Assembly (NCBI RefSeq): GCF_030253515.1
Contig: NZ_CP124549.1
Span: forward strand, 330,001-362,000
Source: Candidatus Nanosynbacter lyticus
GTDB taxonomy: Bacteria > Patescibacteriota > Saccharimonadia > Saccharimonadales > Saccharimonadaceae
Length of the DNA: 32,000 bases
Direction of reading: 5' to 3'
Each line of letters begins with the position of its first letter. Positions within the stretch are counted from its first letter, which is position 1. The translations under genes were made by a program, and so were the position numbers. A model generated the notes under the pieces. That model searched no databases. It saw nothing but the letters and a program-made list of their open reading frames with translations, and had not been told where the DNA came from. This document shows, one piece after another, positions 1 to 32,000 of this stretch.

Positions 1-2
1 CC

Positions 3-1043
3 ATGGGCTTTCGCTCTCGCGTGACGATTGTGCGCGACAAATACGACCGAACAAAAATTAAACGACAGATTGGTGGCCGAAAAATGACTGCCAAAATGAT
101 TGATCAATACACTAGTAAATTGGTATATTGCGGTATTATTAAGGAAAAATGGACGTATGATAAGCCAGTTAAAGCGCAGTTTGATGGGCTCGTTAGCGTG
201 GATTTATTCAACGAAGCTAATCGCGGCCGAGTCTTCGTGGAGATTGATAGCCATGATAGTATCACCATTAAACGTAAGGCTGTTCCGAATCATTTGAAAA
301 GTAAACAAGTTTATAACCCAGATTATCCATATAAGCAGGTAGTTGCCTGTCCTAAATGCGGTAAGACACTATCTGGTAGCGCTCGTGGCAAGCTCGGTAA
401 ACACTATCCAGCTTATCACTGCAGTCGCGATGGCCATTACTTCCGTGTGTCGAAGCCTGAATTTGATAAGACGATAGAAGACTTTGTGAGGGCTATTACT
501 ATCAAGCCAGAGTATGTTGACGATGTTATCGCCGCCATCGCTGAATTGTGGCGCGAACGTCAGGCCAAGCAGATTGATGCTAGTAGGCAACGCCTAGAGC
601 ACCGCGAGAGCTTGCAAAGCCAAATCAAGGTAACCGTTGATCGGATGTGTATTGTCACAAGCGAGACAGCCCTAAAATACCTTGAAGAGGATATTGTTAG
701 CGTCGAAAAAGAATTAGCAGAGCTGGATGAAGAAATTGCTAGGCAGCCGAATTTACAAGCTGAATTTGACCAAGTTTTGCAATATGCAAAATATATTTTG
801 GAACACCTTTCAGAGCTGCTACTTGACCTCTGTAATCCACTGCGAAAAGCCGCTTTTTTCGGTGCTATATTCAACAAGCTTCCAACCTACGAACAAATAA
901 ACTTTGGAACCCACAAAAACAGCCCACCACCAGAGGTAAACGAGCTATTTCAAATCCGAACGGAATACAAATCCCTGTATGGTGACCCTACCGGGAATCG
1001 AACCCGGGTTGCTGGGATGAGAACCCAGTGTCCTAACCGCTAG
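3..1043 (+). CDS. Large serine recombinase/integrase, C-terminal portion (5' end lies outside the window)
   Basis: ORF is open to the window edge. It has a zinc-ribbon pattern (CPKCG...AYHCS) typical of the recombinase zinc beta-ribbon domain, followed by an acidic coiled-coil stretch (VEKELAELDEEIARQ). GC is low (hand count about 37% on one 60-nt line). The last ~21 codons are antisense to tRNA-Glu. Confidence 0.75.
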   Translation: MGFRSRVTIVRDKYDRTKIKRQIGGRKMTAKMIDQYTSKLVYCGIIKEKWTYDKPVKAQFDGLVSVDLFNEANRGRVFVEIDSHDSITIKRKAVPNHLKSKQVYNPDYPYKQVVACPKCGKTLSGSARGKLGKHYPAYHCSRDGHYFRVSKPEFDKTIEDFVRAITIKPEYVDDVIAAIAELWRERQAKQIDASRQRLEHRESLQSQIKVTVDRMCIVTSETALKYLEEDIVSVEKELAELDEEIARQPNLQAEFDQVLQYAKYILEHLSELLLDLCNPLRKAAFFGAIFNKLPTYEQINFGTHKNSPPPEVNELFQIRTEYKSLYGDPTGNRTRVAGMRTQCPNR

Positions 1044-1054
1044 ACGATAGGGCC
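980..1054 (-). tRNA. tRNA-Glu (anticodon CTC), CCA encoded
   Basis: The reverse complement reads GGCCCTA TC GTCT AGCGGTTA GGAC A CTGGG TTCTCAT CCCAG CAAC CCGGG TTCGATT CCCGG TAGGGTC A CCA. This is a full cloverleaf with a TTCGA T-loop and is close to the E. coli tRNA-Glu D-arm pattern. Confidence 0.88.
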
Positions 1055-1071
1055 GCGTAAGCTACCGGGCC

Positions 1072-1080
1072 ATTATAGCA
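1072..1080 (-). promoter_or_regulatory. Extended -10 box TGCTATAAT upstream of tRNA-Glu
   Basis: The minus strand reads caTGCTATAATggcccgg, about 18 nt upstream of the mature tRNA 5' end. Confidence 0.55.
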
Positions 1081-1097
1081 TGGTTAGCTGGGGGCGT

Positions 1098-1472
1098 CTA
1101 GCCCATTTGGTTGACGACGTCGATCAGCTTGCGGGGCGTGATGTCGGCCTTGATGAGGTAGCCGTCGACGCGGTTCATGATGGCGGATTTGGTGGCGTCG
1201 TCTTGCTCAAAGTTAGTCATGATGAGGATTTTACTGTTGGGAATCAGGTCGGTATCATCAGAGCGCAGGGCGTCTAGAATTTGGTCGCCGCGCTGTTCGG
1301 GCAGCATCAAGTCAAGGATGATCAAGTCAAACGGCTGACTCCGGGCCATGACCAGCCCGTCATTACCATCGACCACCCAGGTCACGTCATAGCCAGCTTT
1401 TTGCAGGCTGCGCACATACATCTCGCCGATAAAGCGGTCGTCCTCCACGCACAAGATTGTTTTGATTGCCAT
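1098..1472 (-). CDS. Single-domain response regulator (CheY-like receiver only)
   Basis: 124 aa. It has acidic-pocket residues (VEDD, DLIILDLMLP) and a conserved Lys region (YLIKA), with no output domain. ATG start is preceded by GAGGAGGGAAGT. The upstream kinase gene stops 13 nt before it. Confidence 0.9.
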   Translation of the reverse strand: MAIKTILCVEDDRFIGEMYVRSLQKAGYDVTWVVDGNDGLVMARSQPFDLIILDLMLPEQRGDQILDALRSDDTDLIPNSKILIMTNFEQDDATKSAIMNRVDGYLIKADITPRKLIDVVNQMG

Positions 1473-1484
1473 ACTTCCCTCCTC

Positions 1485-3041
1485 TTATCCTCGATACATA
1501 GCGTGATTTTTTATCCAGCCACCGCCCTGGCGGATCAGATTGCGATTGAGCTGTCCGTCCTCGAGTAGCTTGTCCTTAACGGCGGCGTACACCGGCACAG
1601 TAAACGAAAAGACCGAGCCTTCGTTTTCTTTGGAGCGAGCGGTGATGTGACCGCCATGGCTCTCGATAAAGGCCTTGCAGATATAGAGGCCGATGCCGGT
1701 GCCAGAGACGGTTTCGCGGCTGCGGTGCGAGCGGTAGAATTTGTGAAATAGATTTTTGACGACGCTCGGCGGCATACCGACGCCATTGTCAGCGACAGAG
1801 ACTTCGATAAAGTCACCTTTTTGTTCGGCGCTGACAGAGACAGTGCCGCCCTCAAAACTGTATTTGATGGCGTTGTCGATGAGGTTAGAGATGACCTCGC
1901 TGATGCTGGAGCGGTCGGCAGCGATGGTTGGCAGGTCGGAGGGGATGCTGATGTTGAGCAAGCGGTGCTGCGTCGATGCGCGTAGCTGCATGTCGTCGGC
2001 GATTGAGCCGTAGATGTCAGACAGCGAGTCCTCGGCGAGGTGGATACTGAGATGGTGGCGGTCGAACTTGGCGACGTTGAGAATGTTATTGATATAACCA
2101 GACAAGCGATTAGCAGAGACCGTCAGCCGCGCCAGCAGCTGCGGCTCATCACCTTTGAGTCGGCCGGCCAGCTCCTCGGCGAGGACGTCGAGATAACCGC
2201 GGATGATGGTGATCGGGCCACGGAGTTCGTGGGCGGCGAAGGAGATGAAATTGAGGTCTTCTTCCTCGGGTAGGTACTGGGCCGAGCGGTCGATGAGGAC
2301 GATGACGGTCTCGCCGGGTGCGTCTTTTTGGTAGGAGGCGATGATGTCAAAGAAGCGAGTTTTTTTGAAGGCACCGTTGGTAGTGGCAACGCGGCGCCAG
2401 GTACGCTCGGCGGAGAGTTGGCGGGCGTCGGCGTCGCTGAGCCAATTTTTGAGCGACTGCTCGTTGAGAAAATCCAGCGCCAGATACGGCTGGCCATCAG
2501 CATTAGTGGCGATCGGGGCGGCCTTGTTGGCGGAGATGATGCGCTTGGCGGGATCGAGGACGACGATGCCACAGCTGGTGTGATTGAGCGCTTGGGTCAG
2601 TAGCGCGTCGGGACTTGGCGGCGGTGCGGGCTGGGCCGGCTCGTCGTAGATGAGTTCAAGGACGGTCTTGAAGCCGGTTTTGGCGTGTTGCTCGGCGTTC
2701 GGATTTGGTAGAGGCGTGGTGGTGCGCTCGCCGCGTTTATGAATCAGGGCGGTCAAGATATCATCAAGCGGCCGGCCGGCAATAATGATCAACATGGTCG
2801 AAAGAAAGCTGCCGACAATGAAAATCGTACCAGTAATTAACCAGAACGCTGGGTGATTCCACGAGGTAAGACCAGTGATATTGAGGACGACACCACTGAT
2901 GAGCGCCACCGCCATCTGCCCGGCCAGTGCACAAGCGAACAACATGCGCCGGTGGTATCGTCGAAAGCTACAGATTGACGTGCCGCCAGTCGCTACTGCC
3001 ACGTGACGGATCCCCGCCCGGGCGTAAACACGCCGATCCAT
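1485..3041 (-). CDS. Membrane sensor histidine kinase
   Basis: H-box FAAHELRGPIT, N-box NLIDNAIKY, G-boxes DNGVGMP and GTGIGLYICK, and two N-terminal TM helices. The start is uncertain: ATG at 3041 overlaps the upstream gene by 49 nt; an alternative ATG at 2945 does not. Confidence 0.88.
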   Translation of the reverse strand: MDRRVYARAGIRHVAVATGGTSICSFRRYHRRMLFACALAGQMAVALISGVVLNITGLTSWNHPAFWLITGTIFIVGSFLSTMLIIIAGRPLDDILTALIHKRGERTTTPLPNPNAEQHAKTGFKTVLELIYDEPAQPAPPPSPDALLTQALNHTSCGIVVLDPAKRIISANKAAPIATNADGQPYLALDFLNEQSLKNWLSDADARQLSAERTWRRVATTNGAFKKTRFFDIIASYQKDAPGETVIVLIDRSAQYLPEEEDLNFISFAAHELRGPITIIRGYLDVLAEELAGRLKGDEPQLLARLTVSANRLSGYINNILNVAKFDRHHLSIHLAEDSLSDIYGSIADDMQLRASTQHRLLNISIPSDLPTIAADRSSISEVISNLIDNAIKYSFEGGTVSVSAEQKGDFIEVSVADNGVGMPPSVVKNLFHKFYRSHRSRETVSGTGIGLYICKAFIESHGGHITARSKENEGSVFSFTVPVYAAVKDKLLEDGQLNRNLIRQGGGWIKNHAMYRG

Positions 3042-4132
3042 GTTTGGCCGCGACCCAGGGTAAAGTCTTTGCCATTTTCGTCAAGCAGTTTGAGCGGTGC
3101 GGTGAGGCTGTCTTTCTTCCAGGTGATGGCGGTAGCGGTGCCGTTTTGGAAGACGGTCGCCTTGCCCGAGCCAATGGTGACGGTGTCCTCGTAGCCATCT
3201 GGCCCGACGCGTCGCTCGAGCGGTGCTTCGAGAGCGATGACCACGCGTGGGGCGATCTGGCCGCCTTCCCGGTCGGCGTGCGGTGCGCCAGCTAGCGAGC
3301 GTTTGTAGGTGTTGGTCGCTTTGTCATAGGCGTAAGCGGTGTTGTACGTGCCGCCGCTAAAGTTGAGCTGGATGGTGGTGGCATTTGGCGTCTCGACTGG
3401 CTTGCCATCGCCACGCTTGAAGCCGGTAAATGATGATTCTTTAAAGCCCTTGCTGGCGTTGAGGGCATCAAGTTTCTCACCGGATGTGTAGACATTGTGT
3501 GGGGCGCGACGGTCGCTGGCTCGCCAATAACTGCCGCCATTAAAGAATTGGTCGATGTCGCGGTAGCCGCTGCTGCGGACGGTATCGAGGGCATTTGAGC
3601 TGCCGCCAACATGGGCGATGGAGGCTTGGTATTGCGCGCCCCAGCTGAGGTAATAGAGGCGGAGGCTACGAACTGGGCCGATGAGGGCTGGCTTGGCACC
3701 CTGATAAACGGCGAGGAAGCGCGTGATGCCGCCCTCGGCGACAGCCTCGTAGACGATGCCAGCTCTCGATAGGCCGGACTGTGGGCGAGCGTCGGGGCTG
3801 TTCTCGATCATGACGCCAGTGACGGGCTGCTTGGTGGCTGCTTCATCAGCGACTTCGAGGCCGGTGAGCGGTGAGTAGAATTTGGTTGGCTTTTTCTTGG
3901 CAGTGAAGAACGGTAGGCCGCCATCGTGCTGGACGGAATTGATAGCGAAAATAAAGATACCAGCGATGACCAGCGAGGTAGTAATTAAGACGATCACCCA
4001 CAAGTGCTTTTTGCACCACTGGACAAACGAGCGTTTTTTGGCCGGGACGTTTGGTGACGCCTGCTCAAGTTTAGCTGATGTTACCGTCGGTTTTTGGGCC
4101 GCGGTGGCTGGGCGAGGATTCTTGATGTACAT
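2993..4132 (-). CDS. DUF3048 (YerB-like) membrane-anchored protein
   Basis: N-terminal TM helix, then the family core IENSPDARPQSGLSRAGIVYEAVAEGGITRFLAVY...GPVRSLR recalled from DUF3048/YerB proteins. Confidence 0.8.
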   Translation of the reverse strand: MYIKNPRPATAAQKPTVTSAKLEQASPNVPAKKRSFVQWCKKHLWVIVLITTSLVIAGIFIFAINSVQHDGGLPFFTAKKKPTKFYSPLTGLEVADEAATKQPVTGVMIENSPDARPQSGLSRAGIVYEAVAEGGITRFLAVYQGAKPALIGPVRSLRLYYLSWGAQYQASIAHVGGSSNALDTVRSSGYRDIDQFFNGGSYWRASDRRAPHNVYTSGEKLDALNASKGFKESSFTGFKRGDGKPVETPNATTIQLNFSGGTYNTAYAYDKATNTYKRSLAGAPHADREGGQIAPRVVIALEAPLERRVGPDGYEDTVTIGSGKATVFQNGTATAITWKKDSLTAPLKLLDENGKDFTLGRGQTWIGVFTPGRGSVTWQ

Positions 4133-4147
4133 AGGTTTAGTATAGCA
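4133..4147 (-). promoter_or_regulatory. Extended -10 TGCTATACT placed 6 nt before the ATG (leaderless-type promoter)
   Basis: The minus strand reads tTGCTATACTaaacctATG. Confidence 0.55.
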
Positions 4148-4219
4148 TAAGCGGCGTATCCGGTAAACGGAGCGATGCGCTCGCTGATCGAAGTATTTCG
4201 ATATACAACCTGCCCCGAA

Positions 4220-5653
4220 TTACGCCGCCGAGAACGCGGCAATTCCCCGCTCAAGCCGCGCCAACGTGCGCTCGCGGCCGAGCAGCGCCAGCGTGTCACT
4301 CAGCTGCGGGCTGAACGGCGCCCAGGTGATGGCGATGCGGATGAGGCTAAAGAGAATGCCGGGCTTTTGGCCGGTAATTTCTAGCAGTTCGTTCAGCCGA
4401 GTTTGAATTGCGTCTGGTGTCCAGTCGGTGAGCGTGGCGAGTTTGTGGTGGGCAGTCTCTAGTAATTCGCGCCGCTCATGCTCGGGTAATTTCTTGAGCT
4501 GTTTGTTGCTATCGATGAGCTCCATGTTAATCTCAGGCTCTGCAAAAAAGTAGCCAAACCCGCCGAGATCACGCAGGGTTTTCAAGCGATCTTGCACCAG
4601 TGCCAAGACGCGTTGGCGATATTCTTCGTCTGCCCCGGCGGCGCTGTCTGGCCAAAAATCATTGACTCGCCCAGCTAAGTCATCCAGCGCGAGCGAGCGG
4701 ATAAATTGCCCATTCGTCCACAGTAGCCGCTTTTCGTCAAAGCGAGCGCCCGAGCGCTGCACGCGGCTGAGGCTGAATTTGGTTATCAACTCGTTCATAG
4801 TGAAGGTCTCTTGCTCGGTGCCGTCGTTCCAGCCCATGGTGGCGATGAAACTATCCAGCGCCTCTGGCAGATAGCCGTCGCGGATATAATCTAGCACGTC
4901 TTTGGCGCCGTCGCGCTTGCCTAATTTCTTGTTGCCCTGCTCGTTCATGATATGCGGCAGATGCGCGAAAACAGGCCGCGGCAATCCTAATGCCTCGTAG
5001 AGTGCCAGATAATTTGGCATACTCGAGATGAACTCTTGGCCGCGAATAACGTGGGTGATATTCATCTCGGCGTCGTCGATGATGTGGGCAAAATTATAGG
5101 TCGGGTAGCCGTCGGACTTGATGAGGATGAAGTCGTCAACTACCTCGGGGCTGGTGGTGACGTCACCCATGACCTCGTCGTGGTAGGTATAGCTTTTGGG
5201 CTCAGCCTTGAAGCGCAGCGGCATCGTGCCGTCCCACTCCGGTGGATTGTTAGGGCGATGGTCACGGTAGCGGAAGGCGCGCTTCTCGGCCTGGGCGGCG
5301 TCGCGAAATGCTTGGATTTGCTCAGGTGTGTAGGGATCAGCGTAGGCGCGGCCGGCGTCGATTAGTTTCTGCGCCCACTGGCGGTAATGTTCGAGCCGCT
5401 GGCTTTGGATGTATGGCCCGTATGGCCCACCAATGTCCGGGCCTTCGTCGTAGTCGAGGTGCAGTGCCTTGAGACTGGCGATCAGATGCTCGCGGCTGCC
5501 GGCAACTTCGCGGACCTTGTCAGTGTCTTCGAGGCGCAGGATAAATTGGCCGCCAGCCTGCCGGGCGACGAGAAAAGCAAATAATGCCGTGCGAATGCCG
5601 CCAACATGCAAAAACCCTGTTGGCGAGGGTGCGAAACGAGTGCGTGTAGTCAT
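4220..5653 (-). CDS. gltX: Glutamyl-tRNA synthetase
   Basis: Class I signature RFAPSPTGFLHVGG (HIGH variant), KMSKS-like KLGKRDG, and full-length similarity to GltX. Confidence 0.95.
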   Translation of the reverse strand: MTTRTRFAPSPTGFLHVGGIRTALFAFLVARQAGGQFILRLEDTDKVREVAGSREHLIASLKALHLDYDEGPDIGGPYGPYIQSQRLEHYRQWAQKLIDAGRAYADPYTPEQIQAFRDAAQAEKRAFRYRDHRPNNPPEWDGTMPLRFKAEPKSYTYHDEVMGDVTTSPEVVDDFILIKSDGYPTYNFAHIIDDAEMNITHVIRGQEFISSMPNYLALYEALGLPRPVFAHLPHIMNEQGNKKLGKRDGAKDVLDYIRDGYLPEALDSFIATMGWNDGTEQETFTMNELITKFSLSRVQRSGARFDEKRLLWTNGQFIRSLALDDLAGRVNDFWPDSAAGADEEYRQRVLALVQDRLKTLRDLGGFGYFFAEPEINMELIDSNKQLKKLPEHERRELLETAHHKLATLTDWTPDAIQTRLNELLEITGQKPGILFSLIRIAITWAPFSPQLSDTLALLGRERTLARLERGIAAFSAA

Positions 5654-5668
5654 GGGGTGATTATAGCA
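5654..5668 (-). promoter_or_regulatory. Extended -10 TGCTATAAT placed 6 nt before the gltX ATG
   Basis: The minus strand reads gcgTGCTATAATcaccccATG. Confidence 0.6.
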
Positions 5669-5721
5669 CGCGGGCGCGGCGCTGGTAAACGTGAGGGGTG
5701 CCTGCGTGCTTACGGGGCTGA

Positions 5722-6666
5722 TTATAAACTAGTGGCGATTTTGGTGACTTGCTCGCTTGACAATGCCCCGCCGAGGGTGATTTGGTAGAGGACGCCGCCA
5801 TTGATCCAGCTGGCCGTCCGGTCGGTGCTGTAAATAGTCAGACCGCCGGCGGTGGTAGTTTGGACGTCGCCGCCGTCAGCGGTCAGAGTCTCTTTGAGGG
5901 CGGCGGAGTTGAGTGAGCTTTTTTGCTGGGTGATGGTGTAGGATTGGCCGCCGTCAGCGTAGGCAAATTTCATGCGGACTTCCCCGCTCTTGAAGGTAAT
6001 TGGGCCACTCAGCGCATAGCCACTTGGGCGGTAGCCGGGGTATTTGGCGTTGATACCAGATTGGATGGCGGCGATGCGGGTGGAGATATTGGGCATACCG
6101 AGATACGTGAAATAACCGCCGATTAGCATGATAGCCAAGCCGACGGAGGCGACTTGCAACCAGCGACCCATGCGACTCTTTGGTTTTTTGGCGCGGCGCG
6201 GTGCTTTTGGCGGGGTGGTAGCGCGCTGCAGGGCTTCGGTGATGGCTTCATGCTTGAGAACGGCAGCTGGCTTGGGCGCGAGGGTCGCAGGATGCTGCTT
6301 GGTTGGAGCTTGGTTTGGTTTAACGATACGAGTCGAGTGATGGTGTGATGTGGCTGGACTGCGGCGAGTTGCAGTTCGGGTGGTCTGATGAGGCTGTTGG
6401 GCAGCGCGAGCTTGAGCGCGCACCATGGTCGGGTGCGGTTCGGCAGGACGGTCACGCTTGGTTGGTTGCAGCTGGACACTCGGCACGCTCGGCGCAAATT
6501 TATTGACATGAACACTCATCGGGACGGAGGTGTCGCGCGTGATGTCGAGGCGACTGGCCAGGCGACGCTTGGCATGTGACGGCGCGGCGACATGGCGGCG
6601 ACTGAGTGTCGTTGATTTTTGGCCGGCAGTTTTGTGGACGGTTTTATGGATGATTTGTTTGTTCAT
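5722..6666 (-). CDS. Hypothetical single-pass membrane protein with a basic, Pro/Thr/Ala-rich N-terminal region and a small extracytoplasmic C-terminal domain
   Basis: 314-aa ORF with ATG preceded by GAGGGG. It has a TM helix (WLQVASVGLAIMLIGGYFTYLG). No family was recognised with confidence. Confidence 0.6.
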   Translation of the reverse strand: MNKQIIHKTVHKTAGQKSTTLSRRHVAAPSHAKRRLASRLDITRDTSVPMSVHVNKFAPSVPSVQLQPTKRDRPAEPHPTMVRAQARAAQQPHQTTRTATRRSPATSHHHSTRIVKPNQAPTKQHPATLAPKPAAVLKHEAITEALQRATTPPKAPRRAKKPKSRMGRWLQVASVGLAIMLIGGYFTYLGMPNISTRIAAIQSGINAKYPGYRPSGYALSGPITFKSGEVRMKFAYADGGQSYTITQQKSSLNSAALKETLTADGGDVQTTTAGGLTIYSTDRTASWINGGVLYQITLGGALSSEQVTKIATSL

Positions 6667-6737
6667 GAACCCCTCGTATTCCTAATGCTTATATTTTATT
6701 GTACAAAGAGGACATGCTTTTTGCAAGGGGCGAAATG

Positions 6738-6754
6738 TGGTATAATCTCTCATT
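6738..6754 (+). promoter_or_regulatory. Extended -10 TGGTATAAT placed 8 nt before the ATG
   Basis: Sequence reads aTGGTATAATctctcattATG. Confidence 0.55.
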
Positions 6755-8242
6755 ATGTATCGAAAACAAAAGCGTGGTCTAGAACTTGCTCGGAGGACAC
6801 TGATTTATACCATTATGGTGCTGACGGTGTGTATATTGGCGTTCATTTTGATTTTTCATACGCTTGGCTATCAGCTGAATCTTAAGACGCAGACGGTTGA
6901 GCAGCGGGCGCTGGTGCAGTATGATTCGCGGCCGCAAGGCGCACGGGTGTTTGTCGATGGCACGGAGCTTGGCAAGACACATATTAAAGGCATGCTTCCT
7001 GAGGGGCAGCATCAATTTTCCATGCGCCTGGACGGCTATGACGAGTGGCGCAAGGTCGTCGAGGTTAAGGCCGGGACACTGACCTGGCTATCATATGCGC
7101 GGCTGGTACCGAGTGAGCGGGTGGTGAGTTCGGTCAAGGAATTTTCGTCGCTGGCCTCAGTGCGATTTTCGCCAAATTGGCGGTTCATGCTGGGTGTGAT
7201 GCAAGCGACCGATGCGCCGAAGATCGTCTGGGGCGATTTGCGCGATTCGGATAAGCCAAAGTTTAATGAGGTGACATTGGATACGTCGGTGGTGGCGGGT
7301 TACGGCGGTCAGTCAACAGCGCATGCACTCAAGATTGTTGAGTGGGATTCGGGCAACCGCTACGCCATTCTCAAACACACCTATGTGGTCGAAGGCCAAG
7401 GCGAAAAAGTCCAGTGGCTGAAAGTCGACCGCGAGAATAAAACAGTCGTTGATATCGCGAAAGTGATTGGGCTGGAGCTACGAGAAGTGCGCTTCCTCGG
7501 TGAGAGCGGCAACGAACTATACATACTACAGTCGAGCGGCGAACTGCGGCGAGCGGACCTGAACGCAGCAACGATTTCTGCGCCGCTGATCAGTCATGTG
7601 CAATCGTTCTCGGTGTATGGTACGGATTATATCACCTACGTTGGGACGAATGGCACGAGCAAGTTGCAGCTGGCGGGCATTTGGCGCAAGGACTGGACTG
7701 AGCCAGTGGTCGTGCGGCGACAGACTGAGGCGGAGGCCTCGACGCCGTTGATGATCAAGTTCTCGCGCTATGATAATAAAGACGTGCTGGTGGTTGGCGT
7801 TGGTTCAACAGTGACGCTGCACACCGGCGCGGCGCTGGACGGGTCGAGCTCGTCGGCAGCAAAGCTACTCAGCCGCGTCAAGTCTATTACCGTCGGCGAG
7901 CAATTAGCTGAGCTTGATCTGAGCGGCACTGGGCGGTTTGTCTTGATGCGAACGGGGGCTGGTTTTATGAGTTATGATATTGAACGGCAGTCGATGTCGC
8001 ACGATACGGCGCTGCCGACGGGGACGGTGCTTGACTGGCTGGATGATTATCACGTGTGGAGTGTTGAGGGTGGCAAGCTGGTGATGCGCGAGTTCGACGG
8101 CGCTAATCAGTCAACGATGCTCGAGGCCAGCGAAGGGTTTGATGCGTCACTGTCGCACGACGGCGACTGGTTGTATGCTTTCCGTCGAGCCGATAACGGC
8201 ACGGTGACGATGTCGCGGCTGCGAATGACGATCAAGCGCTAA
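6755..8242 (+). CDS. PEGA-domain membrane protein with a large extracytoplasmic region
   Basis: N-terminal TM helix, then a PEGA-like module SRPQGARVFVDGTELGKTHIKGMLPEGQHQFSMRLDGYDEW, then about 370 aa of beta-rich sequence. Confidence 0.75.
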   Translation: MYRKQKRGLELARRTLIYTIMVLTVCILAFILIFHTLGYQLNLKTQTVEQRALVQYDSRPQGARVFVDGTELGKTHIKGMLPEGQHQFSMRLDGYDEWRKVVEVKAGTLTWLSYARLVPSERVVSSVKEFSSLASVRFSPNWRFMLGVMQATDAPKIVWGDLRDSDKPKFNEVTLDTSVVAGYGGQSTAHALKIVEWDSGNRYAILKHTYVVEGQGEKVQWLKVDRENKTVVDIAKVIGLELREVRFLGESGNELYILQSSGELRRADLNAATISAPLISHVQSFSVYGTDYITYVGTNGTSKLQLAGIWRKDWTEPVVVRRQTEAEASTPLMIKFSRYDNKDVLVVGVGSTVTLHTGAALDGSSSSAAKLLSRVKSITVGEQLAELDLSGTGRFVLMRTGAGFMSYDIERQSMSHDTALPTGTVLDWLDDYHVWSVEGGKLVMREFDGANQSTMLEASEGFDASLSHDGDWLYAFRRADNGTVTMSRLRMTIKR

Positions 8243-8267
8243 GTGCTAATTTGAATCTTATTGTGCT

Positions 8268-9704
8268 TTATTCTTTGGCGCCGAATAATCGCTCAAGCAG
8301 TGTTGGCGATGGCTTACCCGGGATAGCGGCGGATCGAGTGGTGACTGGCTCGGTCGATTTGGTAGCACCAGATGGGTCGGGGCTGATTTGCTCGGCAAAG
8401 ACCAGCAGGCGTTTTTCGGCGGTGCCAAGCGGTACACAGCTGATCAAAGTGAGCATCGGCTTATCGGTTTGAATTTGGATACGGCTGACCTCGTTTGGCA
8501 GGACGACTTCTTTTTTGGTGACGGCGTAGGTGTAGCGCTTGCCCTGGTAGTGCATGTAGATGATGTCGTCTTTGACGAGCTTTTCGTTTTGGGCAAAGAC
8601 AAACTTATAGTCACCGGCAGCGAAGGCATCGTTAGAAGAGTGCGCCGAGAAGACGGCATTACCAACTTGGCCAGGCACAGCGTTAGCGCCAGCGATCGCG
8701 AAGTGAGCAGCGCCCTTCTCCATTGCTTTCATTTGAGCGTTATGGTCGGCTGCGTTAACGCCATAAATGACCGGTACATCAACGTTGAGCTTGGGGATGA
8801 TCAGCCGTGGGTCGGGGCCGACAGCGGCGTTGCTGGCTGGATTGACGATGATGTTTTGTGGATCAACATTGCCCGGGGTGGTGTAGGCAGCGGCGATACC
8901 GAACAGAACGCGGTTGTACTGCAAAAAGACGAACGCTAGCAGCACCAGTACGCCCGCTAGTGCCGGGATGAAGTGGCGTGATTTGGTGACTTTTTTGGCC
9001 TTGTCGCGGACGGTCTGCTGGATCTGGGCACGGAGGCGCTTGATGGGGCTTTGGGCGGACAACATATCGGTCATGGCCGGCGCGGCGGCGGTGTTGGCGT
9101 CGCGAGCAGACTTGACCAGCCGGTCAAATTCCTGTTGCTTTTGATCAAGGTGCGAGGCATAATAGCGCTCGTAGTACATCTGGTAATATTTTTGCCACGA
9201 GCTGTGGTACTGCTTCCACTGATCGGCGGTGATTTGCGGCTGATGAGTGGGAGTTTTTGCCGGGGCGGTCGGTTGCGGCTGTGTGGTTGGTGGCGCGGCG
9301 GTGGGCTTGTCCGTTGACTTGTTCGCTGGTTGGGGCTGGGGTGACTCGGTGATGTGAGCGGGATGAGCGGGAGATAACGCTGCAATCGGCTGGGTCGGTT
9401 GTGCTGCCGGTGGCGCGGTGTTCAGGGCGTGCGGGCTTGGCGTGCGCGGTGGCGGCGTGACAGTGGTGCGCTCGGTCGGTTCTGGATGTGGCTGCTCTAT
9501 AGGGCGCGGTTGAACCACCGGTGTGGTGTGTGGCGTTGATTCGGTGCCGCGACCGCCGTAAATAGCATTGATTTGATCACGAATAACATTGGCGGCAGCA
9601 GCTTGCGAGCCGGAATAATCACGTGGCGGCGGCGTCAGTGGACGAGGTTGACTCGAGATTGGCGCTCCCACTCGCCTGCCAAACTGATCGTCATGTGGAT
9701 TCAT
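8268..9704 (-). CDS. Sortase-family transpeptidase with a long Pro/Thr/Gln-rich cytoplasmic N-terminus
   Basis: C-terminal catalytic domain with His (VFSAHSS), the TLxTC-type motif (MLTLISCVP) and a downstream Arg (EKRLLVFA). There is a TM helix before the domain. I prefer the ATG at 9704 over the GTG at 9707. Confidence 0.8.
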   Translation of the reverse strand: MNPHDDQFGRRVGAPISSQPRPLTPPPRDYSGSQAAAANVIRDQINAIYGGRGTESTPHTTPVVQPRPIEQPHPEPTERTTVTPPPRTPSPHALNTAPPAAQPTQPIAALSPAHPAHITESPQPQPANKSTDKPTAAPPTTQPQPTAPAKTPTHQPQITADQWKQYHSSWQKYYQMYYERYYASHLDQKQQEFDRLVKSARDANTAAAPAMTDMLSAQSPIKRLRAQIQQTVRDKAKKVTKSRHFIPALAGVLVLLAFVFLQYNRVLFGIAAAYTTPGNVDPQNIIVNPASNAAVGPDPRLIIPKLNVDVPVIYGVNAADHNAQMKAMEKGAAHFAIAGANAVPGQVGNAVFSAHSSNDAFAAGDYKFVFAQNEKLVKDDIIYMHYQGKRYTYAVTKKEVVLPNEVSRIQIQTDKPMLTLISCVPLGTAEKRLLVFAEQISPDPSGATKSTEPVTTRSAAIPGKPSPTLLERLFGAKE

Positions 9705-9718
9705 CACCTCTTATTATA
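9705..9718 (-). promoter_or_regulatory. TATAAT box 8 nt before the sortase ATG (the spacer AAGAGGTG could instead be an SD)
   Basis: The minus strand reads cgTATAATaagaggtgATG. Confidence 0.4.
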
Positions 9719-9753
9719 CGGGAAAACGCCAGAAAGATAAAGTATTCGGGCTC

Positions 9754-9783
9754 TTGCTGATGTGGTAGCGGCCGTGGTATAAT
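9754..9783 (+). promoter_or_regulatory. Promoter of tRNA-Leu (TTGCTG, 18-nt spacer ending in TGg, TATAAT)
   Basis: -35-like TTGCTG at 9754-9759 and extended -10 TGGTATAAT at 9775-9783. The tRNA starts at 9815. Confidence 0.55.
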
Positions 9784-9814
9784 TACCCTCAGATGACTTG
9801 GGGCGTTCTCTCGT

Positions 9815-9901
9815 GCCGCGGTGGCGGAATTGGTAGACGCGCTAGACTCAAAATCTGGTGAGCAATCGCTCGTGCCGGTTCAAGTCCGGCCCGCGGTACC
9901 A
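9815..9901 (+). tRNA. tRNA-Leu (anticodon CAA), long variable arm, CCA encoded
   Basis: GCCGCGG TG GCGGAATTGGTAGACGC ... CTAGA CTCAAAA TCTGG, a variable arm, then GCCGG TTCAAGT CCGGC CCGCGGT A CCA. The D-arm is nearly identical to E. coli tRNA-Leu. Confidence 0.88.
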
Positions 9902-9927
9902 GAGGTCGCCTCAGTTTGTTTAATTTT

Positions 9928-9956
9928 ATTCCCGTTTTTGTAGCGGGAATTTTATT
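9928..9956. terminator. Rho-independent terminator, potentially bidirectional (serving tRNA-Leu and the convergent 2H gene)
   Basis: ATTCCCG / CGGGAAT stem with a 9-nt loop, T-run (TTTATT) downstream and A/T-run upstream. Confidence 0.5.
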
Positions 9957-9984
9957 GATGGCAATACCTTACGAGAAGCTAATG

Positions 9985-10644
9985 TTAAGAATGAGAATGA
10001 TGCCCGCACCCTTTCTTCTCTGGCTTTTGTTTTAGTGGCGGCAGAAGCATACAGTCAGCAACCTGTAGATCGAGAAAATGACCCTCATTACTAAAATCAA
10101 ACTCGATGAGGGACTGTTCGTTAAATTCTCTCCCCGAGAGGTTGTTCTGCGTGATACCGCCAACGATGATGGTTGGGTCTGTCGGTAGCATATTTTCTGT
10201 CCAGCGAATCACATGTCGTCTACTAATCCCCCTGGGAATCTTGGCAATGGTGACGTGTGGCTTGAATTTTTTATGGTGAGGAGTGGTAGCCCCTGCTTCT
10301 ATAAATGCTTGCTTGATACGTCGTCTTTCTTCCCGCGGTAAAGTTTGGCTGAGGTCGTTGAATACCAGAGTGAGTGCACACTCTCCTAACATACGAGCAC
10401 CAACTACGTTGAGCTCAAGTCTCTTTTGTGATTGTTCTGGTAGGTGGACGCGCAGTCTAGATGGATGTAGGACCTTTGGGTATTCTCGGGCGCCTAGGAT
10501 AGTGAGATGACGCTCCTCGGGCTGCGTTGGTTTTATGGGGTTGTCACTCAGTCTACTAAATCGTTCCTGTATCTCTTGAGCAAAATCTGGATCTGACAGA
10601 GGAAATTCAGCCACAGGATGGTAAATCAGGCATTTTCGTGACAT
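9985..10644 (-). CDS. 2H phosphoesterase superfamily protein (LigT/ThpR-like RNA 2',3'-cyclic phosphodiesterase fold) with a His-rich C-terminal tail
   Basis: Two HxT/S motifs at the expected spacing (RHLTILG and PHVTIAK). Tail is KKGCGHHSHS. GC is low (about 43% on one line). I chose the ATG at 10644; the 10683 ORF start is a TTG lying inside the promoter. Confidence 0.6.
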   Translation of the reverse strand: MSRKCLIYHPVAEFPLSDPDFAQEIQERFSRLSDNPIKPTQPEERHLTILGAREYPKVLHPSRLRVHLPEQSQKRLELNVVGARMLGECALTLVFNDLSQTLPREERRRIKQAFIEAGATTPHHKKFKPHVTIAKIPRGISRRHVIRWTENMLPTDPTIIVGGITQNNLSGREFNEQSLIEFDFSNEGHFLDLQVADCMLLPPLKQKPEKKGCGHHSHS

Positions 10645-10683
10645 AGCTATCCTTGTTATACCGCGCAGTTTATAAATCGTCAA
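10645..10683 (-). promoter_or_regulatory. Promoter TTGACG-N17-TATAAC with a 10-nt leader containing AAGGA
   Basis: The minus strand reads cTTGACGatttataaactgcgcggTATAACaaggatagctATG. Confidence 0.5.
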
Positions 10684-10706
10684 GAGCTGGTGGAAACCGC
10701 CCTGGT

Positions 10707-11498
10707 TTATACGCTAGCGGCCATGCTGGTGCTGATGGCTGCCAACGGTGCCTCCGGCGACCACAAGAGGTAGCTGGCGGCGCGCGCGGCGGTTTGTCCG
10801 CGCCAAAGCTGCATCGGCTCGGTCCAGGCTTGGGTGACGACTTCTCCGCCCCGTGCGATGACTAATTGATCGGCATGAAAAACTACTAATGTGACCGGAT
10901 AGGTGATGGTGAATTTATGCAGCGCCTCGACGAACTGCGCCAGCTGCATGCTAAATGTCAGGATTTTTGGATAGTAGACGCTGCGAAAGAGTTTCTGTAC
11001 TTGGGCGAACGAGGCGACAAAGACGACGTGGGGATTGTCGAGGATGGCGGGAAAGCTGTTTTGCACCAGGTCGATGGCGTCGCGGCTCAGTACAACCGGC
11101 CGGTGGTACTGGCGCACAAATTGCTCGTACAGCGCGGCCGTTTCGCTATTTTTGCCGGCGTCACCGATCAGTAGCATGACGTTAGCCCACTCGCCGAGTG
11201 CGGCCAATTCGCCTGCCGCCGCGCCGCTGAGGCCGCCGGACGGATTAGTGGGCGCAAATAGGACGTCGGTCATCACTGTTGGCACGGTGCGACGCAGTAT
11301 GTCGGGTAGCAAGACTCGCACTTCGCCTGCCCCGGCGTCACGTGCTGCCTGGTAGCTGGTCGCCACTGCCGCAAACCCAAGCTTGTTACCGCCAACAATC
11401 CCCAGCCGCCCGGCTTGGTCGCGGCGCTCTGGCCGATTCCATTCGACGTCAGGAAACAGCGGCTTAGATTTTTCCTGCTTGCGCCAAAAGGTATCCAC
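10707..11498 (-). CDS. YjeF C-terminal (NAD(P)HX dehydratase / ribokinase-like fold) homologue with substituted catalytic motifs
   Basis: Block order matches the remembered YjeF_C consensus (GRLGIVGGNKLGFAAVATSYQAARDAGAG; MLLIGDAGKN; PVVLSRDAIDL; VVFVASF; LVVFHADQLVIARGG). The GSGD/KG/TPH-type residues are replaced. I chose the in-frame GTG at 11498, preceded by GAGAAAGG; the start is uncertain. Confidence 0.45.
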   Translation of the reverse strand: MDTFWRKQEKSKPLFPDVEWNRPERRDQAGRLGIVGGNKLGFAAVATSYQAARDAGAGEVRVLLPDILRRTVPTVMTDVLFAPTNPSGGLSGAAAGELAALGEWANVMLLIGDAGKNSETAALYEQFVRQYHRPVVLSRDAIDLVQNSFPAILDNPHVVFVASFAQVQKLFRSVYYPKILTFSMQLAQFVEALHKFTITYPVTLVVFHADQLVIARGGEVVTQAWTEPMQLWRGQTAARAASYLLWSPEAPLAAISTSMAASV

Positions 11499-12198
11499 GT
11501 TCGCCTTTCTCGAGTTCAAATACCACGCTTTTCCGTTCCAGGACAATTGGCCAGCTGTTGGTTTTGGCAATTTCAAGCAGCTTTTCGGTAGGATTAAAGA
11601 CGACGGGATGTTCAACCATCGCCAGGAGGTGCCGGTCGCCCTCGCTGTCGCCAAAGGCATAACTGCCAGCAAGCGTTAGCCCGTGCTTATCGATGATTCT
11701 TTGGAGGATTTTATCTTTATTGGTATACGTTTTGGTAATGATTGTACCGGTAAAGGTATCGCCCTGCCGTTCATACACCTGGGCCGCCCAGGCATCAAAG
11801 CCGTATTTTTTAGCGAATGGCTCGACTATCTCTTGCTGCGAGCCAGAGATAGCGATCAGGAAGTAGCCCGCTTGCTTTAGCTCGCGCAGACGATGTCGCG
11901 TGTAGGTGTAGACGTGGTCGAGCTCCCTCTCGGCGATGCTGCTCGCGACCTCGTCAAACACCGCGGTTGGGATGTCGGCGAGTGAGCTGGCAATAGCGTT
12001 GACTAAACTCAGTTCGTACTCGTCATAGGCATTTTTTGACTCGCGCCGTTTCCAGCTGAGTAATTTTTGCTGAATGATCGAGGCGTGGAGTTCGGGAATG
12101 ACACCGGCATCAATCAGCCCGAGCATCAATTGCCGGTACAGCCCGCCGCGAATGAGCGTGCCGTCGATGTCAAAAACTGCGAATTTCTGCTGCTTCAT
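11464..12198 (-). CDS. HAD-superfamily hydrolase, subfamily IB (SerB-like phosphatase)
   Basis: Motif I FDIDGTL, motif II ISGS, motif III/IV K...GDSEGD. Confidence 0.85.
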   Translation of the reverse strand: MKQQKFAVFDIDGTLIRGGLYRQLMLGLIDAGVIPELHASIIQQKLLSWKRRESKNAYDEYELSLVNAIASSLADIPTAVFDEVASSIAERELDHVYTYTRHRLRELKQAGYFLIAISGSQQEIVEPFAKKYGFDAWAAQVYERQGDTFTGTIITKTYTNKDKILQRIIDKHGLTLAGSYAFGDSEGDRHLLAMVEHPVVFNPTEKLLEIAKTNSWPIVLERKSVVFELEKGERGYLLAQAGKI

Positions 12199-12233
12199 CG
12201 CTTGATTATCTCGTATTTTTAGTTTTCTCGCAA
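12199..12233 (-). promoter_or_regulatory. Promoter TTGCGA-N17-GATAAT placed 6 nt before the ATG
   Basis: The minus strand reads aTTGCGAgaaaactaaaaatacgaGATAATcaagcgATG. Confidence 0.5.
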
Positions 12234-12245
12234 TAGCTTACTGCA

Positions 12246-13064
12246 TCATGAGGTAGACGACTTAGCAATTGATAATTCATCGCGTAATTTGACCATGTTT
12301 TGGTACACTTCGTCAAAGGTCAGCCCCGATTCGTGGATGAGGCTGGCTAGGTCTTTTCCGACGTAGCGGAAGTGCCAAGCTTCGCTCGCGATACCGGTGA
12401 TCTTTTCTTTTCCTTTTGGATAGCGCAGAATAAAGCCGTATTCGTGGGCATGAGCGGCCAGCCAGCTGGCGGTTTTTGGATCAAGCGCGCAGTCGCTAAA
12501 GCGGGCCTTGCATTTCTCAGAAAAGCTGGTCAAGTCAACCGCTAGGCCGAGCTGGTGTTCGCTGTGGCCGGGTTTGGCGACGTATTCATCGGTGTGGGCG
12601 GCGCCGTTTTTGGCGGTGGTTTCAGTGCGGACTTTGGCTTGGGCGGTGCCGGAGCGGTAGGCGCTAGAGACGAGGACCGGTAGCTTGGCCTCAGCCGCGG
12701 CTTGGCGCAGTTGCTCGAGTGGCTCTTTGACCATCGGCTGCACGTGCTTATCCTCTATCCAGCTCGGCGTACCATCAGCAATATCAGTCAGCGGCGGCTC
12801 AAAGGCTGGGTCGATGCCCTGCTTGCCCGAAACGTACGACCAGATTTTCCCAGTTTGTAAATATTTCCACGACGGAAAGGTCAAGTCGCGATTGGTCCGG
12901 TCGAGACGGATGGTGATCGGCTGGAAATTATACAGCGGCGAATGAGCGACCGACTCTGAGGTTCGATTGACGAGCTGCGTGCCGCCATTGATCATCAGTA
13001 GTGTCAGTGTCGTCCAGGCTGCCAAAACCATGGCCACGACTGCGCGCCCCACCCCGTGCTTCAT
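12246..13064 (-). CDS. D-alanyl-D-alanine carboxypeptidase, VanY / peptidase M15B family (paralogue 1)
   Basis: SAYRS, PGHSEHQLGLAVDL and EAWHFRYVG zinc-binding motifs, plus an N-terminal TM anchor. Confidence 0.85.
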   Translation of the reverse strand: MKHGVGRAVVAMVLAAWTTLTLLMINGGTQLVNRTSESVAHSPLYNFQPITIRLDRTNRDLTFPSWKYLQTGKIWSYVSGKQGIDPAFEPPLTDIADGTPSWIEDKHVQPMVKEPLEQLRQAAAEAKLPVLVSSAYRSGTAQAKVRTETTAKNGAAHTDEYVAKPGHSEHQLGLAVDLTSFSEKCKARFSDCALDPKTASWLAAHAHEYGFILRYPKGKEKITGIASEAWHFRYVGKDLASLIHESGLTFDEVYQNMVKLRDELSIAKSSTS

Positions 13065-13946
13065 TTATTGTGTCCCTCGCTGTTTGAGTTTGGTCATTGC
13101 CTCTTCAATATACGACCAAGCCTCCTCCATCGTCAAGCCCGATTGATGTAGAGCGCCCGCTAGTTCCCGCCCAACGTAGCGAAAATGCCACGGCTCGTAC
13201 TGATAGCCGGTTATTTTTTCCTTACCCTTCGGGTAGCGCAGAATAAAACCGTATTCGTGGGCGTGGGCGGCGAGCCACTTGCTGGCAGTGGTTTGCTCAA
13301 AACAGTCCTCCACCCAACAAGCTCGATCGATGCCACCAAAGTCAACGGCCAAGCCCGATTGGTGTTCGCTATGACCGGGGCGTGAACTAAACCGGTTGGC
13401 CTTAGCTTCGCCGTGCTGACGAACGTTGCTAGCAAAAAGTGAAGCCTGAGTAGCATAGCTGCGATAGCCTGATCCGACGTAGATGGTGACACCGGCATTA
13501 CGAGCAGCGGCGATTAATTTCTCGAGATCAGGCATGAGCACGGCGCGGAGCGAGCGCTCATCTTGGCCGCGGCCGGGTAGTGTCGGCGCACTGACGAGGC
13601 GGAGGTCGCTGGGCTGGTAACGAGGATTGGCGAAGCTCTGAGATTTATTGACGATTCTCCAGAGGTCGGCGTCATCGGCGCTGTTGACAATGCGGGCGGG
13701 AATCGGCGTAGCGTTTGGTAGAGCGATGGTCGGTACGGCTGGTGCTGGAGGTTTCTGGCTGTCGGGGGTCTTTGTCTTGGGTGTTGGCGCGGGCTGCTCT
13801 TTGCTGATGGGTTGCTGGGTGGTGTGTGGCGGGTTGAGATGACGGAGGGTGAAATAAGTCGCTACAGCGCTGCTGGTGATGATCAGCACAGCACCAAGGC
13901 CAGGGAGTAGATTATTACGTTTTCCTGAGCGCTTGGTGATTTTCAT
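13065..13946 (-). CDS. D-alanyl-D-alanine carboxypeptidase, VanY / peptidase M15B family (paralogue 2)
   Basis: SGYRSYATQ, PGHSEHQSGLAVDF and EPWHFRYVG motifs. It shares an identical 22-aa block (AAHAHEYGFILRYPKGKEKITG) with paralogue 1. Its TAA stop abuts the next ATG. Confidence 0.85.
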   Translation of the reverse strand: MKITKRSGKRNNLLPGLGAVLIITSSAVATYFTLRHLNPPHTTQQPISKEQPAPTPKTKTPDSQKPPAPAVPTIALPNATPIPARIVNSADDADLWRIVNKSQSFANPRYQPSDLRLVSAPTLPGRGQDERSLRAVLMPDLEKLIAAARNAGVTIYVGSGYRSYATQASLFASNVRQHGEAKANRFSSRPGHSEHQSGLAVDFGGIDRACWVEDCFEQTTASKWLAAHAHEYGFILRYPKGKEKITGYQYEPWHFRYVGRELAGALHQSGLTMEEAWSYIEEAMTKLKQRGTQ

Positions 13947-14743
13947 GCCTCAACCTCAATGCTCACCGGGCAGTGGTCGCTGCCCATTTGTTCGGCGTGA
14001 ATCTCAGGATTTTTGACACGCCCAGCGATTTCGCGCGATGCCAGCCAATAGTCGATCCGCCAGCCGACATTACGCGCCCGGGCGTTGGCCCAGTGCGTCC
14101 ACCAGGTGTAAGCGTCGGTTTTTTCAGGGAAAGCCGCCCGGAAGGTATCGACAAATCCAGCGTCTAGGTAGTTCTGAAAGCCTTCTCGCTCCTCATCGGT
14201 AAAACCATGCTTGCCGACATTAGGCTTTGGATTTGCCAGGTCAATTTCTTTATGCGCTACGTTCATGTCGCCGCAGTATAGTACTGGCTTGACTAGCTCC
14301 AATTCCTCCAGATAGGCCAGCACTGCCGGATCCCATTGCTCATGGCGTAAATTCAACCGACTTAAATCCCCCTTTGAATTTGGCGTATAACACGTCACCA
14401 CCCAGAAATCGTCGAACTCGGCAGTGATGATGCGCCCCTCGTCTGCCGGATTGCCGTATTGATCGCCGGTCAAATTAAACCGCTCGATGATAGCCGGCGG
14501 CAACCCATCGCGCCAGTGCAGCGGCCGGATTTTCGACAAAATCGCCGTGCCGGAATAACCTTTTTTGGCGGCTGAATAGAAATGTTCGTGATACTCTGGC
14601 AGATTAATTTCTACCTGGTCGCGGGCGGCCTTGGTCTCTTGGAGGCATACAATATCCGGATCATAGGTTTGCAGGAAGCGGGCAAACTCGCCCTTGTTGA
14701 TGACAGCGCGGATACCATTGACGTTCCAGGAAAATAATCGCAT
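13943..14743 (-). CDS. xth: Exodeoxyribonuclease III (AP endonuclease)
   Basis: MRLFSWNVNGIRA, DIVCLQETK, and SDHCPV at the C-terminus. An ATGA overlap links it to the downstream VanY gene. I prefer the ATG at 14743 because the TTG at 14758 lies inside the -10 box. Confidence 0.9.
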   Translation of the reverse strand: MRLFSWNVNGIRAVINKGEFARFLQTYDPDIVCLQETKAARDQVEINLPEYHEHFYSAAKKGYSGTAILSKIRPLHWRDGLPPAIIERFNLTGDQYGNPADEGRIITAEFDDFWVVTCYTPNSKGDLSRLNLRHEQWDPAVLAYLEELELVKPVLYCGDMNVAHKEIDLANPKPNVGKHGFTDEEREGFQNYLDAGFVDTFRAAFPEKTDAYTWWTHWANARARNVGWRIDYWLASREIAGRVKNPEIHAEQMGSDHCPVSIEVEA

Positions 14744-14755
14744 TCTTGTATTATA
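14744..14755 (-). promoter_or_regulatory. TATAAT box placed 6 nt before the xth ATG
   Basis: The minus strand reads ttgTATAATacaagaATG. It is divergent from the GT promoter 14 nt away. Confidence 0.5.
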
Positions 14756-14768
14756 CAACGAATTATCA

Positions 14769-14785
14769 TGGTATAATTGCTAAAT
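14769..14785 (+). promoter_or_regulatory. Extended -10 TGGTATAAT placed 8 nt before the ATG
   Basis: Sequence reads caTGGTATAATtgctaaatATG. Confidence 0.55.
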
Positions 14786-15826
14786 ATGACTAAAAAGACA
14801 TCCCGAATCGTGGTCAATATGATTTCGGAAAGTGAGTTTACGGTCCAAGGACATGGTGTACATACAGCTTATAAGGAGATTACTGGTGCCTTGGAAAAAC
14901 AGCCTGCTATTGATATTGCCATTAACACTAATCGATCGGCAGATATAGTTCATGTCCAGACAGTGGGTATGTATGCATTGGGACGGTTACTGCGCAAAAA
15001 CGGTAAAAAAATTGTTTCAGCACACTTGGTACCAGATAGCTTCATTGGATCATTGAGGGCGGCCAAATACTGGAAGCCAGTTGGTAAATTGTGGCTAAAG
15101 TTCTTCTACAGCCGGGCCGACCTTGTGTTGGCCTGTTCCAAGATGGTACATGATGAGCTGGTTCATGACATGAAATTGTCTAACGTCAAGGTGTTATACA
15201 ATACAGTTGACATGGCGCGATATCGGGTTACTGCTGATGATCGCCGTGTTGCACGTCAAGCGTTACATCTGACAGGACGTGATTTCGTCGTCATCGGTAA
15301 TGGCCAAGTGCAGCCTCGCAAACGACTTGATACCTTTATATCAATCGCTCGTGCAATGCCGGATGTTACGTTTTATTGGATTGGTGGTATTCCATTTAAA
15401 CATCTTGGGGCTAAATACGAGTCAATGCAAAAACTTATTAATTCAGTTCCTCCTAACCTTACGGTAACCGGTGTTATACCGCTCGAAGATGTGCGCCAGT
15501 ATTATATGGCAGCTGATGTGTTTGTATTGCCGGCTACTCAGGAAAATCATCCTGTGTGTGTACTGGAGGCAGCTGGTGCTGGATTGCCGATAGTATTGCG
15601 TGATATTCCGCAGTATGACGATACATTTCGTGGCTCGGCAGTTATGGCGGGTACTGATGAGCAATTTATTCAATTAGTGACCCGTCTCAGAACAGATGCG
15701 TCTTTTCGCCAGTCAGCAATTCATGGTGCTAAAAAAATTGCTGAACGATTTGATAGCGGTGCTGGCGCCAAGCGCTTAGTCGCGATGTATCAAGAGTTGC
15801 TAAAAGAAGATGAGGAATGCGCGTAG
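14786..15826 (+). CDS. Glycosyltransferase family 4 (GT-B, group 1)
   Basis: C-terminal GT1 core (FVLPATQENHPVCVLEAAGAGLPIVLRD). GC is lower than in the next gene (about 43% on one line). It overlaps the downstream GT gene by 10 nt. Confidence 0.8.
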   Translation: MTKKTSRIVVNMISESEFTVQGHGVHTAYKEITGALEKQPAIDIAINTNRSADIVHVQTVGMYALGRLLRKNGKKIVSAHLVPDSFIGSLRAAKYWKPVGKLWLKFFYSRADLVLACSKMVHDELVHDMKLSNVKVLYNTVDMARYRVTADDRRVARQALHLTGRDFVVIGNGQVQPRKRLDTFISIARAMPDVTFYWIGGIPFKHLGAKYESMQKLINSVPPNLTVTGVIPLEDVRQYYMAADVFVLPATQENHPVCVLEAAGAGLPIVLRDIPQYDDTFRGSAVMAGTDEQFIQLVTRLRTDASFRQSAIHGAKKIAERFDSGAGAKRLVAMYQELLKEDEECA

Positions 15827-17139
15827 GCTTGTTCACCGATACCTATCGACCGTCGATTAACGGCATCGTTTTTGTGGTCGAATCGCTCAAGCGCGAGCTC
15901 GAGGCGCTGGGTCATGACGTCTATGTGTTCTGCCCCGCCAAGTCGATAAATCCGGCCAAGCAGGCTGAGCTACTTAACGAAGACCCGGATTCGCACATCG
16001 TCCGCTTTCCATCGATCAAGGGTGCGTTTTTTGATGATTACGATACGTCGGTGTTCTTCCCGCCGGTGGTGCAGCGCCGTATCAAAGAGCTGGAGCTCGA
16101 CATCGTGCATATCTTTACGCCGTCGCAAATCGGGCTGGTTGGCGTCAGTGCGGCGCACAAGCAGCAGATCCCCCTCGTCATCCAGCACTGCACCGATATG
16201 TACGAATTTGCCGAGCATTATCCGGCGGTGCTGCCGGGGATTTTGACACTGGCCGGCGTGGTGCTACCACTGTCGATTAAGCTAAGGGGCCGTGATTTAT
16301 TTGAACTGGTCAAGCTATATCGGCCGCGTGGTATCACCAAATGGAACCGGGCCATCATCGAGTGCGTCATCACTATTCTCTACAGCAAAGCCGACGCCGT
16401 CATCGCCCTCAGTCGCAAAAGCGTCGCTCAGCTCAGCGGCTGGCAGGATGACGATCATCTGTATGATTTGACATTGCTGCCAAATGGTGTCAATGCCCTG
16501 CCGCGGCCGTCGGCGGCTCAGCTCAAGGCCTTTCGGGCAGGGTGGGGTCTCCGGGCGTCTGATGAAGTGTTTGGTTTCATCGGGCGGCTGGGCGAAGAGA
16601 AAAACTTACCAATTTTGATCAAGGCCTTTGACAAGTACGTCGCCAAGGCTCGCCCCAAATCCAAATTACTGTTCGTTGGCGATTTCGAGTATCGCAAAAG
16701 ACTCGAGGAGATGGCAGCCGAGAGTAAGTACGCTGATCGGATCATCTTTACCGGCGCTCTGCCGCGTGAGGAATTAGGCGTAGCGTATCAGGCACTGGAT
16801 GTGTTTTGCTTCCCGTCGCTCAAGGATACCCAGGGCTGGGTACTACACGAAGCGGCGCACGCCCGTAAGCCAATTATCATCATTGACACGCAAGTATCCG
16901 AGGTGGTGCGTGACGGTGTGAACGGTATGTTCGTGAAAAATCGGCCCAAGAGTATGGCAGATGCTATCATTACACTGCTCCGTTCGCCAGCTCGTCGAGC
17001 GAGGTTTGGCGCTGAGAGCAAAAAATTAGCGGCCACGTTCACCGAGCGCCGTCAGGTCCGCAAATTAGAGAAATTATATCGCCGGGTTATCGCCCAGAAA
17101 GCTGCCGCCGCGTCTCGCGATCTTGATCGCGCCGCTTGA
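15817..17139 (+). CDS. Glycosyltransferase family 4, glycolipid-synthase-like (diacylglycerol glycosyltransferase type)
   Basis: The N-terminus MRVGLFTDTYRPSINGIV is typical of GT4 lipid glycosyltransferases. C-terminal core is FCFPSLKDTQGWVLHEAAHARKPIII...VRDGVNG. Confidence 0.8.
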   Translation: MRVGLFTDTYRPSINGIVFVVESLKRELEALGHDVYVFCPAKSINPAKQAELLNEDPDSHIVRFPSIKGAFFDDYDTSVFFPPVVQRRIKELELDIVHIFTPSQIGLVGVSAAHKQQIPLVIQHCTDMYEFAEHYPAVLPGILTLAGVVLPLSIKLRGRDLFELVKLYRPRGITKWNRAIIECVITILYSKADAVIALSRKSVAQLSGWQDDDHLYDLTLLPNGVNALPRPSAAQLKAFRAGWGLRASDEVFGFIGRLGEEKNLPILIKAFDKYVAKARPKSKLLFVGDFEYRKRLEEMAAESKYADRIIFTGALPREELGVAYQALDVFCFPSLKDTQGWVLHEAAHARKPIIIIDTQVSEVVRDGVNGMFVKNRPKSMADAIITLLRSPARRARFGAESKKLAATFTERRQVRKLEKLYRRVIAQKAAAASRDLDRAA

Positions 17140-17566
17140 TGGTCTCGCGCTTGTCGTAGGTTTTTTTACCTCTGGCCAGAGCGATGACTACTTTAATGAA
17201 CTTGCCGCTGGTTAATAATTTGGTCGGCACGATGGTCATGCCCTGCTTTTTTGCCTCAGAAAAGCGCGCTAATTGGCGTTTGCTGACTAATAATTTCCGC
17301 GCCGAGGTGTCGACACTGCGAGTATTTGCCTGGCCGCGAACGTTCAGCCGCAGCGAAAAGCTCGCGTTATTCAGCCATAATTCACCATTTCGCATGCTAA
17401 CGAACGCTCCCTTCAGCTGTACGTGCCCTTCCCTGGCGGCGCGCACTTCTATGCCCGTCAGCACCAGCCCGGCCACAACCTCCTCGCCCAATTCATAGTC
17501 AAATCGCGCTCGGCGATTCACGACGGCGTGAGTGGATGACTTTTTGGTCTTGGTGGGCTTGGTCAC
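17087..17566 (-). CDS. smpB: SsrA-binding protein
   Basis: NRRARFDYEL, GIEVRAAREG, a GELWLNN-type core and a basic C-terminal tail (KKTYDKRETIKRRDQDRE). GTG start. The 3' end overlaps the convergent GT gene by 53 nt. Confidence 0.9.
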   Translation of the reverse strand: MTKPTKTKKSSTHAVVNRRARFDYELGEEVVAGLVLTGIEVRAAREGHVQLKGAFVSMRNGELWLNNASFSLRLNVRGQANTRSVDTSARKLLVSKRQLARFSEAKKQGMTIVPTKLLTSGKFIKVVIALARGKKTYDKRETIKRRDQDRETRRQLSGR

Positions 17567-17581
17567 GTGATCATTGTAGCA
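17567..17581 (-). promoter_or_regulatory. Extended -10 TGCTACAAT placed 6 nt before the smpB GTG
   Basis: The minus strand reads caTGCTACAATgatcacGTG. Confidence 0.5.
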
Positions 17582-17665
17582 TGTAGGCTGGAGCCTTAGC
17601 TAGAAGATGATTGGTTTGTCCGGGTTGTACTCTTTATCTGGAACGTACCGAAGCGGGATACCTGT

Positions 17666-18076
17666 CTAATCAAGCCTCACTAGCGTAGTAATTTCTTCTT
17701 CATCTGCATTCATCATATCCTCTCGCATTTCGTCTATGACGGCTGCAAGCTCCTCTAGGGCTACTTGCTTTTGTGACATCTCTAATTCATCATCGCTATA
17801 TATGATATCAATACGGGTCAGGATTTCTTTGTATAGTTGATCAAGCAGCCTTGACTTGTCTAAGTCAAAGAGAGTTTGAATCCCTGCCATGTCTACTGAC
17901 GCCTCTTCCTCTAAACGACGCCTCTCTTTTGTATTACCCCGCAGCTCAGCTAGTTTGCTGTTGAGGATTTTTTGGGTAATTTCAATGACAGTCTCCGCGT
18001 CAACGGGACGTGGAATTTCCCTTTCGGGGGCTAAAATTTTCTGGCTAAGCCAATTGAGCTTATGTGATGTATCCAT
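17666..18076 (-). CDS. Hypothetical acidic, helical protein (orphan cassette gene 3)
   Basis: 136 aa from ATG 18076. It is highly acidic, with coiled-coil-like composition and low GC. The ORF stays open upstream to 18163 in the same frame (see the frameshift finding). Confidence 0.5.
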   Translation of the reverse strand: MDTSHKLNWLSQKILAPEREIPRPVDAETVIEITQKILNSKLAELRGNTKERRRLEEEASVDMAGIQTLFDLDKSRLLDQLYKEILTRIDIIYSDDELEMSQKQVALEELAAVIDEMREDMMNADEEEITTLVRLD

Positions 18077-18093
18077 TGTCTTCACTTTGTATT

Positions 18094-18543
18094 CTAGTCC
18101 GGCCAAGACGTGGTATTTCGCTGCGTTTGGCGCGAGTCCATCACTGAGAATTGCACCAAGCATCCCCTAAGCTCTTTAATCGCTTGCAGTTCTTCTTCTG
18201 GTATATCTTTGATGGCCTCTTGGTAGTTGTTGCGCTCATTTACCATCTCTTCAGCCGTGTTGTGATTGTCATGAACATCGCTATCTGAAGTATTCCACGG
18301 GAAATTATACCCACGCATATTATTGTCATACAGTGCCGTTCCGATTATGTGTAGCATGGCTGCTTGGGTGCGCGATGAAAGGGGTGACTCATTATTGTTA
18401 GTCTCCAATTCGGCTGGACAAAACTTTTTGACAAACTTTTCAGCTGGTGCAGCGATATGGGTAATGTCCTCACCACTGGCTGTGTAGTATCTTTTGTCTA
18501 TTTGCTCTTCTGGTAGCGCTTGCGGTGTCGTCTCTATACTCAT
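18094..18543 (-). CDS. Hypothetical protein (orphan cassette gene 2)
   Basis: 149-aa ORF with ATG start and low GC. No family was recognised. Confidence 0.5.
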   Translation of the reverse strand: MSIETTPQALPEEQIDKRYYTASGEDITHIAAPAEKFVKKFCPAELETNNNESPLSSRTQAAMLHIIGTALYDNNMRGYNFPWNTSDSDVHDNHNTAEEMVNERNNYQEAIKDIPEEELQAIKELRGCLVQFSVMDSRQTQRNTTSWPD

Positions 18544-18587
18544 GGTCTCATATTATAACATTGTTTAACTATAAATACAATACCCGG

Positions 18588-19145
18588 CTATTGCTTTTCT
18601 AGCCCGTGCACTTCACCGGTTGTGAAGTCCCATTTGGCATTATGCTGACACTGACATACGAGAGCTAGGACATTGCGGCCGAGTTCCCCGACTGCTGGAT
18701 GGTGGCATTCGCCCCTGATGGCCCAGCCGAGTAATCGTACTAATGAAGGATAATTATGAATATGATTCATGATAACCGATTGGTTGGCAGATCCCTTGAT
18801 TGTATTAACGAGTCGCCACACAGAAAGGTCTGGCTTAAACTCTGGGTGCTTCTCGAGTATGTGCGCTACGTTCGCGATATTCTCGAGAATATCACAAATA
18901 TCGATAGCCTCGTCGAGGTTTTCGAGCCGGGCGATGGCGGCGCGGAATTTTTCGTTGAGGCGCTGGTAACTGGGGAGGTTATCGCCTTCTGATCGTTGAA
19001 TGCGGGCTTCTGTCAGTGGTATGATTACACCTTCAGTGGTAGCTGTGCTGGCTTCATCGTGGTGTGGCGGTATAGCGCGATCTCCGGCAATGGTCTTGAA
19101 TGGTATAATTCTGGCCTTGCCGTGGTCTACTTCTGTTCTTGGCAT
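18588..19145 (-). CDS. Hypothetical protein (orphan cassette gene 1), Cys/His-rich C-terminus
   Basis: 185-aa ORF with ATG start directly behind a promoter. The C-terminus ECHHPAVGELGRNVLALVCQCQHNAKWDFTTGEV carries a possible metal-binding pattern. Confidence 0.55.
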   Translation of the reverse strand: MPRTEVDHGKARIIPFKTIAGDRAIPPHHDEASTATTEGVIIPLTEARIQRSEGDNLPSYQRLNEKFRAAIARLENLDEAIDICDILENIANVAHILEKHPEFKPDLSVWRLVNTIKGSANQSVIMNHIHNYPSLVRLLGWAIRGECHHPAVGELGRNVLALVCQCQHNAKWDFTTGEVHGLEKQ

Positions 19146-19181
19146 GTGTTAAATAATACGATGTAATTACATAAAAGTCAA
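19146..19181 (-). promoter_or_regulatory. Promoter TTGACT-N17-TATTAT placed 7 nt before the ATG, with the 12-bp perfect palindrome ATGTAATTACAT (19161-19172) in the spacer (candidate operator)
   Basis: The minus strand reads aTTGACTtttATGTAATTACATcgTATTATttaacacATG. Confidence 0.55.
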
Positions 19182-19198
19182 TGATTAGCATCATAGTA

Positions 19199-19216
19199 TG
19201 CTACAATATCCCAAGC
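19199..19216 (+). promoter_or_regulatory. Extended -10 TGCTACAAT placed 9 nt before the ABC-F ATG
   Basis: Sequence reads taTGCTACAATatcccaagcATG. Confidence 0.5.
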
Positions 19217-21151
19217 ATGATAGCCGACATCCACATCACCGAAAAAAGTTTTGGCGACAAGACGTTGATGCGCGACGTTAAGTTTAGTGTGGATGATGGC
19301 GAGAAGGTTGGCGTGGTCGGCCGCAATGGCGTCGGCAAGTCGACGTTGTTTGGGGTTTTGGCGGGCGCTGACACTGACTACACCGGCGAGGTGATTTTTC
19401 GCCGCGGCATCACCGTGGCGTCAACGGCGCAGGAGCATCATGGCTTGGGCGACCAGACGGTGCTGAGTTACATTTTGGCGGGGCTGCCAGAATATGCGGC
19501 CCTAAAGAAAATCATTGATGAATACCCTGAGACTATGGGCGATAATATGCGTAAAATTGAGGGGTATACCCAGGCGCTGGAGCGATTTGACCAGAAAGGG
19601 TTTTACCAGATTGAGGAGAAGATTGAGAGGGAGCTTGATAATTTCCAGCTGAATGGGTGCGGCGAGCGGCCGCTTGGTTCTCTGTCGGGTGGTCAGAAGC
19701 GACTGGTGGAGATCGTCAAGATTATGCATGCGGGGGCGCATTTGGCGCTGATTGATGAGCCGACTAATCACATGGATTATGTAGCGAAGCAGCAGTTTAT
19801 CGACTGGATGAGTTCGCAGCCGCGCCAGGCCATGCTGATCATCACCCACGACCGCGATGTGCTGGGTCGGGTAGATCGAATCGTCGAACTTAAAGACGGC
19901 CAAGCGGTCAGTTACCGCGGTAATTATGACGCTTACCTCAAACAGAACGCTCAGGCGACGGCGGCGGGCATGAATAATTTTGAGCACATTGAAAAGCGGA
20001 TGACCAACCTCAAACAAAAAGTGCTGGATTATCAGCGGCTAAAGGAAAAGTCGCGAAATCCCGGCACCATCCAAAAGTTCAAGCGGCTGGAGAATGAAGC
20101 GCGGGCCGAGCTGGCGGAATTATCAGAGATGGACAAGCCGACGTTTTGGATCGACAAGGAATCGGCTGGACAGCTTGATTATAAGTCAGCTGAGCGCTAC
20201 GGCAAGTTCAAGGCGCGCAATATTCGGCTATCGATGAAGGACGCGGCTAGTCGTAGCCAGCACGTGCTGGTGCGGGTTGAGGACGCGGCGGTTGGTGTTG
20301 GCGAGCGGATATTGTTTGAGGGCGTTAATATTGATTTGCGCGAGGGTGAGGCGGTGGAGTTGCGCGGTCGCAATGGCGCTGGTAAGACGACGCTGATTCG
20401 GATGTTGCTGGCAAGCGGTGGTGTGGTTGCTCGGGCATCTCATAAAACAATCCGGGACCCGCTAAAGCCAGCCCAGATTTTTTCTGAGATACCGCTCGCA
20501 CCCAACGCGCTGACTGCGACACCTCTAGCACTGGAGTGTGCTTTGGAGGAGACGGCTGGAAAACGAACCGCAGCAGCCGCTCCACCGTCCTCCGCCAGAG
20601 CACACTCTTCGCTCAAATCTCCACCGGAGATTTTTCGCGAGCGTTCGGCTGAAACGTCCGCTACTCGCGAACGTTTCACAGTCTCTGGCGTAGGAGGTGT
20701 CGCACCTGCCGCCCCCGTCCTCTACTCCGGCAACCTCTTCCTCGACCCGCAGGTACGGGTGGGCGTGTATGAGCAAGAGATTGACGAGCGGTATTTGGCG
20801 GATCCGCTGGAGGCGGCGATTGAGAAATTGTATCTGAGCCGTGACCTACCGATTTCTGAGACTAAGATTCGCCAACTACTAGCCGATTATCTGTTCACCG
20901 AAGCCGATCGGATGACGCCACTGGCGCGCCTGTCGGGCGGTCAAAAAGCCCGCTTTCAGATCATTGCCATGCTGGCGAATGACCCGCAACTATTGATTTT
21001 GGATGAGCCGACCAACCACCTTGATCTGCCGAGCATCGAGGAGTTAGAGACGGCGCTGGCGAAATATTCTGGCGCCATCCTGTACGTCAGCCACGACAAT
21101 TATTTCCGCCAAGAAATTGGCGGTGAGGTGGTGCAAATCGGCGCGGCATAA
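19217..21151 (+). CDS. ABC-F family ATPase (two ABC domains, no TM domain) carrying a 98-codon insertion in domain 2
   Basis: NBD1: GRNGVGKST, LSGGQKRLV, LALIDEPTNHMD, ITHDR. NBD2: GRNGAGKTT (20366-20392), Q-loop VGVYEQ (20759-20776), LSGGQKARF, LLILDEPTNHLD, VSHD. A charged interdomain linker lies between them. Confidence 0.88.
   Translation: MIADIHITEKSFGDKTLMRDVKFSVDDGEKVGVVGRNGVGKSTLFGVLAGADTDYTGEVIFRRGITVASTAQEHHGLGDQTVLSYILAGLPEYAALKKIIDEYPETMGDNMRKIEGYTQALERFDQKGFYQIEEKIERELDNFQLNGCGERPLGSLSGGQKRLVEIVKIMHAGAHLALIDEPTNHMDYVAKQQFIDWMSSQPRQAMLIITHDRDVLGRVDRIVELKDGQAVSYRGNYDAYLKQNAQATAAGMNNFEHIEKRMTNLKQKVLDYQRLKEKSRNPGTIQKFKRLENEARAELAELSEMDKPTFWIDKESAGQLDYKSAERYGKFKARNIRLSMKDAASRSQHVLVRVEDAAVGVGERILFEGVNIDLREGEAVELRGRNGAGKTTLIRMLLASGGVVARASHKTIRDPLKPAQIFSEIPLAPNALTATPLALECALEETAGKRTAAAAPPSSARAHSSLKSPPEIFRERSAETSATRERFTVSGVGGVAPAAPVLYSGNLFLDPQVRVGVYEQEIDERYLADPLEAAIEKLYLSRDLPISETKIRQLLADYLFTEADRMTPLARLSGGQKARFQIIAMLANDPQLLILDEPTNHLDLPSIEELETALAKYSGAILYVSHDNYFRQEIGGEVVQIGAA
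20423..20716 (+). other. In-frame, stop-free, hairpin-dense insertion within ABC-F NBD2
   Basis: An 11-bp long-range helix (20515-20525 / 20694-20704) encloses three local perfect hairpins (20534-20607, 20615-20633, 20634-20671). The encoded peptide is low-complexity and A/P/S/T/R-rich. Confidence 0.6.
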
Positions 21152-21165
21152 GGGGTGTGCTAATG

Positions 21166-21206
21166 AAAAACCTGCTACTAGTAGAGCCCTCAAGTAGCAG
21201 GTTTTT
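21166..21206. terminator. Bidirectional rho-independent terminator between convergent ABC-F and glutaredoxin-like genes
   Basis: Sequence is AAAAACCTGCTACT, a 13-nt loop, then AGTAGCAGGTTTTT: a perfect 9-bp GC-containing stem flanked by an A-run and a T-run. Confidence 0.75.
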
Positions 21207-21226
21207 AATATGTCAATTAGCGATAG

Positions 21227-21514
21227 TTATTCGCTCATCAAACCATTCTTCTTCAGCGCATCCTGTAGTTTCGGCCGGTCGAAGCCGAGGATGACCTCGC
21301 CGCAAACATCGGTTACTGGCACGCCCTGGAAATTGCCGCCGTTTTTACTGAGCAATTCTTCCTTAGTGCTCGGATCAGCCTCAATGTCCTTGGCGACAAA
21401 ATCGATGCCGAGTTTTTTCAACCATTCCATCTCCGTGTGGCAGAATGCGCACCAGCTGGTGCTGTAGACGGTGACTTTAGCGTCTTGGTGATTGGCCGTG
21501 TTATCTTCGCTCAT
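21227..21514 (-). CDS. Glutaredoxin-like protein (NrdH/YruB type thioredoxin fold)
   Basis: VTVYSTSWCAFCH active site (CxxC), the GVP cis-Pro motif, 95 aa, and a strong SD (AAGGAGGGAAGTT) before the ATG. Confidence 0.8.
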   Translation of the reverse strand: MSEDNTANHQDAKVTVYSTSWCAFCHTEMEWLKKLGIDFVAKDIEADPSTKEELLSKNGGNFQGVPVTDVCGEVILGFDRPKLQDALKKNGLMSE

Positions 21515-21576
21515 AACTTCCCTCCTTATGGCTTTTCTCTATTGTAGCATAAGCATCGGTGCCTCGGCAATGCCAT

Positions 21577-21813
21577 CTAGTCTCGGGACACCCGACTCGT
21601 TAAGTGCCAGCCGTCACACCCTCGGCAATAGTACACGTCTAACTCCAGTTTTGGTGACATTAGCTCCTGCGTATCAGCCGCTCGCCTGGCGATTTGCTCG
21701 GTGGCGAAGCGGCGCTTGCGCCGGCAGGCGTCGTGATCGGCAGTTGTCAGCGTCGGCTTGACGAACGTTCGGGCTGATTTTGGTTGGTTTTTCGGGTAAT
21801 TTCGCCGTGGCAT
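21577..21813 (-). CDS. Small basic protein with a C-terminal CxxC-GWHLT zinc-ribbon-like motif
   Basis: 78 aa, with C-terminus YYCRGCDGWHLTS. I recall this motif from small actinobacterial/phage hypothetical proteins of unknown function. ATG lies 9 nt behind an extended -10. Confidence 0.5.
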   Translation of the reverse strand: MPRRNYPKNQPKSARTFVKPTLTTADHDACRRKRRFATEQIARRAADTQELMSPKLELDVYYCRGCDGWHLTSRVSRD

Positions 21814-21831
21814 CTTGTCAAGAGTATAGCA
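21814..21831 (-). promoter_or_regulatory. Extended -10 TGCTATACT placed 9 nt before the ATG of the small-protein gene
   Basis: The minus strand reads caTGCTATACTcttgacaagATG. It interdigitates with the atp promoter. Confidence 0.5.
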
Positions 21832-21852
21832 TGTTGCTATAGTGACAGAGTA
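21815..21852 (+). promoter_or_regulatory. atp operon promoter TTGTCA-N17-(TGc)TATAGT placed 9 nt before the ATG
   Basis: -35 at 21815-21820 and extended -10 at 21835-21843. ATG at 21853. Confidence 0.6.
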
Positions 21853-22125
21853 ATGGCTGAGAGACCAGATGTTGAGAATGGCGTGACGACAGCGACGGAA
21901 GTGGCGGCGGCTCGGGTTATTCTCGGGACGATCGGCGACACAACGTGGCGAATGTTTGTGCCGAGCATCGGTTGTACGCTACTAGGCGTATGGCTGGATG
22001 GCGTGTTTGGTTTGAAGCCGTGGCTGATGTTTGCTGGCGTGGTACTTGGTTTTGTGGGCGCGTATCTACTGGTGAATAAGCAGCTGGGGCGTGTGAAACG
22101 AAAAAAGGAGCGTAAAAATATATGA
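21853..22125 (+). CDS. AtpZ/AtpI-like small membrane protein preceding the ATP synthase genes
   Basis: 90 aa with two TM helices and a basic tail, positioned just upstream of atpB with an ATGA overlap. I prefer ATG 21853 because the longer ORF would span the promoter. Confidence 0.6.
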   Translation: MAERPDVENGVTTATEVAAARVILGTIGDTTWRMFVPSIGCTLLGVWLDGVFGLKPWLMFAGVVLGFVGAYLLVNKQLGRVKRKKERKNI

Positions 22126-22955
22126 TACAATTATTTGCCAATGCCGGTCCACACATTTCAGTCAAGGCTGACGAAGTAGCGAATATCATGGGCGTGTCGA
22201 TCACCAATTCGCACATGCTTGGCGCGCTCGGGCTGGTCGTTTTGGTGTGGCTGATGTTTCGGACGCGGGCAGCGGTGCTGGGCAAGAAAAAGCATAATTT
22301 TGCGACGCGGCTGGTACATTGGACATTTGATGGGCTGTACAATACGGTTTGCCAAGTCATCCCGGACCAGACATGGGCGCGTCGAGTAGCGCCGCTGTGT
22401 ATCACCATATTCTTTTTCGTGGTGGCGCAGTATTGGCTGGGACTGCTACCGATTGTCGGGCCGATCACCGTGGGTAGTCATGGTACGCCGCTGTTTCGCG
22501 GTGGTGTGGCCGACCTGAATATGACGTTTGGCCTGGCTATCGTGACCATTATCGCCGCACAAGTGTACGCCTTCAAATACCTTGGCTTTAGGGGTAATAT
22601 GGGTCGCTACTTTGTTAATCCGCTGCGCGATCCGATCATGGCGTTTGTCGGTATTTTGGAGTTGGTGGCGGAGTTTTCGCGCCTGTTGGGGCTGAGTTTC
22701 CGGTTGTTTGGCAATGTGTTGGCTGGCGAAGTGCTGCTGATCATGATCGCCTTTTTGACGCAATATATCTCGCCGGCGGTGCTCCAGCCGTTTTATCTGT
22801 TCGAGCTGTTCATCGGTGGTATTCAGGCGTACATTTTCTTTATGCTGTCAACGGTATTTATTTCGCTGGGGCTGGCTCACCACGACACGCACGAGCCGAC
22901 TGATCATGCTCATTCACCTGCTGATACGACGAAACTCGCGGCGGCGAATGATTAG
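22122..22955 (+). CDS. atpB: F-type ATP synthase subunit a
   Basis: Conserved LSFRLFGNVLAGE (essential Arg) and a multi-TM profile. AAGGAG SD. Confidence 0.92.
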   Translation: MIQLFANAGPHISVKADEVANIMGVSITNSHMLGALGLVVLVWLMFRTRAAVLGKKKHNFATRLVHWTFDGLYNTVCQVIPDQTWARRVAPLCITIFFFVVAQYWLGLLPIVGPITVGSHGTPLFRGGVADLNMTFGLAIVTIIAAQVYAFKYLGFRGNMGRYFVNPLRDPIMAFVGILELVAEFSRLLGLSFRLFGNVLAGEVLLIMIAFLTQYISPAVLQPFYLFELFIGGIQAYIFFMLSTVFISLGLAHHDTHEPTDHAHSPADTTKLAAAND

Positions 22956-22987
22956 AAAAGTAAAGTATTAAATAAAGGAGAAATTAT

Positions 22988-23200
22988 ATGAAAGAATTAG
23001 CATTTGCACTCACCTACGCCATCCCGGCTGCGCTGGCAGCGATCGGCGCTGGTATCGTCGGCGCGGCAGCGATGAACGCGGCTGGCCGCAATCCAGAGAA
23101 AATTAACGATCTACGCACCATGATGATCCTCGGTATTTCGTTCATCGACGCCCTAGCGATTATCGGTTTCGTGGCGGCTATCGTCGGCAAAGTTATGTAA
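22988..23200 (+). CDS. atpE: F-type ATP synthase subunit c
   Basis: 70-aa hairpin with Gly-rich TM1 (AAIGAGIVGAAAMNAAGRNPE) and a TM2 carboxylate (SFIDALAI). AAGGAG SD. Confidence 0.92.
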   Translation: MKELAFALTYAIPAALAAIGAGIVGAAAMNAAGRNPEKINDLRTMMILGISFIDALAIIGFVAAIVGKVM

Positions 23201-23215
23201 TTTGAGGGGTAAATT

Positions 23216-23764
23216 GTGGAGACTATATTGACACAATTTGCGAGTGCCGAAGCGCACACGGCCGAAAAGGCTGACTTGTTCAGTTCGCTGGGTATTGACT
23301 GGAGGCTGCTGATTTTACAAACGGTGGCGTTCTTGATCTTGCTGGTGATTCTCCGCAAGTGGGTGTATCCACCGCTGGCAGCGATGCTCGACAAGCGCGA
23401 AAAGGACATGCGCACAGCCGAAAAGGCAGCGCAGTCGGCGCGTGACAACGCTGATAAGGCTGAAAAAATGACCAACGAGCTGATGCGAAAAGCTCGGGCG
23501 GAGGCCAGTGATATCGTGGCGGCGGCGCGCGAGGAAGCGGCTTCGGTCGTTGAGCAAGCTGCAGCCAAGGCGACTGCCAAGTCTGAGACCATCGTCAGTG
23601 CGGCACAGGCGGAAATTGCTAAGGAAGTTGAGCAGGCCAAGAAAGCGCTGCACAATGAAACGCTGGAATTGGTGGCCGAGGCGACTGGCAAGGTTTTGCA
23701 CGAAAAGGTTGATGCTAAGACAGACGCCAAGCTGATCGCGACTGCGGTCAAGGAGGTTGCCTAG
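23216..23764 (+). CDS. atpF: F-type ATP synthase subunit b
   Basis: N-terminal TM helix, then a long Ala/Glu/Lys-rich helix. GTG start 6 nt after GAGGGG. Confidence 0.85.
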   Translation: METILTQFASAEAHTAEKADLFSSLGIDWRLLILQTVAFLILLVILRKWVYPPLAAMLDKREKDMRTAEKAAQSARDNADKAEKMTNELMRKARAEASDIVAAAREEAASVVEQAAAKATAKSETIVSAAQAEIAKEVEQAKKALHNETLELVAEATGKVLHEKVDAKTDAKLIATAVKEVA

Positions 23765-23766
23765 TC

Positions 23767-24165
23767 ATGGCGCGGACGCTTCGGCGAAAGTTGGCACGAC
23801 ACGCGGCCGAGCGGCTGCTCAAGGGCGACGTGACGGTGATTGATGAACTGGCGGCGCTGATCGTGCATGAGCGGCGCGAGCGAGAGATTGATCTATTGGT
23901 ACAGGATATTGAGGCGGAATTGGCTGAACGCGGTACGGTTGTAGCGACGGTGGAAAGCGCGCGGGCGCTGGATGCGGCGACAAAGGATGAGATTAAAAAT
24001 CTATTGTCGTCTAAAGCAAATACTGGCGATCGGAATATTACCGTGCTGCTGCGTGAATCAATTGACCAGGCGCTCATCGGTGGCTTCAAATTACGGACGC
24101 CAACCGCAACACTGGACGCGACAATTGCCAAGAAACTAAACGACTTGCGGGCGAAGAAAATCTAG
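23767..24165 (+). CDS. atpH: F-type ATP synthase subunit delta (OSCP), short form
   Basis: Position between atpF and atpA, with an OSCP-like C-terminus ([24 protein letters not shown]). Only 132 aa. Confidence 0.7.
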
Positions 24166-24173
24166 GAGGAAAA

Positions 24174-25700
24174 ATGAGCAAGATTGATGTGACAGAACTA
24201 GCCAAAAGCCTGCGGGAAAAAATCGCGCAGCTGGAGGCGACGGAGGGACTAGAGGACGCTGGTGTGGTCATCCGCGTCGGCGACGGCGTGGCGTGGGTGC
24301 ACGGCCTCAGTAAAGCTGGCTATAGCGAAGTGCTAGAAATTGAGACTGATGGCGGCACAGTGGAAGCCTTTGCGCTGAATTTGATGGAAGATGAAATCGG
24401 TGCGGTGATCCTCGGCGGCGAAGAAAAAGTCAAGGCTGGCGCCAGCGTCCGCCGCAAGGGCGCGGTGCTGGACGTGCCGGTTGGCGAGGAATTACTCGGT
24501 CGCGTAGTTGACCCGCTAGGCCGGCCGCTGGATGGTGGACCGGCTATCAAGACCAAACAACGTGGGCTGATTGAGCGCCCAGCCATCGGCGTGATGGGTC
24601 GTAAGTCGGTGCACGAGCCGCTGATGACCGGTATCATGTCAATTGACGCCATGTTCCCGATCGGCCGCGGGCAGCGCGAGCTGATCATCGGTGACCGCCA
24701 GACCGGAAAGACGGCGATTGCCATCGACACTATGATCAACCAGGCACGGCAAAAGACCGGCGTGGTCAACGTTTACGTGGCGATTGGACAGAAATTATCA
24801 AAGATTGCACGGTTGGTTGACCGCCTGAAAGAAGAAGGCGTGATGGAGCAAACTATCGTGGTGGCGACCAGCCCGTCGGACGCGGCTTCCCTGCTCTACC
24901 TGGCACCATATGCTGGTACGGCCATGGGTGAATATTTCCGCGACAACGGCGGCCATGCACTGATGATTTATGACGATTTGACTAAGCACGCCGTGGCCTA
25001 CCGCCAGATGTCATTGCTGCTGCGCCGTCCACCGGGACGCGAGGCGTACCCTGGTGATGTGTTCTACCTACACTCTCGCCTGCTGGAGCGTTCAGCTAAG
25101 TTGTCAGACGAATTGGGCGCCGGTTCACTGACTGCCCTGCCGATCATCGAGACGCAGGCCGGTGACATCTCGGCGTACATCCCGACCAACGTGATTTCCA
25201 TCACCGACGGTCAGATTTTCCTGGAAACTGACTTGTTCTACCAGGGTATTCGCCCAGCGATTTCTGCTGGTCTATCGGTCTCCCGTGTTGGTGGTGCTGC
25301 TCAGACTAAGGCTGTCAAATCGGTCGGCGGTAACTTGAAGCTCGGTCTTTCACAGTTCCGTGAGCTGGCGTCGTTTGCGCAATTTGGCTCGGATCTGGAT
25401 GATGCGACCAAGGCGCAAATCGACCGCGGCCAGCGCTTGACTGAACTTTTGAAACAGCCGCAATATCAGCCGATGAGCGTCTGGGAGCAATTTGTCAGCA
25501 TCCATGCGGTGACGAGCGGCGCCTTTGATAGTGTGCCGGTCACTAAAATTAAGGAAGCACAGGCCGGCCTGCTAACGTATCTCTGGAACAACGCCAAGGA
25601 CGCCATGCGCGAACTGAACAAGGGCGCCAAGCCGACTGACGAGCAGTTGCACATCATCGACGAGGCAACGCAGGTAGCAGCGAAAGGGTTCGAGGAGTAA
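24174..25700 (+). CDS. atpA: F-type ATP synthase subunit alpha
   Basis: Walker A GDRQTGKT, plus [22 protein letters not shown] and ITDGQIFLE. Confidence 0.97.
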
Positions 25701-25703
25701 TCC

Positions 25704-26585
25704 ATGCCGAGTACTCGTGCGCTGAAAAATCGCATTCGCTCGGTGGATTCAACCAAGCAAATCACCAAGGCGATGCAGCTCGTAGCCGCCAGCAAAATGC
25801 GCCGCGCCCAAGAGGCGGACAAGGCGTCGGCTCCCTATACCGTAGCGGCGGAGGAGCTGCTGAGCTACCTGGCCAGCCAAGGTGCGACCGACAATCACCC
25901 GCTGTTTAAGCGCCGCAAAATTACCAAGCGCTTGATCATCGTCATCGCCAGTGACAAGGGGCTGGCCGGTGCATATAACACCAATGTTCTGAAAAAATAT
26001 CTGGAGCTGCTGAAGCGCGACGATGAGCGTGGCATTGAGAATTTGACTTTGACCATCGGCCGGCGGGCTTCGCAATTTGCCTCGCGACTGAAGGATACGA
26101 AGATCATCGGTACATACGAGGACTTGCCGGATCAGCCGTCCGGGTTAACTTTTCACACGATTTTAAACACCGCCATTAGCATGTTTGAGAATGGCGAGGT
26201 TGACGCGGTGACGCTGGTGTATACGCAGTTTGTCAATAGCATGGTGCAGACGGCGGAGCTGTCGCGCTTGCTACCGGCGGGCACCAAAGCCTTGATCGAC
26301 CCGAGTGAAGTGTCGAACACAATTTCTGACGCTAAGTACGAGCCGAGCATTCCAGAAGTGTTGGATGCGGTGGTCTATCGTCTGACGGGTGCGCGGCTGT
26401 TTCAGGCGCTGCTGGACGCTCGTGCTTCAGAGCACTCCATGCGGATGATGGCCATGAAGAATGCGACTGACAACGCGTCTGATCTGGTGGACGATCTAAC
26501 CTTGGCGATGAACAAAGCCCGCCAAGGTGCGATCACTCAGGAGCTGGCAGAAATTTCCGGCGGCGTGGAGGCGATGGAACAATGA
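25704..26585 (+). CDS. atpG: F-type ATP synthase subunit gamma
   Basis: N-terminus RIRSVDSTKQITKAMQLVAASKMRRAQ and C-terminus ARQGAITQELAEISGG. Confidence 0.95.
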   Translation: MPSTRALKNRIRSVDSTKQITKAMQLVAASKMRRAQEADKASAPYTVAAEELLSYLASQGATDNHPLFKRRKITKRLIIVIASDKGLAGAYNTNVLKKYLELLKRDDERGIENLTLTIGRRASQFASRLKDTKIIGTYEDLPDQPSGLTFHTILNTAISMFENGEVDAVTLVYTQFVNSMVQTAELSRLLPAGTKALIDPSEVSNTISDAKYEPSIPEVLDAVVYRLTGARLFQALLDARASEHSMRMMAMKNATDNASDLVDDLTLAMNKARQGAITQELAEISGGVEAMEQ

Positions 26586-27139
26586 GCGTGTATTTCGTAC
26601 GCCACGGCGAGAGCTTGGCTAATGTCAATGGCCTGGTGGCTGGCGCAGAAGATGATTCTCCGTTGACCGAGAAAGGCCTATGCGATGCGCAGGCGGTGGC
26701 GCGAGAGGTCACGAAGCGCATCAAAGCTAGCGAGCTACATATTGATACCATTGTCAGTTCCCCGCTGCAGCGGGCACGCCAGACAGCAGAGATTATCAGC
26801 CACGAGGCTCTCGGCGGTTTGCCAGTTGAGATTGATCAACGCTGGCGTGAGCGCGGGATTGGCAAAGCTGCCGGAATGAAGCACGGCACGTGGTATCACC
26901 TCGAGGACGACCCGGCGGCGGGCGTCGAAACACGGCAGGATTTTTGTAAGCGCGTAGCTGAGGCTTACGATGAGCTGGCGGGTCTTTCCGAGGATATTTT
27001 AGTCGTCTCGCATAACGGCGTATACCGAGCGCTACAAACGCATATACATCATGTTTCACCGGAAAAGTTTGTCGAGATGCCAGGGCTCGGTAATGGCGAA
27101 ATTGTTGAGATTGCAAAACAAGGAGAGTCAAATGAATAA
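26582..27139 (+). CDS. Histidine phosphatase superfamily (phosphoglycerate-mutase-like) protein
   Basis: RHGES catalytic motif at residues 7-11, plus SSPLQRARQTA and VSHNGV. The start overlaps the atpG stop (ATGA). Confidence 0.85.
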   Translation: MSVYFVRHGESLANVNGLVAGAEDDSPLTEKGLCDAQAVAREVTKRIKASELHIDTIVSSPLQRARQTAEIISHEALGGLPVEIDQRWRERGIGKAAGMKHGTWYHLEDDPAAGVETRQDFCKRVAEAYDELAGLSEDILVVSHNGVYRALQTHIHHVSPEKFVEMPGLGNGEIVEIAKQGESNE

Positions 27140-27578
27140 CGCAACCCTATTCGTCAGTACTGTTGTCGTAAAAGACGGTAAGCTATTGGTTGTTCAGGAG
27201 GGGAAAAATAACTACGGGCAATTAGGCACGTGGAATTTTCCGGCGGGACATGTCGAGCCGGGCGAAGGCTTGGTGGAGGCGGCGGTACGAGAAGCGAAGG
27301 AAGAATCTGGCTATACAGTTGCAATTGACGGTGTCCTGTCGGTGCTGTTGAAAAATACTGATTCTGGCATGTCGCTGGTTGTGTTTTTTCTGGGACACAT
27401 TGCCGATGATTATCCTGCCCCGCGCGAAGAAGGAATCCAGCAGGTTGACTTCGTGACGTTAGAGGCTTTAGAAAAACTGAATTTGCGTTTTCCTGATGAT
27501 ATGATAGAACCAGCTCGTCGAGCGCTGTCGGATAAGAGTTATTCTTTGGATATAATTATGGATTATCAGGAGGCGTAG
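27132..27578 (+). CDS. NUDIX hydrolase
   Basis: Nudix box GHVEPGEGLVEAAVREAKEESGY. AGGAGAG SD. 8-nt overlap with the upstream gene. Confidence 0.88.
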   Translation: MNNATLFVSTVVVKDGKLLVVQEGKNNYGQLGTWNFPAGHVEPGEGLVEAAVREAKEESGYTVAIDGVLSVLLKNTDSGMSLVVFFLGHIADDYPAPREEGIQQVDFVTLEALEKLNLRFPDDMIEPARRALSDKSYSLDIIMDYQEA

Positions 27579-27602
27579 ACGCGATATGAAAAGTGAGATT
27601 AA

Positions 27603-29048
<1,446 letters not shown>

Positions 29049-29052
29049 CCTG

Positions 29053-29478
29053 ATGGATCTAAAGCTGGTAACGCTCGGTGGTGTCAAGCTGGATGAGATG
29101 GTCTACTCGGTAACTATTCCGACGATTGACGGTGAGATTTCGGTGCTGCCGAGCCACGAACCGCTGGTGACGGTGGCGAGGGACGGCGTGATCACCGTGC
29201 GCCGGCGTCAAGAAGACCCCGACAATCAATTGGAATATTTCGCAATCTCCGGCGGCGTGGTGAAAATCGATTATTCATCGGTGCAAATCCTGGTGGACGA
29301 GGCCGACCATGGCGACGACATCATCGAGGCGGAGACTCAGGCGGCCCTGGAGCGCGCCATCAAAGCCCGCGACGAGGCCGGCGACCAAGTCGAGCGCGAG
29401 AAAGCCAAACAGCTCATCGACCGGCATATGGTGCGGTTGAAGGTGGCGGACTTGCATCGGCGCAAGCGACGACGGTAG
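29053..29478 (+). CDS. atpC: F-type ATP synthase subunit epsilon
   Basis: MDLKLVTLGG...GEISVLPSHEPLVT beta-sandwich followed by a helical tail, positioned after atpD. Confidence 0.88.
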   Translation: MDLKLVTLGGVKLDEMVYSVTIPTIDGEISVLPSHEPLVTVARDGVITVRRRQEDPDNQLEYFAISGGVVKIDYSSVQILVDEADHGDDIIEAETQAALERAIKARDEAGDQVEREKAKQLIDRHMVRLKVADLHRRKRRR

Positions 29479-29553
29479 TAGATTGTTTACAGTGTCATTT
29501 TAGGCGCACGTTTGATTACGATGTGTCTTGCGGTCGGTTATGGGCGCTCAGTT

Positions 29554-30645
29554 TTATTGATCATCCAGTAATTGGCGGACTTCGTCGGTGCTGGTGGTGT
29601 GCATCAATTGCTCGCGCAGTTCCTTGGCGCCGTCGAAGTCGCGGATGTAGATTTTGAAGAAGCGTTTTAGGGTTTCAAAGGGGCGGCCGAGGGTTGGCTG
29701 GTAGTGGTCAAAGAGGTCGAGGTGGTAATGTAGTAGATATATAAGCTCTGATTTAGTATTGTCGCTCCCGTCGTCGCCGTCTCCGACGGCACGTAGGTCG
29801 CTAAACGCGGGTCCTGCTAGTCGGTCCGCCCCTTCTTCTGAAAAATCAGAGATTTGTTCAGAAGTGGGTGCTGCCCCGCCGACTATCACCCGCTTATCCT
29901 CGATCTCCGAAGACACTCCGCCTTTCCGAAAACAAAACGGATCGCTGAAAATTCCCCGCCCAATCATAATGCCGTTGATGCCGGGGTGCTGACGGGCGAG
30001 CTCTTTGCCTTGAGCGCGGTTGCGGATGTCGCCGTTGATGGTTAGTAACGTTCGTGGGGCGATTTCGTCACGTAGTTTGATGATGTCGTCGATGAGTTCG
30101 TAGTGCGCCGGGACTTTGCTCATTTCTTTCTTGGTGCGCAGGTGGATGGTTAGATTGACAATATCTTGTCGCAAAATAGTCGCGAGCCATTCGCGCCATT
30201 CATCGACATGGGTGTAGCCCAGCCTGGTTTTGACACTGACGGGCAACCTGGCAGTTTTGGCGGCGGCGATGGCAGCAACTGCTACGTCAGGTCGGCGGAT
30301 GAGCGCTGCGCCACCAGATTTGATGGCGGATTTGGCGGGACAGCCCATGTTGATGTCGATGCCGTCAAAGCCGAGCCTGGCACAATAGCCAGCAAATTGC
30401 TCCATATCCCCTGGTTCGCCGCCCCAGATTTGGGCGACCAGCGGATGCTCGTCGTCGGTTTTGACCAACCGCCCAGCGATGGCTTTGTCGCCGGCGTGCA
30501 CCCAGCCGGTGGCATTGGCAAATTCGGTGAAAAACACATCGGGGGCGCCCGCCCTTTTCACGACATGGCGAAAGACGACGTCGGTGACGGCCTCCATGGG
30601 TGCCAAAATGAAAAATGGCTGTGGTAGATTGTCCCAAAAGGTCAT
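29554..30645 (-). CDS. tRNA-dihydrouridine synthase (Dus family) with a ~58-codon insertion before the C-terminal helical domain
   Basis: LAPMEAVTD, DINMGCPAKS (catalytic Cys), VKTRLG and IMIGRGIFSDPF. The ATG lies 2 nt after the Fic gene stop. Confidence 0.85.
   Translation of the reverse strand: MTFWDNLPQPFFILAPMEAVTDVVFRHVVKRAGAPDVFFTEFANATGWVHAGDKAIAGRLVKTDDEHPLVAQIWGGEPGDMEQFAGYCARLGFDGIDINMGCPAKSAIKSGGAALIRRPDVAVAAIAAAKTARLPVSVKTRLGYTHVDEWREWLATILRQDIVNLTIHLRTKKEMSKVPAHYELIDDIIKLRDEIAPRTLLTINGDIRNRAQGKELARQHPGINGIMIGRGIFSDPFCFRKGGVSSEIEDKRVIVGGAAPTSEQISDFSEEGADRLAGPAFSDLRAVGDGDDGSDNTKSELIYLLHYHLDLFDHYQPTLGRPFETLKRFFKIYIRDFDGAKELREQLMHTTSTDEVRQLLDDQ
29752..29925 (-). other. In-frame acidic/Gly/Ser-rich insertion in Dus containing strong hairpins
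   Basis: A 13-bp stem with one bulge (29835-29847 / 29851-29864) and the hairpin GCCGTC-tcc-GACGGC (29776-29790). The peptide GGVSSEIEDKR...GDGDDGSDNTK interrupts conserved Dus blocks. The boundaries are approximate. Confidence 0.45.
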
Positions 30646-30647
30646 GT

Positions 30648-31568
30648 TCACGTCACCAGTCCTTTGCTAAACAATATACTTTCCGCGATAAATAGACGCA
30701 GCGCCTCCAGCTCGCCGCGAACCTGCGCTCGCTCCAGATAGGTATAGTACGCTCGCTTGCGCTCTTTGGCGACGAGGGGTGGCACCAACCCCAGTTGTAG
30801 GGCCTGGACAAAGAGCAAGAGTCGCCCGGTGCGACCGTTGCCATCGCTAAACGGATGGATTTTTTCAAATGTCGCATGAGTACGGGCTAGCCATTCTATC
30901 GGCTCTGTTTTGGGTAATTTGTTCATTTCGTCAACACACTCGGACATCGCTTCAGTAATGCGCAGATGGTTTACTGTTGTGACGCGACTACCCATGATGC
31001 GCACACCGTGCCGGCGGTAGAGTCCGGCGTCAGACACCAGCGTGTTCATCAGCCGGACGTGCGTTTGCAAGATCAGCTCTTCGCTCCACGTAAAATGCGT
31101 CCCTTCTTTGTGTAAGGCATCCAGCAGAAAGTAGAGCGCAGTACGGTGGTTACGGGCCTCTATCTGTTCGCGCGCTGTCTTGTTGGCGAGGACGCGATTA
31201 TCATCGTTCAGCACCTCTGCGACGTCCGCTAGGGTCATTGTGCTACCCTCGATCGTGTTCGTGTGGTAGGTCAAGTGGAGCGTCAGGATGTCAAGTAATT
31301 CTTGATTCGCCAGGAGTGTCCGGATCGTCATGCGGCTGGCCTGGGCGGCACGTTCAGTAGCGAGGCGCTTCGCCTCGTCGATGGTGTCCCGCCCGAGCAT
31401 CTCTTGATGTAATAGCTGAATATTCGCCAGGTTTTTGGCACGCGGCGACATATGTTGGTGTACCCAGGCGTTGAGCGTACGCACCGGCACATCTAGGCGA
31501 CGCGCCAGTTGTTCTTGGGTAAGGCCTGTCCGCACCAGAATTTCTTGGAGTAATTGCGCAGCATTCAT
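30648..31568 (-). CDS. HTH (XRE-type) plus Fic-domain protein (AMPylase-type Fido enzyme with an intramolecular inhibitory motif)
   Basis: N-terminal HTH (LTQEQLARRLDVPVRTLNAWV), Fic motif HPFSDGNGRTGR, and upstream TNTIEG matching the (S/T)xxxE(G/N) inhibitory helix. Confidence 0.9.
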   Translation of the reverse strand: MNAAQLLQEILVRTGLTQEQLARRLDVPVRTLNAWVHQHMSPRAKNLANIQLLHQEMLGRDTIDEAKRLATERAAQASRMTIRTLLANQELLDILTLHLTYHTNTIEGSTMTLADVAEVLNDDNRVLANKTAREQIEARNHRTALYFLLDALHKEGTHFTWSEELILQTHVRLMNTLVSDAGLYRRHGVRIMGSRVTTVNHLRITEAMSECVDEMNKLPKTEPIEWLARTHATFEKIHPFSDGNGRTGRLLLFVQALQLGLVPPLVAKERKRAYYTYLERAQVRGELEALRLFIAESILFSKGLVT

Positions 31569-31620
31569 GTCGTGATATTACCAAAACATCATGATGTTTG
31601 TCAAATAGCACGATGTTTGC
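31569..31620 (-). promoter_or_regulatory. Promoter TTGACA-N18-TAATAT placed 6 nt before the Fic ATG, with a 16-bp perfect palindrome AAACATCATGATGTTT (31584-31599) in the spacer and a further GATGTTTG copy at 31612-31619
   Basis: The minus strand reads gCAAACATCgtgctaTTTGACAAACATCATGATGTTTtggTAATATcacgacATG. Confidence 0.6.
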
Positions 31621-31639
31621 TAGGAGTCTGATGGTATGG

Positions 31640-32000
31640 TGGCGAGAGTCTTTGGGGTGTACGAGTGGCTACCCCTGCCCGACAATCACCCCCAAAAAGG
31701 TGAAATCCCCGCGTCATCGTTGACGCGGGGTGGTGGACTCAAGCGGTTCTGCTCGGAGTTGATCTCATCGCTGAGAAAAACTGCTACGAGTGAACTCGCG
31801 AGTCCGGGGCTTAGGGCCCCGCCGACCAGATGCATCCGGATACACCTGGTGGCGGGGTGGAGGCTATCTATAGATAGCCTCCTTGGGGCTCTTCCCGGGG
31901 CCCTTCCGGGAAGAGCGAGGGGCGAAAACGATGCTGTTTTCGCTGCAGACTGGCCCGTTGGGGCACTAGCTTGTCTGCCATACATCGCGCGCTATTGAGC
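31640..32000. ncRNA. Hairpin-dense non-coding region; candidate large structured RNA of unknown class, truncated by the window end
   Basis: At least 8 consecutive near-perfect stem-loops: 31707-31730 (10 bp), 31805-31821, 31817-31857 (12 bp plus bulge, competes with the previous one), 31859-31882 (24-bp palindrome), 31888-31916 (11 bp), 31922-31943 (8 bp), 31945-31978. ORFs are open on both strands but do not look like proteins. Confidence 0.35.

Follow-up and report, generated by a model that had tools for sequence, protein, structure and literature searches.

What occupies the 98 codons that lie between the Walker A motif and the Q-loop in the second ABC domain of an ABC-F ATPase of Candidatus Nanosynbacter lyticus? 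The gene lies in the window, as we call the whole 32-kb stretch of DNA analyzed here, and its product matches a protein of Candidatus Nanosynbacter lyticus at 100%. This protein has two linker-joined ABC domains, detected by Pfam as two ABC_tran matches and one ABC_tran_Xtn match, and the Walker A, Walker B, Q-loop, signature and H-loop motifs of an ABC-F protein are visible in its translation; its closest PDB relatives are VmlR/ExpZ, YheS, Uup and YbiT. Outside the insert, the host gene is under normal purifying selection at the protein level, with flanking CDS diversity of 0.048, 0.027 and 0.241 at codon positions 1, 2 and 3, respectively. The features of the site are as follows.

19217-21151, plus strand: host gene from the ORF list, ABC-F ATPase of 644 aa, with its two ABC domains and every catalytic motif intact
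20366-20392, plus strand: GRNGAGKTT, the Walker A motif of ABC domain 2; the helix behind it stops just short of the insert
20423-20716, plus strand: composite insert within the limits first proposed, 98 codons, sense frame open
20759-20776, plus strand: VGVYEQ, the Q-loop of the same ABC domain; host sequence picks up again here

A sequence-only reading of this DNA had already placed both motifs and the 98 open codons at these positions, and the spacing that it called unusual is indeed so. The insert was placed by PDB sequence alignment (an AlphaFold2 model from an 18-sequence alignment reached a mean pLDDT of only 33), and its site is the loop that comes after the Walker A helix in ABC-F domain 2. 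For VmlR/ExpZ (6ha8_V), the alignment puts the end of this helix at residue 345 and the beginning of the following strand at residue 350; at this point, the window protein has 104 residues versus approximately 4 in solved ABC-F structures. The figure of 98 extra codons holds for the segment as it was delimited, whereas the net gain relative to insert-free orthologues is 92 codons, with approximately six host codons replaced. Predicted tryptic peptides of the insert are SPPEIFR, SAETSATR and FTVSGVGGVAPAAPVLYSGNLFLDPQVR.

We compared 81 resolved ABC-F loci, comprising GTDB species genomes, additional homologous loci and the window. The segment from Walker A to the Q-loop measures 43-47 aa in 33 of the 81 loci and 85-177 aa in 44, and it contains no stop codon in any of them; in the orthologue alignment that the sequence-only reading had proposed as a check, the insert is therefore absent from 33 loci and otherwise variable in length. 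The remaining four loci, all from distant lineages, have unrelated inserts. These low-complexity inserts of 80-108 aa sit in the same loop, and three of them are unstructured at the nucleotide level. When the 98-aa peptide was searched against a representative protein library, eight matches were obtained; this small number is probably due to clustering at 50% identity, which would hide inserts within conserved host proteins, and it says nothing on host range. A homologue search with the 40-aa core peptide returned no candidates.

The insert folds far below expectation. Its RNA has a minimum free energy of -128.5 kcal/mol versus -93.6 +/- 4.9 kcal/mol for 200 dinucleotide shuffles (z = -7.07), none of which equaled it, whereas five 294-nt control pieces from the same gene gave z values from 0.0 to -1.8. 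Every insert architecture in the ABC-F set folds at z between -3.4 and -7.0. The inverted-repeat scan, which revealed nothing comparable in the window outside the insert, recovered the 11-bp long-range helix and the three hairpins that had been described from the letters alone.

20515-20525 with 20694-20704: long-range helix (inverted repeat I7), 11 of 11 pairs
GAGTGTGCT and AGCACACTC: arms of hairpin 1, inside a 27-nt arm pair (I1, 78%)
AAATCTCC and GGAGATTT: hairpin arms, inverted repeat I17
TTCGCGAG and CTCGCGAA: hairpin arms, inverted repeat I13

The three antisense ORFs that had been pointed out are likewise present in the ORF list. Rfam searches of the region at E <= 10 returned chance miRNA-hairpin matches alone (E > 1), and in gathering mode the whole window yielded two tRNAs and nothing else. 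Of the four-way junction that had been proposed, the helices are real, but rather than a dedicated RNA fold they are best read as pairing between nested or partial copies of one and the same palindromic repeat. What looks like strong "RNA structure" is the elements' own palindromy together with pairing between neighboring full and partial copies.

The copies in question are dispersed palindromic repeats, of which the insert is a composite. Its parts are module A, what is left of some inverted element ends, and a core.

20432-20506, plus strand: module A, a separate hairpin repeat of ~75 nt (inverted repeat I5; arms 20434-20447 and 20480-20493)
20515-20580, plus strand: left extension, probably part of the core termini copied in inverted orientation plus a "long-core" leader, GGAGGAGACGGCTGGAA
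20581-20702, plus strand: core palindromic element, subfamily 1, sense orientation, encoding PPSSARAHSSLKSPPEIFRERSAETSATRERFTVSGVGGV
20583-20600, plus strand: left terminal inverted repeat of the core, CACCGTCCTCCGCCAGAG (helix 1; I6)
20615-20633, plus strand: inner hairpin 1 of the core, AAATCTCC ACC GGAGATTT (helix 4; I17)
20641-20659: invariant 19-mer GCGTTCGGCTGAAACGTCC, its 3' part overlapped by inner hairpin 2; query of the collection scan
20650-20678, plus strand: inner hairpin 2 of the core, TGAAACGTCCGC...GCGAACGTTTCA (helix 5, 97% paired; I8)
20683-20699, plus strand: right terminal inverted repeat of the core, CTCTGGCGTAGGAGGTG (helix 1; I6)

By blastn, module A matched loci of ABC-F, TopA and Dus; in the TopA and Dus genes of related strains, it occurs either way round. 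It encodes ARASHKTIRDPLKPAQIFSE in the sense and SQKKSGLALAGPGLFY in the antisense direction. Module B, another of the modules by which insert architectures are defined, is likewise dispersed. In the left extension, positions 20515-20525 are the reverse complement of 20694-20704 and positions 20534-20560 that of 20581-20607, and the extension resembles the start of the reversed cores in locus L032; we infer its division into the two parts named above from the sequence. Its pairing with the core accounts for the 11-bp long-range helix and hairpin 1 described earlier. The core is Y-shaped: its terminal inverted repeats form the outer stem, within which stand two hairpins. These terminal repeats, a feature of MITEs, have the consensus CACCGTCCTCCGCCAGAG / CTCTGGCG(G/T)AGGAGGTG and are ~17 nt long. 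A covariance model of the core (R1) matches the window significantly at this place alone (146.9 bits, E = 4.8e-38). As DNA, the core folds at z = -4.6; copies are 117-122 nt long, the length being divisible by three, and one hydrophilic frame is open in each orientation.

Architectures, defined by modules A, B and C and by a core that is forward, reversed or absent, are scattered across the tree of the flanking sequences. The ABC-F core is reversed in two loci (L016 and L032), where it matches the minus strand with 81-84% identity, and outer stems vary with the host site. Minimicrobia vallesae gained the cassette horizontally: its flanks are 91-97% identical to those of an insert-free clade and ~80% identical to those of TM7x, whereas its insert is 99.2% identical to the TM7x insert. 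In a comparison of a filled and an empty site (L040 versus L056), ~25 nt were replaced, with microhomology and no clean target-site duplication.

Copies outside the ABC-F gene were sought by an exact scan of metagenomes with the 19-mer, which matched at least 120 stretches. Among the matches listed, these fall into seven distinct sites, six of them within essential CDSs: RNase HII-YraN (34 copies), ABC-F (~24), Der/EngA (~18), TopA (~12), LeuRS (~6) and Dus (~4), the seventh being an intergenic site between the convergent genes ppa and relA-spoT (14 copies). Host gene identities were confirmed with Pfam. Two contigs hold two copies each (L094 with L132, and L121 with L155). The host ORFs are full-length and uninterrupted in many independent assemblies, and the non-ABC-F matches are therefore unlikely to be assembly artefacts. 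The repeats also yield chimeric metagenome assemblies, such as LeuRS-TopA and Dus-TopA, among others. The core occurs both ways round in ABC-F, RnhB and TopA. All 98 CDS copies among the matches listed use a single open phase per orientation; in every variant of every host, the length is a multiple of three and the frame is open. The two other frames are often open in core copies as well. Internal deletion variants that lack half the structure persist.

The copy count that the sequence-only reading had called for thus has two sides: the element recurs in six other contexts in metagenomes, but the 32-kb window holds a single copy, as neither blastn and nhmmer searches with the insert nor a covariance-model scan with filters off found a second one there. 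No empty site was recovered for hosts besides ABC-F; in the RnhB-YraN homologue search, the top matches all hold at least half of the core. A search of 1.36 Mb of loci for distant pairs of terminal inverted repeats that might bound an autonomous element gave chance-level matches only, and a scan of viral contigs gave a single match, a chance 19-mer without extended similarity.

On what level is the element conserved? Its diversity at codon positions 1, 2 and 3 is 0.054, 0.091 and 0.034, with no excess at the third position and a level approximately four times below that of flanking synonymous sites. Across 42 distinct core copies, 91.6% of cells are paired versus 30-49% when the partners are slid, and double changes occur in 11 pairs and 77 cells, values reached by 2 of 500 and 0 of 500 shuffles, respectively. 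Eight of the 16 pairs of helix 1 have changed on both sides, and subfamily-specific compensatory changes turn CCAGAG/CTCTGG into CTGGAG/CTCCAG; helix 4 has 95% of its cells paired and two pairs with compensatory changes. This pattern indicates conservation at the nucleotide rather than the peptide level. The covariation check proposed with the sequence-only reading thus came out in its favor, with compensatory stem changes and no codon periodicity of diversity. The main proposal of that reading, an in-frame element at the DNA or RNA level comparable to the Rickettsia palindromic elements (RPEs), has been upheld by variable orthologues, six other contexts and compensatory stems.

How, then, should these observations be explained? 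Most likely, palindromic repeats that are small and non-autonomous, MITE-like and similar in behavior to RPEs, lie nested in a surface loop of one clade's ABC-F protein. Stems that evolve by compensation hint at something beyond plain junk, and a function at the level of the nucleic acid is possible. The palindromes might be kept for a cellular function of a folded mRNA or a DNA cruciform, in a REP-like role and not as merely selfish DNA. This is in line with the maintenance of stems by compensatory changes, with the approximately fourfold lower diversity relative to adjoining synonymous sites and with the copy between convergent genes, a frequent setting of REP-type action. However, the element is used both ways round relative to the mRNA, is altogether lacking in the ABC-F gene of 33 related species, has no Rfam match and persists in variants without half the structure, and recent spread with gene conversion among copies would explain the low diversity equally well; we consider such a function improbable. 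Roles that can be named for it are mRNA stabilization or processing, translational pausing for domain folding and a protein-binding site. The two orientations raise another thought, namely a programmed intragenic inverton, in which a recombinase would reversibly switch the core and recode the loop of ABC-F, RnhB or TopA within a population. The core is indeed a CDS segment flanked by inverted repeats, and three genes have it at one site in either orientation, open and in frame both ways; orientation is independent of flank phylogeny, a calculated flip about the outer stem turns the used sense frame exactly into the used antisense frame, and other bacteria are known to have invertons that recode within a gene (PMC10028968). 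Yet the reversed ABC-F copies belong to another sequence subfamily, at 81-84% identity, so the forward copy cannot have flipped recently to give them; furthermore, the closest pairs with opposite orientations are ~6% apart in their flanks (94% identity), and both peptides are featureless and of low complexity. A switch of this kind is very unlikely.

An ordinary lineage-specific protein segment, either a disordered linker or a small domain, selected at the amino-acid level and palindromic by accident, would agree with an invariably kept frame and with a permissive loop in which distant Saccharibacteria have unrelated inserts of 80-108 aa. It is hardly conceivable given variation without a third-position excess, the same DNA read in opposite orientations into unrelated peptides, its presence in six unrelated contexts, the z value of -7 and no Pfam match for the insert. 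The sequence-only reading had also offered an undescribed intervening element, and a compact structured element that breaks up a conserved catalytic domain might suggest a sequence that drops out once transcribed or translated, as would a group I or II intron, an intein or a translational bypass element. This idea did not survive: all 98 CDS copies keep one phase per orientation, and the 81 ABC-F segments are free of stops. Even at E <= 10, Rfam yielded no intron; 98 aa is too short for an intein, and Pfam gave no match. We rejected intron, intein and bypass, whose chance is minimal, because the frame and the multiple-of-three length are always conserved and removal would not require that. Finally, the copies might be structure-maintained, orientation-switchable coding cassettes that give lineages alternative surface loops of core enzymes and/or regulatory structured mRNA segments, moved and flipped by hairpin-dependent (single-strand) transposition or by recombination with environmental DNA. 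The enzymes concerned would be ABC-F, Der, TopA, LeuRS, Dus and RNase HII of an ultra-small episymbiont. Compensatory stems, a strict hydrophilic frame per orientation and repeated independent inversions are compatible with such a system, which we nevertheless regard as unlikely.

For the nested palindromic repeats that we favor, sequence comparison shows a repeat family with multiple hosts, both orientations, presence and absence at a site, conservation of nucleotides and not of peptides, compensatory stem changes and one horizontal transfer. Conservation of the frame and the absence of stop codons suggest that the insert is translated; the peptide is probably disordered, and the element is presumably selfish or neutral. 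Its history might have run as follows. Palindromic repeats would have colonized the ABC-F loop of one Nanosynbacter clade. Copies in essential genes would survive if they lie in loops or interdomain linkers and are in phase, being translated as low-complexity, probably disordered loops with which the host protein still works. They would then change by insertion beside or into each other, by internal deletion and by flipping between their own inverted-repeat arms, and they would be exchanged across loci and species by recombination. This manner of movement is tentative, and the spread could also have occurred entirely via recombination or gene conversion.

The insertion site has a parallel in fungal eEF3, chains of which were also among the PDB matches and which carries a chromodomain insertion in ABC2. 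It shows that the fold of ABC-F domain 2 can accommodate much extra sequence behind the Walker A region; however, the chromodomain is a folded, conserved, ribosome-acting protein domain, whereas here the insertion is a repeat element.

The closest parallel in behavior is offered by the RPEs. As summarized in PMC10969869 from the primary work of Ogata et al. (2000, 2002), these are small palindromic repeats of a host-dependent bacterium with a reduced genome, many copies of which are in frame in unrelated housekeeping genes, translated and compatible with the protein fold; intergenic copies also occur, and the mechanism of spread is described there as unknown. Both families have a palindromic unit of ~100-150 bp, dispersed in-frame copies in housekeeping genes, an intergenic copy and a reduced-genome host. 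On the other hand, the Nanosynbacter elements are G+C-rich and belong to a different phylum, and the likeness lies in the way of working and not in membership in RPE-1 to RPE-10; because of the different phylum and base composition, sequence homology to RPE families is unlikely. The Saccharibacteria element further differs in being used both ways round, each orientation with its own open frame, in being flipped in situ and nested into multi-module composites, and in its clear compensatory stem evolution; approximately 7 sites among the matches listed compare with the 44 RPE copies given for R. conorii in that summary.

Other known systems share some of these properties. Bacterial MITEs known for fusing in frame with genes (ERIC, Coxiella QMITE and Anabaena elements; PMC10969869, PMC5896051) are alike in non-autonomous size, terminal inverted repeats, dispersed copies and occasional intragenic, ORF-compatible insertion, but classical MITEs are mostly intergenic, whereas six of the seven sites here (among the matches listed) are in essential CDSs. 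Intragenic invertons (PMC10028968) share a CDS segment flanked by inverted repeats, two orientations, a kept frame and a recoded protein stretch; however, they are locus-specific switches and not a dispersed family. REP/BIME repeats with RAYT transposases (PMC3733652) also form hairpin mosaics with conserved structure and a copy between convergent genes, although REPs are extragenic and 20-40 nt long compared with ~120 nt and mostly intragenic here; no GTAG/CGTC tag was noted in our family alignments. The PARCEL repeats of Mollicutes (PMC2996958) and mitochondrial genes of Nematomorpha (PMC6649704) have long coding inverted repeats with both arms translated, but these are tandem or gene-specific and not dispersed in conserved enzymes.

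Our literature search found no paper that joins Saccharibacteria, TM7x or Nanosynbacter with RPEs, MITEs or palindromic repeats, and McLean et al. (2020) do not mention such elements. We thus found no earlier description of this family for Saccharibacteria, although its kind is already known from Rickettsia.

Coding palindromic repeats have so far been treated as a peculiarity of Rickettsia. Saccharibacteria, too, are tiny and depend on a host, and their genomes are reduced; the Rickettsia-like behavior of a probably unrelated family in this other lineage suggests convergence. The elements also have practical effects: spurious ORF calls, inflated apparent protein divergence and strain-level markers. 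Cultivated Saccharibacteria have lately become genetically tractable; questions raised by RPEs, such as translation, fitness cost, movement and flipping, would then be directly testable. Finally, compact genomes with scant intergenic space may steer selfish repeats into the permissive loops of essential proteins.

The ORF at 19217-21151 (+) is 100% identical to the annotated ABC-F protein of Candidatus Nanosynbacter lyticus (Saccharibacteria/TM7; 823,929-bp contig), and Pfam identified two ABC_tran domains and an ABC-F linker in it; the 98-aa insert had no Pfam match. Alignment with solved ABC-F proteins places the insert directly after the domain-2 Walker A helix, in a turn that spans 104 residues here and 4 in VmlR/ExpZ (6ha8_V); the extra segment seen in the sequence-only reading is real. 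All the helices described there were recovered by an inverted-repeat scan at the positions given, and the structure is indeed unusual: the 294-nt insert folds at -128.5 kcal/mol versus -93.6 +/- 4.9 in dinucleotide shuffles (z = -7.07), whereas five same-size pieces from the same gene gave z values of 0 to -1.8. The gene order glycosyltransferase, smpB, two hypothetical genes, ABC-F, glutaredoxin and ATP synthase operon is conserved in the window and in three related loci (L001, L003 and L004), with smpB (~17087-17566, -) ~2 kb upstream of ABC-F; neither ARAGORN nor Rfam detected a tmRNA gene in the window. Directly after the ABC-F stop codon, a 17-bp stem and the T-run behind it (21163-21209) form an ordinary intrinsic-terminator-like hairpin common to ABC-F and the convergent glutaredoxin gene.

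Orthologues came from a one-genome-per-species scan (80 loci), loci fetched earlier and the window, and the segment between Walker A and the Q-loop was resolved in 81. It comprises 43 aa in 32 species (e.g., Nanosynbacter TM7-008, -075, -076 and -087), 47 aa in one more, and 85, 100-118, 133-135, 143-144, 164-165 or 177 aa in 44; four distant Saccharibacteria have unrelated segment sequences of 80-108 aa. The alignment thus bears out the earlier suspicion, the segment being short in 33 of 81 loci and variable in length elsewhere. None of the 81 segments contains a stop codon. In nucleotide sequence, the inserts are modular mosaics:

Modules of ABC-F inserts
Module A (~75-nt hairpin repeat, window 20432-20506): window-type ABC-F insert
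Module B: TM7x-type ABC-F insert
Module C: long GC-rich hairpin module
Module D: conserved 3' module of ABC-F inserts

In a neighbor-joining tree of the flanking coding sequence, module architectures are scattered among near relatives, and the insert-free species form a sister clade. The ABC-F flanks of Minimicrobia vallesae IHU2 (NZ_CP076459.1) are 91-97% identical to this insert-free clade and ~80% identical to TM7x, while its 255-nt insert matches the TM7x insert at 99.2% identity; this comparison indicates that the cassette alone crossed lineages by horizontal transfer. No target-site duplication was definable at the insert ends in the compared ABC-F loci, and no autonomous partner element was seen in the related loci searched. 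The loop is a generally permissive site, an insertion hot spot across the phylum: distant Saccharibacteria carry unrelated inserts in it, one of them another strong palindrome. That palindrome, in a metagenome-assembled genome (L047), is ~100 nt long and near-perfect (z = -6.4); the inserts in L042, L049 and L050 are unstructured and of low complexity.

The metagenome collection was probed with the 19-mer GCGTTCGGCTGAAACGTCC, which is invariant in both orientations of the ~120-nt palindromic core, and at least 120 stretches matched. Among the matches listed, only ~24 are in ABC-F, and ~90 without ABC-F flanks match the insert over 105-173 nt (78-96%). Host contexts were assigned by tblastn and Pfam.

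Contexts of the 19-mer outside ABC-F, among the matches listed
RNase HII-YraN fusion (RnhB-YraN), interdomain linker: 34 copies (19 sense, 14 antisense, 1 without orientation call)
Der/EngA GTPase, first G domain: ~18 copies, all antisense
Topoisomerase I (TopA): ~12 copies (4 sense, 8 antisense)
LeuRS: ~6 copies, sense
Dus: ~4 copies, antisense
Intergenic, between convergent ppa and relA/spoT-like genes: 14 copies (L107/L094 and 12 similar loci)
Chance 19-mer matches: 5

Wherever the element lies within a gene, the host ORF continues through it without a break. Module A additionally occurs in TopA and Dus, and module B in Der and at the intergenic site; two contigs have two copies each (ABC-F and Der; intergenic and RnhB). 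The search for further copies was thus positive in the metagenome collection, in other genes and an intergenic site, and negative within the 32-kb window, where blastn/nhmmer and a covariance model found a single core copy. The intergenic copy is a composite of module B and a long core, annotated publicly as a 157-aa hypothetical protein (P0121) that is probably a spurious ORF arising from the element's open frame. Five contigs (L161, L141, L136, L199 and L144) switch, precisely at the repeat, from the N-terminal portion of one host gene to the C-terminal portion of a second (LeuRS|TopA, Dus|TopA, LeuRS|RnhB and Der|TopA); the repeat has most likely led to chimeric assembly here, the alternative being real recombination. 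The Dus gene of the window (29554-30651, -) has a 48-aa low-complexity segment (~29785-29928) exactly where Dus of other strains has module A and a reversed core. Only weakly structured (z = -2.1) and not matched by the core model, this segment may represent a degenerate copy or another kind of element.

Alignment of copies across hosts delimits the core to ~117-122 nt (window 20581-20702), with terminal inverted repeats (TIRs) CACCGTCCTCCGCCAGAG and CTCTGGCG(G/T)AGGAGGTG enclosing two inner hairpins, which gives a Y shape (z = -4.6 when folded as DNA). Outside the TIRs, each host site adds its own outer stem of 10-12 bp, again self-complementary. Window 20515-20580 holds reverse-complement copies of both core termini, which account for the 11-bp long-range helix and first hairpin of the sequence-only reading; we infer that this stretch is the remnant of a reversed copy beside the full forward one. 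Three RnhB-YraN variants (P0188, P0189 and P0231; 338-341 aa) retain the core's 5' half alone; thus, internal palindrome deletions occur and are tolerated. Coordinated TIR changes set apart two subfamilies, CCAGAG/CTCTGG and CTGGAG/CTCCAG. In core alignments A2/A4, the latter is seen only antisense to its host (loci in Der, Dus, TopA and ABC-F), and the former occurs in both orientations.

The 114- and 144-aa ABC-F insert types carry module D in reverse complement (81-84% identity over 122-134 nt, minus strand, blastn), with the switch point at the 11-bp inverted repeat. Genes with a reversed core use the antisense frame (…KRSRGADVSAERSRSISSGD…), that of the window's antisense ORF 20440-20679. 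Because the same DNA is read in reverse complement within a gene, a protein domain is ruled out and a DNA-level palindromic element fits; the sequence-only reading had likewise favored an RNA- or DNA-level element over an ordinary protein domain. An ordinary protein segment is contradicted by such data, and an intron or intein is contradicted by the data as well. A single phase per orientation is used in 98 of 98 CDS-embedded metagenome copies among the matches listed and in 34 of 34 GTDB ABC-F copies. Of 43 aligned copies, 42 have the used sense frame open and 40 the used antisense frame, and two unused frames are open in 34 and 21; peptides from the used frames are hydrophilic and S/A/R/E/P-rich. 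We calculate that inversion about the outer stem would turn the used sense phase into the used antisense phase. The orientation classes are not separable by flank similarity, which is on average about the same within as between classes; the most similar opposite-orientation pairs share 94% flank identity. That the core is a programmed inverton seems to us very improbable.

The stems of the core show compensatory changes. Its structure comprises 43 pairs; over 42 distinct copies, standard pairs make up 91.6% of the cells, versus 30-49% with partners slid by 1-3 columns, and 11 pairs (77 cells) have changed on both sides, values reached by 2/500 and 0/500 shuffles, respectively. A functional RNA structure as the reason for the palindromes is unlikely in our judgment, if somewhat less so than an inverton. 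Diversity by codon position, calculated from 37 distinct forward-core ABC-F sequences, is 0.054/0.091/0.034 within the element versus 0.048/0.027/0.241 in the 420 nt of ABC-F next to it, which indicates that the insert peptide is not under purifying selection. The element DNA is about four-fold less diverse than neighboring synonymous sites, which fits nucleic-acid selection, recent spread and/or homogenization among copies.

The best-supported interpretation is that these non-autonomous palindromic repeats form a family behaving like Rickettsia palindromic elements (RPEs). According to a review (PMC10969869), RPEs are ~150-bp elements that occupy in-frame positions in numerous unrelated genes, and each codes for a conserved peptide predicted to be compatible with protein folds. 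The likeness suspected from the sequence holds in that dispersed palindromic copies lie in frame in several unrelated genes. On the other hand, that review does not report RPEs that code in both orientations, invert in place or nest into composites, nor clear compensatory evolution of their stems. We found no paper linking Saccharibacteria, TM7x or Nanosynbacter to RPEs, MITEs or palindromic repeats, and a major comparative-genomics paper on Saccharibacteria does not mention repeats or mobile elements. Copies would persist in essential proteins, at loops and linkers, because they keep the phase and contain no stops. The finding would thus represent an RPE-like family in a new phylum.

Follow-up and report, generated by a model that had tools for sequence, protein, structure and literature searches.

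Large 'ornate' bacterial non-coding RNAs such as GOLLD, ROOL and OLE often adjoin tRNAs, and pre-4.5S RNA is a substrate of RNase P. The locus analyzed here, from Candidatus Nanosynbacter lyticus, touches on both kinds of system. Like GOLLD, ROOL and OLE, it appears to encode a long, multi-helix, lineage-restricted RNA near tRNA-like sequence. It differs from them in having no Rfam match, no phage context, and no middle section that is conserved across the genus.

The source genome (labeled G000) is complete, 824 kb long and 51% GC. We analyzed a window of 32,000 nt from it (G000:C1:330001-362000); unless genome positions are specified, coordinates below refer to this window. At its end, positions 31640-32000 had been described in a first-pass annotation as a chain of perfect hairpins forming a candidate structured RNA. 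A check of the sequence found every one of the listed hairpins in place, and the region folds beyond expectation from shuffled sequences on both strands: the minus strand has an MFE of -181.2 kcal/mol, compared with -126.6 ± 5.3 kcal/mol for dinucleotide shuffles (z = -10.3), and the plus strand has an MFE of -179 kcal/mol (z = -5.4 relative to dinucleotide shuffles). For the full 405-nt minus-strand unit, the MFE is -210.9 kcal/mol and z is -9.75. Read on the minus strand from 5′ to 3′, the order of elements is a tRNA-like module (32014-32088), the hairpin array (31806-32013), a rod-shaped hairpin together with an ACCA tail (31731-31805), and an intrinsic terminator (31690-31730). Past the window end, the minus strand carries the tRNA-like module, a mini-ORF of 48 codons with a DnaJ-type zinc finger, and a gene for a PD-(D/E)XK nuclease. 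An rRNA operon, an IS110/IS605 gene and a reverse transcriptase, the types of neighbor envisaged in the first-pass annotation, are all absent from this flank. A promoter scan called no minus-strand promoter upstream of the unit. Inspection by eye shows a TTGACT-17-TATAAA pair on that strand ahead of the mini-ORF. Also seen by eye is a likely pseudoknot between the loop GAUUC and the leader GAAUC, which in the source genome takes the form of GAUC with GAUC.

We searched the window end and the surrounding 3.5 kb against Rfam 15, both at gathering thresholds and at E ≤ 10. The only match was a sub-threshold one to the tRNA-like part of tmRNA, in agreement with the earlier view that the RNA is of unknown class, and literature searches found no account of this RNA. 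Judged from its sequence, the locus is an undescribed structured non-coding RNA restricted to Nanosynbacter, a genus of oral Saccharibacteria.

The rod forms the conserved core of this locus. It is a 71-nt irregular long hairpin on the minus strand (31735-31805; GGACUCGCGAG...CGCUUGAGUCC), directly followed on its 3′ side by ACCA (31731-31734). Its stem sequence and bulges are almost invariant across the genus and its tip varies; most members of the genus have RCC(A/G/C) on the 3′ side of the rod, CCAU being the single exception. The intrinsic terminator (31690-31730, minus strand) consists of CCCCGCGUCA-ACGA-UGACGCGGGG followed by AUUUCACCUUUUU, and the corresponding tail in relatives is UUUUCUCCUUUUU. 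Its perfect 10-bp stem at 31707-31730 corresponds to the pair CCCCGCGTCA/TGACGCGGGG of the first-pass annotation. BLAST detected rod and terminator in 96 of 131 species-level genomes of the genus, including 67 of the 79 high-quality ones, and in none of 16 other genera of the order. The rod and terminator stems are 80-100% identical to those of the source genome.

A covariance model of rod plus terminator (R1), built from 14 sequences, matched the source genome at 31692-31807 with 130.6 bits and recovered 73 of 80 dus-anchored loci in related genomes. Applied to 150 other genomes of the order, it returned nothing convincing, the one borderline match scoring 24 bits. The 73 matches comprise 60 distinct sequences. 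In their alignment, which was itself fitted to the model, pairing reaches 98.1% of cells, and both sides have changed in 27 of 34 pairs. None of 500 shuffles equaled the covariation of the rod, and slid controls also fell far below it. In the same alignment, seven of the nine pairs of the terminator stem show changes on both sides. By analogy with RNase P substrates such as pre-4.5S RNA, the rod may be matured like a tRNA-type minihelix. It resembles 4.5S (small SRP) RNA in being a long, irregular hairpin, about 70 nt in size, whose bulges are conserved and whose paired ends are followed by RCC(A), but it lacks the GNRA-capped domain IV motif. Small SRP RNA as an identity was ruled out: RF00169 and RF01854 gave no match at E ≤ 1 or E ≤ 10, and the genome encodes neither Ffh nor FtsY (SRP_SPB, the SRP54 GTPase domain and an SRP-type P-loop context are all absent).

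The tRNA-like module, 75 nt on the minus strand, lies just beyond the window end (32014-32088, equivalent to G000:C1:362014-362088). It has a 7-bp acceptor stem with a G3·U70 pair and a canonical T arm; a D arm, a 7-nt anticodon loop and an encoded CCA are missing, and its 3′ end is A-CUG. The G3·U70 pair is found in 14 of 15 aligned genomes that share the array family of the source genome, and is A·U in the remaining one. A second module type with A3·U70 is also carried by relatives, and the stems of the module covary among relatives. In its G3·U70-bearing acceptor stem, its T arm, and a helix that replaces the anticodon arm, the module is similar to the tRNA-like domain of tmRNA (RF00023), against which it scores 37.2 bits, under the gathering score of 47. 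Unlike tmRNA, however, it has 18 nt where the RF00023 model has 310, without an mRNA-like domain, an internal pseudoknot body or an encoded CCA, and the hairpins of this locus follow the closed module on its 3′ side rather than being contained in it. A second or permuted tmRNA was rejected on architecture and because the genome has a genuine tmRNA, located at genome positions 129785-130182 (92.4 bits). We also rejected a tRNA gene, given the missing D arm, anticodon loop and CCA and the absence of a tRNA call by ARAGORN at the locus, where the program reported a 'tmRNAp' at relaxed threshold only. The genome has 43 bona fide tRNA genes, which serve all 20 amino acids, and CCA is encoded in 43 of 43.

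The array between these two modules is composed of seven hairpins on the minus strand, numbered here from its 5′ end. H1 (31979-32008, running across the window end at 32000) pairs CAUACAUUGC with GCGAUGUAUG around a loop and exists in two allelic forms among relatives, each of them a hairpin. H2 (31945-31978), in which GCAGAC...GUCUGC surrounds GCCC-CAAC-GGGC, shows more compensatory changes than any other array helix: both sides have changed in 5 of its 10 pairs. H3 (31922-31943), GCGAAAAC-loop-GUUUUCGC, which had been listed earlier as GCGAAAAC/GTTTTCGC, is paired in 99% of cells and shows one double change from A·U to G·C. In the MFE structure of the full unit, a 5-bp helix formed by CCCUC (31917-31921) and GAGGG (32010-32014) joins H1-H3 as a tight four-way junction with linkers of 0-1 nt. 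The GAGGG strand of this helix starts past the window end; the helix is also part of the consensus fold (helix 6), where its changes are of the wobble type only.

H4 (31888-31916) is an 11-bp perfect stem, GCUCUUCCCGG/CCGGGAAGAGC, which had been noted before as GCTCTTCCCGG/CCGGGAAGAGC. Its core, CCCGG/CCGGG, is invariant, and its outer pairs, compared by eye, differ on both sides by allele (G·C and C·G in the source genome, A·U and A·U in G053). In 10 of 15 relatives, H4 is followed by an extra hairpin, CCCCCGAAAGGGGG. H5 (31859-31882) is a perfect loop-less palindrome of 24 nt, GGAGGCUAUCUAUAGAUAGCCUCC; relatives have two allelic forms of it, and both fold as hairpins. H6 (31817-31857) combines a 12-bp stem with one bulge, CCCCGCCACCAG/CUGGU(C)GGCGGGG, with a hypervariable loop: 14 of 15 genomes retain the stem, and the loop occurs in at least four unrelated versions. 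H7 (31805-31821; GGGGC-CUAAG-CCCC), whose arms overlap the end of the rod and the 3′ arm of H6, is missing in four relatives (G048, G114, G095 and G047) and from the consensus fold.

The first-pass annotation had presented the 12-bp helix and the small hairpin at 31805-31821 as competing structures, and had taken such mutually exclusive pairings as a hallmark of functional RNA. The 12-bp helix, H6, is indeed conserved; the small hairpin competing with it is not. The other alternative pairings had been proposed for the 5′ side of the region, at 31646-31696. Since the terminator reads on the minus strand and the plus strand lacks a T-run after the 31707-31730 stem, these pairings are located downstream of the terminator; they occur only where the Fic cassette is present and are outside the RNA. 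Mutually exclusive pairings in this region are thus either external to the RNA or not conserved, and do not serve as a hallmark here.

We next consider how the array varies across the genus. Among 61 genomes with both the tRNA-like module and the rod, the distance between the two is 29-41 nt in 29 genomes, 136-145 nt in six, and 176-318 nt in 26. The short-slot genomes have one hairpin of 26 nt in a slot of about 37 nt. The long arrays make up three families that are mutually unrelated by BLAST, and the family of the source genome has 19 members in the set. In 15 aligned members of this family, single hairpins have between two and four widely differing alleles, which are combined as a mosaic among genomes. 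Hairpins also turn over as whole units: CCCCCGAAAGGGGG was gained after H4, H6 and H7 were lost in G098, and H4-H7 were replaced in G006 and G052. The consensus structure of the array, drawn from 15 species-level genomes, has 94.2% of its cells paired, with changes on both sides in 14 pairs. Slid controls are 41-51% paired and none of 500 shuffles reach the observed values, statistics that overstate the significance because the counts rest on a structure taken from this very alignment and on genomes that share ancestry.

Compensatory changes in related genomes were found in the array as well as in the rod, and this conservation of structure upholds the view, taken in the first-pass annotation, of a structured RNA of unknown class; the hairpins belong to a larger non-coding unit. 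Identity of the array to that of the source genome is 74-91% in paired columns and 44-85% in unpaired or loop columns; for the flanking nuclease gene, identity at third codon positions is 77-82%. Compared with these codon positions, the array sequence drifts at or above a near-neutral rate while its pairing is kept. No other part of the locus is as poorly conserved as the array, which has the look of an expansion segment or spacer rather than of a functional core.

Our preferred reading, to which we assign a probability of roughly 55%, is that 31690-32000, continuing to 32088, makes up the 3′ portion of a non-coding transcription unit on the minus strand, whose transcription, RNA ends and processing we infer, and that the array within this unit is an expansion segment or spacer. 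From 5′ to 3′, the unit would consist of a variable mini-ORF, 5′ hairpins, the tRNA-like module, the array, the rod with ACCA, and the intrinsic terminator, so arranged that the array would separate two tRNA-like ends as an internal spacer or expansion segment at the RNA level. Selection would preserve the pairing of the stems and the four-way junction of H1-H3. The sequence, loops, hairpin number and length of the array would turn over fast, by allele replacement and by gain and loss of whole hairpins. RNase P-type and 3′-end processing at the tRNA-like module and the rod may excise the array or leave it as a scaffold. The array itself may insulate folding and block exonucleases, with sequence-specific function residing in the rod and the tRNA-like module.

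It is possible, if doubtful, that the array is instead an integral functional domain of one 'ornate' non-coding RNA of about 0.4-0.5 kb, for example a protein scaffold or a tRNA mimic. Such a domain would fit the junction into which H1-H3 are closed, with linkers of 0-1 nt, whichever of the two allelic forms is present, the near invariance of the H3, H4 and H6 stems over 15 species, the minus-strand G·U bias described below, and the very low folding energy of the full unit. The four-way junction and the conserved stem sequences of H3, H4 and H6 could indeed indicate a specific function rather than a mere spacer. However, about half of the genus has the single 26-nt hairpin in the slot, and the same slot is filled by three unrelated array families; even within one family, a genome does without H6 and H7, and two others have H4-H7 replaced. 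Furthermore, the loops and linkers are the most variable parts of the array, and tertiary contacts or ligand pockets would show the opposite.

We consider it rather unlikely that the array is the working domain of a new class of Nanosynbacter non-coding RNA of about 0.5 kb. The full RNA might then comprise a pseudoknotted 5′ module, an anticodon-less alanine-type tRNA-like module, the junction and hairpins, and an RCCA-ended rod. As a mimic of tRNA it might serve as a scaffold or decoy, or it might be a bacterial counterpart of the 3′ tRNA-like structures of plant-virus RNAs that stabilizes or controls the variable mini-ORF message upstream of it. If this were true, the fast turnover of hairpin alleles would amount to diversifying selection at the interface between epibiont and host or with phage.

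An explanation at the DNA level, that the hairpins are palindromes without RNA function, produced and kept perfect by template-switch (quasipalindrome-correcting) replication errors or produced by small palindromic insertions, and accumulating in a tolerant intergenic slot, is improbable, even though several stems are perfect and hairpins are gained, lost and replaced as whole units. A contribution of template-switch mutation to the perfect hairpins is suggested by loop-less perfect palindromes like H5, and the perfection of H5 through its center, beyond what is needed at the RNA level, hints at a DNA-level origin by template switching. A·C deviations occur as well, numbering 33 versus 92 G·U. 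To score strands neutrally, arrays were folded without G·U and isolated 1x1 mismatches in Watson-Crick stems were then counted. In this test, 25 mismatches were G·U on the minus strand, 6 were A·C (that is, plus-strand G·U) and 11 were others, events that are not independent as the genomes are related. The consensus fold of the array is slightly better on the minus strand (-139.5 versus -131.4 on the plus strand), and in single-genome folds the minus strand was the more stable one in 13 of 17 genomes. The retention of pairing at a divergence equal to or greater than that of third codon positions likewise speaks against palindromes without an RNA function. Taken together, the G·U bias and the shared orientation of the terminator, the rod and the tRNA-like module argue that a minus-strand RNA is under selection, and we predict that the functional strand is minus.

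Copy number bears on the same question. Each hairpin, searched with blastn-short against the whole source genome, gave self matches only, and hairpin alleles from 16 relatives had 0 matches elsewhere in that genome and did not resemble its in-frame palindromic inserts. BLAST of the locus in 131 genomes of the genus yielded just 1-2 matches per genome, all confined to the rod and the tRNA-like module. A dispersed or mobile palindromic repeat was accordingly rejected, every hairpin being single-copy and present in relatives only at the same locus. The array resembles REP/BIME and Rickettsia palindromic elements in that it clusters GC-rich perfect hairpins in a small genome; it differs from them in that its hairpins are single-copy and occupy the same locus in relatives.

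The surroundings of the terminator address the suggested connection with Fic. The segment between the terminator and the Fic promoter (31640-31689, minus strand) is outside the RNA. It co-occurs with the HTH-Fic cassette and is missing in class-L relatives without Fic (G114, G095 and G065), where the terminator runs into GTGCTATAAT. In most loci the R1 match ends about 21 nt ahead of the start codon of dus. Elsewhere it is positioned roughly 400-1100 nt upstream of that gene: in the clade of the source genome, HTH-Fic occupies a gap of about 1 kb, and in the remaining loci the distance is roughly 400-800 nt. More than 20 loci have Fic or an insert of about 400-650 nt between terminator and dus, and the RNA is retained in them. 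Nucleotide identity among these genomes is 95-97.5% for Fic, higher than the 89-92% of the flanking nuclease gene, which suggests that Fic is a recently spread cassette. Given these identities and the distribution of Fic and other cassettes in the gap, the position of the RNA upstream of the Fic promoter appears to be an accident of insertion. Fic is best explained as an unrelated cassette inserted between the terminator and dus, and the link to its promoter drawn in the first-pass annotation is incidental, as in most relatives the RNA end is directly followed by dus.

These arrangements also make it very improbable that the structure is a cis-regulatory leader, riboswitch or attenuator, of Fic or dus. 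In most genomes the rod and terminator do lie directly upstream of dus, and a terminator followed by a gene resembles the layout of an attenuator. Yet the RNA persists in loci where cassettes separate the terminator from dus, which makes a leader function for dus unlikely. In addition, Fic has its own called promoter, no Rfam riboswitch matched at E ≤ 10, and there is no conserved alternative anti-terminator pairing. By eye, dus has an extended -10 of its own (TGATAAAAT) at a leaderless distance after the U-tract.

That the region is a protein-coding gene, in an open frame of about 100 codons on either strand (ORFs of 120 aa on the plus and 99 aa on the minus strand are present), has next to no chance of being true: the longest stop-free stretch changes frame and varies erratically from 32 to 153 codons among 17 relatives, array length differences are not multiples of 3, the frame through the rod in G020 meets a stop (by eye), and variation tracks base pairs, not codons, in line with the earlier judgment that no credible CDS is present.

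Several further identities were examined and set aside. A divergent RNase P RNA had been suspected from a CAGAACCGCUUGAG motif; the real RNase P RNA gene is at genome positions 126683-127026 (258.7 bits), and the Rfam search for RNase P RNA gave no match at the hairpin locus. The search for 6S RNA had no match anywhere in the genome. A cluster of terminators was excluded, a U-rich tail being present after the 31707-31730 stem only and the terminator scan calling none within 31806-32013. A replication terminus or dif site was dismissed on position, the skew maximum being at about 405 kb versus 362 kb for the locus. A phage origin was likewise discounted: five exact 18-mer matches in viral contigs are attributable to chance, since the covariance model finds nothing in those contigs.

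According to a transcriptome preprint on TM7x, no small RNAs have been validated in this organism (10.1101/2022.03.25.485537). The locus provides a concrete, covariation-backed small-RNA candidate for Saccharibacteria, a genus-wide rod with a tRNA-like partner. In the slot between these two elements, multi-hairpin segments arise, diversify and are replaced within one genus, and the locus offers a natural system for studying the origin of RNA expansion segments. It also bears on the respective shares of RNA-level selection and palindrome-correcting mutation in the 'compensatory' evolution of hairpins. For genome annotation it carries a warning: the long GC-rich 'ORFs' of this locus do not represent genes, nor does the tmRNA-like match represent a second ssrA.

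Among known systems, the variable arms of RNase P RNA and tmRNA and the 16S-23S ITS have in common with the array a location between conserved modules, which here are tRNA-like and look processed. The array departs from the ITS and from expansion segments in that its flanks are neither rRNA nor true tRNAs, it follows an mRNA-like mini-ORF, and it contains a four-way junction. Like them, it is an array of stems that is length-polymorphic between close relatives, is built of mosaic blocks, and conserves pairing more than sequence. With its conserved RNA flanks, its length polymorphism and its pairing kept without sequence, the array has the features of a structured spacer.

Directly 5′ of the tRNA-like module (window 32014-32088), the minus strand carries a set of hairpins together with the leader AAAAGAAUCA (L001, the genomic stretch around the window end, 2100-2170; window ~32099-32169), and comparison with the equivalent positions in relatives revealed that both are conserved. 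The GAAUC of the leader is complementary to GAUUC in the loop of the preceding hairpin. In the Candidatus Nanosynbacter lyticus genome (G000), GAUC replaces the motif at both pairing sites. Judged by eye, the leader-loop pairing resembles a pseudoknot in which the two strands have changed in a compensating way.

Further 5′ on the same strand, the mini-ORF that precedes the RNA (L001 2190-2333; window ~32189-32332) occupies a variable slot. The close relatives compared (loci L034-L049) encode small proteins here (48-58 aa) that are unrelated to one another, namely DnaJ-type CxxCxGxG proteins, proteins of two other zinc-ribbon types, or Lys/Ala/Arg-rich peptides. Upstream of the slot, the region with the promoter and leader is still 84-90% identical among relatives.

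The tRNA-like modules themselves are of several types, and some genomes (loci L017-L021, L071, and L101) carry them as a tandem pair separated by ~250 nt. In one type, the D arm (GCUC...GAGC) is properly formed and a long hairpin takes the place of the anticodon loop. Acceptor stems vary with module type (GGGUGUG, GGACAUG, or GGACGCG); despite these differences, complementarity to the partner strand is always kept.

On the other side of the RNA, the HTH-Fic gene plus ~50 nt (window 30648-31689) behaves like an inserted cassette that lies between dus and the terminator of the RNA. Some of the class-L relatives (G114, G095, and G065) lack it. Between species, the cassette is 95-97.5% identical and the flanking nuclease gene 89-92%. 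In relatives without Fic, dus appears to have its own extended -10: the candidate, TGATAAAAT, overlaps the end of the terminator U-tract, ~21 nt ahead of the ATG of dus. At that distance from the ATG, the mRNA would have no leader or almost none.

Searches of the whole G000 genome, which is closed and 99.6% complete, found no match to either SRP RNA model (RF00169 and RF01854). The Ffh M domain (PF02978) and the SRP54-type GTPase domain (PF00448) were likewise absent, and the genome therefore encodes neither Ffh nor FtsY. Across 41 genomes of the order, the SRP search gave matches at the P-loop level only (≤ ~23 bits), while 14/14 control genomes gave matches. The SRP pathway is thus not detectable in G000 or these 41 genomes. 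The genuine tmRNA of G000 lies elsewhere on the contig (C1:129785-130182; RF00023, 92.4 bits). ARAGORN missed it at default settings, and its T arm, CCGGGGGCAGUACCCGG, is unusual.
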